Source: Giardia intestinalis
Lineage: Eukaryota
NCBI GenBank assembly: GCA_000002435.2
Contig: CM018790.1
Length of the DNA stretch: 64,000 nt
Strand: one strand, 5' to 3'
Both the position numbers and the translations under genes were made by a program. The notes below the pieces were generated by a model. It worked only from the letters and a program-made list of their open reading frames with translations. It had not been told where the DNA came from and ran no database searches. Shown piece after piece: positions 1 through 64,000 of the stretch (position 1 is the stretch's first letter; each line of letters begins with the position of its first letter).

Positions 1-1
1 C

Positions 2-3000
2 ATCTCAGTAATAGACTGTGATTCTCCTTGTCTGGGCATTGACTTTGATAAGACGGGCAATTATCTTTACCTTCTATCCTATAGAAGCGTGTACGTGTTC
101 TCCTTCCTGGAAATTAGGCTTGTCAAACGCATAAATCTGTCTCAGCGGTTCGCCTTCTTGCCCCGTCCTAACGATTTTCCATCGTTTTCGCCACAAGATA
201 TGCAAAAGTATAAGCAAAGCTTACAGCTCATAAAGCGGGATGCTAAGCCGACCTGCATGGCTATAAGCACAAGGCTTCTTGTTGCGGTGGCCTTTACAGA
301 CGGCGATGTGTGCCTCTTTAGTTCTCTTGACGGCGCCCTGCTAAACCGCTATCTCACAGGTGGGTTCTTTTTCAATGCCGATCTTGCTCCCAAAGCCCAG
401 CAGCCTGTGTATGGCCAGGAGCAGCGTACCAGCCCACTTAGCAACGAAACAGTCACTGAGGCCACACTCCGTGAAGAATTTGATAAATTAGCCGAAATAG
501 ACTCGGCCCTCGGCGGTAAAGATAGGCGCCAGACAGGAATCAACCCCATTCTTAAGAAAAGGGCGGCGACAATCCTTTCTACATATGTCACTAAGCTGTC
601 GTTTATAGAAGCATTGAACTTTTCTCCACAGGGCCGTTCAAGATTTACTGCAACGCAGGGTGATAAGCTAGCTTACACGCCACTACTAGCTATCCTAGCA
701 GACGGAACTGCTGTTGAGTTGGATTTCCTGCAACAGATGTGGACAATTGGACGATTGGGACACAGGCCGGATGATGGGAAGATCGACCTGGTTTCCTTGA
801 CCGCGGCAAAGCTGATTGGCCAGCTGGTGCCCAGTACTACTTCTACTGAGGATAGAATAAAGTCGGAGGGAAAAGTAAGAGACACGACAAGGGGCTGTGT
901 TGACGTTCCGGAAAATCCTGCTGATAACCCCCTCTTAGCCGAGTATGATAACAGCCGGTTCTCTGTGACGCCAACCTTCCCTCGCACCATAGCAAGCTCC
1001 AGCCACAATAGCAGTACTGTTTTAAATAATACAGACACACTCGGCATGGTGTCCACGAAGGGGATCCTTGGACGCACCACAGCAACAGTTGGTAGCAGTG
1101 CGACGCATGGAGAAAGACGAGGCGCGTTCTCCCTGCCAGTGACTGCGATTTACCAACTCTATAATTCGCAGTACCCCGTTGCTATCAACGAAGACAATTA
1201 CCTGTCTTTCGAGATGTTCAAGGCCACGTACCTGAACTCATTGTCTCTCACACATGGAATTGAGGCGTACTCTTCTTGGGTTAAGCTAACCCCACCCATT
1301 ATCACAGAGGCGATTAACGAAACAGGCACACGTGCAATGCTGGGGAAGTTTCTCAATGATGAAGGTGTATTCAATAGTTTGCTGATGAATCCTCACCTTT
1401 TGAACGCTACCAGCACGCTGATAGTGTCTGGATCTGTTACCGGGACCGTTGTTCTTCACCCATATCCAGTGATAGATCAAGTTACCGGGGAGTACAAGCC
1501 GACACACTACAACACGAGGCTCCATGGCGCCCCCGTTAGTCACACGGCTATTGTTCGCGGATCGTACATAGTGAGCTGCAGTGTTGACGGTATGATACTG
1601 ATTTCAAGAATCCGCTACCCAGGGCTTCCGTTTATGACCAAGCCGGTTCCGCGTTCTTCCTTGGGGCTCAATCATATCGTCCGCTCGCGGAAGCACCAGG
1701 AGACACTTGATCTCCTTTTCTTCGAGCTTCTGACCCGTACCCTTCTAATGAAGCAGGCGTCCTTGACGTCAATATATGAAATAACTCATGCATCAGAAAC
1801 CCAACTTAAGCAGCTTATGGAAAGGTTCTTTGAGGCGAAGAAGGACAGCGTGAAGGCGCTTTCTGGTGCTTTCATGCGCCGCGACCGCATGCTCAAGAGA
1901 CGAACAGAGATTATGATAGACCGTGACATGAAACAAAATGTATTGCTTCGCGAACTAGTCAAGAGTTTTGAAGAACAGTTGTCATCACTCCAGTATGAGA
2001 AGAACAGATTGATTGAACGCTTAATACACAATGAGGAAAGTCATGGCAATCAGATCAAAGAATTAAAGATAGAAATGGAGGAGTCCGTGCAGAAGGAGAA
2101 GCTGCTCACGAAGAAGACTACGGAAGACCTCCAGGCACAGCTCAATAGCCTTTTCGAAGACGAGAGGCTACTCCGCGATCAAACAGAGCAGTGTGTGGAT
2201 GAAGCCAACAAGTCTCTTGAGACCGAAGTGATGGCATTAAAGATGAAGTTTCTTAAAACGGTCACCGCAGAAGTTTCCAATGTCTCAGACCTACGTGCCT
2301 CCCACAAAGAGTTAGAAAAAGAATTTGCCAATGTGATGAAGGACACATCTAGCAAAAAGACTGCGCTGACTCGAGCCCGAACTGAAAGTGGGCAAGCGCT
2401 ACAAGCTCTCCGCGTCGCCAAGGATACGCTAGAGCACTTGAAGGCAGACATTGTCGACCGAAACGCCACAATAGCTGAAAAGGGGCGCGTCTACCAAAGT
2501 ATCCAAAAGGAGAAGGTTGACCTGGAGAAAGTTGGCATGATCCTAAAGAACAGATCCTCTGAGCTAAAGGAGTGTATTGCTCCCAGAGACAACCTTCTGG
2601 CAGAGCTAGCAACTCAAGCGAACGAGATGGATGCTGAGCTGTTGAGGGATCAACAAAAGAGATACGAAAGCAATCTTACTATCTCGGAGTTGAGGCTACG
2701 TCGCCAAGGTCTGTCAAAGGAGCTGGCCAATAAAAAGGAGAAAATCGTGGCAGCAGAGGAGAGCATACTATTCATTCTCAACGATATACAGAACATATAT
2801 CGCAATGCGCTGTCTAACGAGGCAAAGGGGAAAGAGCTAGAAAGCTTGCGCAATGGATCCAAGGTGAACCATCATATTCTGGCAGAAGCTCTTAAAATAA
2901 GCAATAGTAATAGCAGGAACCACAAACCAAACGTGCCAGGTGAACAAAGGGCATCTAGTACTTCTGATGCGGGATCTCCTTTCAAAAAAGTGCATGTGAG

Positions 3001-4315
3001 CACAGCATACACGATGGCAACATCCATCGTAAATTCTGGAAATGTTGGGACAGCGCGGTCTTTCCAGCTGAGTCCTCAGCGCCGATCGGTTTCGTCCATG
3101 AACACCACTAAGTCGTCTGCAAGGTCTGGCACAGGGTCAGGGAGGAGCAGCGTTTTAGAGACGCGGCATCTGGACATGACAGGCAGTGACAAAGACGGCA
3201 CACGCAACCGTCGTACAGCCAGCGCTGCTAGTAGTGCCGTATCTTCCGCCACCAAAGGGTCTGACGACTTCACCATGACAGCTATTGCGCAAGCCCTATC
3301 ACGTACTGGGGAGACTGTCAAGGACATTTACGACACTAGTATAAAGTACATGCAGCTCGTCGAGCAAGAGCGCGAATTTCATACCAAGTGCACCAAGGGC
3401 ATAAGCAACTCCATCCACTCTCTATACCTTAAGCATTGCTGTGAGAACAGTAAGTCCAGCAAGTCTCTGCTAAGTGAGGCGTTAGAGCTACGAAACGATC
3501 CACTAACACAGGTATCCACTCTGCTATCTACGCAGAAGACCATCATGTCTGACGAGATGCTAGCCAGGCAGAGGACGTATCTAGAGCGTTCTGTAGCAAC
3601 ACTTGAGAAGTCGCTTGAGCGGCAGAAGCTGCAACTCTCCCAGGCAATTGAGAAGGCAAGGCTACACTCCAGCGAGCTACTCGCTCTCTCCAATCTGATG
3701 CGCCGTGAAAACAAGAGGTTACAGCAACAGCTGCGCGCGGCGAAGTTAGAGTTGATCAAAAAGAGGCAGTCTTCGGCATTGTACCAGAGTGCTGACCCTA
3801 GCTTCAGCAAAACTGTTAGCAAGGCCGTGATTCAGATAGAAGATGAGATTAGACAGCAGACAGAGAAGATGGAGACAGATAGCACGGAGGATACGCTTGG
3901 AATATTCGATGAAGCGTTCAAGCGGCCCATCGGAAGTGTATCGTTTACCACCCCTGGAAACATCACCAGCCTTGATGCCTTGCAGCTAGAACCGACAGAA
4001 TTAGAGGAGTATCTGAATACAAACTTTCCCATTTCTCGCTCACCATCACCATCATCAACGTCTCCGCAACCTCCGGGACCCCCTCAGTTTCTTACTGCTG
4101 ATAAGCCTGTAATATTGCCGACGTTACCAGCTCGGGGAAGAGAAGCAAGCGACTCTAGCTCAAACCCGATTGCAATTCAGTCCAGACCCGGCTCAAGGTT
4201 AGAGAACTTAGGTATAGGCGAGCTGCACGAGAGCTCAGAAATAAGTGGGATTTCTTCGAAGCACATAAGTGGAAGCGCAAGGGTGTCCCTGCCTCCGCTG
4301 GCTCGTGTAAAATGA
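2..4315 (+). CDS. 5'-partial gene running off the left window edge: WD40-like N-terminus followed by a long coiled-coil protein
   Basis: The reading frame is open from position 2. The track 'M' at 89 is a GTG codon, not ATG. Upstream in-frame sequence (..GNYLYLLSYRSVYVFSF.., ..VAVAFTDGDVCLFSSLDG..) looks like beta-propeller strands. The middle ~700 aa are heptad-rich (KELKIEMEESVQKEKLL..). The TGA stop at 4313-4315 is followed directly by AGTAAA. Confidence 0.6.
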   Translation: MSVIDCDSPCLGIDFDKTGNYLYLLSYRSVYVFSFLEIRLVKRINLSQRFAFLPRPNDFPSFSPQDMQKYKQSLQLIKRDAKPTCMAISTRLLVAVAFTDGDVCLFSSLDGALLNRYLTGGFFFNADLAPKAQQPVYGQEQRTSPLSNETVTEATLREEFDKLAEIDSALGGKDRRQTGINPILKKRAATILSTYVTKLSFIEALNFSPQGRSRFTATQGDKLAYTPLLAILADGTAVELDFLQQMWTIGRLGHRPDDGKIDLVSLTAAKLIGQLVPSTTSTEDRIKSEGKVRDTTRGCVDVPENPADNPLLAEYDNSRFSVTPTFPRTIASSSHNSSTVLNNTDTLGMVSTKGILGRTTATVGSSATHGERRGAFSLPVTAIYQLYNSQYPVAINEDNYLSFEMFKATYLNSLSLTHGIEAYSSWVKLTPPIITEAINETGTRAMLGKFLNDEGVFNSLLMNPHLLNATSTLIVSGSVTGTVVLHPYPVIDQVTGEYKPTHYNTRLHGAPVSHTAIVRGSYIVSCSVDGMILISRIRYPGLPFMTKPVPRSSLGLNHIVRSRKHQETLDLLFFELLTRTLLMKQASLTSIYEITHASETQLKQLMERFFEAKKDSVKALSGAFMRRDRMLKRRTEIMIDRDMKQNVLLRELVKSFEEQLSSLQYEKNRLIERLIHNEESHGNQIKELKIEMEESVQKEKLLTKKTTEDLQAQLNSLFEDERLLRDQTEQCVDEANKSLETEVMALKMKFLKTVTAEVSNVSDLRASHKELEKEFANVMKDTSSKKTALTRARTESGQALQALRVAKDTLEHLKADIVDRNATIAEKGRVYQSIQKEKVDLEKVGMILKNRSSELKECIAPRDNLLAELATQANEMDAELLRDQQKRYESNLTISELRLRRQGLSKELANKKEKIVAAEESILFILNDIQNIYRNALSNEAKGKELESLRNGSKVNHHILAEALKISNSNSRNHKPNVPGEQRASSTSDAGSPFKKVHVSTAYTMATSIVNSGNVGTARSFQLSPQRRSVSSMNTTKSSARSGTGSGRSSVLETRHLDMTGSDKDGTRNRRTASAASSAVSSATKGSDDFTMTAIAQALSRTGETVKDIYDTSIKYMQLVEQEREFHTKCTKGISNSIHSLYLKHCCENSKSSKSLLSEALELRNDPLTQVSTLLSTQKTIMSDEMLARQRTYLERSVATLEKSLERQKLQLSQAIEKARLHSSELLALSNLMRRENKRLQQQLRAAKLELIKKRQSSALYQSADPSFSKTVSKAVIQIEDEIRQQTEKMETDSTEDTLGIFDEAFKRPIGSVSFTTPGNITSLDALQLEPTELEEYLNTNFPISRSPSPSSTSPQPPGPPQFLTADKPVILPTLPARGREASDSSSNPIAIQSRPGSRLENLGIGELHESSEISGISSKHISGSARVSLPPLARVK

Positions 4316-4321
4316 AGTAAA
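4316..4321 (+). promoter_or_regulatory. AGTAAA polyadenylation-signal-like motif immediately after the stop codon
   Basis: Sequence tgaAGTAAAtgcgctaaatcaaaaaaATG. The Giardia-type AGTPuAA signal sits in the 23-nt gap before the next gene's ATG at 4339. Confidence 0.5.
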
Positions 4322-4338
4322 TGCGCTAAATCAAAAAA

Positions 4339-7300
4339 ATGGCTTCGGTGCCCTACCTTCCGCCTCCTCTCACACCCCTGAACATTATCGGAGACACCGC
4401 TTATACCACAGTTTATGAGGCGAAGGACTCTGATACGGGAGCAATACGCGCTTGCAAGGTCGCGAACTACTCGGACGTGGCGGAACTCACCCACGAGGAT
4501 ATGGCACAGATAATGCTAATGTATTGTCACTTCATGGATACCCACGTCGTCCACATCTATTCTGCAACGTCGGACGCGCGTCGTCACTCATACTACCTGG
4601 TCATGGAGGAATGTGTAGGAAACTTAGAAAATCTCGTTCAATATTACCGGCTCCACGAGGAAATCATTCCAGAGCCTCTTATCCTAGAGATCTTGGCACA
4701 GGTAATTTCTGCCACTGCATATCTGCACAACCCTCATAACAAGCAGTTTAAGGGTTATGCTGGAGACGTATACACAATCGGGTGCATAATACATCGTAGT
4801 ATCACTCCGTCGAACGTACTGATAGCTGAGAATGGCTACATTAAGCTGTCAGACATGCCCCCAGTCGAATCCCTCTTCCATCACGGTCTGCTTGCAAACT
4901 TCCGTGCCAAGTGTTCGTTCTGTGCACCAGAGCTCCTGTCAGAGATAGATGAGTACGATGAAAAGGTCGACGTTTGGTCCATTGGAGCCTTAGGTTACTA
5001 CCTATGCTCCCTGGCGCCTGTGGTGTCGGGCTCAGATTCTGCGCTCGTGTACCAGCGCATGAAGAGCTTGACGCCCAAAGACACCGCAATACCCAACGTT
5101 TATTCGAATTCCCTTCGGACACTAATACAAGAACTCTTAACTGTGGACCAGGACAAGAGACCAACTATCTTTGACGTAATCGTGCACCCTCTCATCGTCA
5201 GTGCCGCAGAATCTATTACCTCTGTTGGCCCACAGCCTCTCCCGTTGGAGTCTGTTCCGCGGACCTCACTGGACGCAGATAAGAGTCTCTACCACCAGGG
5301 CCATGACACGAGCATGAGCCAACAGAGCGGTATGTCCTCTGTTAGCCTCTTTAATCAGAGAATCACTGAGTCATACCTGAAAAATTGCGATAGCCCTGAT
5401 AAAGCAAAGATACTCCAGGACCGGCGGCGGCGGGAGTATGAGTTGGAGAAGGAGGAAGATGAAGAGTATGCCAGGCGGCAAGAGCTATATAAGCAATATG
5501 ACGAGGAGGCTAACAGTGAAAAGCGGTTGAAGGAGGAGAGCGCTCGCAGGGCAGATGCCAGCATCAATCCGTACACAGCTGCATTCTATGCCAACGACGC
5601 CTTCAGACAGACAAACAAGGACACAACAAACTACCAGGAGCAACCAGAAAGCCACACACGAGCCTCCCGTGCCCGCACATTTCACGAGATCGAAGTTTCA
5701 CCCAACTACAAGCATACTTGCACGGAGTCTGTCACAGCTCCCCTAAAGCTCACGTCCTTCAAAGCTTCTCTTCCTCAGGATAGTCGTAGTCCTTCCACCT
5801 ATGTCGGAATAGAAACGAACATAAAGGTGGCCGACACTCCGATGGGAGATCAATTCGCTGAGGCACAGCCACAGGACCTGGCCGGGGTGCGGAAGTCTCT
5901 GCTTAGCCAGAAGCGCACATACGACGCTATCAGGGACGAATTACACAATACCCCGCTCATAACGGCTGTGCTAGATGAAGATATCAACGGCGTCATGGCT
6001 AACTTATCATATGCTAAGGAGACCAACGCTCTTGGCAAGACGGCACTAATGTATGCAGCTGAGAGAAACTTCTGCTCGGCAGTTAAAGTCCTTGCGCCAT
6101 TGGAAGCAGGAATGGTTGATCCGAACGGTGTCTCTGCGCTTCAAATGGCCCTCTTGAACAACAGCCTAACTTCTGCCAAGATACTCACCCCGGCCGAAGG
6201 TTTTGATCTAAAGAATCCGGAAGAAGACGTTCTGGGCACGACCGAGCTCATGGTTGCAGCTCAGCGCGGAGATATTGTCACAGCGTGGTGCCTTCTGCCA
6301 TACCAAAGCAACAAGGCAGATCATCTAGGGAAGACAGCGCTGATCTATGCTCTGGAGAACGATTGGCCTGAGCTCGCCCGTATCCTTGCACCGAGAGAGG
6401 GTGGCTTTGCCTATAAACCAGGTTCCCTTACAGCCCTGCACATATGCGCAATGAAGAATTACGCTCCCGTCGCTGTAATACTTAGTGGTAAAGAGGCAGG
6501 CATCCGGACAAAGGACGGAGAAACAGCTCTGCACATAGCAACACGTAACAAGTTCTATGATGTCATGAAAGCGCTTGTAGACATCGAGGGCTGCATCACA
6601 AACGGCGACGGCTACACTGCACTTATGATAGCGGCACTCAACAACGACCCTGTTGGTGCGAACATTCTCGTCGCCAAAGAGGGATCGATATTGACTCCTG
6701 ACGGAAAATCTGCTCTCGAACTCGCCCTTGAGCGTTCTTACTTCGAGGTTGCAGAGGCCATAGCGCCCGAGGAAGCGTATAGATTCAAAAATATGAACGT
6801 AAATACAGATGGGGTAACAGACTTGATGATGGCCATTGAGAATAAGGACATTGTCGCAGCCTATTCTCTTATGCGTCAGAGTCGCCTTATGGACAATGAC
6901 AACACCTCTGCGCTGGTGCGGACTATCCAGACCCAATCAGTGGATGATCTCACTTCGAGCTTTGTGAAGATGCTGGCAGGAAAGGAATCGACGTTACGGC
7001 ATGATGTAATGGATAAGAAGCAGCTGTCCCCTCTTTCTATTGCAGTCCTTTCGGGGAACTACGAGGCTGCTGCGGAGTTGGCGAAGATTGATGGGATGAA
7101 TCCAGATAACTATGAGTGCCGCGGGATGCGCAAGACAGAGCTGATGCAGGTTGCCGAGGTCGGAGACATTGGGAACGTCTGGTGCCTGCGGTCACAAGCA
7201 GGGCTAACCGATAAAGATGGTACCACGGCCCTGATGTTAGCGGCGCAAAATGGACACCTGGAATGCGTCAAGTTGTTGTTTGAGTATGAAAAGGGGATGC

Positions 7301-8040
7301 GGCGCACCACAGATAATAGGAATGCTCTCGAGCTAGCCATAGAAAACGGGCACATAGAGATTTCCAAACTCCTAAACGACGCGGAAGGGACCGTCCCAGA
7401 CAAAGCGAAGTCCTACGGCTATTGTAAGACCGACCTGATCAATGCTGTCATTGCTAACAAGCCAGTCGACGTCTGGAGTTTGGCGGCGATACAAGCGCGG
7501 CTTCACGATGAGTACGGAAAGACTGCGCTGATGTATGCTGCAGAGAGAAACTTCACAAATCTCATCAAAATTCTTGTTGAGCCCGAGGCAGGGATGACCA
7601 TGCTGTCAGAGTGGCGTGGGGCGACTGCGCTAATGTGGGCAGCACGTCTCGGGCACTACGAGGCGTGTGAGCTTCTAGTCTCAGAGGCAGGTGCGCAGGA
7701 TAGCTATGGGATGACAGCCCTGATCTTGGCTGCAGAGGCAAACTTTGATAACGTGGTTCAGCTCCTAGTACAGTACGAGAAGGGAATACGGATGTTCAAC
7801 AGCCGCACTGCGTGCATGCGTGCAGCAGAGAACTTCTGCCTGGAGTCCCTGAGAATACTGTTGCCTGAGGAAGGCCATATGCTGCACCATACGGGAAAGT
7901 CGTGCTTAGACCTGGCTATGGACTCTAAGGTAGCAGTTGAACAGTCGCGTAGGTTTGCGTGTCTTTCGTTGCTCAAGAAGCACTACAAGGAGAATCCCGT
8001 ATCGACCGATAGCATTGAAGAGACAGTGCCTACTGTGTAA
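4339..8040 (+). CDS. NEK-family protein kinase-like protein (probable pseudokinase) with a long C-terminal ankyrin-repeat array
   Basis: The N-terminal ~280 aa form a kinase fold (VAIK-like IRACKV, APE-like CAPELL, DVWSIG). The glycine loop is degenerate (IGDTAYTTVY), the catalytic HRD is HRS and DFG is DMP. From about residue 520 there are more than 15 ankyrin repeats (GKTALMYAAERNF occurs twice, plus TALHIATRN, TALMLAAQNGH). The ATG start was verified. Confidence 0.8.
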   Translation: MASVPYLPPPLTPLNIIGDTAYTTVYEAKDSDTGAIRACKVANYSDVAELTHEDMAQIMLMYCHFMDTHVVHIYSATSDARRHSYYLVMEECVGNLENLVQYYRLHEEIIPEPLILEILAQVISATAYLHNPHNKQFKGYAGDVYTIGCIIHRSITPSNVLIAENGYIKLSDMPPVESLFHHGLLANFRAKCSFCAPELLSEIDEYDEKVDVWSIGALGYYLCSLAPVVSGSDSALVYQRMKSLTPKDTAIPNVYSNSLRTLIQELLTVDQDKRPTIFDVIVHPLIVSAAESITSVGPQPLPLESVPRTSLDADKSLYHQGHDTSMSQQSGMSSVSLFNQRITESYLKNCDSPDKAKILQDRRRREYELEKEEDEEYARRQELYKQYDEEANSEKRLKEESARRADASINPYTAAFYANDAFRQTNKDTTNYQEQPESHTRASRARTFHEIEVSPNYKHTCTESVTAPLKLTSFKASLPQDSRSPSTYVGIETNIKVADTPMGDQFAEAQPQDLAGVRKSLLSQKRTYDAIRDELHNTPLITAVLDEDINGVMANLSYAKETNALGKTALMYAAERNFCSAVKVLAPLEAGMVDPNGVSALQMALLNNSLTSAKILTPAEGFDLKNPEEDVLGTTELMVAAQRGDIVTAWCLLPYQSNKADHLGKTALIYALENDWPELARILAPREGGFAYKPGSLTALHICAMKNYAPVAVILSGKEAGIRTKDGETALHIATRNKFYDVMKALVDIEGCITNGDGYTALMIAALNNDPVGANILVAKEGSILTPDGKSALELALERSYFEVAEAIAPEEAYRFKNMNVNTDGVTDLMMAIENKDIVAAYSLMRQSRLMDNDNTSALVRTIQTQSVDDLTSSFVKMLAGKESTLRHDVMDKKQLSPLSIAVLSGNYEAAAELAKIDGMNPDNYECRGMRKTELMQVAEVGDIGNVWCLRSQAGLTDKDGTTALMLAAQNGHLECVKLLFEYEKGMRRTTDNRNALELAIENGHIEISKLLNDAEGTVPDKAKSYGYCKTDLINAVIANKPVDVWSLAAIQARLHDEYGKTALMYAAERNFTNLIKILVEPEAGMTMLSEWRGATALMWAARLGHYEACELLVSEAGAQDSYGMTALILAAEANFDNVVQLLVQYEKGIRMFNSRTACMRAAENFCLESLRILLPEEGHMLHHTGKSCLDLAMDSKVAVEQSRRFACLSLLKKHYKENPVSTDSIEETVPTV

Positions 8041-8062
8041 ACTATCAAGTGATATAAAATAA

Positions 8063-8533
8063 ATGAGCACACAGGACGCATGGCCTCCGGTCTACTACGA
8101 CTTTCGGCGTTACGGCCTTTCGTTCCATAAGATGAAGACGCCGCGCATAGAGCATCTGGTGGAGCTGTGTGACCACTACCTGGAATGTCTTAAGAGGTAT
8201 GAGGACACCTTTTCTCCCACCAGAACGCGTGCACAAGTGGCAGTTCGACAGACAATCAACGTAATACGTGGCATAGCGCTGCGGCTGATCTCTGTGTCTA
8301 AGACAGCCTCTCTACAGAACAGTGAGAAGTCCCAGGCCGACTATGAGCTTGAAGTGCTTCAAGCGGCAGATTTACCTACGGACCCTGAGCGTACGCCTGA
8401 GAGCATGAAGCAACAACTCCTCGACCTGGAGACGGCATACGTCCTTCGGCTTGACACTGTGGCCTCACTCAAAAGGCGCATAGCCATGCTTGAAGAGTCG
8501 CTGGATCCAGCAATAAGCAAGCACCTATTTTAG
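8063..8533 (+). CDS. hypothetical small protein (156 aa)
   Basis: An ATG-initiated ORF directly downstream of the NEK gene. Its 3' end overlaps the convergent gene's 3' end by 9 nt. No recognisable domain. Confidence 0.4.
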   Translation: MSTQDAWPPVYYDFRRYGLSFHKMKTPRIEHLVELCDHYLECLKRYEDTFSPTRTRAQVAVRQTINVIRGIALRLISVSKTASLQNSEKSQADYELEVLQAADLPTDPERTPESMKQQLLDLETAYVLRLDTVASLKRRIAMLEESLDPAISKHLF

Positions 8534-9886
8534 TGGGGCATAGGGCTTTATGTCTATCGTCTTATAGCGACGTATTAATTGCGCAACTTCATCGGGGTCA
8601 TCACCGTCTTTTTGGCTCTTCTTCTCCATCTCCGAATAATAATCTAGCCCTTCTAGTATTCGTCCTCGGCGGTCCATGTCTGCCAATAGCTGTGCAGGCT
8701 TGAGGTTAAACTTCTCAGGATTTGTCAGAAAAGGTGCACTTGCAGGTCTCGTGGCACGCTCGGGCATGCCGTGGTCACTTTTCTGTATAGTATGTGCGGT
8801 GTTCCTTATGGTAGCTGCGAGGTTAGGATCGTTCTTGAGGCGCTCCCGAGTGTCTGAAGCCAGGAGACTATGCAGATCCCTTTCTATGGCAGTGTCTGGG
8901 GCCTCCTTGCGCACAGAAGAGGTGTGGGGGATGCCGTGTCGACAGCAGTATATTAGCTCGTTTATTTTGAGATAAATGGTGTCATTGGGCTGAAGACGCA
9001 TGATCATGGCAAGCTTTTCTGCTTTGTAAGCATAAAGTTCTGCGTCCCGCTTGCAATTTGTAAATAACAAAACCCGTGATATCAAGTAGTATGTGTTCAG
9101 AAGCCATAACACACGCTCCTGCTGCTCCCAAGAAGGCTCCCCGCTGTCTGCTCGAGAAGCTTTTAGAAGCTGTCGATACACTCTGGCAGCCTTGTCTAGA
9201 AGGCCCAATGCCTTCGTAAAGGTTGCCCTGCTTCCATTGTCAGCACAAATCATACATTCTGCTAGCAGCACAGATGCTCGGGCATGGTCATCTGTTTCGG
9301 GAAAGCATGCTTCCAATCGCCGGTGAACAAATTTTGCATGTATGAGTGCCTCCACAGGCTTTCGAAGTTGGATGTAGCAGCACGACAGAGTGGTGTGAAG
9401 CCCCGCAAGAATAATACTCACATCCCTTGTGATGCTCGCCCGCTCCTCCTCGGATCCTGCTGTATATGTTATGGTAGTAGACATAGCATGCTGTACCCCC
9501 TTCTCTAGATGAGAGATGCCCTCTGAATAACTCCCCAGCTGCAAGTGGCACTTGCCGATACAATTAGCCAAAAACGCAGTTTGGAGTCGCGTTGTAGCGT
9601 TGAGTGTGCGTTGTAGAAGCCTTCGTGCAGTCATGTATTCGCCAAGACTCGCAGTCCACTGTTGCTGCCTGTACAGGATGCTTCCGTTCAGTGTATGTAA
9701 TGATGCCAGCAGCAAGACAGGACCGTTAGAATCTCTGCACTCATATGGATGGCCCCTGGCTCTGCCCGTGGGATGTAGCTCACTGCAGACCCTATAGGCT
9801 TCTTCTAGACCAGATTGCAAGCTTTTACTTGCGGCCTCGTAGTTCTCCTCCTTGGCTGCCAATAACGCCGATGCATACTCATCCAT
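8525..9886 (-). CDS. TPR-like helical repeat protein (hypothetical)
   Basis: A 453-aa ORF whose ATG was verified at 9884-9886. It has repeated ~34-aa helical hairpins with the A/Y/L spacing typical of TPR. Confidence 0.55.
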   Translation of the reverse strand: MDEYASALLAAKEENYEAASKSLQSGLEEAYRVCSELHPTGRARGHPYECRDSNGPVLLLASLHTLNGSILYRQQQWTASLGEYMTARRLLQRTLNATTRLQTAFLANCIGKCHLQLGSYSEGISHLEKGVQHAMSTTITYTAGSEEERASITRDVSIILAGLHTTLSCCYIQLRKPVEALIHAKFVHRRLEACFPETDDHARASVLLAECMICADNGSRATFTKALGLLDKAARVYRQLLKASRADSGEPSWEQQERVLWLLNTYYLISRVLLFTNCKRDAELYAYKAEKLAMIMRLQPNDTIYLKINELIYCCRHGIPHTSSVRKEAPDTAIERDLHSLLASDTRERLKNDPNLAATIRNTAHTIQKSDHGMPERATRPASAPFLTNPEKFNLKPAQLLADMDRRGRILEGLDYYSEMEKKSQKDGDDPDEVAQLIRRYKTIDIKPYAPLK

Positions 9887-10351
9887 AAGTGATTGCTATG
9901 CTGTGAACTGGTCAGACAAAGCGCTAACTCAGGGGTTGTGGTACAGTTTTTTAGTTCCAGCGCAATGCATGTCATTACGTACACACTTCCTACCTTCGGG
10001 AGCGTGGAGTGCCACCTTGCAGACACGGAGTACTTGCATGATATAATAGTGAATCTAAAGTATGTCCTTTCGCATACTTGTACCGTGTATGCAAACAGGG
10101 CGCGTAGTAATGAGAGCTATCTGTTGGGGGCGGAGGCTCTGCTCCTCCCTGCCGTAAGCTTCGTCATATGCGGATCAATCCTGTTGACGTGTACCCTTGA
10201 GCCACCTATGCTCAACTCAACCAGCGTGGTTGATGACACTCATGTTATCGAGTCCGCATTCATCTGCAGGATTCAGGCAAGACGGGCAACTGCGGAGGAG
10301 CTGCTGTCTGGAGGAAAGCTGATGCATCCGTAACTCCACAGCAGAGGATGT

Positions 10352-13300
10352 TCACTGATAAGGTTCATGGCATAAAGGGCAAACACTTAGGTGCGTCTTA
10401 CCCATGGTGGCCAATGAGCGACACATCTGACACAGCACTGTTTTGTCCATTTTGTCCGACTTAATTGGCTGCCCCGTACGGACACAAATGGGTGTTTGCC
10501 AGTGACACTTTTCACACATTCCGCAGTACGGTGGAAGAAGTGTATTGCAGTGACCACAGTTTATCTGATAGTTGTCCTTTCGCTTGCTCGGGACAGATGT
10601 GATATTGTATTCGCTGTATATTAGCACAGACATCTGCTCCAGCTGATCCCGCTCAGACGCCGGGAGCTCTGTGTCTGCTTCGATAAGTTCCAGCAAGTTG
10701 GATGCCAATTCAAAATCACCAAATAACAACGCTGCCTGTGCTGCAATTGGCAGGGCTATGCGGCTTAGGTACTGGATACACGGATCAGCAGAGCTCTGAG
10801 AGTCGTTTGTGCGGTGGTAGTAGTTTGCTGCCTCTATAGCAGGCCAAAGGGCCTGTTCGGGATTGCCTATGTAAAGCATGTACGACGAAAGTACTATGAA
10901 TCTGGTTTGCCTGGCGATGCGCCATATGACAGGGACTGAGCGCAGACGCGACTGGGCGTTCTCGAGCTCATGCTCCAAGGAGCTAGCTTCTTTACCAGTA
11001 TTCTTCGCCTTCACGTCATGGACAGCCTTGGAGTTGTCATCCTCATTAATAAATGTGTCTATCGCAGCATTGGTGGCCTGCTCAGTCAACATGCAATCGG
11101 GCGCTGCAGACGCATGTGCTTGTAGATTCTTTTTTGCTTGCTCTCGCTGCACATAGGTGGCTTCTTTACCAGCTAGGACTATAATGCGACGCAGCTTGCT
11201 AAAAAGGCCCGGTGGCATGGGAAATGTTCTATTGACAAAGATCGTCTGAAGCTCTTTTAATACCAAGTTGATAATCACTGCCGCAATGACCTCCCCCTGT
11301 TTGGTTTTGCGCAGCAACTCTAACGCCCCTTGGTCGTCACCAGCAGCAAGCAACTGCTTTAAGTAGACGGATAGTTCACGATCTATAATGTGTAGAATAT
11401 TGTGCTTTCCGGCTATGGCAGCCGCTATGTCAAACCGTTTGAGCTGCAATGATATGTGGACGGCGCTGTGAGGGTCGTTAACGCGCACAAGAGCTTCAGA
11501 CGCACCCTCTACGTCTCCGAGCCTCGCCAGCATGACAGCCACCTTGGCAATGCAGTTTGCAAATTCATCCACAGGAAGAGAAACCGCTAGCGCCTTAAGC
11601 TCTGCGTATCTTCGTGCAGCAAACAAACTTTCAGCATAAAGATAGGGATCTCCGGACTTCTGAAGAAAGTCACTAGCAATTGCATACTGTTGCTGGCGCA
11701 TGTAGTATAGCCCAATCGACTTGTGCGCTTTTTCGAGAAGCTTGTCGTCTATGAGGAGATTGCCACCTGGAGTGCGGGATAGCTTCGCTGCCCTTATAAT
11801 GGATAGCCACATTTGTAGGTCTGTCTGCGTCTTGACTATCAAGTCAGGACGTCCCAGAACCTGTTTGTATACGTGTTCTGCAGAGCTGAAGTTTCCGATG
11901 AGCATAAGCATTTCAGCACGCCTCTGATCTTGCGACTGCAGCCGTAGGAGCGACTCACAAAAGTTGTATGAGACATAGTCCCCTGCACGAATGTAGAAGT
12001 AGCTTGCTACCTCAAGACGCAAAGTAATTAAGCTGGCCTCCGCCACTATCCGGTAAAGGTGAACGGAGGGATGACTCTTCACGTACTCAACTGCTCCAGC
12101 CAGGTTGATAGATATCTGGCCGTCTTTACTATAGAGAGCCTGGCTGGTTTGTGTACTTGGCTGGCTTGAGTTGCTGGCCGTGACGTCTAGGCCCGAATCA
12201 ACCATATCCCCCACAGGTTGCTGGCCCCGCACGGGTTTGATGGCGATTGTCTTCGGAGCGACTGAGTCGAAGAGAGAGCTGGGGACGCCCGACTTAGAGT
12301 CACTTGTTAGTGATATCATGTTCTTGTTGAGGCAGCCTCTGTTCAGTGCAGCATCGACCAGGGGATTAAAGGACTCCGGTGCTTGCTGCTGTCCAAAGAT
12401 AATCTCTTGTAGCTCCCGCAACATCTGCGTTTCTAAGACGTAGTAGGCATGATCGAGAGACGAAATATTGTGTGAGACCTCATCCAGGTATGATGCAATT
12501 ATTGACAGCCCTGAGAACCCTATGATATGGGCAGAGGTTTGAATCGAGTCCTCTCTTGTCTGCGTATCAAGGTGGAAAACAATTACCTTGTACTGAGAAG
12601 AGACGGCGACGAGGTTGGGGTCCTCTGGGCTAAAGACAAGACCCCAGATTCCAATTAGTTCTGGCGAATAAGGTGGAATCGTAGACACACCTCCTGATCT
12701 GGCCTGAGCAGAGTCCTGAAGAAGCTCTCCTGAGCTCACATTGACATTTTTGAGAACGCTATTCTTAATGACGTATGGGGCGCTTTCTGTCTCCACAACA
12801 GAGTCCTGTCCAAAGCCCAGCGCAGCTGCAGTATCCGCATCTGTGTCCAATAGTGTAAGATGGGCCTGAGCCTGTGGTGGTTTAGGAGCTGGTTGTTGTT
12901 TTTGTTGCTGTTGCTCTGCGGGATTGTGATGGGCATAAAGAAACTCTGAATAGTATGACTGAGTGTAGTAAAAAACAAGGGATCCATCTTCGTGAAGACA
13001 TGCCAATACCGTTCCGTTGCAATTTGTTTGCATGTATTCCTGGTTGGGCTTTATGGTCATTGTTTCTAAAAGCGTAAGAGAAGGGAGGGAGTATCGTTGG
13101 ACTCTCTCATCCTGACGAGCGACGAAGAGGGCCACATCACAGCAGGCAACTCCCACTATCGGATTGTTGACCGTTAGTCGAGCAACTGTCAGCTCACGGT
13201 CTTGTGCTAACGGGTAAGAATCAGCATGCCATTCATAGACGTACGACACGTTTTCAGCATCAACCAAGCCTATCGCTTCATTGGCAAGACCCCGTATATC

Positions 13301-14974
13301 GACTACAGAAATACGACTGGAGCTGGCGCAAACAAGATAGTTCCCAGACCCTGCAGTGTAAAACGGGACGTAGGGGAGATCTATCGAGAAGATCGGGGCA
13401 CATACACTTGTATAAAAGCAGATATGCGTGTGATGTTTCCGCGTGCCACTGGTGTTCGTTTTGAGAGTTAGAATCGCAATGTAGCTCTTGCATCCTACAA
13501 CTGCGATCATCCGTGCCGGCCATCGCTGATAAGGAGCCTGCAAACCGGGCTTCCAGAAGAGTACACACTCGTTACACCGTGCACGATCCAGGATACGCTC
13601 CTCAAAACTAGAGATCGCCGAGCTAGGTGCCTCTTCTGCTGTCTTCTTGCTGAACAAGGCGCCTACATTCATTGGGGGCCGCTGAGTATCGTCTACAAAG
13701 CTTGCTGTGCTTAGAATGGTTGAGGTATAGTTGCTCATAGTAAATGCCATAGTCCCGTCATTCATAAGATAGTGATTGTAGGACGGACGCACCGTGGCGA
13801 TGTATATATTCTTGCCCGCTGCTAACACTAGACGGAGTCCCGTAGAGTCCCAAGAGGAGGAGGTAGCCACTCTTTCTGGCAATCTTAGCCGTGAAATAGT
13901 GGCCAGATCTGCAGTTCTATAGACTACAACAATTGCGGTGTGCTTAGTACTATCTCCAGAGACACCCTGGTTACCTCTAAGCTGATGCAAACCGAAGTTA
14001 GAGTCAGAAGATTGCACAGAACCTGTAATACAGAGCATGTGACTTCCTGGAGACAACTGGACATTAACTGGTATAATCTCGGTTGAAACAGAAGATAGGA
14101 GCTCCCCTGTTAGTACAGAGTAGACGCAGAGCATCCCATTTGAAGTAACGGCGATCAGTGTCATGGAGTCCCCGGAGAAGGAGTTGATCTTAATTTGCGG
14201 CATAGAAGAGCCATTGCATGCAGGATCGCGTGATGGACTCAGAGCCGTGAGCTGAGCAGACTCTGACGAGTGCCCCCAGCAACCATGAACGAAGTGGTTA
14301 TCGCTATTTGTTGCCAGCAATGGAGAGACGCTCCAGACCTCCTCTCCACTGAAATTATAGCAGCAAATAGCGTTTCCCCACGCCAATATAAACACTTCGA
14401 TGGCGTTACTAGCAATTAGCCCAAACTTGGGGGCAGAGCCCTTGTTGATGGTGCCATTGTAAATCCTGTGCCCTGAAGCAGTACCGAGCATCACCAGACC
14501 ATTAACGTAGACCATCAGAATGCGGCTAGCATCCGGGGACCAAGTTGTTGTTACAACTGCTGCTCGATTTGAGTCATTGACCAGATTCCGCACCCACTTC
14601 CCCGTGTCTGTAGAGGAGATAAACACGAGCCCTCGGTTATCGCTTGTTGCTAGTTTTGTTTCTTTCTCATTCCACGCGATGCTTGTTATAAGTGCGTTAT
14701 CGTGAAGGCTGAGCTTCTTATCCATGAGAATCCTTACGTTGCGAGTAGACGTGCGCAGATCAGAGATATTATAGCCCTGCTCCGATAACGAATTGAAGTC
14801 TAGAAGCAGGATGCGAATAGACCCCGTCTGCCCTCCAGCAGCTATATAGTTCTCAGTCTTGTTCCAGGCAACCAGAACGACTTCCTCGCCTGTGTCAGTG
14901 AACTCTAAACACTTTAGAATGAAGGCGGTGGAGGGCATTAGCGCTGGTAATTTGCAAGAGAAATTAAAAAACAT
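10352..14974 (-). CDS. IFT121: Intraflagellar transport protein IFT121 (WDR35) homologue
   Basis: N-terminus MFFNFSCKL..KCLEF..VAWNKTENYIAAGGQTGSIRILLLD aligns with WDR35 ([35 protein letters not shown]). It has tandem WD40 propellers, a TPR-like solenoid, and a C-terminal zinc-ribbon-like tail (CGHC..CGMCEKC..CPLCHEPYQ, compare WDR35 ..CPLCHSP). Confidence 0.8.
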   Translation of the reverse strand: MFFNFSCKLPALMPSTAFILKCLEFTDTGEEVVLVAWNKTENYIAAGGQTGSIRILLLDFNSLSEQGYNISDLRTSTRNVRILMDKKLSLHDNALITSIAWNEKETKLATSDNRGLVFISSTDTGKWVRNLVNDSNRAAVVTTTWSPDASRILMVYVNGLVMLGTASGHRIYNGTINKGSAPKFGLIASNAIEVFILAWGNAICCYNFSGEEVWSVSPLLATNSDNHFVHGCWGHSSESAQLTALSPSRDPACNGSSMPQIKINSFSGDSMTLIAVTSNGMLCVYSVLTGELLSSVSTEIIPVNVQLSPGSHMLCITGSVQSSDSNFGLHQLRGNQGVSGDSTKHTAIVVVYRTADLATISRLRLPERVATSSSWDSTGLRLVLAAGKNIYIATVRPSYNHYLMNDGTMAFTMSNYTSTILSTASFVDDTQRPPMNVGALFSKKTAEEAPSSAISSFEERILDRARCNECVLFWKPGLQAPYQRWPARMIAVVGCKSYIAILTLKTNTSGTRKHHTHICFYTSVCAPIFSIDLPYVPFYTAGSGNYLVCASSSRISVVDIRGLANEAIGLVDAENVSYVYEWHADSYPLAQDRELTVARLTVNNPIVGVACCDVALFVARQDERVQRYSLPSLTLLETMTIKPNQEYMQTNCNGTVLACLHEDGSLVFYYTQSYYSEFLYAHHNPAEQQQQKQQPAPKPPQAQAHLTLLDTDADTAAALGFGQDSVVETESAPYVIKNSVLKNVNVSSGELLQDSAQARSGGVSTIPPYSPELIGIWGLVFSPEDPNLVAVSSQYKVIVFHLDTQTREDSIQTSAHIIGFSGLSIIASYLDEVSHNISSLDHAYYVLETQMLRELQEIIFGQQQAPESFNPLVDAALNRGCLNKNMISLTSDSKSGVPSSLFDSVAPKTIAIKPVRGQQPVGDMVDSGLDVTASNSSQPSTQTSQALYSKDGQISINLAGAVEYVKSHPSVHLYRIVAEASLITLRLEVASYFYIRAGDYVSYNFCESLLRLQSQDQRRAEMLMLIGNFSSAEHVYKQVLGRPDLIVKTQTDLQMWLSIIRAAKLSRTPGGNLLIDDKLLEKAHKSIGLYYMRQQQYAIASDFLQKSGDPYLYAESLFAARRYAELKALAVSLPVDEFANCIAKVAVMLARLGDVEGASEALVRVNDPHSAVHISLQLKRFDIAAAIAGKHNILHIIDRELSVYLKQLLAAGDDQGALELLRKTKQGEVIAAVIINLVLKELQTIFVNRTFPMPPGLFSKLRRIIVLAGKEATYVQREQAKKNLQAHASAAPDCMLTEQATNAAIDTFINEDDNSKAVHDVKAKNTGKEASSLEHELENAQSRLRSVPVIWRIARQTRFIVLSSYMLYIGNPEQALWPAIEAANYYHRTNDSQSSADPCIQYLSRIALPIAAQAALLFGDFELASNLLELIEADTELPASERDQLEQMSVLIYSEYNITSVPSKRKDNYQINCGHCNTLLPPYCGMCEKCHWQTPICVRTGQPIKSDKMDKTVLCQMCRSLATMGKTHLSVCPLCHEPYQ

Positions 14975-15065
14975 GAAAAGAAATCAGCTCACCAGAATTC
15001 AATCTATCCTAAAATTGTGCACTTCTTACAATTAGAATAATATAATAAATAATAGATTTAATCAG

Positions 15066-16931
15066 TCATACCCTATTAATTCGTTCATCTTCCCCTTCGC
15101 TCACAGGAAGAAAGATTGCAGAGGCGCTACAGAGATCGTCTTCGATCTCTCCATCCTCCTCACTGGGGTCAAACTGGGGCGGTAGGAGCTCTGTGGGAAC
15201 TCCCCGGGCAACAAGCTCGTCGATAACAAGGCGAGGTCCAGAGTAAGCACAGACATCCTGGGGAGTCACAGAGCCATAGTATTCGTTGCCAGCGTCTCCC
15301 ATATATGAAGTAATGGACCCTGCTTCTGAATACTCCTCGGAAGCGCTAAGAGCTGCATCGGTGTTCGACAACAACCGATGATGTCTGTGGGTTTCACGGC
15401 CCGCAAGGATCTGATGCATATTGCGATCGTGTAGGATGTTTGCTTGCGAGATCATGCTAGAATTGGACGAGTCCACCACAAGTGATGGCGTCACCATAGA
15501 CGGATAACCCTGCTCTATCTCCTCATCAGTAGTGCTTACTAAGCTTGCAACAGATGTAGAGGTTATTGCACGAAGTTTGGTAGAAGCCGGTGTCTCTGTG
15601 CTGCCATCAGTGCCCTTAACGGATGGAACTGACATAGTGCCTCGTGACAGGTAGTCTGTCAGTAGCAACGTTTTAGAACAAGGATGCTCGTTCTCCCTTT
15701 CTTTCACAGCGCTTGGAGCCTGGTCTGTCGGCCACTCGACTTGGGGCATTATAGGTGTGCGTCTGCCGTTACTGACTGGAATGTCATTTTTGTTGTGCTG
15801 ATTGTTTTTGTCACGAGCTGTGTGGGACTCTTGGTTCGAGCCATACGTAGAGAGAGAAACCCTGCTAGTGAAGATGTGAGTGATTTGTTGCAGCGTTTGC
15901 TTTCCTGTTTGTGTGCTGCCCCCAATGGCTGAGAATTGTGGCTCATGTACCATACTTGCTATTCGCCGGTGCATTATAGCGCCATCCCGGAGGGTGGGGT
16001 GCTTTATAGTGTGTGTAGCCGACCCTAGACTCGTGTACCCCTGGTCATAGAGAGTACAGTAGTGTATGCGGAACCTCTTGAGAAAGTCCCAAACATCGAC
16101 ATAAGACCAGTACAGTATGGGGCACACCCTCATGAACTGCGGCCACGAGGGAGAGCAGTGGGAAAAGATGGTTGTCTTCCCATTAGGGTCTGTAGACCGG
16201 ACGCCCATGAAGACCGCGTCTGAGTGATAGTCGTTATAGAAGTTGACAATGCAGTTCTTGAAGCTCGTGCCCAAATACACCACTGTCCCTAGGTTCTGTT
16301 CGTGATCTATGAGACACATAAACTTCATCACCTGCTTTATCTGAACCTCATTGTGAACGTAGAAGAAAATAAACCGCGAACGAAGCAATTCATGGGGGGT
16401 GATGCTTTCAAAATCTGAGTTTTCCTCTATGACCGCCTGAAGACAGGCTGCACGGATTAGGTACAGAACAACGGTATTGTCCTTTCCTCCGTTGAAGCTA
16501 AATGCCAGTCGTCGGTATTGGCGCATGGCCGCACGAATGACCACAAGGGCTTGGTATATCTTCTGCGCAAACTGAAGCTCTAGGGAATCATTAACCAGAG
16601 GTGTCTCAGTTGATTCAGTGGAGGATGGATTGAGGCGCACGTCATTATTATCAGCCATATGTCTAATTTCATTAGGAGGCCGCACAGGGTTAAGGTCACT
16701 CGTTTGGCGTGGGTTGTTGCTGGCACTAATGGTGGCAGATTGTGGCGATTCTTGGTCACCAGTGGGGCCATTAGTGAAATTGGCCGCCTTCTGGGCAAAT
16801 TCAAGGATACTCTTACACTCGGGGAACCACTCGGAACCCTTGGGAATAACGGAGTCTGGGTTCAAAAGGATAGCCTCTTCCTTCCGCGGGGGTGAAAAGA
16901 GAAACTCGGGATAGGTATGATGAGTGCTCAT
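15066..16931 (-). CDS. FAD synthase (FMN adenylyltransferase), PAPS-reductase-like fold
   Basis: FSFNGGKDNTVVLYL .. VFMGVRSTDPNG .. WPQFMRVCPILYWSYVDVWDFLKRF..HYCTLYDQGYTSLG matches the FLAD1/Fad1 catalytic domain nearly motif for motif. It has a long low-complexity C-terminal tail. Confidence 0.8.
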   Translation of the reverse strand: MSTHHTYPEFLFSPPRKEEAILLNPDSVIPKGSEWFPECKSILEFAQKAANFTNGPTGDQESPQSATISASNNPRQTSDLNPVRPPNEIRHMADNNDVRLNPSSTESTETPLVNDSLELQFAQKIYQALVVIRAAMRQYRRLAFSFNGGKDNTVVLYLIRAACLQAVIEENSDFESITPHELLRSRFIFFYVHNEVQIKQVMKFMCLIDHEQNLGTVVYLGTSFKNCIVNFYNDYHSDAVFMGVRSTDPNGKTTIFSHCSPSWPQFMRVCPILYWSYVDVWDFLKRFRIHYCTLYDQGYTSLGSATHTIKHPTLRDGAIMHRRIASMVHEPQFSAIGGSTQTGKQTLQQITHIFTSRVSLSTYGSNQESHTARDKNNQHNKNDIPVSNGRRTPIMPQVEWPTDQAPSAVKERENEHPCSKTLLLTDYLSRGTMSVPSVKGTDGSTETPASTKLRAITSTSVASLVSTTDEEIEQGYPSMVTPSLVVDSSNSSMISQANILHDRNMHQILAGRETHRHHRLLSNTDAALSASEEYSEAGSITSYMGDAGNEYYGSVTPQDVCAYSGPRLVIDELVARGVPTELLPPQFDPSEEDGEIEDDLCSASAIFLPVSEGEDERINRV

Positions 16932-16981
16932 AAAATTAAGTTAAAACAAAGCACGGGACGTGCGGAAGCAACCGTCTGCTA

Positions 16982-17542
16982 ATGGACGTGAACACGCAGA
17001 CATGTGCCCACGCAATCCTCTTCTCGGATCTTGATGACCTGTTTTGGGAAACTGCCACCGAGAACGAGGCTATTTGTCAGACAGACCCTTTTCAGGTTGC
17101 GACCTGGACGGATACACACCTGGATACGGGTGCCAACACACCAGATCTATCTGCTAGTGCTCCACAGCTGCACCGCAACACCCGTAGTACGCCCCTGGAG
17201 CTCAGGTTGAAGGTCGTCCAGCTCCGAGAGCAGCAGTCCCTACCGTTCTCCACGATTTCCTCAATGTTGGCAATGCCTCTGACAACCGTGAAGTCCATAT
17301 GGCAGACGTACCGGCGGGAGGGGCGTGTGAAGCCACTCCAGGGAGGGGGCTGGAACCAGCGGCCAGACCGCATGACAGTCGACGCCCGGGTTTCGGGGCC
17401 TGTCCAAGCCCGGATTCTTGAGCTCCGCGCCGCGCACGCCTCGCTCCGGGCCATCTCGGACAGCGTCTGGCGCGAGTACGGGGTCCGGGTCTCGCGGTCG
17501 GCGTGCGGGGCGTTGCTCCAACGGCTGAAGACCCGTGAGTAA
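16982..17542 (+). CDS. Paired-domain-like bipartite helix-turn-helix protein (Pax-like factor, or the orphan N-terminal DNA-binding domain of a Tc1/mariner-type transposase)
   Basis: Residues 75-185 (LRLKVVQLREQQSLPFSTISSMLAMPLTTVKSIWQTYRREGRVKP..GGGW..PDRMT.. then ILELRAAHASLRAISDSVWREYGVRVSRSACGALLQRL) follow the two-HTH paired/Tc1 pattern. No DDE catalytic domain lies downstream: the ORF stops 54 nt before a tRNA. GC3 is very high. Confidence 0.5.
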   Translation: MDVNTQTCAHAILFSDLDDLFWETATENEAICQTDPFQVATWTDTHLDTGANTPDLSASAPQLHRNTRSTPLELRLKVVQLREQQSLPFSTISSMLAMPLTTVKSIWQTYRREGRVKPLQGGGWNQRPDRMTVDARVSGPVQARILELRAAHASLRAISDSVWREYGVRVSRSACGALLQRLKTRE

Positions 17543-19763
17543 ACACACGGAAAATAGAGATAGGAAATCTATCGCCTGGTGTGGGCGACGGGCGCGCTCG
17601 CGTGGTGTAGTTGGTTATCACATTCGTTTCACGTACGAAGGGTCTAGGGTTCGAATCCCTACGCGAGCATCTTCCGTTCACTCTCTCCACGAGCCGGAAC
17701 CCGACGAGGGATCGGGGCACGAACCTGTCCCGGTGCCACGGGGCCGGCGGGAGCTGGATGTTGTAGCGCGGGACGAACGCCGGCCCAGGGGGTTCCTGGT
17801 CCGGCACGGGGGTGTCGGCCTCGTTGGGGGCGCTGAGAAGGCTAATGCTGCTGTAGCTCTCCGCGCGGGCCAACGTCGTGTCGTGCTCGTCCCTATCATC
17901 GAAGAGCGTGGACCAGGGAATCTCGTCCGAGTTAGACGGGCTCGATCCTGCGGGAGCCGCAGACTTGGTCGCAGAAGACGCATCAGGCTTCACTTTCTTC
18001 AGAGAGGGCTCGCAATCTGTGCAGGCCTGCTCGCCTGCGGCAGTGTTAATAGGGTTGTAAGGCTTGTTGAATCGGAGGCTCGGCGGCAAAATGCAGCGCC
18101 TCTTTACCTGCAAAACCCTGGTTAACAGCCTGCTTAAGCAGCAATGCGTCGGTGTGGTGCTTTTGATGTAAGGGTTCAGAAGGGTGCGATATGCTGTGAT
18201 GCTAACGACACTTGTGTAAGAGGTGCCCAAGAGCCCTAACCAGGAAAGGTATGTTCGGGCATCGATACAGGCCGTTTCCTTGATCGGGTAGCCAGACGGT
18301 GCCGCACCCAGCAGCAAATTATCACTAGCCCTGCACGACGCCGTCAGTGTGGCGCTGACCTCTTGAACCGCGGGGTCACTTGCGTCGCAGATGACCTTCA
18401 CGCAGCCAGAAAGCTTTCCAGAGATGTAGGAGAGAGTCGCTAAGAAATCACCGGAAGAGCCCCCTATCAATATGGCATGCTGCAAAATAAAGCTGCACTT
18501 GTAGTTACGGGTGAAGTACATGGGATCGCGCTTGACGAAAAAGAGGTGGTAGAATTTGACATCGCTTCCGTCAGCGGCGTTGAGGCCAGACACCATATTT
18601 ATATTTCTTCTGTATGCATGAGAGAGCTCTGGCGTTCGCCGTATCTGGTCTGTCATGTAAGTGCAGTAGTCGTTTCGACAACCCTCAAAGAGGCTTGAAA
18701 AGGCCTCGGCAAACTCTCCGGTAAGATTGTGCAGGAAGCAGATGGCGTCGATGAGGCTCCAGCAGTAGTAGATTACGTCCCAGATTGGCGTTTTACAGCT
18801 GAAGAGGGAGCATTCATAAAAAGGTTTGTCTATGCCGGTGAAGGCAGGAAAATCGAAGGCATGAGCGGCAGCGGGCGGAGCAGACGCGCTCGTCCTCTCC
18901 TCGCCGGGCCGTTGCTGTATCGTGGGAAGCTTCGGCTCACTCCGTGTAAGGACCTCTGACCTGAGGCCATCTGATGGAGTGCCCGTCGGCTGTAAACGCG
19001 CTACTGCAAGCAGAGTGCTTCTGTTTTGCCTTCCAGAAAGCCTCTCTGAGGGGTCGGATTGCGCCACTACCCTGCTTTCCATAGTGAAGTTGTCCTTCAA
19101 GAATACGGAGCTTGCCGCAACAGGGGCTGTGGTAAGGCGAGGCAGCATCTCTGTAGATGCGGCATCAGTGGCATGCTTTGCTGGCCCGCATTTTGGCCTC
19201 TTCACCTTAGACCCGCTGGGGTCTTGTACAGGTCTGCTCTGGGAGACGACCGACTGCGTCTCTGTCTTGATGCTTCGAGTCTGTGCTTTTTGCGCCGATG
19301 CATGAGCCAGTCGCTCAGCAGAGTCCTTCGTTGAGGAGGATGTCTGCTCTCGAACCATTGGGGGAGAACTTGAGTGATTGGAAAGAGGCCTCGGAAGGCT
19401 TTGGGAGGAACATGCCCCTCCCTTGTGTCCACAGTATGTCTTTTCCGCGCCTTTTATGGTCTGGTCGACCACAAATAGGTCCTTTTGGGAAAGAAAATAC
19501 TCTGTCGCAGCAATGAGGAGGGGCAAAGCCTTGCTAAGCTTCCTGCCGTAGAGGGGGATGACGACCCGTCTGAATAGCAAATGCATAACATCCCCCAGGT
19601 CTGCGTCCGGATCTATACGGGGAATTTGAGGCCTGGGCGCAGGCTTCGCGCCAGGAGGCTCAGAAACAGCCTCCTTGGGTTCTTCAAAGGTTGTCTTGGT
19701 GATATGCTTGGCCTCAAGGTGTCTGATGAGGTTGAAGAAAGAGTTGATGGCATATATTAGCAT
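17202..19763 (-). CDS. hypothetical protein; the 3' limit is uncertain because the ORF reads without a stop through the tRNA-Val and the 3' end of the Pax-like ORF
   Basis: An ATG is present at 19761-19763. Roughly 19763-18100 looks like ordinary coding sequence (a Cys-rich central domain and a low-complexity S/T/P tail). The GC3-rich tail continues to about 17700. Beyond that, the in-frame read-through to 17202 is probably an artefact of stop-codon-poor GC-rich DNA, or reflects a frameshift. Confidence 0.5.
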   Translation of the reverse strand: MLIYAINSFFNLIRHLEAKHITKTTFEEPKEAVSEPPGAKPAPRPQIPRIDPDADLGDVMHLLFRRVVIPLYGRKLSKALPLLIAATEYFLSQKDLFVVDQTIKGAEKTYCGHKGGACSSQSLPRPLSNHSSSPPMVREQTSSSTKDSAERLAHASAQKAQTRSIKTETQSVVSQSRPVQDPSGSKVKRPKCGPAKHATDAASTEMLPRLTTAPVAASSVFLKDNFTMESRVVAQSDPSERLSGRQNRSTLLAVARLQPTGTPSDGLRSEVLTRSEPKLPTIQQRPGEERTSASAPPAAAHAFDFPAFTGIDKPFYECSLFSCKTPIWDVIYYCWSLIDAICFLHNLTGEFAEAFSSLFEGCRNDYCTYMTDQIRRTPELSHAYRRNINMVSGLNAADGSDVKFYHLFFVKRDPMYFTRNYKCSFILQHAILIGGSSGDFLATLSYISGKLSGCVKVICDASDPAVQEVSATLTASCRASDNLLLGAAPSGYPIKETACIDARTYLSWLGLLGTSYTSVVSITAYRTLLNPYIKSTTPTHCCLSRLLTRVLQVKRRCILPPSLRFNKPYNPINTAAGEQACTDCEPSLKKVKPDASSATKSAAPAGSSPSNSDEIPWSTLFDDRDEHDTTLARAESYSSISLLSAPNEADTPVPDQEPPGPAFVPRYNIQLPPAPWHRDRFVPRSLVGFRLVERVNGRCSRRDSNPRPFVRETNVITNYTTRARPSPTPGDRFPISIFRVFTHGSSAVGATPRTPTARPGPRTRARRCPRWPGARRARRGAQESGLGQAPKPGRRLSCGLAAGSSPLPGVASHAPPAGTSAIWTSRLSEALPTLRKSWRTVGTAALGAGRPST
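17596..17669 (+). tRNA. tRNA-Val (anticodon CAC)
   Basis: Hand-folded cloverleaf. The acceptor stem is GCTCGCG/CGCGAGC. The D-arm is GTGTAGTTGGTTATCAC. The anticodon stem is TTCGT/ACGAA with loop TTCACGT (anticodon CAC). It has a 5-nt variable loop, T-arm TAGGG-TTCGAAT-CCCTA and discriminator A, with no encoded CCA. It is very close to canonical eukaryotic tRNA-Val. Confidence 0.85.
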
Positions 19764-20553
19764 ATGAATTTTTTAGAAGGCGGATCAAAAATGTTCTCAC
19801 CACAACACATGCATGACGATAATCATTTTTATATTTTCATTTTTTAAGCAATGCAGATTGATACTGTAGATTACTGTATACCATTGAAGGTTGCTGTATG
19901 CTCTTCCATAATTGTTTAGACTGGATTATAGATGCGTTAAACGCACTAGGCAAGTAGTAGGCTCCCTTCGACTCTCAAGTAGGGGTCATTAGCAATCAGC
20001 GTCCACCCGTGATTCCTGCCCACTGGCCCCCCAAGTGTAACCACTGGCCCTGAAGCACGGATCTGCGGCCTGGCACGTTTCGGTTATCTGTGAGACGGGT
20101 TTTCGTCTGTCTATGAGCTGGGAATAATAAAGCTGTCAACGGCACGTGCTCTCAGATTAGAAGACACGCGATTGGGATTAGGAGGCATCGGCACCGGAGC
20201 CCCTGTGCAGAGAGCACAACTAAGGTGTCCACATCTCACATGACTGAGCAAACAAACTAGTAGGAACGGTGGATGGAACTAGAGCCTTTTCCTGATTGAC
20301 AGACACAAAAGGGGAGGCTGATCGATAAAGGCGTTTATGTCTGGATGTGATAGACCCATAGAGCTCAGGTTCTAGGCTGCATGCTTTGCTGTGATGTCCT
20401 TTTGCTGTGATTGCCTGCCTCGGGCCCGATCTGAGGCATCGATCCGCTAATTTGTACTAAATACACATTATTAATATTTTGTGAGAAATTACTCTTTGCT
20501 TCAAAATTAACAAAAAACACGACAAGAACCAGACATCCGTTAACAAAAAGCAA

Positions 20554-22803
20554 ATGGTTTTCGTGCTTCTCCTGGCTGCCTTCGGGGCGCTCCTTTCGGC
20601 TCCGTCGCACTCCCAGCAGCTGCACTGCCTCTACGAGTTCTACGACGCTCTCCAGGGGGATTCGTGGTGGGTCAGAAACAACTGGCCGGCTTCCACCCAG
20701 CGAACAGAGGATGAGGACTATTGCCAGTTCTACGGGATTACGTGCGATTCGTCCGGCAATGTTGAGGGGATCACGATGCCTGGGAACAATCTCTTCGGAG
20801 TCCTTCCCACGTGCATCATCAACTTCCCCTTGAAGGTGCTCTCCGTCCCGCACAATAGGTTGCGAGAGTCCATCCCATATATCAAGAACGGCATCGAGGT
20901 GCTGAACCTGGAGGATACCGAAATCATGGTTCTGGCGACTGACATGCAAGCCTGGACGACTGTCCGTGAGATGAACCTTCACAAGGGCCACTTCGGGCGG
21001 ATGCTCATTCCCAACGACTTCATCTTCTACAGCAATATGGAGAACCTCGACTTCTCTGACGCCGGGATAGGCTTCTACGCCTGGGGCCTCGACTTCACGA
21101 CCATCAGCACTCCAAAGCTCAGCCTCGCCGGCATGGATCTCTCAGAATACATCATGAGCAACGTCGCAAAAGACCAGATGAAGGCCTTGGATGTCTCCGG
21201 GACCTGGGTAAAGTACCGTATAAAGGACTTTAATAAGGACTTCCTGGACGTCTATAACATGGTTCACATGCCCTTCCAGTACACACTCATGTCCTCCATC
21301 ATTAACTTCTCAACGCTTATCGATATGTCAAGCAAGGACGTTCGCTCCATCAACATCCGCGGGACTAACACCACCGGTGTGTTTGACCCGGAGAAGTGGA
21401 TGAACTTTGTCGTGAACCAAACCAGGGATGACTTCTACATGCTCGACATGTCCTACAATGGTCTCAGTGGCTACGGGCCGACCCTGCAGCAGTACGAGAC
21501 GGTTCTCGCACTCAAGCCGAGTGCTCGCTATCTCTCGCTCGAGCTCAACTCGTTCTTCTGCGATTACAAGGAGAGCAGGATGTTCGGGTGCAGTCGCCTC
21601 CGTATTTACGACGCGTATTACCTTGCCAGCTATGAGCGCCTCATGGTCCTTGTTGACTATTCCCACTTCGCATATGCACCCCTCAGGGATCTCCAGTACC
21701 ACATGAGTGTTATCTTCCGCAATATCACGAAGTACAAGACAGAGACAGACCCGATAAAGCGTATCCAGAACATAGAGACATATAATTACATTCACGCCCG
21801 CAGCAGTGCCGGCCTTGGCTACTTCTGTGTTGACGTCACGATACCGTACGACGAGGCAGTGGCTCTTGGGCTCCTCGAGATGAACAAGACATTTGTTGGC
21901 ATTCTCTACGATGGCCATCTGATCAGCGGGCGCTCCTTCAATCTCGTTCATGAAGTAGGCCTCGACAAGGACAGTTCTGCGGTGGACGCCTCTGAGAAAC
22001 CCGGCCGCCGCTGCACAATCCCCTCTGGGTGCACTGTCGACGAAGACTATGACGAGACCAAGGACCCGGTTCCTGTCCCTGCTCTTTCGCATAAGCTGTC
22101 TACGCACGACGAGGACCATAGGAAGGATGTCGCCAAGAGGCTTATTTCTGGCGCCAAGAAGGCGGAGATGAATCTCACGTGGACATACCTTGCTCACGAG
22201 TCTGAGCAGAAGATCGCTGTTGACACCTTTGCGATGTCCAGGTGCGGAGACTTCTATGAGCGCCTTAACACAGTCATCCTGCCCCTTTTCGATAAGTATC
22301 CTGAGATCACTGAAATAGCGCAGTTCAAACACTTCAGTATGTCCGAGTACAATCCTAGGTACTCGAATGGCGGTCTTTCCAAGCACGGGTATGAGGAGGT
22401 TAAGGGTGACATTCAGCTCCTCTGCGCCCAGGAGTACGTCGATACACACACATTCTACGACATCCTCAAGTGCCTCTCGACGGAGGGCGGAAAGACCGCT
22501 CTTCCGCGCAACTTCGAGCACTGCCTGCATCAAGTTGCCTCTGGCAAGGAGCTTCTCAACAAGATAATATACTGCTCCAATGGTGAGTTCGGCAGGGCGC
22601 TTCTTGAGTATTCTTATAAACAGAAGCACAAGATGTCTGTTGCCAACTCTCCCGACATCTTTATTGGCAAGAAGATGGTGTGCCACGGGACCATGGCTTA
22701 CTGTGTGACCACCGACGCGGACTCTTTTGCCCAGCAGATTTGTCAGGCCTTTATCCGCGAGAAGAACTACACACCCGACATCTGTAATAGTATCTTGAGC
22801 TGA
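20554..22803 (+). CDS. Secreted leucine-rich-repeat protein with a cyst-wall-protein-like N-terminal cap
   Basis: It has a signal peptide (MVFVLLLAAFGALLSAPSHS). Next is an LRRNT-like cap, LHCLYEFYDALQGDSWW..NNW..YCQFYGITCDSSGNV..NNLFGVLP, closely resembling the Giardia CWP1-3 N-terminal (L..YDAT.G..W..NW..C..WYGVTCDSS..NNL.G.IP). LRRs follow, then a long C-terminal extension with scattered Cys. Total 749 aa. Confidence 0.7.
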   Translation: MVFVLLLAAFGALLSAPSHSQQLHCLYEFYDALQGDSWWVRNNWPASTQRTEDEDYCQFYGITCDSSGNVEGITMPGNNLFGVLPTCIINFPLKVLSVPHNRLRESIPYIKNGIEVLNLEDTEIMVLATDMQAWTTVREMNLHKGHFGRMLIPNDFIFYSNMENLDFSDAGIGFYAWGLDFTTISTPKLSLAGMDLSEYIMSNVAKDQMKALDVSGTWVKYRIKDFNKDFLDVYNMVHMPFQYTLMSSIINFSTLIDMSSKDVRSINIRGTNTTGVFDPEKWMNFVVNQTRDDFYMLDMSYNGLSGYGPTLQQYETVLALKPSARYLSLELNSFFCDYKESRMFGCSRLRIYDAYYLASYERLMVLVDYSHFAYAPLRDLQYHMSVIFRNITKYKTETDPIKRIQNIETYNYIHARSSAGLGYFCVDVTIPYDEAVALGLLEMNKTFVGILYDGHLISGRSFNLVHEVGLDKDSSAVDASEKPGRRCTIPSGCTVDEDYDETKDPVPVPALSHKLSTHDEDHRKDVAKRLISGAKKAEMNLTWTYLAHESEQKIAVDTFAMSRCGDFYERLNTVILPLFDKYPEITEIAQFKHFSMSEYNPRYSNGGLSKHGYEEVKGDIQLLCAQEYVDTHTFYDILKCLSTEGGKTALPRNFEHCLHQVASGKELLNKIIYCSNGEFGRALLEYSYKQKHKMSVANSPDIFIGKKMVCHGTMAYCVTTDADSFAQQICQAFIREKNYTPDICNSILS

Positions 22804-22806
22804 TTT

Positions 22807-23841
22807 ATGAGTAAAAGATCCGTTTTAATTATCCTGTGCTATGAACAGATTGAGGAATTAAAACTGATGAACGCCGTCCCCAGGGAACTGCGATCTCCAG
22901 TCACAGAGGCGATGCTCCTCCACAAGATAATTAGCAAGAAGCGCTTTTCTTTCCTCTACTCCGATAGCTACGAGACTGAGATAGAATTTCGTTTGGGGGT
23001 CTTTGAGGACTTTTTGAAGCAACGGCTTCGACCCCACAATCAACGCCTTGTAAGCGAGGCCCTTGTTCACCGGATTGTCCGCATGCAGGACTATGATATC
23101 ATGGAGGTCGCTGCTCGCCGAGAACCGCGAAATCCAATTTCTGACCCCAAGCAACTCCCTGAAAATAAGATTTACCAACGATTCAACGGAAACATCGGCG
23201 AGGAGACGTACCTGCGACTCATGAAGGCTCTTGTAGCCGCTCATGTTGCAGGAGATTCATCTTCATTTCTTGGAGCGAAGATACTCGGCATCGAGACAAA
23301 ACAGTTCCGGCAGGACTTGTATGACTATAAGGTGGGCGACGTGGTCACAGGTAACTATCGCGTGCGGACAGACGTTCTGACCGGCAAGCTTCTAGAGGAA
23401 GGATGCAAAATACAATTCGATGTGAGCAATATCCACTTTCCGCATACGTATATGTTTGATGTCCGCTTTGCAATAGCCAAAGAGTTCAGCATTGCGGCCG
23501 AAAAGAAGAATGAAATAAAGGAGTCGTCAAAGCCCAACACCTCAATAAGGAAGCGCACCTCCTTTCGGACAGAGGACTTCGTCATCGATCTCACATACGT
23601 GGAGCGCTATAACACTGTTGGGGTTCTCGAGGAAAAGCTCTACCAAGCGGAGCTGGAGGTCCTTCCCAAGACCTTTGGATCTGAGAGCTCAAAGCCTCCG
23701 GGCAGGATATTCGACGAACTCTTGGCAAACGTGAAGGCACTGATAGCTTGTGCTTCTGGTCTAACGACTCTCTATCCTCTTCCGGACAATTGGAAAGAGA
23801 TTATCGATCAATCCAATGCCCACCTCTCAAGTTCTGTGTAG
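22807..23841 (+). CDS. CYTH / Cet1-like triphosphate-tunnel metalloenzyme (probable mRNA 5'-triphosphatase)
   Basis: Motif A-like ETEIEFRLG (alternating Glu on a beta strand), then an RVRTDV basic strand, then C-terminal motif C-like AELEVLPK. The spacing resembles yeast Cet1 and protozoan RNA triphosphatases. Confidence 0.5.
   Translation: MSKRSVLIILCYEQIEELKLMNAVPRELRSPVTEAMLLHKIISKKRFSFLYSDSYETEIEFRLGVFEDFLKQRLRPHNQRLVSEALVHRIVRMQDYDIMEVAARREPRNPISDPKQLPENKIYQRFNGNIGEETYLRLMKALVAAHVAGDSSSFLGAKILGIETKQFRQDLYDYKVGDVVTGNYRVRTDVLTGKLLEEGCKIQFDVSNIHFPHTYMFDVRFAIAKEFSIAAEKKNEIKESSKPNTSIRKRTSFRTEDFVIDLTYVERYNTVGVLEEKLYQAELEVLPKTFGSESSKPPGRIFDELLANVKALIACASGLTTLYPLPDNWKEIIDQSNAHLSSSV
22810..22815 (+). 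promoter_or_regulatory. AGTAAA polyA-signal-like motif of the LRR gene, embedded in the first codons of the next gene
   Basis: Sequence tgatttATGAGTAAAag. The LRR-gene stop is at 22801-22803, the downstream ATG at 22807, and AGTAAA at 22810-22815. Confidence 0.45.
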
Positions 23842-23953
23842 CCGTCAGACGATGCCAAAAGCAAGGGCTGCAGGGCAGGCTGATAGAGTAAATAGCACGG
23901 GGACCGGTAGAGCATTTACAAAAGTCAATTCTTAGATAGAGACGGATGTCGGC

Positions 23954-24760
23954 CTACTTAAGGAGCTTCTCTAGAGTCGTCTTGATGCTGGTAAGCGTTG
24001 AGGCCTGATGGATGATGACCTTGTTGGCAATCATTGCAGGGACATTCCCACACGGATCCGTATGGACCATGAACGTCGCCTTAGTCTTGCCACTCCCGGG
24101 CGCTGTCTCCTCGAAGACAAAGAGCTGGGCATGCACAATGGCGCGGACCCACTTCTCAGCCTTTGTGGCTTCGGGGATGATCTCTGCTAGATTCGCTGGC
24201 TGCCACGAAGTGTTCGCGACGCAGAGACGACGTCTGCCATCGACCTTCTCGACTTCGCGGCAAACCCGCACGGTGATGAACTCGCGTGGAGCGACAATCG
24301 AGGACGGCGAGGCAACAACGTAATGGACCAGGGCAGTGAGGTCGTACTTCGGCTCGCCGCCTTCAACGCTGTCGTACGTCTTTGGGTCGATGTAGTCGTG
24401 GATCTTCTGGGAGTGAGCCTCATCCTCCTTCGAGGACCAGTGTGCCTTGCGAAACGGGTACTTCTCACGAGCCTCGGCCGGTGAACTCTCATCGACATCG
24501 ATGTTCCCGTAGAGGCACGCGATGCAGCTCTGGATGGGGTAGGGAATCTCGAGCTCGGCCTTGAGAGCCACCATCTTGCTGCCCTCGACCTTGGTAGTCG
24601 TCGTCGTAAGCCCCTCCTCGACCTTTGGGTCGCCCCAGGACGATGTGGTGAGGAGCTTCAGCGCATGCTCAAGGCCCTTGGAACCCACGCTCCTGATATC
24701 GGCCCAGCTGTCCTGCGGAATGGTGCCCTTGAAAAGCGGCATTTTATTTAAAGAAAGCAT
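23954..24760 (-). CDS. START/Bet v1-like (SRPBCC) lipid-binding domain protein
   Basis: 268 aa. The pattern ..W......G...... at the start and ..DPCGNVPAMIANKVI.. near the C-terminus matches the START-domain beta-grip. The ATG was verified at 24758-24760. Confidence 0.4.
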   Translation of the reverse strand: MLSLNKMPLFKGTIPQDSWADIRSVGSKGLEHALKLLTTSSWGDPKVEEGLTTTTTKVEGSKMVALKAELEIPYPIQSCIACLYGNIDVDESSPAEAREKYPFRKAHWSSKEDEAHSQKIHDYIDPKTYDSVEGGEPKYDLTALVHYVVASPSSIVAPREFITVRVCREVEKVDGRRRLCVANTSWQPANLAEIIPEATKAEKWVRAIVHAQLFVFEETAPGSGKTKATFMVHTDPCGNVPAMIANKVIIHQASTLTSIKTTLEKLLK

Positions 24761-25463
24761 GATTTACACTACACCGGGTCAAGTAGTCTCTAGACCCCGC
24801 GCTACTTCACTGCATGGACATGGGGCACCGCACGCGCATGCAGGTGGCAGGCAGAGGATGTTCCACTGCGGCCTATAATCTAGACAGGTGTGCTCGGATG
24901 ACCTAGTCCAAATCCCGCTCTCAGATAGCTCCTTATCTATGCACTAACTAAGACCTGTAGGCAGGCTATCGTATCTACAGTATACTGTACGCGGTTAAAT
25001 GCAGAGTTCTTAGGTTAACATTACCAGTCAAAGGGTTTCTTACTTTCGTTTCATTTAGAGCTCCACGCGTAATGCAAAGACGCCTGCTTCCACCAATAAA
25101 GCAGTTGCATGTTCTTCATGGAAACGCTCTAGCTACCATCTGCAGTTCGCTTGTACGTCAATTTACTCGGAACATCCGTGCTGCATCGGAACGGCGTTAC
25201 CCTCCATCAGGTATAACTCGACAGCAGACTCTGACGGATCAGTGTCCACGACACAGAGCTCAAAACCCTCAGATTTGCAAGTAATTTACACAGACCAAAC
25301 CTAACAATATTAATCCATAGACATAACATAATTACTAAGATATTGGCAAGATTGAATATTAAAAACTAAATCCTTCTTCAATAACCGTCAAGAAAAGCCT
25401 TTAAAGAAGTCAAATAAAAACATGGTGCTGACACTATGGCACCTGTCAGCCAGTGCACAAAAG

Positions 25464-28298
25464 CTAGGACACCGCTTTCATTAGGCCAACTAGGTAGTCA
25501 ATGTTCTGTGTGTGAACCTTAGTCTCCTCTAAGGTATCGTCACCAGGGGTGGGTACTATCATGGGTAATGACGCTGGCGAATCTGTAAGCAAAGGGGCAG
25601 AAACAACAGTGTCATCTCGCGCCTTGAACAGCTGGGCTATATTTGGCTGCTCAGCCTCTCTCCACTGACGCACCAACTCCGCCCCTGCCTCTGAGGACGG
25701 AAGGGTGGCCTGTTCTGAGAGTCTATTTGGCAGATCAGGTGCGTCAGCAAGATGGTCAAATAGTTGTGTTGGAAAGAGTGACCTGATGATTCCCTCTGAC
25801 CATTCATTCGAATCTATGAGTCTTTTGAAGCAGGGCTCTTTTTCTGGAGAAACTGTATTGCCAATGAGATTACTTCCAAGGGAAAGCTTTTGAAGATATC
25901 TAAGTGGGATGCATGGACGCTGTGAATCTATCAATCGAGTCAATCGAGATAGGAGGGCATGAGCATGAGCTTGCAAGTAAGGGCTAGACATGTCGTTAAC
26001 CCATGAGAGGATCTTCTCTGCATGACTCTGTATGTAGACGCATGTGATGCCCAATGAGGGAGGCTTACTGTTCACCTCTGCATCATCATTCAGGTCAGCC
26101 TGAATGCTATCTCCTCTTTGTGTCTGAAGAAGATTAATCACCTTCTCGTATGATAGCAAGGAAGCGTCCCCTTGATTTTCTATAAGTTCATTTATGGGAT
26201 ACGTCAGAAGGCCACCCAGATCTTTGCTTCCCTGAGCAGACCAATCTATAACAACTTTCTCGCCAGATAAAAATACAAGAGTTATCTCTGCACTGAACCT
26301 GGCGTATTCAGGTGTATCTAGATCTGGGTTCCTTTTGGTAGCAAAACAATCAAGAAGCTTATCCTTCTTAGTAATAAACACACCGATTCCTTCGGCTGAT
26401 GCTTTGGCCGACTCTGACATCTGTGGCAGTGGATAGTAACTTGCAAGAGTTGCCATCAGCGACGCAACATCTTCCTCTCTGTAAGCTCTAGAGTTGTGGT
26501 GTGTGGTTGCAGTACAGGTCACAGCTGACCTTCTCTTGGGCCCAGTGGGTTTGAAGTTAATGAATACGCCTGTTATGTAATTATATCCCCGAAGATCTAG
26601 ACTACCAAGTAGAGCGCCATGGGGTGTAAGTGCCCGGAGATGGAGCATTTCACTCTCAACCTTCATTATCATTGGCGTCCGCCATAGCCTCATGCTCCGG
26701 ACAGGCGCTTGCATAAGTAGGTATGGCGGTGAAAACACTATCCCAGCGACATCATTGTTTATGCCAATCACCAGCGATGCTACCTGTGCAGCGGTTAGCA
26801 GCAAGACTAGCTCCAAAGACCTTGTGACATTGACTCCGGAAAAAGTTTCCACAGTGGTATCAGTCTTATTGATACGAAGGAACGGAAGTGTTGGCTCTTG
26901 GATGGACTCATTTGGGGTTAGAGGGAGGCTATGAATAGCACGAACCGGGGCACTTTTATTTAGCGAATGCCGGAGTCTGATGAGTGGCTCAACGAGGTTC
27001 CTCTCCGAAAACACCCACAAAAAATCTGCGTCTGCAACAAGGATGTGGTTGTTTCGGCAATATTGGAGGGCAGTGAAGGAGGTTCTATCTCCAACTTCAC
27101 AGAAGCACTCCCTAGCATTAGAAAATGCAGGTTTTGGTCTCGCCTGCTTTGAGCAGTCTACGAAGCTGTTACCAAGCTTTTTAGATTTGTGCATTGCGCT
27201 GCTTGTGAGGATGTTAGCAGCTATTGGAACTGTTGAGAAGAAGAGCCTGTCTCCATAGGCAACATAAACTCTGTCTGGATAGACTCCGGAGAATAGCACT
27301 AGTGGTTCCGGTGGTAGCACTGGGATATATCCCAATGGCGTTGCTGATGACGAATAGGGCTGTATTCTCGGCAGAGCTAACTCTGCAACCATAGCGACAG
27401 TCGAGTAGTGCCCATAGCTAGGCGCGGGGTCCTTAGTTGCATCCATATCTGCGTTACGTTGGACTACTGCTGCTGCAAGCAAATTGTCACTACTGACAAA
27501 CACCCTGACGGTACCATCCCAATGTGCTACGCAAAAAGCAATCTCTCTGGAAACAGCAGGGACATCCGCCCATGCCCTGCTTATTGCCACGCGACTGATG
27601 GACCGATCCATTCGAACATAGTGTACCACGGGATAGAAGTAAACGTTGGCAGCCTGATAAAAGAGCTTAGCCACATCCTTACAGCCGTAGTGCGACAACT
27701 TTCTTTGTAGTACACACATTTCTATGTCACTAAAGATGATTACTCCATATATCTCATAGATTGTACGCACCACTAGAAGGTGCCTATCCACATGCACGCT
27801 GCAGACTACGCCTGAAAACCTAAAAGTATGTGCTGCTGCTTGGGGTGACCCTGTTTGTACAGAAACAAGGACGTGGCGATAGTTGGAGACTTCTGCCGTA
27901 AGAAACTTAGACGCAGCGTAGTAGCACTCTATATTATAGGCCTCAAATGGGTGTGCAGGATAGCATGCCGTGTTAACAGCCTCTAAATCGACTAGTTCCT
28001 TATACACAGCGGCTGATACTTTAAACGGGCAGGCTTCTATTAACGGCTTTGAAGCCAAGGCGCGTGGAGCAAAAGACCGCATTGGCATATAGACTGTGTT
28101 TTGTGCTTCTCTGCTCGAATCCATGTATGCAGCTAGCTGCGCTTCTTGAGCTATACTTCTTTGATTACTATGTAACATATGTGAGTTTCTAGCCAAAACA
28201 GGTCCCAAGTGCCCAATACCAGAGTATGTCGTCAGAGATCCCAGATAAAGTGGTTCTGGAGGAAAGGAGACATTGGGAGGATGGCTAATGTCCCCCAT
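25464..28298 (-). CDS. hypothetical 944-aa protein (beta-propeller-like N-terminal half, helical C-terminal half)
   Basis: A long ATG-initiated ORF with ordinary composition and no recognisable catalytic motif. Confidence 0.6.
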   Translation of the reverse strand: MGDISHPPNVSFPPEPLYLGSLTTYSGIGHLGPVLARNSHMLHSNQRSIAQEAQLAAYMDSSREAQNTVYMPMRSFAPRALASKPLIEACPFKVSAAVYKELVDLEAVNTACYPAHPFEAYNIECYYAASKFLTAEVSNYRHVLVSVQTGSPQAAAHTFRFSGVVCSVHVDRHLLVVRTIYEIYGVIIFSDIEMCVLQRKLSHYGCKDVAKLFYQAANVYFYPVVHYVRMDRSISRVAISRAWADVPAVSREIAFCVAHWDGTVRVFVSSDNLLAAAVVQRNADMDATKDPAPSYGHYSTVAMVAELALPRIQPYSSSATPLGYIPVLPPEPLVLFSGVYPDRVYVAYGDRLFFSTVPIAANILTSSAMHKSKKLGNSFVDCSKQARPKPAFSNARECFCEVGDRTSFTALQYCRNNHILVADADFLWVFSERNLVEPLIRLRHSLNKSAPVRAIHSLPLTPNESIQEPTLPFLRINKTDTTVETFSGVNVTRSLELVLLLTAAQVASLVIGINNDVAGIVFSPPYLLMQAPVRSMRLWRTPMIMKVESEMLHLRALTPHGALLGSLDLRGYNYITGVFINFKPTGPKRRSAVTCTATTHHNSRAYREEDVASLMATLASYYPLPQMSESAKASAEGIGVFITKKDKLLDCFATKRNPDLDTPEYARFSAEITLVFLSGEKVVIDWSAQGSKDLGGLLTYPINELIENQGDASLLSYEKVINLLQTQRGDSIQADLNDDAEVNSKPPSLGITCVYIQSHAEKILSWVNDMSSPYLQAHAHALLSRLTRLIDSQRPCIPLRYLQKLSLGSNLIGNTVSPEKEPCFKRLIDSNEWSEGIIRSLFPTQLFDHLADAPDLPNRLSEQATLPSSEAGAELVRQWREAEQPNIAQLFKARDDTVVSAPLLTDSPASLPMIVPTPGDDTLEETKVHTQNIDYLVGLMKAVS

Positions 28299-28324
28299 GG
28301 GGATTGAACTTTTTTCAAAGCAGG

Positions 28325-28645
28325 ATGGATGATCTTATGGTGTCGCTTATGAAACTGGAAACCTTGAACTCCAACTATGCACGGAGCATTGTCAAGGACT
28401 ACGCAGTAGAACACAGCCAGGACCCTATCCTGGAGCCCCCCGTCACTGAAGGTCGCTGTCAGATACCCACATGCCCTATACCCCGCCAGACAAAGCTGGA
28501 CAAAGGCACAGTCATCATAGAGGCCTTTCTACCAACAATGTACCTCAAGACTGCCCGGAAATCCATGGTTTGCCGGTTTTACCTTCAAGGCAGCTGCACC
28601 AGGATCAACTGCCCATACATCCACCCGCCGCGGCACGCAGACTGA
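28325..28645 (+). CDS. small CCCH zinc-finger protein (first ATG; the track's start at 28304 is TTG)
   Basis: The C-terminal MVCRFYLQGSCTRINCPYIHP is a C-x8-C-x4-C-x3-H finger. The TGA stop at 28643-28645 lies 1 nt before the ATG of the next gene. Confidence 0.35.
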   Translation: MDDLMVSLMKLETLNSNYARSIVKDYAVEHSQDPILEPPVTEGRCQIPTCPIPRQTKLDKGTVIIEAFLPTMYLKTARKSMVCRFYLQGSCTRINCPYIHPPRHAD

Positions 28646-28646
28646 C

Positions 28647-30626
28647 ATGATAATGGGACACGGTGGGGAGCTTAATGTAAATGACCCAGTCCGGTGTGCT
28701 TTAAAAACTTTGTCGATGGCGTCGCGGCACTGCCCGAGCCCCGAAGACTGGTTTTCTGCAGCCATTAATCAAGAATATGCTAGCGTAAGCAAATGGATCG
28801 GGGCTATGGCTCGATCCGTAGATGGGAATGGAGAAACAGCTCTAATGAAGGCCGTTCGCGCGCAGGATTCCCAAATGGTGAAGATCTTAGCGAAACACGA
28901 AGCAGGAGAAACTAACGACAAGGGATACACGGCTCTTATCATAGCTGCTATCAATAATCTCGGTCCTTTGTGTGCAATCCTTGCTCCTTTAGAATCTAAC
29001 GTCACTCTTTCCGGTGGACGGACTGCTCTTATGATGGCAGCTTCTGTGAGTGCGTGTTCCTCTATAGAGGCCCTAATACCTACTCAATATGGTCGAAGAG
29101 ACGACAACGGCATGACTGCTCTGATGTATGCTGTCACATATGGTAACATAGACGCAGCATCCGCGCTAATAGATTGCGAGAAGCGTATCCTATCCTCTGA
29201 TAACAAGAGCGCGTTGATAATTGCTGCAGAGCACTACCGCAAAGATATGATCCGGCTCCTTTACCCCTACGAGCATGGCCTACTACCAGATGCAGAGAAA
29301 ATAGTGTTAGCTCCTTATGACCTTGTCACTAGTAACACACAGCATGGCAGTGGCTCCACTAGGTCTACGAGCTGCTCTGACGCTAGGCCCGAGTCATGCA
29401 AGCAGCCAAGATCCAAATCGGCATCATTCTACCAGCCGTCTCGGTCAAGCTCCTTGACTTCAGCACCACACTTCGTTCGCACAATCTCTACTAATTTCTT
29501 GTCAGATCGTCAGAGGTGCAGATCTTCTCTCGATTTATCCTGGAGCGAGTCTCATGCGCCTCACAAGATACGCTCAATTCGCATCAAGTTCTCTCCACAA
29601 AGAGGTGGGAAACCCTCACACTTTGGTGCACCACAACCACGACAACAGCGAGCTAAATCCTCAGGTGTCCCTGAGTGCTCTGACCATGCTATATCATTAG
29701 CACAGCGACAACTTAATGCGCCACGGTACGGACAACATGAGAGTCGTAAGCTACTTCGTACAAGTCCTTACAGGAAGGCCTTCTCTAAGTCACCCATTAA
29801 GGCGCTCGTCAAGGCAGACCAGCAGACCGCGGAACGGCAGCATTCTGGTACTTGTCAAAAACCTGCAAAGTCGCGACAATCCAATGAAGAGTTTTGCAAT
29901 CAGTACTTTCCTGAAAAGGGTGAAACCGGCGTGCCACACAATAATATGCATCATCAGTTATCTAGCGACAAACCACAAGGCGCACTGCGAGGGCGCACGG
30001 CATTCACGCCCACCCCTACACCGAAGCCAAGCGGGACGAAGCATGACCTCCTTTCTGCGTTAGGACAACACATTTTAACACTAGAGCGCAGACTGCTGAA
30101 GAAGGAGCAGGAGCTGCAGGCACTTGTTAGCCTTAACAAAGGCCTTCACAGAGCGGCAGTAGCACCACATGGGCAAACCAGCATACAGCCTACGTATGAG
30201 ATAACATTTACACAGTGTGCCACGCAAACAGAAGCAAAAGAAGAATACAATGTCTCACGCGGTGTACAAGACCCTATGCTTTCATGCGCTGCACGCCCTG
30301 ACACCATGAAAAAGCTGCAAGAGAACGCGTACCTAAAGCAGCTCTGCACTAGTCTATCCCTTGTAAAAGAGGATATCCTTTCGCTATGCACTGCCGCTCG
30401 GCAAGAATGTACACCGCAACGACAACTAGCACCTGAGTCATCAAAAGACCCAGGATTCCTTGATCATGAGCTTGAGGACGATACATTTGTAGTTTTTGTT
30501 CCGTGTAACCATCTAATAGACTTAGCATATTTTGTTATGAAAAGCCATGGGGAAAAGAGCATATCTATTACAGAATGCCCGCGCTGTGGCGTTCAGCCAA
30601 CTTCTTTCATTACCGTTAAGATGTAA
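28647..30626 (+). CDS. Ankyrin-repeat protein (Giardia Protein 21.1-like) with an S/P/R-rich low-complexity linker and a Cys/His-containing C-terminus
   Basis: At least six ankyrin repeats in the first 220 aa (GETALMKAV, GYTALIIAAINN, GRTALMMAA, GMTALMYAVTYGN, KSALIIAAEH). A C-terminal ..VPCNHLIDLA..CPRCGVQ.. is a possible zinc knuckle. Confidence 0.8.
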   Translation: MIMGHGGELNVNDPVRCALKTLSMASRHCPSPEDWFSAAINQEYASVSKWIGAMARSVDGNGETALMKAVRAQDSQMVKILAKHEAGETNDKGYTALIIAAINNLGPLCAILAPLESNVTLSGGRTALMMAASVSACSSIEALIPTQYGRRDDNGMTALMYAVTYGNIDAASALIDCEKRILSSDNKSALIIAAEHYRKDMIRLLYPYEHGLLPDAEKIVLAPYDLVTSNTQHGSGSTRSTSCSDARPESCKQPRSKSASFYQPSRSSSLTSAPHFVRTISTNFLSDRQRCRSSLDLSWSESHAPHKIRSIRIKFSPQRGGKPSHFGAPQPRQQRAKSSGVPECSDHAISLAQRQLNAPRYGQHESRKLLRTSPYRKAFSKSPIKALVKADQQTAERQHSGTCQKPAKSRQSNEEFCNQYFPEKGETGVPHNNMHHQLSSDKPQGALRGRTAFTPTPTPKPSGTKHDLLSALGQHILTLERRLLKKEQELQALVSLNKGLHRAAVAPHGQTSIQPTYEITFTQCATQTEAKEEYNVSRGVQDPMLSCAARPDTMKKLQENAYLKQLCTSLSLVKEDILSLCTAARQECTPQRQLAPESSKDPGFLDHELEDDTFVVFVPCNHLIDLAYFVMKSHGEKSISITECPRCGVQPTSFITVKM

Positions 30627-30656
30627 TATCAATTCCAGGCAATTGTACAACTTTAG

Positions 30657-33236
30657 TTAAACTGCAGGGTTGAAGTGGTCGCGGGCCGACTTCATAAGAC
30701 TCAAGTATGTTTGGTCTAGAGATGGCTGCGCCACGGTGAAATCAGTTATTGTTCCATTTTCCTTTTCAGTGATCAATCGTCTGAACAGGGTCGCTAGAGA
30801 AATATTCGCCAGCTGGAGGTTGTAGTACCGTACGCTTGACCACGACTTTTTACTGGGTGCAGTCTCATCGAGGTGTTCTCCGTGTCTACTTCTGAGCTCT
30901 CTGTCCAAGTTATTTGCAGCAGATGTCTCTTCAATTGGATATTTGATAGTAACAAGAATCCTCCCTGTATTCATCATTTTTATTTCTGACGGCTTTCCTA
31001 CGCAGATTACACGGCCTTCATACAAGAACACAAGCTTCTTGCAATATGTGTCGGCATCTTCCAGAGAGTGGGTTGACACTATGATGGTTCGACTGTGTGC
31101 CAGCTCATGGATTGCCGTCCAGACTTTGAGGCGAGCCGTGACGTCCAGTCCAGACGTGGGCTCATCCAAAAGCAGTATGCCAGGGTTGTTACATAAGCTA
31201 CAGGCAACTGATAGACGCCGCTTCCAGCCACCAGAGAGCGTTGACACCTTCTTGTCCAGATGCTGCCTCAGACCGAGAAAGTTGTGGTCCATAACCTGGC
31301 TATATATATTCCACAGGCTTCTGTTGTCCTCTGGAGATGTATGGGAGCTGTTTAGGAGGGAAATCTTGTGATAGCAGATCAGGTTTTCCCGAACAGTGAG
31401 AGGCTCGTAAAGAATGGCATCGTCCTGAAGACAGATGCCTAAGGAAGCTGCCATTCTTGTCCTAGCAGCTGTTGTTGCCTTTACCACCGACTTCCCATTG
31501 ATGTACACGTCTCCAGCTGTGTAGGAATGGAGCATCACTATAGACTTGAAGAGGGTTGATTTTCCGCAGCCGTTAGGACCAACAATGCAGATGATATTTT
31601 CCTCCCTGCTTATAGTAAAGAGTAGACTGACATCTTTGAGTGCTTGGATAAACTGCACGCCTTTCTGACAGCCCTTTCCCTTTACCTCATATGTCTTGGA
31701 TAGATTGCATACAACAATTCGTCCAACAGCATCTGTGGGCGAATGAAATCGCGTCTCGTTAAGCTCTCTTTTAACTGCCTCCATCTCCTTGTGGACATTT
31801 AACATGAAAGGGTCTCTTGCCTGTGTTTCTGGAATGGTAGTGTCTTGCTGCGTGGATGTGCTATGTAACAGGCCGGCGTCGATGGGCTTACCCTTCCTTT
31901 TCGAAGAAAACTTATAGGGCCTGTCAAATATAGTTACTAATAGTGCCATTAGCAATCCATAGATGAGGGTGAAAAGAATGTATAGTAAAAGCTTTTTATC
32001 TATCATTGCTTCAGCCAGATCGGCGAAACTAAACTGTCCTCGAGAATAGAAACCGTAGTACTCCATGGTAGCAAAGAGCTTCGTAAGCAGTGTTGTGGGG
32101 AAGACACAGAGGATAATGTCGATATATGCAGGCATAGAGGAGCCCGCAAAGCTGGAAATAAAGGATGGAATATAAAATATTGCCATCATATAGTTGGGAA
32201 AATTATTGCGGAAACTCTCACGAGTTTTGAAGAGCATCGAGAATGCGAACACCAATATAGACATCTCAAATGCAACAGCTAAGAACGCCAAAACGGGCAA
32301 TATTGGATTGACGGTACTCCACTTGACTCCAGCAGCCAGACTAACGATCCAGCTGAGAAGAAAGCTGGAGAATGTCAACGTGAATAGCATAAGATAATGG
32401 GCTAAGTGGAAGACAAATGGCCGCAATCCGTTGTTGTGCATTATCAACTTGCGGCCTTCAATCCGCGAGGCAACACTATAATCAATCAGATTCGGAAAGG
32501 AGAAAGTTGGATTGAGCAGGATGATGGTCAAGATGAAAAACATCCCGACAATACTAACGTCATCGAAGTCTAACACGTGTGGCAAAGCATACACAATGAA
32601 CAGAAGGGGCTGATAGGTCTCCCCAAAGTATAGGCTATCATAGCAATCTTGTATCATTGCCGTGTGCAGGGAGTTGTAGAGCACCCCTGCCCCGGAGGAA
32701 TACTTTCCGAAAAGAATCCATCCCTGCAAGGATTCACACTGCTTGTACGTGTTTATTTGGACACTGGATCCTAGATTCTTTAAGTTATAAGCAGCACTGG
32801 CAAGAGAGCTAAGGTCTGTACTCTTATTGTTGAAGATAGTGAGTGTGAAGAGGGGTTTGCCACAGTGGAAGCCCACGTCGTAGCTGGTAATTCCGCTAAC
32901 CCCGTAAGAGCCGCAATCTGGATTGGCCACTGTTTCAGCTATCTGGCTCAGAAACCCCCATGAAGAGTGTCCCGAAAGGGCTCCAAGATCTACGCCAGTC
33001 GTGTGATCGTATTGAAGGAGGAGGGGACTTGCAATCTGGCCCTTGTTTAGAGATAGAGGAAGTAAATCTGTTGGGCTCTGCGCTGTGAGAAACGCTATAT
33101 TAGCGTCTAAACCCATGACAGCTAGCACGAAAGAAACGGCCATAATAGCAATACTGATTGAATAATAAATAAGTGGGGCCGGTAGTCTCTGCATGTGCTT
33201 GATGAAAATGTAAAATACAGGGCCTAAATGGCTCAT
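30657..33236 (-). CDS. ABC transporter, ABCA-like half transporter (N-terminal membrane domain, C-terminal nucleotide-binding domain)
   Basis: About 6 predicted TM helices are followed by Walker A GPNGCGKST, the signature LSGGWKRRLSVA, and Walker B ILLLDEPTSGLD. The signature resembles ABCA LSGGMKRKLS. Confidence 0.85.
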   Translation of the reverse strand: MSHLGPVFYIFIKHMQRLPAPLIYYSISIAIMAVSFVLAVMGLDANIAFLTAQSPTDLLPLSLNKGQIASPLLLQYDHTTGVDLGALSGHSSWGFLSQIAETVANPDCGSYGVSGITSYDVGFHCGKPLFTLTIFNNKSTDLSSLASAAYNLKNLGSSVQINTYKQCESLQGWILFGKYSSGAGVLYNSLHTAMIQDCYDSLYFGETYQPLLFIVYALPHVLDFDDVSIVGMFFILTIILLNPTFSFPNLIDYSVASRIEGRKLIMHNNGLRPFVFHLAHYLMLFTLTFSSFLLSWIVSLAAGVKWSTVNPILPVLAFLAVAFEMSILVFAFSMLFKTRESFRNNFPNYMMAIFYIPSFISSFAGSSMPAYIDIILCVFPTTLLTKLFATMEYYGFYSRGQFSFADLAEAMIDKKLLLYILFTLIYGLLMALLVTIFDRPYKFSSKRKGKPIDAGLLHSTSTQQDTTIPETQARDPFMLNVHKEMEAVKRELNETRFHSPTDAVGRIVVCNLSKTYEVKGKGCQKGVQFIQALKDVSLLFTISREENIICIVGPNGCGKSTLFKSIVMLHSYTAGDVYINGKSVVKATTAARTRMAASLGICLQDDAILYEPLTVRENLICYHKISLLNSSHTSPEDNRSLWNIYSQVMDHNFLGLRQHLDKKVSTLSGGWKRRLSVACSLCNNPGILLLDEPTSGLDVTARLKVWTAIHELAHSRTIIVSTHSLEDADTYCKKLVFLYEGRVICVGKPSEIKMMNTGRILVTIKYPIEETSAANNLDRELRSRHGEHLDETAPSKKSWSSVRYYNLQLANISLATLFRRLITEKENGTITDFTVAQPSLDQTYLSLMKSARDHFNPAV

Positions 33237-33284
33237 ATCCAGGATAGATAGCCAGGATAGACCGACGTCAAAAATTTAATTTCA

Positions 33285-36200
33285 ATGGATTTGAATGATA
33301 GGATACTTAACGAAGAGCTAGAAGACGCGCAAATCCATGCTCTTCCCCTTCATGCTCTTCAGCAGAGAACCCGAGACCTCGTTAACAAACTGAGGCTACT
33401 CATCAACTCAAATTCCGACATAAATACAGATGACCTACTTACAGATGCCATCAGAAATTCCACTGCATATTCTTTGGACCCTGTTGTAGAGGCTGATAGC
33501 ACTGATGTGCGCACGAAGCTCTATAGCTATCCACTTATTTCATCCCAGGCACAAGCAAGAGCGTTTTTGGGACATTTTTTTCATGCATATATTGGATTGG
33601 TTCACCAGGAGCTTCGTCTCATCGCGCTCCGTCTCGTCTCAGCAATTTCACACGAGGGGGAGCTGACCATCTTTGAGCAAGAGCTCTCTATTCGGACCGG
33701 GGCGCTTCATGAGACGTTAAGGGATGCAACGACAGCATATTCCAAGATCCTCCCGTTGGTTTACAGCCCAGCCCTTGCAAATACCTCTCATCGATTTACT
33801 GACCCGCTTGTCTTGGATCCCCAGATACCGCTATCAAGCACACAGCTGGGGAGTCAGCAGGACACTGATTCGAGCGCTCCTCAGCACCACGATCTCGGAA
33901 GTAGTGTTCCTCTTTCACTCAGTGATTACGCAATTCCCCTGGCTGCTCTGACACGCGCCCCCGATCTATATGATGAGTTAGAGCCACGGCTAGGGGCCTT
34001 GGATAGGTCGCGTACCGGTGAAATCCTTCGGCGTGGAATGGCTTCTCTAGAGAGGTATTTGACGACAACGCATAGCCAATTCCATTGCGATTATCCATAT
34101 CTTTACACTGCCACAGCACAGCTTCAAACCTCGCTAGTTGCCCTGGGCGATTCTTACAGTGTCCTTTTGGATCCTCTACGGGAGGCTACCGAGTTCGTCT
34201 CACGCTCAACAAAACTCGTTACATCAAGTGTTGACAAGTTAATTCGATTCTTCGCTGTAGCGCAGCACAAACCATGCGATATCAATTGTGGGTTGGAATC
34301 GGTGTCCCACTCTGCAGTGATCAAAGACATAGGCACTGGAAGCACCTCGCCAATTGCTATCATCGATAGCCTAGGATATGAACGAGTAGCTAAGCGGAAT
34401 CCGCGATATCACAGTCCTACGAATATACAACAAAGCGGAACCAGCAGCAACCTTCGACTACGCTATAGGAATACATATATGGTAGCAGGCAAGCTGCTGG
34501 ATAAACTAACTGCAGCAGAGCACGAAGTAGCTGACAATACGTGTGTGAAGCTCACTACATTTCTTAATGCGCCTTTCCATGATGCAATGTCAGTCACAGA
34601 CACAGAAAAACAGAAGCAAAGTCAATGCAACCGTATATCCGCGTCGCCTCTCTTGGTAGTTGATTATGTGTACAGATTCGTTGCTGGTTTAGCCAATTCC
34701 TCTGTTAAACCAGCGAATTGCACTAGTGCTACGGGTACATCAGATGATATCTTCCGTATTCTTACAACAGGCACGGGGCATAATGAAAACACTGGTGAGA
34801 ATGCTAATAGCTCTTCCATGGCCCCTCCTACTGCCAGAACAAAACTTTCTTCTTGCCTTCCTGGACATGGTATGCCCATATTCACTCACTCATTGGACAT
34901 TGATGCTGCGGATGCTCGGGTGAAAGCAGGTCCTGCAGCCCTGCCCGTAAATGCGCATCTCTTCGATTCTAAGTCCCTGGTTATTGATGAGGCACTGGTT
35001 CATGACCTTAATCTGGCCAAAACAGCATTTAACGATGTTGAAGACTACTATAAAATGAAGCTTGACAACTTTGACTCGTTAACCGGAGATGTGATTGCTA
35101 CTGTGAATCGGTACATAAGCGCACGGGTCAAGGCACATATATCTTATGCGAATACGGGGCTTCCGACCAATCTGCTCCACTTACATTACTATATGATTTA
35201 TGGGAAGATTGTGCACCTTCGTGCACGCCTATTGTATCATTACAATCATTTAGAATATGTACGGTGCAAGATGGACAGCGACCTGCATCTGCACACACTC
35301 AACTTCCCCTTTGAGCAATCCAATAAGCCATTCTGTTTGCAGGACGTTGGCGACGCTCTCCGAGAAATTATGTCGAAGGAAGTACCTGCGGGCTCTGGAA
35401 CGGGAATGTACGGTGTGCTTGGCTTTAAGCGCGACGAGTCTCTTAGCGAGCGCTCCTCCCTCAAGGCAAATGATATTATAGCACCAGACAAGTCTAGGAT
35501 CATCTTTACAGAGGCTATACGGCAACTCTCGCACGTCGTTGAGCGAGATATTCTCTACGCGGGCAGTACGCTTGTTGAGTACCTGTCCTCTGACGCAGCA
35601 GAGAACAAGACTGATTTATCAGAGCTAGGCAACGGGCCTCTTCGCGTTGACCGCATGGTTATCTTGCTCTTTCTTTATGAGCAGGAGCTCAACCTTGTTG
35701 AGCGTAAGAGGCAGGTCGTCGATCAGGCGCTGAAGTGCTACTTTCATTCTGTCAGCTATGTGGACTGTATCAAGTGGCTCCAGTATGTCTCGGGCATAAT
35801 TGACATGAGGCCGTCGTATGATGCAGACTTACTAGTTGCAACGAATGATATCAACAGCTTCACGGGATGCCAGGCGCTAGTTCTACGCCTTCAGCAGGTC
35901 TCTCGATTCATTGAAGAGTACATTACCGCTGTATTAGAAGATGATTGTCGAGAGGCAGCTGTAACGAGAGTTCATACACACATAGAAAGAAAGTTGGTTA
36001 GTGCGTCTTTACCCCCAGCACAGCAAAAACTGGGGCCTGACACGGCTCCGTGGAAAGGATCAGCATCCCAGAGAAATAATTCTGCCGGAAGTAGACGTAG
36101 CTCTTCGGCGTTCCAGCATGTTAGCTCTAAACTTGGGATCAGCCAATCTGGATACCGACCAACATCAGCTTTAGCGTCGCAAACTAGCAAGTACCTGGGA

Positions 36201-39200
36201 GGCGACCATAAAGATGCCAGCAGTATTTCTGAGCGATCCTCCATCGATGGCTTGTCGCGTAAGGAAGGACCAAAGAGAGCACTGCTTCTATCTGGACATG
36301 CGGAGGCATCTGACGATCATCTTCATAAGAGAGTGGAGTCGGGTGGAACCGCTTTTACAGTCACAAAAGATAGCTATGTGGTGACGTTCCCAAGGTACGC
36401 TGGCTTCGGGTCCCCTGTTCACCCCGCCTTCGCACAGACAACTATCTGCGATATCCATTATTCTATTGGGAAACTAGTCAATCTGCTTTCTGATTTGGAC
36501 AAGTATGCATACGTTTTTACTTCCAAGTATCTTCTCGCGCCACGACTGCCGGCCTATGCGAATGACTTATGCCACTGTGCAGTCTATGAAGCTGCACGCG
36601 AAGAGCTCTTCTTTGTGTCGCAATCTCGTCGCACCCGTGGGGCTCTTGGAACTCTTCCTCAGTATCTTCATAAGCAGTGTCGATATGGGCTTTATGGGCT
36701 TCCATACGAGCTTGTTCAGAGTGTGAAGACAATATCTCAGGCAAACGAATGCTTAAATATTCTAGCAAGCAAGCGAAACTTGGCGCTTTTAACTATTCAG
36801 ACTACTATCGCAGTTCAATGCCTTGGTTCATGTTACAATGAATTGGGTCGACGACTATCAAAGCTCAGTATGGGCCGTGGTCCGTGGACAAACTCGTGTC
36901 TGGAAGATATGTTGCCTAACTTTATTAATTTCGAAGAATTTCTGACTGGTTATACACATGAGCTGCCTCGAGCTAGGGCAAGTAGTGCACTGCATGTCCC
37001 AGACGTGTGCAAAGAAACAGAGACAGAGTATGATTATTCTATATGCCTACTTGACTTTAGCAATCGTGACTTCACGTCAACCTTTGATAGCTTCCAGCTA
37101 CCGAGCGACTTTGATTTTGAGCTGTGCCTTCTGGACCCTCTTGCTGGAGCTGCTGTCCGTCTACTACGAGACATGACCCCTACTGTTTTCAAATTAGATC
37201 CATTGTTTCTTGACGGGAATACGAGTGAGCTTCTTGAAGCAGCTCTGCCAGATGTGATCATTTCAGATGACTCCTCGGACGAGGAATTTATCTTGACGGC
37301 CGACTCCAAGGCCACATTGAAGGCTACTTCTAACTCGGCTGGAAAGCATTTATTTCCAACGTCAGCGCACACCCTCTGTGGCCCAGGTTCCGCTATTGAT
37401 CTTTCTTATAAATCGTATCACCCATATGCACACATTCCCAACTTTCTTTCTCCGTCCACCGTTTCAGATGTCGCAGGAACCCTCAGTGGATTCTCCTATT
37501 GCAGCACTCTCTTTTCTATAACAACGGAGCATCGGAAAGATGCATTTGTAGAAGCATCGCACAGTCAACTAGCGCAGATCTCTAGGAAGTACCAGCACGA
37601 GCTGTCATCCATAGTTGACATGTTAATTGCTAGAGGCCCCGAGAAGATGGGCCCAAAAACTATCTCAGTACAGGATAGCTTCGAGACAAATCCGTACATC
37701 TATCTAGATAACGTCGTGGGTTTCCTGCAGCGGCTTGTCTTCGTCCAGGCCTGTGGTCTAGAGTTCTATCGTACCGTCTTGAATGAGCTTGTCGAAACAG
37801 TAATGGTTCCTCTGCGAAATCTCAACACTGCATGCGAGCTGAAGGCAAGGCACACTCTCATGGCGCAACAGGTGGATATATCTGCCGTATCTGCAGTTGT
37901 TCTATTAGACAACGTACCTGAATCAACGTCTTTCTTCATTACACAGCAGTATGCCGATTTGCAAAGCAATAATGTTGTCTCCAAGGGAGCCATACCTCTA
38001 GGGCAAGAGCCCCAGATGTCTGCTCTTAACAAGTACACGGCAAATGACTGCTTTCTTTCTTTCCTGATCTTGGCAGCAGAATATAAGTATATTTGGAGCA
38101 ACACAGTGTATCTAAAAGCTCGATCGTCCTATGCAGAGCTACAGGATAAGCTTGCGTCTGGTGTCGTGGGTAGCTTGCTTATGTTTGAACGCGCTCGATG
38201 CATTGAATCCGTTCTGCTCACCCACAAAGACCGTCTTATGGTCCTTAAAAGAGCACATGTCCAGACAGATTACGATCGAGACTCCCTCACCACCAGCGAC
38301 ACCACACGGTCTGCCCGCAGCTCGTCGCATGTCTCCACAGGAGCATTGGAAGATGCCTCTGATCTGCCATTCCATTTGCGACTTAATCTTCGCAATATGG
38401 AACTGGTTACAATAGTGCTTATGTTATGCGACTATTCGCGTGCACATTCGTTACGGAGTCAGCTTGCTGATATTTTGAACAGGCTCCGTGAAAAACACAA
38501 AGAGATGCACCTCTGTGAAGTTAAGAATATTCTTACTCGCCAGCAATCTGCTGATCAGTCAGATTGGAATGCATATATTGATGGAGTCGCCGACTATTCT
38601 TTTGCCTCGACGGAACAGCAGGCCCTAGAGTTTCTTTCTGAGTTTAAAATAATAGACAATCTGCACAATTGGAAAGTTAACATAGCACAGTCACTGGGAA
38701 GATATCTCCCCGGTACCACGACTGAAATAAAAAAAGGTGGAAAGGCAAGAACAAAAGGGAGAGCACCTAAGAGAGTAGCGTGTCGTCGAAAGAATGATCT
38801 AACAGATATATATGACATTCTTTGCATTTCACCATATCTGCTGGATCCTCTTGTGCATGAAAATATATCTTCTTTGTTATTTGGTCACACACCAGACGCA
38901 CTCACTAGAGCTCCTGTCTCACAAAACGTTCTTCCCAACTTGACGATAGTCCCTCCAGCATCGTCAGTTCGCTTTGTTATGGCAAGCAAGACAACGAACC
39001 TCTTCCAAGCCGTTCCACTCTTGGCTGGCTTAATACATCTCTACGCGTCTTATCTGCACTACTGTGACTTCTCTCTTGTTCTTCAAAGGCTTTCTTGCAG
39101 ACTTGCAATGAGTGGACACAAGCACCACGACGAACAGAACTTCGACGCACAAGTGCATGACCTGCTACTTAATGACAGTAGCTCCGGTTTTCTTAGGCGT

Positions 39201-42200
39201 GCAAATGGATATAGCGACTTCATTCTGAAGATGGCCCTAAGTAGCCAAATGGACGAGGAGTCACAAACCAGCAGCACTCATATGCATGGATGCATTACTC
39301 GCGTCCAGAAAGATGAGGGCGATTCAACTGATACAACCTCTGATACCAGCGGGTCAGACATGCCACCTAGCAGCAAAGAGCCAGATCATCCTGTCCCGAT
39401 TGACCAGAGTGCAACAGGGAAAACTGCCGAGCTAGAAGAGATCTTGCCACCGGGTGAATTTGAGCTTGTCGGCTATGGAGAACATATTGATAACTCGTCG
39501 GTTCAACAGGAAACGAAGAACTTAATCGGACAGCTACGTCTTGTTTCTAACTCGAAGGCTCTTGACTTCAAAATACGGGGGCATCGGTGTAAGAATAACA
39601 TGCTGGTGTTTTTCGCACGACTGATGTCACTAGTGATGATGAGCATTTGGAGACAGTGCAAGCAGCACCAGCAAACAAAGTATGTGTCGCAGAACAATGT
39701 TAATATGCCAATTAAGAAGGTCCATAAAACCGTGGATGTCGTGGATTTCAATAAGTATGCATCATCGTTAGGACTCCTTGATGGTATTACAGAGAGGCTC
39801 ACCAAGCATCAGACCAAGCCGGAGGATGAATATGTGGGCTCAGATCCCAAAATGCTCGAGTTTATGTCCTCACAGAAGGCGTTAGAGCTCCAAGCAATGC
39901 CTATTACACCGCTAGAAACAAGTACTGGGGATCCAGACACCGAAGCTTCATCAGTCGTCTCAGACAACAGCGAGGATCAAGACCTGTTTCTTCCTGAGGT
40001 AGGTGAGGCTCTACTCTTGACTTCCTACACCCTTGTGGAGGTGCTTAAGGTTGTGTATGTCATGCGGGACTTTGCGTTTGAACGGATAATGGGGTATGCA
40101 CTAATATGCTTAAAAAGTGCGTACTCCCATGGTGACCTTATCTCTACCGACAGCTTGCTTGAAACGTTTGAAAACGTGAAGCGTGTAACGGGCTTTGATT
40201 TGGTTGTCGGCAATCCGACGAATAAGATTATCGACATCATACTTGGAAGGCTAAGGCCCAGTGGTAAGGCCGACGGTTTGCCAGGAGTGCTTGACGACAA
40301 TGTTATCAATGAGCGAACCATGGCGTTATTGGCCCATAGAGGAAACGAGTACAGTGCCAGTGGCATAGAGGTAACAGAGGAGAGCAGGCAAGTGAAGCAG
40401 AGAGAGTATTCGGACAGCCTCTTGAAGAACGGGCAGCCCAGTGATGTGTGTGGGGGCGAAGATGATACACTTCGTGCCACAAAACGGGTATCGCTCGACC
40501 TTCTAGAGCAGTCTCTTCCGGAGCCTTATTCAGAGTATCTCCAACACGACAACCAGTCAGACCTGTTACAAAGCGTAGCAGGCGCAGGCCTCAAATTGAA
40601 TCTCAAGACCTTGAAGACATGCGGTGAGCATACAGATCTATTTAGACCAAGAATACTCAACACTAAAAGCTCTTTCTCATCAAGATTGGTGCTCAATCGA
40701 TTTGCTGAGATCACACATCTCAGCATAATGTCGCCTCCATTCCTTGACGGACTATTTAACGGATTGTGCAGTGGACATAAGTTTGGCTCGTCACTGTCCT
40801 GCTTCGCTGGATATGCCCCCATCACAATAAGCCTAGATCAAGCTGAGCAATCGGCACATTCACCGATAAACCTTAACTGCGGAATAACCAATCTAGGGCA
40901 TCATCTTGTGCACGCAGGCCTCAGCTCCTTTGCACCCAACCAGCCCCTGCTCAAGGATACCGTCAGTCATAGAGCGAGTCTGTCAGCCCGAAGCGCATCT
41001 GGTAGGTCATCCACTACCCTAAATGAAGTCAGCTTTGCCGAAATCTTCGGTGCAGTTGGCCATCAATCAATCCTCTTGGACCAGTGCACCCTCGACGATG
41101 GTGACAATCGCATAGATGCCTCAGCTCTGCATGTGCATATCTTTCTCCAGCAGCTCAGAGAAAGAACCTACGTGCACACCTACGGCAAGCGGGAGCTACA
41201 ATCACAAACTAGACATATTGCATATAGCTTCTCCGACTTTTTCCTGCTATCTGAGCGAATATCTCCGATAGTGCTGTACTCGGGAGAGAAAGTGTTAGGC
41301 ATAGATACCGTCGATGAATATTCGGAGTTCTGCGCTCTTTCTGAGTGCGGAAGATCTGTTGTGGCAAAGCCTTACATGGACATCTTTGATCCCGTGTCTC
41401 GCTCATTAACCAATGAGAAAGCTGGCTTGACAGAGCCCCCTAAGACACGGTGTGTAGTTGTCGGCAAACTGAGGCTATTTCAATTATACAATATGTTAAA
41501 CTGTTCGGCCATACCATCCCACTTCACAGCAAGACATAATATTCTAGAAAACAACTATGCCAACAGCTCTTCTCAGCGTTCTAATCCACTTGACCTTTCA
41601 AAAAGACATATAGACGAGCGTGAATGGCTAGCCTATTTACCAGGGTACATGGATACAGTTCTATCCTATCACACCAATCCTACTGTGGAACCGTGGCTAA
41701 ATTCTGCCAGACTATCCATGAACGTCTTCCTACTGAGTGGATATGTTTATAATCAGCTTTCAGAATCCCTCGTTAGCAATCTGGAAGCTCTAATTGAGAA
41801 AATAAAATCATATGTTCCCACCAATCCCAGTGACAACTTCATCACGGCAAACAGATTCTTCAAGAATGCCGCTCCAATATATCCCCTGGTACCCGGAACT
41901 TATGGGCTAAGCCCAGCAGATGTTACCCTCCCTTATCTCCCTGGAGACTCCATGCAGTCCACCAGGTTCCTTCATCGATACTTCGGAAGAAACTTCATGA
42001 CAATAGAAGCCCTCAGCAATGGAGTTGCAAGCTCTGGAGAGAATCAGAATCTTGTTGTTTTAACAAACTATGCTCTGGCGCAGATGCTTGACAAATTCAA
42101 ATCCATTCTGTTCAGCGAAATGACTCAGCGTGTAAGGCTGAAGTTGCAAGGATCTTTGCTCTCTTCTTTGGGAATGAGAGCGGCTCTCTTTAGCATGACA

Positions 42201-43418
42201 GTCAACAACACCGAGGCGTCCCAGGCTCTTGTTAAAATACTCACCTCTATGCCCGCGGCTGTGTCGTCCTATTCAGCAGCCCGCCTCCACAGCCTGCAGA
42301 GCAAGCTGTCTTCCCTTCACATGCTCAACACAAGCATTGTCAGAGAGGCCTCTCTCCTGCCCACCACAATTCGCAACATCATTACCCATATTTATTCCGA
42401 CGCACTAAACATGCTATTTTTCCGCATTACGGCTGAAAAGGAGATAGCTGCTGATATTAATGATGACGCTTGCTCGATAGCTCGCAAAACCGTGGCCAGT
42501 GAGCGTATCAAGGCACTTGTGAGGTTGAGTCAGTGTGTCTCATCGCAATCTAAGTTCTTCCTGGAGTGCGCTGAAAAGGAAAAAGAGATTGCTTTCTATG
42601 AAGAAGCCCTCGCTCTTGAGGCCCGCTTCATGCGCAAGTCCGCCGCATTCAATAATATAAGGCGAGGTTACCTTGAGAGGAAAATCAGCAGCTACAGCAC
42701 CATGTTTGAGCAGGAATATATAAGACTTGTGGGCCTCAACAACATGTTGGTCGATGCAAGCAAAGAGTCGGAAGCAAACCTACGTCTCGAGCTAGCCCAG
42801 TTGTCACAGCAACTTAGCAGACTGAATGAGGATAACGAGTGTCTGCGGATAGAGCTCCAGGATCGCATGTCAATTGTGTCCAAGACCAAGATGAAAAAGG
42901 ATGCTGATAATATCTTTGCCGGCATTAACACACTGACACCGATAGCTACGATAGCAAAGGCGATGGCCCTTCCGGATAACATAAAAGTGGATGTGGAGCG
43001 CCTGCAGATCAACACTCAGAAAGTGAGGCAAGAAGTTGAGATATTGAAGGCAGAGGTGCACAACTTAAAGAAGCAATACACTTTAGATGTGGCCCTCTCA
43101 GAAGAACGCGCAAAGCAGTTACGAAATAACCAGCAACTCCTGCAGGTACGGCGGCGAAAGCTTATTGACACTGCAAACACACTGCTCCGTGATAGTGAGC
43201 AGACCATAATAGATGCAGACACCGTGTGGGCAGAAGCAAGAGAAGCACAGAAGGCTGAGCGTTGGCACCTGGTAGACCGCTTACGCGGGCTACATATAGA
43301 AGCCCGTACCCTAGAACAAACATACAATAAAATGCAGCAAGAGATCCAAAGGGTCCGGCGAGAAGGTGAGAAGTTGATACTCGGAGGCTTAACTCCCCTT
43401 ACATTTAAGTCTAACTGA
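33285..43418 (+). CDS. giant hypothetical protein (3377 aa) with a C-terminal ~600-aa coiled-coil
   Basis: A single uninterrupted 10.1-kb ORF starting with ATG. It has no P-loop or other known motif. The C-terminus is heptad-rich (..LRLELAQLSQQLSRLNEDNECLRIELQ.., ..EVEILKAEVHNLKKQ..). Confidence 0.75.
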   Translation: MDLNDRILNEELEDAQIHALPLHALQQRTRDLVNKLRLLINSNSDINTDDLLTDAIRNSTAYSLDPVVEADSTDVRTKLYSYPLISSQAQARAFLGHFFHAYIGLVHQELRLIALRLVSAISHEGELTIFEQELSIRTGALHETLRDATTAYSKILPLVYSPALANTSHRFTDPLVLDPQIPLSSTQLGSQQDTDSSAPQHHDLGSSVPLSLSDYAIPLAALTRAPDLYDELEPRLGALDRSRTGEILRRGMASLERYLTTTHSQFHCDYPYLYTATAQLQTSLVALGDSYSVLLDPLREATEFVSRSTKLVTSSVDKLIRFFAVAQHKPCDINCGLESVSHSAVIKDIGTGSTSPIAIIDSLGYERVAKRNPRYHSPTNIQQSGTSSNLRLRYRNTYMVAGKLLDKLTAAEHEVADNTCVKLTTFLNAPFHDAMSVTDTEKQKQSQCNRISASPLLVVDYVYRFVAGLANSSVKPANCTSATGTSDDIFRILTTGTGHNENTGENANSSSMAPPTARTKLSSCLPGHGMPIFTHSLDIDAADARVKAGPAALPVNAHLFDSKSLVIDEALVHDLNLAKTAFNDVEDYYKMKLDNFDSLTGDVIATVNRYISARVKAHISYANTGLPTNLLHLHYYMIYGKIVHLRARLLYHYNHLEYVRCKMDSDLHLHTLNFPFEQSNKPFCLQDVGDALREIMSKEVPAGSGTGMYGVLGFKRDESLSERSSLKANDIIAPDKSRIIFTEAIRQLSHVVERDILYAGSTLVEYLSSDAAENKTDLSELGNGPLRVDRMVILLFLYEQELNLVERKRQVVDQALKCYFHSVSYVDCIKWLQYVSGIIDMRPSYDADLLVATNDINSFTGCQALVLRLQQVSRFIEEYITAVLEDDCREAAVTRVHTHIERKLVSASLPPAQQKLGPDTAPWKGSASQRNNSAGSRRSSSAFQHVSSKLGISQSGYRPTSALASQTSKYLGGDHKDASSISERSSIDGLSRKEGPKRALLLSGHAEASDDHLHKRVESGGTAFTVTKDSYVVTFPRYAGFGSPVHPAFAQTTICDIHYSIGKLVNLLSDLDKYAYVFTSKYLLAPRLPAYANDLCHCAVYEAAREELFFVSQSRRTRGALGTLPQYLHKQCRYGLYGLPYELVQSVKTISQANECLNILASKRNLALLTIQTTIAVQCLGSCYNELGRRLSKLSMGRGPWTNSCLEDMLPNFINFEEFLTGYTHELPRARASSALHVPDVCKETETEYDYSICLLDFSNRDFTSTFDSFQLPSDFDFELCLLDPLAGAAVRLLRDMTPTVFKLDPLFLDGNTSELLEAALPDVIISDDSSDEEFILTADSKATLKATSNSAGKHLFPTSAHTLCGPGSAIDLSYKSYHPYAHIPNFLSPSTVSDVAGTLSGFSYCSTLFSITTEHRKDAFVEASHSQLAQISRKYQHELSSIVDMLIARGPEKMGPKTISVQDSFETNPYIYLDNVVGFLQRLVFVQACGLEFYRTVLNELVETVMVPLRNLNTACELKARHTLMAQQVDISAVSAVVLLDNVPESTSFFITQQYADLQSNNVVSKGAIPLGQEPQMSALNKYTANDCFLSFLILAAEYKYIWSNTVYLKARSSYAELQDKLASGVVGSLLMFERARCIESVLLTHKDRLMVLKRAHVQTDYDRDSLTTSDTTRSARSSSHVSTGALEDASDLPFHLRLNLRNMELVTIVLMLCDYSRAHSLRSQLADILNRLREKHKEMHLCEVKNILTRQQSADQSDWNAYIDGVADYSFASTEQQALEFLSEFKIIDNLHNWKVNIAQSLGRYLPGTTTEIKKGGKARTKGRAPKRVACRRKNDLTDIYDILCISPYLLDPLVHENISSLLFGHTPDALTRAPVSQNVLPNLTIVPPASSVRFVMASKTTNLFQAVPLLAGLIHLYASYLHYCDFSLVLQRLSCRLAMSGHKHHDEQNFDAQVHDLLLNDSSSGFLRRANGYSDFILKMALSSQMDEESQTSSTHMHGCITRVQKDEGDSTDTTSDTSGSDMPPSSKEPDHPVPIDQSATGKTAELEEILPPGEFELVGYGEHIDNSSVQQETKNLIGQLRLVSNSKALDFKIRGHRCKNNMLVFFARLMSLVMMSIWRQCKQHQQTKYVSQNNVNMPIKKVHKTVDVVDFNKYASSLGLLDGITERLTKHQTKPEDEYVGSDPKMLEFMSSQKALELQAMPITPLETSTGDPDTEASSVVSDNSEDQDLFLPEVGEALLLTSYTLVEVLKVVYVMRDFAFERIMGYALICLKSAYSHGDLISTDSLLETFENVKRVTGFDLVVGNPTNKIIDIILGRLRPSGKADGLPGVLDDNVINERTMALLAHRGNEYSASGIEVTEESRQVKQREYSDSLLKNGQPSDVCGGEDDTLRATKRVSLDLLEQSLPEPYSEYLQHDNQSDLLQSVAGAGLKLNLKTLKTCGEHTDLFRPRILNTKSSFSSRLVLNRFAEITHLSIMSPPFLDGLFNGLCSGHKFGSSLSCFAGYAPITISLDQAEQSAHSPINLNCGITNLGHHLVHAGLSSFAPNQPLLKDTVSHRASLSARSASGRSSTTLNEVSFAEIFGAVGHQSILLDQCTLDDGDNRIDASALHVHIFLQQLRERTYVHTYGKRELQSQTRHIAYSFSDFFLLSERISPIVLYSGEKVLGIDTVDEYSEFCALSECGRSVVAKPYMDIFDPVSRSLTNEKAGLTEPPKTRCVVVGKLRLFQLYNMLNCSAIPSHFTARHNILENNYANSSSQRSNPLDLSKRHIDEREWLAYLPGYMDTVLSYHTNPTVEPWLNSARLSMNVFLLSGYVYNQLSESLVSNLEALIEKIKSYVPTNPSDNFITANRFFKNAAPIYPLVPGTYGLSPADVTLPYLPGDSMQSTRFLHRYFGRNFMTIEALSNGVASSGENQNLVVLTNYALAQMLDKFKSILFSEMTQRVRLKLQGSLLSSLGMRAALFSMTVNNTEASQALVKILTSMPAAVSSYSAARLHSLQSKLSSLHMLNTSIVREASLLPTTIRNIITHIYSDALNMLFFRITAEKEIAADINDDACSIARKTVASERIKALVRLSQCVSSQSKFFLECAEKEKEIAFYEEALALEARFMRKSAAFNNIRRGYLERKISSYSTMFEQEYIRLVGLNNMLVDASKESEANLRLELAQLSQQLSRLNEDNECLRIELQDRMSIVSKTKMKKDADNIFAGINTLTPIATIAKAMALPDNIKVDVERLQINTQKVRQEVEILKAEVHNLKKQYTLDVALSEERAKQLRNNQQLLQVRRRKLIDTANTLLRDSEQTIIDADTVWAEAREAQKAERWHLVDRLRGLHIEARTLEQTYNKMQQEIQRVRREGEKLILGGLTPLTFKSN

Positions 43419-43441
43419 TTTGAACGGATGAGTAGGGTGGG

Positions 43442-44623
43442 TCAAAGCGTCTCCGTCACGATTGGAGCCTCCTTGCCACTACAACGAAGACCTCTAGATA
43501 GTGATCTGAAGGAATCCATGTAATTCTCATCAACTGCATTTAAGGTGAGTAGCTTTTCTGCTAGCTCCATGACAGCTGCCTGGTCAGTTGGCTCCATGGA
43601 CCCTATCTTACTATTCATCCATTCTAAAAGAACTACTGATTGCCCTAGCAGTTTTGCAACCCGAAGGTCTGACTCTGCACAAACGCCATAGAATAGGCAC
43701 AGGATCTCGACCCGGTGTTCTTCATACTCTGTTGTGCCCAGATTCTTGCACAGTAAGGTCACCCCAGAGGTGATATTGGATCCTGCACCAAGGAGAGTAT
43801 GACACAGAAGGACAAACCCACTTCTCTTGGGAGATGTAGTTGCTCCTACGCACGTATACCCTTCCTCTTTGACAATCTTAAGGACCGACGCTAAGATAGC
43901 GACTGCCACACTCTGCTCTGCTGTGGTAAGGAGCTTCACCAGCCAGCAGAGAAGGCTGTATGCCATGTGCTCCCTATTAGATGTCTCACCTGCCGAAAAG
44001 ACGGTGAACAGCGCTGCAGCAAGGGGAAGCATTGATGCACACTTGAATCCTATTATTCGATAGACGCGAGATGCAAGGAGCTCTGCAAGGACGCGACTAG
44101 ACTGGTACACGAGTTGAACGAGATTGTCATCGGATCCTAAAAGTGCAAGGTCGTAGAATGCTGTGAGAGTCATCATAGCATTGTAGGCAAGTTCAGAATT
44201 AAGTGGGAGCAAATCCAATAAGTCAGAACAAGAAGGATTCCCAACTAGCTGCTCAAAGTACCGGGTGGCTAGTAACAGAGCCTGTTGTCGAACAGATACA
44301 GTACTCTCCCTTAAAGTATCTACCATGAACGACAGGTATATTGTGCGGTCTGTGTAGTTGCTAGCCCTTTCATCAAGCTTCTGCAGGATGGTTAGGTATT
44401 CCTCGTCACTGATGAGCATCTCCTTTACCTCGAGAGGAAGACTGCAATAGAGGCCAAGGAGCTCCGTGACGGCTAGCATGTCGTCCTCAGCGATGCTCCG
44501 TAATAGGAGGGCCTTCGCCTGCTCGAGCTTTCCCTCGTCCCTGAGCTTCTCTAGCTCCTCACTGAGCTTGTTGTCGTCGACACTTTTAAAGATAAAAGCT
44601 ATTTGTTGGAAAGCAGTGACCAT
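43442..44623 (-). CDS. hypothetical alpha-helical (ARM/HEAT-like) protein, 393 aa
   Basis: An ATG-initiated ORF with helical-repeat character and no diagnostic motif. Confidence 0.55.
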   Translation of the reverse strand: MVTAFQQIAFIFKSVDDNKLSEELEKLRDEGKLEQAKALLLRSIAEDDMLAVTELLGLYCSLPLEVKEMLISDEEYLTILQKLDERASNYTDRTIYLSFMVDTLRESTVSVRQQALLLATRYFEQLVGNPSCSDLLDLLPLNSELAYNAMMTLTAFYDLALLGSDDNLVQLVYQSSRVLAELLASRVYRIIGFKCASMLPLAAALFTVFSAGETSNREHMAYSLLCWLVKLLTTAEQSVAVAILASVLKIVKEEGYTCVGATTSPKRSGFVLLCHTLLGAGSNITSGVTLLCKNLGTTEYEEHRVEILCLFYGVCAESDLRVAKLLGQSVVLLEWMNSKIGSMEPTDQAAVMELAEKLLTLNAVDENYMDSFRSLSRGLRCSGKEAPIVTETL

Positions 44624-44802
44624 GAGGAGCTTGCTTTAATTTAATTTAGACATTGAGACATTAATCGTGATTGATTGTTATTACCATCTACTGTTGGCCA
44701 GCAAGGCCCTACAAGCAGTACCTAGGGTCTATAAGGGTCTATGACAAAGCGAACCGGTACAAGACAAAAACCTATGACCGAATGAGCGAAAAATAAATTC
44801 CC

Positions 44803-45771
44803 ATGCCTCCTGCACCCGTTAAGATGAAGAAGACCTCAGCTGCAAAGGAACGGCCTCCTCCCCCGCCGTACTCCACATTTCAGATAGGCTCAGATGAAAA
44901 GACTGAACCAGTACCGTTCACCATTTTAGCAATTAATGTTAATGGCATAAGGTCGGCCTTCTCCAAGGGCCTCAAGGACTTTATACACAAAAAGAACCCC
45001 GATATAGTGTGCTTTTCAGAGACAAAGCTGGGTTCGTCCGCCTTTGCCGCATTCATGGAGAAGGAGGCCACCAGGGATCCAGACACGGGGGTGTACACCG
45101 TGATGAAGGGGTATAAGCACGTTTTCTGCTGCTCTACCGCCAAGCAAGGGTATGCATCCACTGCTATGTTCGCCAAAGAGTCTGTTCCTGTCTTAGACCT
45201 GTGTATGCAGATGGGAGACCCGGAGTTCGATTCTGAGGGTCGCTTTTTGCACGTTAGCCTTCCATCATTCGAGCTCATCCATGTGTACGCCCCTAACTCC
45301 GGTCGCGGCTCAAGTGGGAAAGCGTTTACTTCCAAGAACAGGCCCGCCAATCTTTCCACACGTATAAAGTATGAGAAGCTGATATCCAAGTACATAGGAA
45401 ACCTAGTTGCTGCAGGAAAGGATGTTGTCTACTGCGGAGACCTAAACGTTGCACACAATGAAATAGATCTCTATAACCCGAAGAGCAACCACTTCAGTCC
45501 CGGGTTTACCGATGAAGAGCGTAACGCGTTCAGCAAGCTATTGGATGGACACGGTCTGATAGATGCATTTAGAGCTATGCATCCTCACCGGATTAACTAT
45601 AGCTGGTTTAGCAACTTTGGACGTGCACGAGAACAGAAGCATGGGTGGCGGATAGATTACTTTGTGGTTACAAGTAAGATATTTAAACGTGTAACGACGG
45701 TGGACATCTTAGACGATTATAATAGCTATAGTGACCATGTTCCCATTATAATGACGCTCACGGGGATCTAG
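44803..45771 (+). CDS. AP endonuclease, exonuclease III / APE1 family
   Basis: ILAINVNGIRS, DIVCFSETK, VYAPNSGRG, YCGDLNVAHNEIDLYNPKSN, GWRIDYF and SDHVPIIMTL align with APE1 catalytic motifs (LNVAHEEIDLRNPKGN, GWRLDYF, SDHCPITL). Confidence 0.85.
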   Translation: MPPAPVKMKKTSAAKERPPPPPYSTFQIGSDEKTEPVPFTILAINVNGIRSAFSKGLKDFIHKKNPDIVCFSETKLGSSAFAAFMEKEATRDPDTGVYTVMKGYKHVFCCSTAKQGYASTAMFAKESVPVLDLCMQMGDPEFDSEGRFLHVSLPSFELIHVYAPNSGRGSSGKAFTSKNRPANLSTRIKYEKLISKYIGNLVAAGKDVVYCGDLNVAHNEIDLYNPKSNHFSPGFTDEERNAFSKLLDGHGLIDAFRAMHPHRINYSWFSNFGRAREQKHGWRIDYFVVTSKIFKRVTTVDILDDYNSYSDHVPIIMTLTGI

Positions 45772-48700
45772 TGGATCATCTCCAGCAGGTGGCCCCACGC
45801 TGCCGCTGAGAGTGCCCCTACTGTCCCGGAGGAGGACACTATTGGGAAAGGTACAGAGTAGATGGCGCGCCGCATGTGGTCCTCCATGACATAGATGCCC
45901 TTTTCAGGATCTAGACCAGGGTAGTACCTGCCCACCAATGCGTGACCCGCAGTCAAGTGCAAGCTGATCGGCTTCTTGTCGTCAACAAATTCGTACTTCT
46001 CCTCTATCTGGTTGTATCGTCTCACACGAAGAGGAATGACCATGGGGCTCCATTCGTGGCCAGGGACCTCCAGCGTCAACTTTCTGGCTATGCCGATGGG
46101 CGAATTAATCATGTGTTTGTCTGTCAATAGCAAGACACTCTTCTCCATGTCCTCACTTATTATGCGGTGCTTGTGGACCAGTTCTAGGATATGGCTTTTC
46201 TCAAAGAGTGCATAGTTCTCCTCCACTTTGCTTACAATTGTATCTTTTGCGACAGAGTACCTAAGCTGGGAAATTAAGTCATAAGAGAACCTTTCCAAAT
46301 TGAAGAGAAAGGATCCGGTATTATCTGGCTTGGATGCATCGTAGTAGAGGCCAACATTTGTCAAGTATGGGAGTGAATCACAGACTGTATGCACGCTTCT
46401 CTGGCCACTGTCAAATGCGAGGGAGTAGGTGTGGCAGAGTGCATCGAGTAGTTGACTAAGAGTGAGGCGAGTAAGGTACAGCTGCGCCTCGGTCGAGAAA
46501 AGGGACGGGAACGTCGCTAGGAAGGAACTAACGGTATTATCTGGATAGACCACTGAGCGTGTTTGGTAAACGCGACTCTTCACTGCAGCTGTGGAGCACG
46601 ATTTGGTGCAGGTCATTGAGTCATGGTGCACATCGTTTGCTTCATAGGAGGGTGTTCCTCCAGCGAGGATTTTGGCTGAAAAACATGCTACCAAATCAAT
46701 AGTTGTGCTAGGATGAAGCTTCTGATCCGTCATGCGGTTATTGAGTCTGGAAATCAGATCTGTCGCCAGTCCAGCGATGAGATCCATACATTCTGCTTCC
46801 TTCTCTCCTTCGTCCGTTGCAACGAGAAGGCTCCGCTTGTGGTCGGAAATAATGGGAAGATAATAGCAGGCACAGTCTCGCAGCTTGTGCGCTAAGTAAC
46901 AAAAGAGAGGCGTGTGAGCAGTCTTTGCTAAAAAAGATACGTACTCCACCGGGCCTAGCCAAGGGAGAACCTTGCACGATAGCAAGTCGCGATAAAGCAG
47001 CTTATCCAGCACTAACGGGAACTTAGCCATGACATCTCTCTGAACAAATTTCTGTAAGGGTTGTAGCTGCGATAGATAATTTTTATACGAGTGGATTGTA
47101 ACGAGTTTTGTCTGAAGTAGATGCTTATAGGGCTTAGAGAGGGCAGAAGAACCTATAGTCCCAGTGAAGTCTCTCACTGGTATGGCACCAATGTAGTCTT
47201 CTTCTGCGATATCCCACAATGAAAAGAAAACAGCGACAGAAACATCAACTGCTTGGGGGTCGTCATAATCGTATGGCTTCTGCAAAAGCTCCGAGTACTC
47301 GGGGGACTTGTATGCATAGTTCATAAACTCATGGAAGCGTAAGATAGTTTGAGAGGTATAGTTCGGTGTAGTCTTGTTTGGCAGGATGTACGTGTCCATC
47401 CAGGAGTTGGACAGAAAGTTGCCTGTGTCCTCAGAAGTTAAGGTGCTGCGGCCGTAGCTAGTTGTTGAAGACAGGAGTATATAACGAACGGTGGACACGT
47501 GTATCTGTGCCTTTTCCAGCATGCGGTGGACCTCTGTATTGATGCCCTCCAACAACCGTGCGGAAGGTGGAAGAGTATAGAACTCGTAATAACTAGAAAC
47601 TGAAACCGATGAACCTTTTTGTTGCAAATTGGTCAGAACGCTTCTTCCTGGAACAATGTTATCACAGTGTGTTGTTGGGAGGATACTGGTGAAAACGACG
47701 CACATACTATCAGGCTCAGCATGGGGGTAGCTCCCTCGCACTATGACAGGGAGATACTTGAAGAGACGAAAGCAGCCATATCCCAGCTCTGGAAATATCG
47801 AGTTAACAGAAAAGAGATAGCGAAGAGGAAGCGATGGGCAAAGCATTCCTATATAGACTTCGCTTGCATCCAAACTCATGCCCTTAAATGGGGTCCTTTC
47901 TGCACGCAAGCTTTCGGTAACTTCCTCAATCTCTAAATTAGCGCAACAAAAGTACGTACTGGGAAGAAAAGTACAGATGTCCAGGACACCATACTCATAC
48001 TCTTCAACACTTATTCCAGATATGTGTGGTGCCACAGCTCGAAAGAAAGTCAGAAGGTCAGGGCTAATTTCTTCATAGAGTAGGGTAGGGCATCGTTGCT
48101 GCCTCGGGGATGGGCCCAGTGGCGGGATTGAGTCAGTTGTAAATATGACTGGATCATTGTGAGTGCCTTCGTTGCTTTCTTTGTTGTCTCTCAACCGTTC
48201 GCTGGGAGGAACCTTGGGAGAACAACTTGCCTCCATCTGAGAGAGCATGTCACTAAATCGCAGCCTTCCAGATGCACCAGTGATAGGCAAAGAAGAGGGT
48301 GTACCTACATGCGATGCTTCAGGTTGTGCAGTTGAGTCGATAATAGGTTGGCTTTGCGATTGTTCTAAAGTTGTCTTGAGAGTCGCTGATGCTAATAGGC
48401 TCGTGTTTAAGATTGCTGCGATGCTAGCATGTTTAAATTCATAGCTAGAGAAGCCTAGCAGTGAACACCATTGGAGCAGTCCTCCCCGAGAAATAAAGAG
48501 ACAAGACCGCAAGGAGCTTCGCAAGTGCAGTGTTACAGGAACTAGAAGGGGGCATGAAAGAAGATTCCCAATTGTGTGCTGGACAAGGATACCGGGGGCT
48601 GTCAAGAGGGATGGATCTAACGGAACAGAATCTATCTCCTTCAGCCTATCGTATGCCTGAAAAAACGTAGAGGTAAAGGGTTTGCTTGCTACTACTTTAT

Positions 48701-49694
48701 AGTCGACAAAGCCAGTAGGGCAACCGTAGTTGGTATCGGTAGTACTAACACCAACCGTGGGAAAGCGAAATGCAATATTTTCCGTAACAATAGAGCGGTA
48801 TGGAGCGACTGATTCTTGTGCCTCAGCAGGCAGTTCCACATCCCAGTCCCCTACAAAGAGACCAGGCCTGTGACAACTTAAAAGTTCCTTAAGCACATGA
48901 CTTGCCTCTATTGTAGAATGTGGCACACTTCCTACAGTATGGCCAGACAGCCCAGCTTCATACATGGATGTGACTCCACTTTGCTGCTCTGAGTCGTATG
49001 CACTGCCCCAAAGCCTGTTATTGACAAGAGGTAAAAGAGTTGATAGCGTAATGGGTGGGACAGACGCTGATGGAACATTATCTATACTCATAGCTAGAGC
49101 GGCTTCGTGTGGAGCAGGTCCAAAGGTATCCACCAGCTTTTGCAACAGATAGGCTGCTCTGCGAGCTGAGAGAGTCTTGGGGAGGGTAGACACAAAGCCT
49201 TGCAAGCTCTCTGCATTAGAGAGAATCTCGTTGACGTTAGTGGCCAGTACATTAGATGATAACTCTTCGGGAAACGAAGTGCTATCTGAGGTCATATTGC
49301 TGGACAGGTCGCCGCGACGCCGGACTTCTCCCAACTGCTCACTAAGGTTGAGCAGGCGACGATAGGTCTTGTCTATTGATGAGCTAGAGCTGTCATGCGT
49401 TGATCGGCGATCGTTGGCTTGAACTTCAGTATTATCTCCATCTCTACAAAGGTCCACAGATGAAGAGATAGTGCTCAGCGCGGCAGACCGGAGCGCAGCT
49501 AGATGGGCATCTTTATCCTGATACCCGAAAGACCGGGCCACGTAGTCTTGCATTATTCTGGACTTAAAGAACGACGCTGCAAACTGCAATATGTTCGGTG
49601 GCTGCATATAGATTACTTCGGAAATAAACCACGTGGTGATAGCCTTGAGCTCTGGGTGCTCACGTAGGTACCTCCGGTTCCCAGAGGAGCTCAT
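45768..49694 (-). CDS. RIIa (PKA regulatory-subunit dimerisation/docking) domain-containing protein, 1308 aa; probable flagellar/axonemal protein
   Basis: N-terminus YLREHPELKAITTWFISEVIYMQPPNILQFAASFF matches the RIIa/DPY-30 fold consensus (L.EY....L.......P.D...FA..YF). The rest has no known domain. Its stop codon overlaps the AP endonuclease stop. Confidence 0.65.
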   Translation of the reverse strand: MSSSGNRRYLREHPELKAITTWFISEVIYMQPPNILQFAASFFKSRIMQDYVARSFGYQDKDAHLAALRSAALSTISSSVDLCRDGDNTEVQANDRRSTHDSSSSSIDKTYRRLLNLSEQLGEVRRRGDLSSNMTSDSTSFPEELSSNVLATNVNEILSNAESLQGFVSTLPKTLSARRAAYLLQKLVDTFGPAPHEAALAMSIDNVPSASVPPITLSTLLPLVNNRLWGSAYDSEQQSGVTSMYEAGLSGHTVGSVPHSTIEASHVLKELLSCHRPGLFVGDWDVELPAEAQESVAPYRSIVTENIAFRFPTVGVSTTDTNYGCPTGFVDYKVVASKPFTSTFFQAYDRLKEIDSVPLDPSLLTAPGILVQHTIGNLLSCPLLVPVTLHLRSSLRSCLFISRGGLLQWCSLLGFSSYEFKHASIAAILNTSLLASATLKTTLEQSQSQPIIDSTAQPEASHVGTPSSLPITGASGRLRFSDMLSQMEASCSPKVPPSERLRDNKESNEGTHNDPVIFTTDSIPPLGPSPRQQRCPTLLYEEISPDLLTFFRAVAPHISGISVEEYEYGVLDICTFLPSTYFCCANLEIEEVTESLRAERTPFKGMSLDASEVYIGMLCPSLPLRYLFSVNSIFPELGYGCFRLFKYLPVIVRGSYPHAEPDSMCVVFTSILPTTHCDNIVPGRSVLTNLQQKGSSVSVSSYYEFYTLPPSARLLEGINTEVHRMLEKAQIHVSTVRYILLSSTTSYGRSTLTSEDTGNFLSNSWMDTYILPNKTTPNYTSQTILRFHEFMNYAYKSPEYSELLQKPYDYDDPQAVDVSVAVFFSLWDIAEEDYIGAIPVRDFTGTIGSSALSKPYKHLLQTKLVTIHSYKNYLSQLQPLQKFVQRDVMAKFPLVLDKLLYRDLLSCKVLPWLGPVEYVSFLAKTAHTPLFCYLAHKLRDCACYYLPIISDHKRSLLVATDEGEKEAECMDLIAGLATDLISRLNNRMTDQKLHPSTTIDLVACFSAKILAGGTPSYEANDVHHDSMTCTKSCSTAAVKSRVYQTRSVVYPDNTVSSFLATFPSLFSTEAQLYLTRLTLSQLLDALCHTYSLAFDSGQRSVHTVCDSLPYLTNVGLYYDASKPDNTGSFLFNLERFSYDLISQLRYSVAKDTIVSKVEENYALFEKSHILELVHKHRIISEDMEKSVLLLTDKHMINSPIGIARKLTLEVPGHEWSPMVIPLRVRRYNQIEEKYEFVDDKKPISLHLTAGHALVGRYYPGLDPEKGIYVMEDHMRRAIYSVPFPIVSSSGTVGALSAAAWGHLLEMIH

Positions 49695-49756
49695 TGAAGG
49701 GCGGGGTAGGGTAAAGGAGCCTTTAAAAATTCACAATCAAGAACGCAGAGAGCAGC

Positions 49757-50386
49757 TTAACAGCATGGCTCCTTCGAAAGGCGTAGTATAGCGTCGACAG
49801 CTTGAACCCCATTGATGTATATTTTAAGGATCGTAAGAGGAGATGAAAAGCAGGCTATTAGGAGGGCTAAGCGGGTAATGGGAAGCCAATCCACCATTCG
49901 ATAGACATACAGGGAAATGAGCATGGCTTCATAAGCAACACAAAGAGAGCAAAGAAACGGTCTAGATTTATAGTACAAACCTAAGAGCAGGGATGTATCT
50001 TCGTCCACATTTTTGTGGGAGTTCTGCTTCCGCGAGTAGTAGGCGTGTCTCATCCAATGGCTGCTTATATCTAAGAACGTCAGAAACATAAATCCGATCG
50101 CATACTTTGGATAAATTATTCCTAAAATCATGCATAATAACGCATCGAAGCATCGGTCGATGACCATGTCTAAGGTTGCTCCGAGGACCGACTCTTGACT
50201 CAAGCTTCGTGCCAACCAGCCGTCGAAGCAATCTGCCATACAAACATACACAAAGCAGAAAACTGCCATAAGTGGACGAGACTGAAAGACGGCGACTGCC
50301 ACAATCAGCACAACAATTCTACTGTAATCTACGATATTAGGAAGGTAGAACAGCGTGCCACATCGGCTAGACTTGCAGCTAGACAT
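49757..50386 (-). CDS. CDP-alcohol phosphatidyltransferase (phosphatidylinositol synthase-like)
   Basis: The complete motif D-x2-DG-x2-AR-x8-G-x3-D-x3-D is present as DCFDGWLARSLSQESVLGATLDMVIDRCFD. Flanking TM helices are predicted. Confidence 0.75.
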   Translation of the reverse strand: MSSCKSSRCGTLFYLPNIVDYSRIVVLIVAVAVFQSRPLMAVFCFVYVCMADCFDGWLARSLSQESVLGATLDMVIDRCFDALLCMILGIIYPKYAIGFMFLTFLDISSHWMRHAYYSRKQNSHKNVDEDTSLLLGLYYKSRPFLCSLCVAYEAMLISLYVYRMVDWLPITRLALLIACFSSPLTILKIYINGVQAVDAILRLSKEPCC

Positions 50387-50477
50387 CCCCGCGGTCCACG
50401 CTGTTTTTTAGTTTCAACATCCCCTCCCCCAGCTATCCTTTCGGCTGAACTGGAGCCACAGGCCCGCTGCCATTTAC

Positions 50478-51422
50478 TTACTCCTGCATGGCAAGCCAGC
50501 GCTCGGCGTCGAGTGCCGCCTTGCTCCCAGATCCTGCTGCAACGACAGCCTGACGGTAGAGGTGGTCGCAGCAGTCGCCGGCGGCAAATACGCCATCCAC
50601 GGAAGTCCTCTGAGTGGGGTGGTCCTTGAGCAGGATATACCCGGCCTCATCCTGCTCCAGCTGCCCCTTCTTGAGGAACGACGTCTGGGGATCGTGGCCA
50701 ACGGCCCAATAGAGGGCGCCAGCGTTGAGAGTGCGGGTCTTCCCGTCTTTGAGGTTCTTGATGGAGACCGAGGTAACGCACTTACCGTCGCCCTTGATCT
50801 CATCGATGGCAGAGTCGTAAATTATCTCTATCAGCTTTTCGTTCATGACCTTCTTGACCATGGCGGCAGAGGCGCGGAACTTGTCGCGCCTGAGAACCAT
50901 ATAGACCTTCGTGGCGATCTTTGTGAGGTAGGTGGCCTCTTCGCACGCAACATCGCCTCCGCCGACGACAACGACCTCCTTCCCGGTGGCCATGGCAGAA
51001 TCGCAGACAGCGCAGGCCGACACCCCCTTTTGCCAGTACTCCTTCTCGCCCTTGCAATCCAGGCGGCGAGCCGTGGCACCCGTCGCAATGATAAGGGCGT
51101 CAGCGAGCGTTGTTTCATTTTCGTAGCCGTGAACGATCTTGAAAGGTCGCGAGGAGACGTCGATGCTGTGAACGTCCTCATAGAGGAGCTCCGCGCCACA
51201 GTGCTCCGCCTGGTTCTGGATAGCCTCCATGAGAGCAGGCCCCTTGATAGCGGTGTGAGAAGGGAAGTTCTCCACATCCGTGGTGGTGAACATCTGAGAC
51301 GTGTGCTCAATCCCCACAAAGACGCAGGTCTTCAGATTCGCGCGCGACGCGTAAATCCCCGCAGTGAGGCCTGCAGGGCCTCCGCCGATGATTCCGATCC
51401 TGACGTGGCGCTGAGTGGACAT
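50478..51422 (-). CDS. Thioredoxin reductase (low-Mr, TrxB-type)
   Basis: FAD site IIGGGPAG, the redox-active CAVC motif, NADPH site VVVGGGD and C-terminal GDCCD..YRQAVVAAGSG. Very GC3-rich, giving long spurious antisense ORFs. Confidence 0.9.
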   Translation of the reverse strand: MSTQRHVRIGIIGGGPAGLTAGIYASRANLKTCVFVGIEHTSQMFTTTDVENFPSHTAIKGPALMEAIQNQAEHCGAELLYEDVHSIDVSSRPFKIVHGYENETTLADALIIATGATARRLDCKGEKEYWQKGVSACAVCDSAMATGKEVVVVGGGDVACEEATYLTKIATKVYMVLRRDKFRASAAMVKKVMNEKLIEIIYDSAIDEIKGDGKCVTSVSIKNLKDGKTRTLNAGALYWAVGHDPQTSFLKKGQLEQDEAGYILLKDHPTQRTSVDGVFAAGDCCDHLYRQAVVAAGSGSKAALDAERWLAMQE

Positions 51423-51996
51423 TTAAAAATGCTCGTAGTTTTTGAAATTTAAAGACTTTTAGTCATAGTTATTGATTTGTGGAGGGACTCCTACCACATG
51501 GACCAGCATGATTCTGCTATGCAACCATAGAATTCACGAAACTGCACCTTAGAAAAAAAGTCCCCCGGCACTACTTTCTGGAGCCAGCCACTGAAGCTAT
51601 ATGATCCAAGGCCTGTGAAGCTAGTGTTGGGGGCACGCCCATGTCCAGGAAGAGTGTCTTGAGAAATGCGTCCGGGGCTATAGATTGCTGCCCTGTGGAT
51701 CCGTGCACCCTAAGCCCCGCATCGAGCATTTCAAACACCTTGCTCTCGGCTTCCTGTATGCGCTGCTTAGCATTGTACCTACCTGGCCCCAACCAGTACT
51801 CCAGTACGAGGACAGAGGTGAGCAGATCTATGCCGTTTTGCATTTCTGTAATTTGATAATGTAAATGGAAAGAAGCTTTTCATCCTACCAGAAATCTACC
51901 TTTTCATGTCACTGTTTCTTAGTAATAGAATTTTAAATTGGAATGGCAAATCAATTTGAATCTTAAAATCGAATTAGTAGGCCCCTCACCTCTGGC

Positions 51997-53403
51997 ATGA
52001 AGATTGAGATCGAGCAGGTTACCTCCGATAGACAGAAGAGAATCGACGCACACTCCCACATAAAGAAGCTCGGGCTTGATGGGGATGGGAAGCCGCGAGC
52101 AGAGGACGGAGGGTTCATCGGCCAAGAGGCTGCGCGCGAGGCAGCCGGGATCGTTGTGGAGCTCATCAAGCAGAAAAGGCTTGCAGGTCGCTCTGTTCTA
52201 CTTGCAGGCCCGAGCAGCACTGGGAAAACTGCCATCTCTCTTGGGATTGCTCGTGAGCTTGGTGATTCCGTTCCGTTTGCTCACCTAGTTGCATCAGAGG
52301 TTTTTAGTGCAGAGGTTAAGAAAACAGAGGTTCTCATGGAGCATTTTCGTCGGGCTATTGGACTCCGCATCAAAGAGGTCAAGGAGGTCTTTGAAGGAGA
52401 GGTGGCGAGCATCAACGCAATAGAGGCCCCTTCAAACGGCCCTGGGGCGCCAAAGACTATCAGCCACGTCAATATCACCCTTCGCACACGAAAGTCCTCC
52501 AGGGAGCTAAAGCTAGACGGAATTATTTACCAGCAGCTTGAGGCGCAGAAGATCCGCGTGGGCGACATCATTTACATAGAAGCCAACTCTGGTCTTGTGA
52601 AAAGACTTGGACGTTCTGACAAGTTGGCCTCAGAGACTCAGCTAGAGTCAGATTCGTATGTGCCGATGCCCAAGGGGGAGGTGCATAGGAAGCGCGAGAT
52701 TGTGCAGGATATCACCCTCCATGATCTAGATATTGCTAACGCCAATCCCAGGGGCGGCCAGGACCTAGTCTCTATTATGAATCAGTTCAACAAGATAAGG
52801 AAGACAGAGATCACGGACAAGCTGCGCCAAGAGATAGACAAGGTGGTCTCGCGCTACCTGAATCAAGGAATCTGTGAGCTCCAGTCTGGGCTGCTTTTTA
52901 TTGACGAGGCGCACCTTCTTGATTTGGAGTGCTTCTCCTTCCTGAACAAAGCGATGGAAAGCCCGCTTGCCCCTGTTATCATCTTTGCGACTAACCGTGG
53001 TATCTGTGAGATTCGAGGAAGCGGTGGCGTCAAGAGTCCTCATGGCCTTCCTCGTGACCTTCTCGATCGGTTACTTGTCATCAAAACGCTTCCCTATCAG
53101 CAGGAAGACATCGCCAAGATCCTTAAACTTCGTGCATCCGTTGAGGAGATACCCTTGACGAGTGCGGCCCTGGAGAGGCTTGCAGAGCTGGGACACAGTT
53201 CCAGTCTCCGATACGCGATGCAGCTCCTCTTTCCGGCCTTCGTAGTGGCTAAGTTAGAGGCTGCCGGTGGGCTCACAGTCATAGACAGCGCTGGAGGCGT
53301 TGAAGTAGATTTGAGGCACGTGGAAGAGGTCTCTGAGCTCTTCATGGACGCAAAGCGTGCTGTACATAAGATTCAAACCGATGCAACTGGATACCTCAAG
53401 TGA
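51997..53403 (+). CDS. RUVBL1: RuvB-like helicase 1 (Pontin/TIP49a-type AAA+ ATPase)
   Basis: Walker [10 protein letters not shown], ..[37 protein letters not shown].. (near-identical to RUVBL1 [29 protein letters not shown]), and Walker B LFIDEAH. Confidence 0.85.
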   Translation: [468 protein letters not shown]

Positions 53404-53498
53404 TCACTGCATCTTGAGGCAGTAAACGATTGTTCTATGGCATGGCTCTCTCTCAACAGCTGTTCTGGGCGTCCAGGGGTGGTTGGTCGGTTTAAAAA

Positions 53499-54164
53499 AT
53501 GTTGGTCAAGACAGTCCCATACACCCCTGTCAATCCCACCCTGACGCACTCTATGCCTCCCCTGAGCCTGGGGACAACAATCATTGTAATGAAATACTCC
53601 AATGGGGTTCTTCTCTCTGCCGACACACGGGCGACCATGGGGAACTTAGTAGTGGATCGCTTTATCCCCAAGGTTTTGCCCATCACTGATAAGATTTACA
53701 CATGCATTGCCGGAAGCGTGTCTCATGCACAGTTTTTGGTGAACGAAGTCAGAGCCCACTTGATGACCCAGCAAATGGATCTCCATGCCAATCTGAATGG
53801 CATGGACCCAATGGTTGCTACAGCAGCAAACATCATAAGCATATATTTGCACAAGTATCGCGAGTTCCTTCATGCAGCCTTCATTCTAGGGGGCGTGGAC
53901 AACACTGGGTTCCACTGCATCAACTCTATGATAGGTGGCTCTGTGCTAGAGGAAGACTACGCTATTTCTGGCTCTGGAGGCGTCTTTATCAAGGGGCTAA
54001 TGAAGGAACTGTACAGACCAGAGCTTACTCGCACAGAGGCTATCAATCTCGCCCATAAGCTTCTGAAGACAGCCATTTCTTTAGACACAAAATCGGGAGG
54101 ATTCATGCGTTTTGTGGCTGTTGAGCAAGATGGACTGGCTGAGGAGGGAACACGCATGCTGTGA
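53499..54164 (+). CDS. 20S proteasome beta-type subunit (N-terminal Thr present after a short propeptide)
   Basis: ..LSLGTTIIVMKYSNGVLLSADTRAT.. and GSGGVFIKGLMKELYRPELTRTEAINLAHKLLKTAI are typical of catalytic beta subunits. Confidence 0.85.
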   Translation: MLVKTVPYTPVNPTLTHSMPPLSLGTTIIVMKYSNGVLLSADTRATMGNLVVDRFIPKVLPITDKIYTCIAGSVSHAQFLVNEVRAHLMTQQMDLHANLNGMDPMVATAANIISIYLHKYREFLHAAFILGGVDNTGFHCINSMIGGSVLEEDYAISGSGGVFIKGLMKELYRPELTRTEAINLAHKLLKTAISLDTKSGGFMRFVAVEQDGLAEEGTRML

Positions 54165-54165
54165 T

Positions 54166-55134
54166 TTACTCCGAGTATTGCTTCTGAGTAAACGTTTTGT
54201 ACGATGCTGTTGCTGCGCTGATCAGAAACGCGATTGCAGCAGTTGGGTCTGCCTCAGTGGTGGATGGCTTGTGGAGGATGTGCTCAAGAAGCGCCAAGGA
54301 GGAATGGTAGCTGCGATAGGAGACAGCCAGTGGAGTCTCCAGGTACTCCTCATAGCATTCAATTGCTGCAGAGACAGCACCACCCTGTGCATAGCGGTCT
54401 ATGTCTGCATATATAGCTGATAGTGATGAGTTCATCACTCCTGCGCATCGAATGGCATAATTGACCAGAGTCTTGTTGTCCGCAACAGAATCACGCAGAG
54501 CACACAGAGTATTAGCTATTTGATGTGCTGCCTGCAAGTAACAGATGTAAAATGCGTTGTACAGTGCTGCTCGGCTTAGAGGTGAATCGGCAGAGAGGGC
54601 AGGGTCAAACTTCCATTGGCAATCCAAATAGACCGCTGGAAAGACATCAGAGAAGTCTTCATTAAGGTGATTCAGAAGTCTGGAGCAATCCGTAGATGCA
54701 TCCGGCTCTTCAGCAAATGGAAAGTACTTCATGCTAAGAAAGCGCTCAGGATTGGAAAGATGTAGAGATATAGATGATGGAGGAGAATCGACAGTTACGG
54801 GTGGAGGACCGTAATTATCTGGATAAAGTAACTGCGGAACAACCTCTAGATTTGGTCCAAAGTGGAGCAGAGCAGATATGACGAGCTCTGGTTGAGTTTT
54901 CGAACTAAACCGCTTTCGGAGAGCAATGCCTAGTCTGCGGATATTAGTATCGCTTTCAATATATGGAGCTATCACTAGATCTGCTCCATGTTCTCTGTAG
55001 CATTTCATGTACTGTTCTCGTATGATCTGCCCCTGCTCTGCGGTAAGGCGATACCATCCCAGGTCTAAGAAACACGCCGGTAGATCCTCCAGAGAATCGA
55101 CAGAGAGAGAAATGGATGGGGGCTCTGGTACCAT
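54166..55134 (-). CDS. hypothetical protein, 322 aa
   Basis: An ATG-initiated ORF with normal composition and no recognised motif. It ends 2 nt from the proteasome subunit's stop. Confidence 0.5.
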   Translation of the reverse strand: MVPEPPSISLSVDSLEDLPACFLDLGWYRLTAEQGQIIREQYMKCYREHGADLVIAPYIESDTNIRRLGIALRKRFSSKTQPELVISALLHFGPNLEVVPQLLYPDNYGPPPVTVDSPPSSISLHLSNPERFLSMKYFPFAEEPDASTDCSRLLNHLNEDFSDVFPAVYLDCQWKFDPALSADSPLSRAALYNAFYICYLQAAHQIANTLCALRDSVADNKTLVNYAIRCAGVMNSSLSAIYADIDRYAQGGAVSAAIECYEEYLETPLAVSYRSYHSSLALLEHILHKPSTTEADPTAAIAFLISAATASYKTFTQKQYSE

Positions 55135-55461
55135 TTACACGGGGTGGCTAGCGGTTTTGAGCTTCTTCGTTTATTTGTAGTTCTGACGTGCATGGGTCAT
55201 CGGAATACCTCTTTAGAAAAGCTATGGTGGCTCATTGCGCTCTTTCTGCATCACCCATTCGCTACCAACAAGAGGTTCCAGAAGTATACTTTGATCTTTA
55301 TCAATCCAGGAAGCGCTTCTCTTCGCCAGATTAAAGATGCCTTTCAGATAATCGTCTGGATGCGTCGCTAATCACACACGCTAGTCAATAGTTGACTTCT
55401 TTAGAGCTCAACGGGGTGGAGCATTAAATTTCCAAAATCGGATTCGTTCGGTTGTCACAAT

Positions 55462-58400
55462 ATGTCAAACGACTCCACATTTCCCGCGTTGGGAATGGAA
55501 CTTGTAAAGCTTGATATGCGGAGCTTTAAAGCCATATCGCTTGAGGTCATACAGACAGCTTATGTGGACATCTCCTTAACCCTCCAGCTCTTCGAGAAGC
55601 ACATTTCCAGTAGTGCAATTGCCTCTACACCTAAGTTTTACTGGCCACTAATACGCTATGGACGGACTCAGCTTTGCGGAGATGACCTTTTACTTGAGAC
55701 TTGCCCTCATGATGGCGTACAATTGGACAAGGCCCTCAAGCCATTCATGAAAGAGCCCCTAGCTGTTCGCGAACAGCTGCTTTATGATGTTACACACGGT
55801 ATCTACTATGCTTTGGACCTCCTTTACGGGCGTGTTCAACCAGGGGAGCTTTGCATTCGCTCTCATCTGCGCCTCAGCATGGCAACAGTTTACCTTTCCA
55901 GTGACAGGAGGGTCTACCTGGGGAACTATTCATTACCTTGCATCAGGAGTGAGAATGTGTTGACAGCCTCGAAGAACGAGGCTTTTCAGCTCGACAGAAC
56001 CATGCTGCTGGTTATGCTACGGTATGCAGTTGGCTTGCTTTCTCTCTCACCTCTTCCAAAGGACTCCAAAGTAAAGGAGATCCTCGATTTGACTCAGAAC
56101 AGTGCATCTTATCCATTTGAAGCTATTCTTGCCACCATAGGCATACACCCTATCTCTTTTGCAGATCTCTCTCACAAAACAGATACAGTTGCCAGCAGTC
56201 AGAGTCAGGTACCTAACACCAAGTCATTGCCACCGTCTGTACCGATACCAGCACCTAAGCTAGTATCTGGTAGCACATATGTGTCTTCACAGGCTCAGGT
56301 AGCTCGTGATGGCAGTCATAGCTTTAATGGAGCAATAGATACCCTCAACTACCTTAGCACGTCTCAGTTGCGGCTCATGCACCTGTCGAGATCTGTTAAC
56401 ACTTCCCAGATAGAGCATGAGGACCCAGCAGCTGAACTGGAAAGGACGTCTAACGGTTTCTATAGTTCTGTGTGCGAAGAAAGCCTTCTGGTCGCGCAAG
56501 TATATGATCGAGCGCTCATCCCATTTGAAACGTTTCTAGATATTAAGAACTACTACAGTGGGGAAACAAGAAGAGTCTTTGTTTCCGTCGAGAAGGTGTG
56601 TCCTACTCGTCTATACGTGGCTGACATCTATCGTTTTATCAAGGACAATAGCATCAAGATGCTCATGCAGAGCCGTCGCGTTCTTACTTTGTTGACACAC
56701 GAAGATCTATATATGCAGCTCCACAGTAGAGGTACATCCGAGCTGTTGCATTTTCTGACAGAAAAGGATAACATGGTGCTTATCTTGCAAGCAGCATTGA
56801 GTGGAATCTTTATTGAACGACAAGTACCGGTTCTTCCTACAATCAGATACACCCTTATAAATAGTCTTCCCAGTTTTATCGGTCTCTTTTTCAATATCCC
56901 CGCAGTTGCTGCATCGTTCTTGGAAGATCAGCAGCTCATTTCAATCTTTTTCAATAGTCTAAATAATTTTGTCAATCAATCTTTAGTTCGTAATTTGTCA
57001 AAAAGCGATTCAGCAGATTCTGATGTGCGGATGTGCTGCTTGGCCAATCTGCGGTTAATCTTCACCATCCTTTATCAAAACTATGAGTCCCAATTATTCA
57101 TGATATTCTCTTCCAATCAGTTCAACTGGAACGCTCTTCTGCTTCAGATGGCTATGTGCCCCATGTTTTCTAAGGAGATCGTCCCCATCATGAAGTCCAA
57201 CCGTCTTCGTAGGGAGCTCGTGAACAGCATGATCCAAGAGCTGCATCAGATCACTCCTACTGCATCCTTTTCTTATTGCTCGAAGTTTTGCATATGCGAG
57301 CATCTGCGTGCCTTTTCACAAATCAATAGTACGCTCTTTTACTTCTTCTCTGAGCAAATAACTGGTTTATATAACCTGGTAGTCGCCCTACTGTCCTGCA
57401 GAAACGATAACATACAGATTTCTGGGGAGCTTATCAATATCGTGGCAACATATCTAGCTAGACTGTTGTATCTTGATGTTCACAGTCTGATTCAGAAGAA
57501 GGGCCGAGATCCACATCGGTTGAAAACAATACGCCCAACAGTAACACGGATGAGCACCATAGTCAAAGCCATTGCAAGCACTCTTGGGAAGACTACAACC
57601 TTCTCTGCGCAGGATACAAGCCGAGTATACTATGGGCTTTTATTTATTTGTCGCATTTATTGTGCTGTTGGATATATGTTTAAATACATTACTGAGATCT
57701 GTCTGCCAAACCACGATATTGATGCAATCCCCAATCCATTTGCGTGGAACTTTTTTGACGTTCCTGGTAGCGCACACGTTGTAGGATCTTCCTACCTTGG
57801 ATTGGGTGACATTACAGAGTGGGTAGCATACCTAGGCGACGAGGGTTATCAGAGCACGTTGAAAGACATCTTCACGTTGATTAGAGGCCTTCTTACACCC
57901 GAGTTGTCATCGCTTGTCCGCAAGGTTGGCTCTTCTGATGCATTTATCAACATCAATACCATTCAGTGTCTTCTGGCACGGATTAGGCACTCAATCATTG
58001 AGCTGGAGGTCTTGCTCTCCTCTATGGCATCCCCCATGCCTGTCTTGAAAGACATTGGATTCACAGGTAGATTAATGCACTATGTTGAGAGCCACAGAGA
58101 AGGGAAAGACTATCACGAGCCTATTGAGAGACCAGCAGAATTGGTTCTTATCATCTCCACACTTCATGTCGTCGTTAACTTTGCGGTTAAGGCTACGCTT
58201 ACAGATGTTTATATTAGTCGTTGTGCTCTGATGCAGTACGATGTGACCAAAAGTCCTCTGAGCTTCAGCTCACTCTCAATCTCTTATATAGGTCAAGGAG
58301 ATACAGAGGACATAACCAGGTCAACGCAGTATACAGATAGTGAAAACTTCACACCAGAGGTAGCTGATGTCAAGAAGCGATCACCAACAAGTCTTCTCAA

Positions 58401-58554
58401 GTACTGTCGGTTGTTGATGGACAGGAGTGAGATCATAGAGCCGCTTTGCACAGCCCTTGGCTTAGACTTTTCCATTGTTCAGGAGGCTATCACTGCGTTT
58501 GATCTCATTCATGTCTTTAACTCTTACAGTCCCTCGTCGTCTATACAATTATGA
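55462..58554 (+). CDS. hypothetical protein, 1030 aa
   Basis: A long ATG-initiated ORF with no diagnostic motif. Confidence 0.6.
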   Translation: MSNDSTFPALGMELVKLDMRSFKAISLEVIQTAYVDISLTLQLFEKHISSSAIASTPKFYWPLIRYGRTQLCGDDLLLETCPHDGVQLDKALKPFMKEPLAVREQLLYDVTHGIYYALDLLYGRVQPGELCIRSHLRLSMATVYLSSDRRVYLGNYSLPCIRSENVLTASKNEAFQLDRTMLLVMLRYAVGLLSLSPLPKDSKVKEILDLTQNSASYPFEAILATIGIHPISFADLSHKTDTVASSQSQVPNTKSLPPSVPIPAPKLVSGSTYVSSQAQVARDGSHSFNGAIDTLNYLSTSQLRLMHLSRSVNTSQIEHEDPAAELERTSNGFYSSVCEESLLVAQVYDRALIPFETFLDIKNYYSGETRRVFVSVEKVCPTRLYVADIYRFIKDNSIKMLMQSRRVLTLLTHEDLYMQLHSRGTSELLHFLTEKDNMVLILQAALSGIFIERQVPVLPTIRYTLINSLPSFIGLFFNIPAVAASFLEDQQLISIFFNSLNNFVNQSLVRNLSKSDSADSDVRMCCLANLRLIFTILYQNYESQLFMIFSSNQFNWNALLLQMAMCPMFSKEIVPIMKSNRLRRELVNSMIQELHQITPTASFSYCSKFCICEHLRAFSQINSTLFYFFSEQITGLYNLVVALLSCRNDNIQISGELINIVATYLARLLYLDVHSLIQKKGRDPHRLKTIRPTVTRMSTIVKAIASTLGKTTTFSAQDTSRVYYGLLFICRIYCAVGYMFKYITEICLPNHDIDAIPNPFAWNFFDVPGSAHVVGSSYLGLGDITEWVAYLGDEGYQSTLKDIFTLIRGLLTPELSSLVRKVGSSDAFININTIQCLLARIRHSIIELEVLLSSMASPMPVLKDIGFTGRLMHYVESHREGKDYHEPIERPAELVLIISTLHVVVNFAVKATLTDVYISRCALMQYDVTKSPLSFSSLSISYIGQGDTEDITRSTQYTDSENFTPEVADVKKRSPTSLLKYCRLLMDRSEIIEPLCTALGLDFSIVQEAITAFDLIHVFNSYSPSSSIQL

Positions 58555-58672
58555 GACACAATCTTGAACAACCATGGCTGTGTTTGATTTTCTTTACTGA
58601 ATTGCTTACTGAATTTACTGAGTATTCTGTAAAACCAGCATAGGTTCTGTTTGTTATGGAAGTCAGCGGATG

Positions 58673-60634
58673 TCAAGATAGGAATAAGGCCTGAATATTC
58701 TTATTGGGAGAGTTCAGTGCATAAAATTCGGGCAGCTTCCCCAAGGCATCCGGGATGTCCTTTTCGTAGGGGAGAAGGATCTGTGCACACGCATGGTATC
58801 CATTTTGAATACTCAGGATGAGTGCTGTCTTCCCCATATCGTTCTTCTGCTTGGATTGAGTCGAGCAGAGGCAACGCACAAGCAAGGAGTATCCACTTGC
58901 TGCCGCATGCATCAGCATCGTGTTCCCGCGAGAGTCTCTTAGTATCGGGTCGTCACCCACGAGCATGAGCTCATGCACCTTGTGCAATTGCTGCTCTATC
59001 TTTCTGAGCATCATGCTTTCCGAGCTCTTCTTATTATTTAGTGCATCAGTGGGTATGCAATCCGAAATTAAAGAATCTTCTAAACACTCTACATTTATAT
59101 CCTCCACCTTTGGAGTCACCGAGCTTTTGCTTAGCATACCAACAGACTGAACTGGTGTTTGTAAACCTTCCTGAGCATCTGGCTTCTTTGCGAGTTGCTC
59201 TTTGAGGTGTACAAGCTCTGCTTTAAGGTTTGCAATCTCCATAGTATACTGCCCGCATGTAGTCAAAAGGTCTGCATAGCTGGGTTGATCCGGTGCAACC
59301 GCATCCACTTGACCGTAGGTGACTGCTACGTAATTTTTAAGCTGTTCTAGTTCATAGACATGGCGTTGTGATGTCAGTTTAGCTGTCTTAAGCTGCTCCT
59401 TCAGGACAAATATCTCATTGGATTTGTTAACAAGTTCCATGCTTGTTGTTTTTTGCGCTTCACTGAGCTTGAGGATGTCCTCCTGGAGCTTCTTGATAGT
59501 AGCGCTCTGCTGAAGTTGTGCTGGGCTTACTGGGCCCGACTTGGCCACTACGGAAGCCGTCGCAGAGATTGCGCGAATTGCATCACGCGCAAGCAAGGGA
59601 GTAACAGGCTTCTCGGCCGTCTTTGTTGTGTTAGAAGAAAGGGCTCTGAGGCCATACGTATTTATCTGCGCCATATTTTGAACATTCAGCGGGATGTTCG
59701 ATGGAGCTGGTGGAGGACTTGTCGGATGAGTGGCTTGCTGATTATACACATAAGTTATATATTCGAGCACCATGGCCGCTGTAGGCCGTGCCACGGGATC
59801 TACTGTTAGCATAAGATCAATTACAGATGTAAGCTTCTCCGAGTAGCACTTTGGCAGGGGCCTGCGAGATTCTGTGGAGATGCGTTTCTGAAGATCGTCG
59901 ATAGTTGGAGACGGATAAGGAAGCCTGAAGGAGCATATTTCATACAGGGTGATGCCGAGAGACCATATATCTGCCTTGGCAGTGTACCCCTTACCTTCTA
60001 AAAGCTCGGGGGCCATGTAAAGAGGTGTCCCTGCTCTGGTTGCTGTCATGTCGGTTGTACTCGATAGGACCCTACAGAACCCGAAATCTGCTAGCTTTAT
60101 TGCACCAGAGTGGTTAACCAGGAGGTTTGCCGGCTTAATATCTCTATGTAGTACCACTTTCGGCTGCAGATTGGAAGAATCAATATCCTTCGACCCTGTG
60201 CTGGGACCTTTTGAGGTTGCGGGATTGAACTTGAACGGGGAGTGGCAGTATACTAAGGCATCCAGGACTTGTTTACCAATGTCAAGGACATACGCCTCTG
60301 AGAGGTAATTCCCCGCCCGCTTTGCATTCATCATTATACTAGAGAGGTCACCATTAGTGCAGAACTCCATGATTACGTAAAGTACTTCCGATGCTTTGTC
60401 ATGGATAATCTCGTGATGCCGAATGATGTGAGGGTGAACCAAGGTTGTCACAATGTTGACTTCCTGCTCAAGGATACCCCGTTCCTTGGCCCCCATGTTT
60501 GTGTAACATATTTCTTTGCATGCATATATCTCGCTTGTGCTGACGTGTTGAACTCGATAAACCTTCCCATAACTGCCGGATCCGCAAAGCCCAATGACCC
60601 TGTATGTGTTGTTAATCAGATTCTTGTCGTACAT
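58673..60634 (-). CDS. NEK-family serine/threonine kinase (catalytically competent motifs) with a coiled-coil linker and C-terminal ankyrin repeats
   Basis: The track start 60739 is TTG; the first ATG gives MYDKNLINNTYRV. Motifs: GSGSYGKVY, YACKEI, HRDIKPANLL, DFG, TPLYMAPE, DIWSLG. There is a ~120-aa coiled-coil, then ankyrin repeats (GNTMLMHAAASGY, GKTALILSIQNGY). Confidence 0.85.
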   Translation of the reverse strand: MYDKNLINNTYRVIGLCGSGSYGKVYRVQHVSTSEIYACKEICYTNMGAKERGILEQEVNIVTTLVHPHIIRHHEIIHDKASEVLYVIMEFCTNGDLSSIMMNAKRAGNYLSEAYVLDIGKQVLDALVYCHSPFKFNPATSKGPSTGSKDIDSSNLQPKVVLHRDIKPANLLVNHSGAIKLADFGFCRVLSSTTDMTATRAGTPLYMAPELLEGKGYTAKADIWSLGITLYEICSFRLPYPSPTIDDLQKRISTESRRPLPKCYSEKLTSVIDLMLTVDPVARPTAAMVLEYITYVYNQQATHPTSPPPAPSNIPLNVQNMAQINTYGLRALSSNTTKTAEKPVTPLLARDAIRAISATASVVAKSGPVSPAQLQQSATIKKLQEDILKLSEAQKTTSMELVNKSNEIFVLKEQLKTAKLTSQRHVYELEQLKNYVAVTYGQVDAVAPDQPSYADLLTTCGQYTMEIANLKAELVHLKEQLAKKPDAQEGLQTPVQSVGMLSKSSVTPKVEDINVECLEDSLISDCIPTDALNNKKSSESMMLRKIEQQLHKVHELMLVGDDPILRDSRGNTMLMHAAASGYSLLVRCLCSTQSKQKNDMGKTALILSIQNGYHACAQILLPYEKDIPDALGKLPEFYALNSPNKNIQALFLS

Positions 60635-61820
60635 TGAGCCTGGGACACAAAGATGGAAAGCTGCCGCTACCCTACGGGTCAAGAATGACCAGCCTAATTT
60701 TACTTTTGGGCACCAGGCTAACACACTGCGCGAGCTCAAGTTTTCTATTCCCTCTAGCAGCGTCTACGTGGCAAATGACGCAACGGCCTACTCAGTGACA
60801 AGAGATTTGGTCGACTCTTATTCAACCATGGTCGATATTGAAACGGCCATTAAATCAAGATACAGGCTGCGTCTAGAACGCATTTTGGCCAAGTGCAAAA
60901 AGATCTGTATAAATCCTGACGATTATGAATTCCAGATCGCCATTGTGAACGGCCAGGCCATCTATACCCTAATTGAGCGACGGAAACAAATTGTCAAGAC
61001 AACGGTCCGTGATCAAGTATTTAAGACCCCAGAAAGAAAGCAGTATGCCAAAAAGCCAACTACAAGGTTAAAGCATCCACTATTGCAAACATCACCTGTT
61101 GAGGTCAACCCGCCTGATTACGCTTTGTCAGTTAACGCTCTGGACCCACGCGATTTGCAATGTGACTTGCCACGTGAACCTAGTGCATCTGGATCTCGGA
61201 GGCGCTCCAGCACCGTTACTTACCGAATGCATCTGGCCGAAGCATCCGAGAGCGAGTTGATGTATGAGGCAGCTCCTTGCCCTAGATGCAATAGTCCAGC
61301 ATTCAGGCTTTCGCCTGCAGATTCACCACTTGGTGCGCCTACTAGTAACGAGGGCGACGACATAGTTCGGCATCTCGATGCTCTCGACGTCACCCTTCCT
61401 TCATTATGGTTTACAACAGTACACAGTTCTAAATTGCCCCGTACCAGCTTTTCACTCTCTGCAGCTGAATGTGAAGATATCAATGAAGAAGTAGAAGGCC
61501 TGCTAAGCGACCAGTGTAGTGCCTCACAGTCCCCTACTATGTTTTCCCAACCCAGAAAGCCCAGTAATCTGAATAACCCTATCAAACGGCCAGCAGATCC
61601 ATCTGCAATCACAATTTACAAGGATCGTCAGCATCAGTTCCACGTCTACGGTAATGACAGGTCCTCCTCGTGCCATCCACGAAGAGTTACGGCCTCTTTG
61701 AGTAAGGTCTTCCCGCAAGCCATCTTCCCACCGCCGGGTCCTTACAGTCCGCCAGTGCAAACATCACTGAAAAAGAAAGTTGAAGGATCTGGGCTGAGAG
61801 TGCTACCTATGCGTTCCTGA
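60594..61820 (+). CDS. hypothetical S/P-rich protein
   Basis: The ATG at 60594 would overlap the divergent NEK 5' end by ~40 nt. A later ATG near 60828 (MVDIETAIK..) would avoid the overlap. No known domain. Confidence 0.4.
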   Translation: MTLYVLLIRFLSYIEPGTQRWKAAATLRVKNDQPNFTFGHQANTLRELKFSIPSSSVYVANDATAYSVTRDLVDSYSTMVDIETAIKSRYRLRLERILAKCKKICINPDDYEFQIAIVNGQAIYTLIERRKQIVKTTVRDQVFKTPERKQYAKKPTTRLKHPLLQTSPVEVNPPDYALSVNALDPRDLQCDLPREPSASGSRRRSSTVTYRMHLAEASESELMYEAAPCPRCNSPAFRLSPADSPLGAPTSNEGDDIVRHLDALDVTLPSLWFTTVHSSKLPRTSFSLSAAECEDINEEVEGLLSDQCSASQSPTMFSQPRKPSNLNNPIKRPADPSAITIYKDRQHQFHVYGNDRSSSCHPRRVTASLSKVFPQAIFPPPGPYSPPVQTSLKKKVEGSGLRVLPMRS

Positions 61821-61845
61821 ATTCAGCAGAGGTCCACCTAGCGCA

Positions 61846-62211
61846 TCAGGTTCTTAGTGCTTTTCTTGATCTTGTTAACTCTGCACTTAATATTGGTGCC
61901 ATAACGCGTGTCATTTGACTGATCGAACCAGAGACGTGAACAATTCTGAGATTCTTGGCACCTCGAACAACCATTTGTGGAATAACAGCTCTAATACAGT
62001 CTCGAGTAAGGGATGTAGGACATCGAATGGTAGAAAAATTAAAGGCAGACAAGTGCATCCAAACAGACGCCATATAGGGCAGAAGCGCAGTAAGCCGAAT
62101 GTCTCCGCTGTTTAGTATTGCGGTGCGCAGGGCGTCGCCTATGTCTTCCTGAGTGATGCTATAATCGGCATCCCATCTGAGCCCGATGTAGCGGTGTTTG
62201 AACCGGACCAT
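61846..62211 (-). CDS. POP5: RNase P/MRP protein subunit POP5 homologue (internal ATG of the 61846..62292 ORF)
   Basis: From the internal Met the protein reads MVRFKHRYIGL.., matching the invariant POP5/Rpp14 N-terminus (human MVRFKHRYLLCEL). Length is ~121 aa, with conserved hydrophobic spacing. Confidence 0.55.
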   Translation of the reverse strand: MVRFKHRYIGLRWDADYSITQEDIGDALRTAILNSGDIRLTALLPYMASVWMHLSAFNFSTIRCPTSLTRDCIRAVIPQMVVRGAKNLRIVHVSGSISQMTRVMAPILSAELTRSRKALRT

Positions 62212-62243
62212 GCAAGATTCAGAAGTAAAAAAATTCGCCCCAG

Positions 62244-64000
62244 ATGTCTGCTTTGGATTTGTGGCGTTCTCAGACAATGAGGCTTGTTGCATTCACAGTC
62301 TCACGCGAGATAGCCCCGTCCGTTGTTGAGGAGATGATGGCTCTGGGATGTATGCACTTTGTTGATGCATGCTCGGACGTTTCTTTTTTTGATAGAGCCT
62401 ATACAGCTAACATTATGCAGCTGGCCACAACTGAGTCTAAACTCGACTACATCCGTGATCAATTCATCGCTCTTGAGATTCCCCTTCCAGAACAAGAAGA
62501 CAGGGTAGAGCTCATGCCGCTTGGAAACTTGGATGCAGAGCTAACAGCAACAATGAAGACTGTCAAGACTTTGTTGGATGAGTACCAGCAGCACTTAGCG
62601 GACCTCTCTGCAAATCTGACCTATAGCCAGGTCCTCGACATCGTCCGCAGAGAGTCTGCGTCTTCTGCGCAGAATAAGATGCTCAGAGACGTTTTAAGCG
62701 AAAATACTCATCTCATTGGTTCTTCACCGGATGACGAAGCCCAGGAGACAGACACAAGTGCTAACCTCTACTTTCTCGCATGCACTGTACCAGACAGTGT
62801 CACGCCCATGCTCCAGCGCCTTGCAACGCGAGCTACTCTTTCCAATTGCATGATAGAAGTGGTGGGAAAGATATCTACGCCAGATCTGGCGGCTCTTATT
62901 GGGGCCGATCAATCACCATCCAAGCCAGCATCCCCGAAGAAGGCAAAGCATAAGGCTGCAAAGGATCAGCAGGAGTATGACGTCGTGTTTGTGTATACGC
63001 CCGGCGTACAGCTGCAAAGCAAGGTGGGGTCTATCGTCACGTCTCTTTCTGGTACAATTCACATCTCTCAGGGTGTTCAAGGAGGGGGTGCGGTAGACAG
63101 TGTGCAGAGCCTCGATAGTGACGTTTCGAGAGTTCAGCAATCTATCGAAGATCATCGGACACTTCTACGCCTTTCAAAGCAGCGCATCACGACTATCTTA
63201 AACCAACTGGGTGCACAGCTCGAGGCCTACTACCGCCTAATACTGAAAGAGAAGGAGGTCATGGGTGTGCTGAACAAGCTGAGACCCTCCCTCGCCGATG
63301 CAAAAATATTAACAGGGATTGCTTGGATTCCTGAGCAAACCTTCTCGGACGTTACGCAAATTGTCGAGGCCTGCAATGAGCGCTATAAGGGCATGCTTCC
63401 CAGCTTTATAAAAGATCTGAATGCACTGAGTAAGACCAGGAAGAACGGGACATCCGTACTCATTAACACGGACGATCTTAGGCCAGCCACAGTAGATGCA
63501 TTGCATCATTCACCAAAGGAGCATCTGAGACAGCCACCGACATATTTTAAGACAGGAAAGTTCACAAAGGTGTTTCAGAACATTATTGAATCTTATGGCA
63601 TCCCCTCATACAAGGAGATCAACCCTGCCTTCTTCTACCTTTACCAGTTCCCCTTCACCTTTGCAGTGATGTATGGCGACATCGGGCATGGCATAATCTT
63701 AACTATTGTCTCTGCCCTCATGGTTGGCTATGAGAGGAGGTTGGGCAAGGTAAAAAATGATATGGTCAGTCTGATCTTTGCAGGCAGGTATATTATTCTG
63801 CTCATGAGCATCTTCAGCATCTTCACCGGCCTCATCTACAATGACATGTTTGCCCTGGCCTATGATTTTTTCCACAGCAGATACACCTTTAACCGATCTT
63901 CTACAACCCCAAATCTCTTCGAGAGTACGTATGATACCACCAAGTATTCATCTCCGGTCTATGCCTTTGGGATAGACCCGGCCTGGAGATGGAGTGACAA
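62244..64000 (+). CDS. V-type proton ATPase subunit a (116-kDa, Vph1/Stv1 family), 3'-partial (runs off the window)
   Basis: Not in the ORF track because it has no in-window stop. Translation from the ATG at 62244 gives MSALDLWRSQTMRLVAFTVSRE (matching the family N-terminus ..LFRSEEM.L.Q.....). Later ..PTYFKTGKFTKVFQNIIESYGIPSYKEINPAFFYLYQFPFTFAVMYGDIGHG.. is the hallmark subunit-a motif. Confidence 0.85.
   Translation, partial: MSALDLWRSQTMRLVAFTVSREIAPSVVEEMMALGCMHFVDACSDVSFFDRAYTANIMQLATTESKLDYIRDQFIALEIPLPEQEDRVELMPLGNLDAELTATMKTVKTLLDEYQQHLADLSANLTYSQVLDIVRRESASSAQNKMLRDVLSENTHLIGSSPDDEAQETDTSANLYFLACTVPDSVTPMLQRLATRATLSNCMIEVVGKISTPDLAALIGADQSPSKPASPKKAKHKAAKDQQEYDVVFVYTPGVQLQSKVGSIVTSLSGTIHISQGVQGGGAVDSVQSLDSDVSRVQQSIEDHRTLLRLSKQRITTILNQLGAQLEAYYRLILKEKEVMGVLNKLRPSLADAKILTGIAWIPEQTFSDVTQIVEACNERYKGMLPSFIKDLNALSKTRKNGTSVLINTDDLRPATVDALHHSPKEHLRQPPTYFKTGKFTKVFQNIIESYGIPSYKEINPAFFYLYQFPFTFAVMYGDIGHGIILTIVSALMVGYERRLGKVKNDMVSLIFAGRYIILLMSIFSIFTGLIYNDMFALAYDFFHSRYTFNRSSTTPNLFESTYDTTKYSSPVYAFGIDPAWRWSD

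Follow-up and report, generated by a model that had tools for sequence, protein, structure and literature searches.

The cyst wall proteins of Giardia (CWP1-3) are encystation-specific proteins of 26-39 kDa, in which a signal peptide and an LRRNT_2-type cap are followed by 4-5 canonical leucine-rich repeats (LRRs) of the plant type and a cysteine-rich C-terminus. The same class of cap is found in plant LRR ectodomains (TMK1/TMK3 and FLS2) and in LRR proteins of the polygalacturonase-inhibitor type. GILT (gamma-interferon-inducible lysosomal thiol reductase, PF03227; mouse structure, PDB 6NWX) has a thioredoxin fold with a helical insertion and a CXXC active site, and a TRX-like domain is also present in plant VSR1 (PDB 8R4Y/9B1R). 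Here we analysed a window of 64,000 nucleotides of contig CM018790.1 of G. intestinalis, which harbours the gene GL50803_5795. The papers searched do not state that its product consists of an LRR ectodomain and a monothiol GILT-fold domain, nor do they state that it is part of a protist-wide family with soluble and membrane-anchored paralogs.

When compared with CWP1-3, GL50803_5795 shares the signal peptide, the LRRNT_2-type cap (common pattern C..Y(D/E)..G..W...NW....C.(W/F).G(V/I).C) and plant-type LRRs. The signal peptide is not discriminating, as hundreds of other proteins have one as well. However, GL50803_5795 is three times larger than the CWPs, its repeats are degenerate and about ten in number, a 200-aa middle region follows them, and a GILT domain takes the place of the cysteine-rich C-terminus. 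Unlike the plant LRR receptors, it has neither a kinase domain nor a TM segment, its repeats are irregular and the GILT partner lies C-terminally. In comparison with GILT itself, to which it has only 16% sequence identity (mouse), it carries about 545 aa of LRR module and linker N-terminal to the GILT domain. The likeness to VSR1 is structural only (12% identity); GL50803_5795 is soluble and contains no PA or EGF domains, and a sorting function by analogy with VSR1 would be speculation.

The gene and its product

The original prediction described an open reading frame of 749 aa on the plus strand, and its coordinates, strand and length were correct (Table 1). The reading frame starts with ATG, and its translation is 100% identical to XP_001707182.1 / KAE8302178.1 / UniProt A8BGG4 of G. 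intestinalis WB. Mass spectrometry of the WB secretome yielded 19 unique peptides and 183 PSMs (33% coverage), with peptides both in the LRR part (aa 189-210) and in the GILT part (aa 571-592, 611-639 and 708-735). GL50803_5795 is therefore a real gene. Two minus-strand reading frames inside it (20365-20991 and 21328-22686) were rejected as non-coding, as the peptides match the plus-strand product. The suggestion that the protein could be undescribed did not hold, since a GenBank record of the gene dates from about 2001 and every Giardia genome annotation includes it.

Table 1. Features of GL50803_5795 and its flanks (nucleotide positions are those of the window)
Feature	Residues	Position	Strand	Basis and remarks
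AT-rich proximal upstream region, presumed promoter		20440..20553	+	read from sequence
Complete CDS	1-749	20554..22803	+	TGA stop at 22801-22803; ORF listing, exact database identity, peptides
Predicted signal peptide MVFVLLLAAFGALLSAPSHS	1-20	20554..20613	+	hydrophobic segment, Faso 2013 class, protein in culture medium
LRRNT_2-type N-terminal cap	21-65	20614..20748	+	Pfam near cut-off, PDB matches, family alignment
About 10 degenerate LRRs	66-346	20749..21591	+	LxxLxLxxNxL pattern scan, manual register, BLASTP, family HMM
Middle region	347-545	21592..22188	+	no Pfam match; poor conservation across family
Variable Asp/Ser-rich linker	459-535	21928-22158	+	within middle region
GILT-fold thioredoxin/DsbA-like domain	546-749	22189..22800	+	
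Monothiol motif C564-G-D-F567	564-567	22243..22254	+	profile-to-6NWX alignment; site of GILT CXXC
Degenerate GILT signature S609-K-H-G-Y-E-E-V616	609-616	22378..22401	+	opposite mouse GILT CQHGELEC; column statistics
Predicted cis-proline loop S699-P700	699-700	22648..22653	+	opposite V-P of mouse GILT
AGTAAA, putative partial poly(A) signal match		22810..22815	+	inside first codons of downstream gene; read from sequence

The N-terminal LRR module and the middle region

In line with the original prediction, the N-terminus carries a putative signal peptide, followed by the cap L.CLYEFYDALQGDSWW..NNW..C.FYGITCDSSGNV..NNLFGVLP. No hydrophobic segment other than this one (aa 1-19) is present in the protein; neither a TM segment nor a hydrophobic C-terminus was found. 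Cleavage probably takes place after SHS, as placed heuristically, and GL50803_5795 falls in the 'secretory pathway' class of Faso 2013. The match of aa 19-65 to Pfam LRRNT_2 (20.3 bits) is slightly below the cut-off of 20.7, and six residues of the cap (G35, W38, W44, C57, G61 and C64) are invariant across the family alignment described below. Among PDB sequences, aa 21-173 are matched best by the ectodomains of plant TMK3 (E=2e-5) and FLS2 (E=1e-4).

The repeats include an irregular unit of 54 aa (aa 209-262), and the module ends in the conserved cap FFCDYKESRMFGC (FFCD..C), of which C336 and C346 are invariant. In BLASTP, aa 5-349 align end to end with an LRR-GILT protein of G. muris (105 bits, E=3e-29), and the family HMM spans positions 2-347. 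The long non-LRR C-terminal region that had been proposed is thus shorter than claimed, as the LRRs extend to aa 346, and its last ~200 aa form the GILT domain. Between assemblages A and B, identity is lowest in the linker (70%), compared to 88-96% in the rest of the protein. A full-length AlphaFold2 model, with four Giardia orthologs as input, reached a pLDDT of 29 and was unusable.

The C-terminal domain has a GILT fold

The Pfam GILT profile matched the full-length protein with 25.9 bits and the isolated domain with 29.4 bits (cut-off 22.4), over positions 2-106 of its 107. A PDB search with the single C-terminal sequence of GL50803_5795 gave no match; a profile built from 41 sequences reached 6NWX. 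In the resulting alignment, C564 pairs with the first cysteine of C-G-A-C in mouse GILT and F567 with the second one, so that the CXXC site lacks its second cysteine and has a Phe instead. This monothiol state (C-x-x-non-Cys) was observed in 193 of the 222 nearest related domains. C564 itself is conserved in at least 90% of the LRR-GILT family and in ~210 of these 222 domains.

The second hallmark of GILT, the signature CQHGX2ECX2NX4C, is degenerate. In GL50803_5795 it reads S609-K-H-G-Y-E-E-V616-K-G-D-I-Q-L-L-C624, in which HG, E, G and the last cysteine are kept. Within S609-V616, H611, G612 and E615 are conserved, whereas both cysteines of CQHGX2EC are replaced (S609 and V616). The proline of the cis-Pro loop is kept in 195 of the 222 related domains, and judging from the fold family P700 would adopt the cis conformation. 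The domain contains an odd number of cysteines, namely eight conserved ones, which could form pairs, plus C564, which suggests that C564 is a free thiol.

A family of LRR-GILT fusions in anaerobic protists

The LRR-GILT architecture was found in Giardia, Spironucleus, Kipferlia, Chilomastix, Anaeramoeba and Mastigamoeba. Members of the family, as delimited within the present analysis, are G. muris TNJ30271.1, G. duodenalis GS EET01364.1, Spironucleus salmonicida XP_067763988.1, Kipferlia bialata GIQ83663.1, Anaeramoeba ignava KAJ5077099.1 and proteins of Chilomastix cuspidata and Mastigamoeba balamuthi. Pfam LRR and GILT are both matched in family members, and both modules were aligned to 17 cluster representatives. 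The order of the parts is a signal peptide, an LRRNT_2 cap, an LRR module of ~350 aa with the FFC..C end, a variable region and a monothiol GILT domain, and GL50803_5795 has the same order. Outside the N-terminal cap, the residues C336, C346, G612, E615, C624, C640, C657 and C674 are invariant. The other members also share with GL50803_5795 the conserved cysteine pattern and a monothiol motif of the C-P-x-[FY] type, but their identity to it is only 20-34% and the middle region is variable. In four members a TM helix and a cytoplasmic tail are added at the C-terminus, whereas GL50803_5795 is soluble. As judged from its sequence, GL50803_5795 is a member of this LRR-GILT fusion family of anaerobic protists and not of the CWP family.

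An annotated homology search with the family profile returned plant LRR receptors only and added nothing on taxonomy. The Mastigamoeba member is automatically annotated as 'polygalacturonase inhibitor'. In the literature searched, no experimental study of any protist LRR-GILT protein was found.

Constitutive expression and secretion, and comparison with the cyst wall proteins

GL50803_5795 is constitutively expressed and secreted by growing trophozoites. The protein is abundant in the trophozoite secretomes of two isolates, in agreement with the original proposal of an extracellular LRR protein, for which a role as adhesin is putative. The supplements of Rojas-Lopez 2021 and Dubourg 2018, which may list regulated genes only and are therefore uninformative here, do not mention the gene.

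The original prediction also considered a CWP-family member, which as a cyst wall component would be sorted to encystation-specific vesicles (ESVs) and the cyst wall. The N-terminal likeness behind this idea is statistically real (BLASTP with CWP1: 39.3 bits, E=9e-8, 32% identity), and the N-terminal profile of the LRR-GILT family is matched over positions 1-162 by proteins of the CWP family with ~100 bits. However, the similarity to CWP1 covers only aa 20-108 and does not go beyond the generic LRRNT_2 cap with the first LRRs, and non-Giardia LRR proteins score as high as the CWPs or higher, among them plant receptor ectodomains and environmental LRR proteins (P0007, 120-152 bits). It is to LRR-GILT proteins that the whole N-terminal module of 349 aa can be aligned, and the C-terminus has a GILT fold rather than the cysteine-rich region of the CWPs. 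Published data also agree with the outcome that the original prediction had named as its refutation. In RNA-seq data of encystation, the transcript was upregulated modestly, at most 2.4-fold (at 7 h), compared to 53-fold for CWP1, 73-fold for CWP2 and 8.9-fold for CWP3, and the consensus list of encystation genes does not include GL50803_5795. In the encystation proteome time-course, protein levels were flat or transiently lower. Although the protein was detected in ESV-enriched fractions, it was not enriched there relative to peripheral vacuole (PV) fractions (33/29/47 vs 29/23/39, p=0.44), and it is missing from the cyst-surface protein list that recovers CWP1-3; with regard to sorting, this proteomic evidence is indirect. 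A scan of up to 400 bp upstream of the gene for the Myb2-type motif CWACAG gave no match, which also argues against a CWP, but this is weak evidence because the motif occurs in the window at a background of 1.2 per kb and only ~0.5 matches were expected by chance. Together with the high expression and secretion in non-encysting trophozoites, these data make a role as cyst wall component extremely improbable, and remove the tempting but wrong reading of GL50803_5795 as a 'fourth CWP'.

Proposed function and alternative explanations

We consider it probable that GL50803_5795 acts as a soluble, secreted two-module protein that captures a ligand and acts on its thiols. The LRRNT_2-capped solenoid of about ten degenerate LRRs would be the ligand-binding module, connected by the variable linker to the GILT-fold (DsbA/thioredoxin-like) module. 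The LRR module would capture a protein ligand either outside the cell or in the endocytic (PV) space, and the GILT-like domain would then act on disulfides of the ligand via its single conserved nucleophilic cysteine C564. As Phe stands in place of the second CXXC cysteine, an external thiol would be needed to resolve the mixed disulfide formed between C564 and the ligand. Alternatively, the GILT-like domain could be a redox-dead structural or binding module, like the non-catalytic TRX-like domain of plant VSRs, and the protein purely a secreted ligand-binding factor, for instance a host-directed adhesin or decoy, or a cargo-binding partner. We regard this as unlikely, as C564 is highly conserved in the family and in related domains, as are the cis-Pro loop and the HG..E motif, and such a pattern is expected of a working thiol site and not of a decayed one. 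The odd cysteine count, with C564 as the putative free thiol, also argues against a dead domain. As a protein with possible thiol chemistry, the abundantly secreted GL50803_5795 would be placed at the host-parasite interface, where cysteine-rich Giardia surface proteins and disulfide-linked host mucins and immunoglobulins dominate.

A different function is implied by the databases, in which GL50803_5795 is named virus receptor. The name traces to two unpublished GenBank entries titled 'virus receptor protein mRNA' (AF310726 from WB and AF310725 from JH), from which it passed into the genome annotation. According to this label, the protein would be a receptor or entry factor for Giardia lamblia virus (GLV): it would bind the GLV capsid, either on the cell surface or inside peripheral vacuoles, and bring about uptake by endocytosis. 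Several observations are compatible with it: GLV entry is described in reviews as receptor-mediated endocytosis via acidic peripheral vacuoles, an LRR module outside the cell could plausibly bind the capsid, a GILT-like domain would fit an endolysosomal site, and GL50803_5795 was found in PV-enriched fractions, although this detection is non-specific. In addition, the linker and other parts of the protein evolve fast, with 34% identity between species compared to 44-53% for neighbouring genes. On the other hand, no publication backing the name was found, and papers from 2021, 2024 and 2025 call the GLV receptor not identified, a mismatch between databases and literature. The LRR-GILT family is present in many protists that have no known giardiavirus. 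The absence of a TM segment or obvious anchor and the shedding into the medium speak against a membrane-anchored or stably surface-exposed protein and are awkward for a saturable surface receptor, although the protein may associate peripherally with the cell surface.

WB is reportedly susceptible to GLV and JH resistant. The two deposited alleles both encode full-length products. Relative to the protein encoded in the window they carry 1 and 4 substitutions (I152V, A211T, D473G, R529K and D519G), and five positions distinguish one allele from the other; no conserved residue is affected, so that differences between strains in susceptibility are not explained by the sequence. We judge a role as GLV receptor or entry factor to be quite unlikely. 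The more specific version, in which the label is right for a secreted, PV-associated entry factor with capsid-binding LRRs and a monothiol GILT-like domain that works on disulfides, appears more doubtful still. In that case, disulfides of the capsid or the host would be altered in an acidic endocytic compartment, leading to uptake or uncoating. If true, GL50803_5795 would represent the first known receptor for any protist totivirid, and a GILT-type protein that promotes viral entry instead of restricting it. With existing CRISPRi and knock-down tools, the long-standing question of the GLV receptor is made directly testable at this gene.

Flanking sequence and neighbouring genes

The original prediction pointed to a Pax-like HTH ORF, 3 kb upstream of the gene, as suggestive but perhaps coincidental. 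An ORF of 186 aa does exist at 16982-17542 (+), but none of its HTH and PAX matches reaches the Pfam cut-off (for PAX, 14.4 vs 22 bits). It is not Pax2, which has 302 aa (ORF 16640), and probably not Pax1 (ORF 32686), of which the RefSeq accession is distant. This ORF is part of a conserved synteny block, but nothing indicates a regulatory link between it and GL50803_5795. The positional ortholog of GL50803_5795 was found in an SRA sample (P0115). G. muris TNJ30271.1 has no neighbouring genes in common with the window and looks like a paralog, and was rejected as ortholog. The consensus of the Giardia poly(A) signal is AGTRAAY, which the hexanucleotide downstream of the stop codon matches in part (Table 1).

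A secreted LRR protein with a C-terminal GILT-like domain

Long ORFs are tightly packed in the window, which has a G+C content of about 49%. The ORF of GL50803_5795 begins with ATG, and its coordinates and length were exactly those of the original prediction; the N-terminal motif quoted there was also found in the sequence. The suggestion that the protein might be undescribed does not hold: it is already catalogued (in papers at GLCHR02:648619-650868 on chromosome 2) and is not a new gene. It is a real gene, backed by peptides in a published secretome (Ma'ayeh 2017). The signal peptide is the sole hydrophobic segment and the protein ends directly after the GILT domain. Compared between assemblages A and B, the cap is 96% identical, the LRRs 91%, the GILT domain 88% and the linker 70%. 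Two antisense ORFs within the gene showed no evidence of coding, and shadow ORFs facing long ORFs are frequent in the Giardia genome.

Features of GL50803_5795 and its surroundings in the window
Feature	Position	Strand	Residues or length (aa)	Remark
IFT121/WDR35	10352-14974	-		upstream of GL50803_5795
PAPS-reductase-domain gene	15066-16931	-		upstream
HTH ORF	16982-17542	+	186	upstream; sub-threshold HTH_SB, HTH_32 and PAX matches
Predicted ORF	17202-19763	-	853	upstream
tRNA-Val(CAC)	17596-17669	+		upstream
GL50803_5795	20554-22803	+	749	XP_001707182.1
Signal peptide (predicted)	20554-20613	+	1-20
LRRNT_2 cap	20614-20748	+	21-65
About 10 degenerate LRRs	20749-21591	+	66-346
Middle region	21592-22188	+	347-545	no assigned fold
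Variable Asp/Ser-rich linker	21928-22158	+	459-535	part of middle region
GILT domain	22189-22800	+	546-749
Antisense ORF	20365-20991	-	208	GTG start
Antisense ORF	21328-22686	-	452	GTG start
mRNA triphosphatase gene	22807 (ATG)			downstream, 3 nt past TGA 22801-22803; Pfam mRNA_triPase, E=9e-9
START-domain gene				downstream of mRNA triphosphatase gene
ORF			944	next downstream
Ankyrin protein gene				next downstream

The Pfam GILT profile (PF03227) matched residues 556-660 over profile positions 2-106 of 107, with 25.9 bits for the whole protein and 29.4 bits for the isolated C-terminus (cut-off 22.4). An exhaustive HMMER search of 1.84 billion representatives with residues 111-749 gave 151 significant matches, of which a single one was a full-length homologue (P0115, a protein recovered from an SRA sample; 33% identity, E=1e-99). 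A dozen or so matches were proteins of 600-800 aa with similarity through the C-terminal domain, and many others were short or tandem GILT/DsbA-like proteins. Pfam scans of the long matches placed LRR/LRRNT_2 domains N-terminally and a GILT domain C-terminally. Using local phmmer and HMM searches, both modules were found to be homologous to those of GL50803_5795 in 17 representatives. Family members with a named source comprise G. muris TNJ30271.1, a 788-aa paralogue in G. duodenalis GS (EET01364.1), Spironucleus salmonicida XP_067763988.1, Kipferlia bialata GIQ83663.1 (which automatic annotation has already named GILT) and a protein of Chilomastix cuspidata. The architecture also occurs beyond Fornicata, in Anaeramoeba ignava (KAJ5077099.1, P0190) and the amoebozoan Mastigamoeba balamuthi (P0251), and the fusion is therefore either ancient or was transferred between anaerobic protists. 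Among the closest relatives that lack the fusion are tandem GILT/DsbA proteins with an annotated origin in DPANN archaea (P0126, Nanobdellota archaeon). Literature tables list other Giardia "Leucine-rich repeat proteins", namely GL50803_4039/GL50581_4262, which accompanies GL50803_5795 in secretomes, and GL50803_11684 in a cyst-surface proteome.

Four members of the family (P0121, P0123, which is EET01364.1, P0124 and P0125) have, within their last 45 residues, a single C-terminal TM helix followed by a short tail, and are membrane proteins of type I. In three of these cytoplasmic tails there is a [DE]xxL[LI] motif (EPGLL, DPELI and EARLL), for which the chance is roughly estimated at 0.04 per tail, and the tail of P0123 additionally contains YSSI. 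These motifs look like endolysosomal sorting signals, which hints that the membrane-bound paralogues cycle through the endocytic system. The monothiol LRR-GILT architecture, in a family with soluble and membrane-anchored paralogues, is an informative new point; no description of it was found in the papers searched.

The GILT-like domain has a single cysteine at the position of the GILT CXXC motif

Modelling of the full-length protein from four orthologues gave no usable structure (pLDDT 29). For residues 545-749, a 41-sequence alignment yielded a confident model with a predicted thioredoxin fold and a helical insertion (pLDDT 93.8, pTM 0.90). Foldseek matched this model to mouse GILT (6NWX; E=3e-7, TM 0.69-0.74), and a sequence profile of the domain found 6NWX as its only match in the PDB (E=9e-17). 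The profile alignment pairs C564 with the first cysteine of the mouse C-G-A-C motif and F567 with the second, has S609 and V616 in place of the two cysteines of CQHGELEC, and aligns the cis-Pro loop with S699-P700. The domain thus shares the fold and the cis-Pro loop position with GILT, but lacks the second CXXC cysteine and both CQHGELEC cysteines. C564, H611, G612, E615 and S699 are invariant or conserved to at least 90% in the family. Among 222 related domains, 193 have C-x-x-non-Cys, nine CXXC and eight CXX[S/T], so the monothiol state is a trait of the whole branch and not of the LRR fusions only. Eight more cysteines (624, 640, 657, 674, 710, 717, 730 and 744) are conserved, which together with C564 makes an odd total and suggests that C564 is perhaps a free thiol.

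We infer that the LRR solenoid would bind a protein ligand, while the GILT-like domain would perform thiol-disulfide exchange via C564. As the domain has no resolving cysteine, resolution of a mixed disulfide would require a thiol from outside. Among the low-molecular-weight thiols of Giardia, free cysteine predominates. Speculatively, the substrates could be cysteine-rich surface proteins of Giardia, endocytosed host proteins or GLV. The C-terminal domain could instead be a redox-dead binding module resembling the VSR TRX domain, which we consider less likely because C564 and the cis-Pro loop are strongly conserved.

GL50803_5795 is not a cyst wall protein

The original prediction had seen a CWP-like N-terminus. 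Indeed, BLASTP with CWP1 gave 39.3 bits (E=9e-8, 32% identity), but only for residues 20-108, which comprise the cap and the first two repeats. Besides other CWP-family sequences, the comparison set contained genuine CWP1 from both G. duodenalis (P0009) and G. muris (P0011). In the PDB, the same stretch matched the plant receptor ectodomains TMK3 (E=2e-5) and FLS2 (E=1e-4). In a set of test sequences skewed in favour of CWP1 relatives, the N-terminal 180 aa scored 35-44 bits against CWP-family sequences, compared to 47-68 bits for environmental LRR proteins of no relation. A profile of the LRR-GILT N-terminal module matched CWPs over positions 1-162 only, with about 100 bits, compared to 120-152 bits for one LRR-cadherin protein. 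Moreover, the first 349 residues, from the signal peptide to the FFCD..C cap, align with TNJ30271.1 (105 bits, E=3e-29). The resemblance to CWP1 is statistically real, but because other LRR proteins match as well or better and this alignment exists, it is generic, and TNJ30271.1 and its relatives are a family separate from the CWPs.

In the RNA-seq data of Einarsson 2016, FPKM values were 108, 173, 256 and 121 at 0, 1.5, 7 and 22 h and 53 in cysts. This is a peak rise of 2.4-fold, compared to 53-, 73- and 8.9-fold for CWP1, CWP2 and CWP3 at 7 h, and the gene was missing from the consensus list of encystation-induced genes. Spectral counts in the proteome time-course (Faso 2013) were 9, 8, 8, 7, 10, 11, 11 and 13; the protein, assigned there to the "secretory pathway" class, dropped transiently at an early stage. 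In the organelle proteome (Wampfler 2014), ESV values of 33, 29 and 47 stood against PV values of 29, 23 and 39 (p=0.44), and the protein was on neither candidate list. It was also absent from a 2025 cyst-surface proteome in which CWP1-3 were recovered. By contrast with its membership of the CWP family, which these published expression and location data and the generic similarity lead us to reject on the original prediction's own terms, its reading as a secreted LRR protein stands. In the Ma'ayeh 2017 secretome, WB gave 19 unique peptides (183 PSMs, 33% coverage) representing both modules, and the GS orthologue GL50581_821 ranks among the top secreted proteins. Taken together, these sources favour a trophozoite protein that is secreted and constitutively expressed. 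The 400 bp upstream contained no Myb2-type motif; as evidence, this absence is weak.

The virus receptor label

The name "virus receptor" stems from two GenBank entries, AF310726 from WB and AF310725 from JH, which were deposited as "virus receptor protein mRNA" and for which no describing paper was found. According to GLV papers and reviews of 2021, 2024 and 2025, the receptor is yet to be identified. Both deposited products are intact, with one and four substitutions relative to the window protein and none at conserved residues. A classical surface receptor is poorly matched by a protein that has no membrane anchor and is shed into the medium. There is a small chance that GL50803_5795 acts as a soluble or vacuolar GLV entry factor, which is its most interesting reading. 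The main value of the finding is that it turns an unvalidated database claim on the GLV receptor into a well-defined experiment.

Gene neighbourhood

The WDR35/PAPS-reductase/HTH/LRR-GILT block is conserved on L001, an 11.1-kb Logan contig from SRR30592944 that carries the P0115 gene, making P0115 the positional orthologue of GL50803_5795. The neighbours are 44-53% identical to those in the window, whereas the LRR-GILT gene is only 34% identical and inverted; GL50803_5795 therefore evolves faster than its neighbours. The L001 organism is about as distant from G. duodenalis as G. muris is. In G. muris, the family member has neighbours that differ from those of the window and is probably a paralogue.

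The HTH ORF, which the original prediction called Pax-like, corresponds to L001 2768-3349 (-) in a syntenic position (33% identity, 90 bits). Because both its sequence and its position are conserved in this distant, Giardia-like genome, the ORF probably encodes a real DNA-binding protein of small size. It is not Pax2, which has 302 aa, and is probably distinct from Pax1. Its proximity to GL50803_5795, which had been thought suggestive but perhaps coincidental, reflects the conserved order of genes rather than any demonstrated regulation. Giardia genes are transcribed individually. In L001 the HTH ORF directly adjoins the LRR-GILT gene, so the ~3-kb window segment with the tRNA and the 853-aa ORF looks lineage-specific; this segment is associated with the inversion of the LRR-GILT gene. 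The 853-aa ORF had no Pfam match and no domains, and runs antisense across the tRNA-Val(CAC) gene, overlapping the 3′ end of the HTH ORF.

Given the 3-nt spacing between stop codon and ATG, the promoter of the mRNA triphosphatase gene must lie inside the GL50803_5795 coding sequence. AGTAAA at 22810-22815, a poly(A)-signal-like hexamer for GL50803_5795, is located within the first codons (M-S-K) of the mRNA triphosphatase gene.
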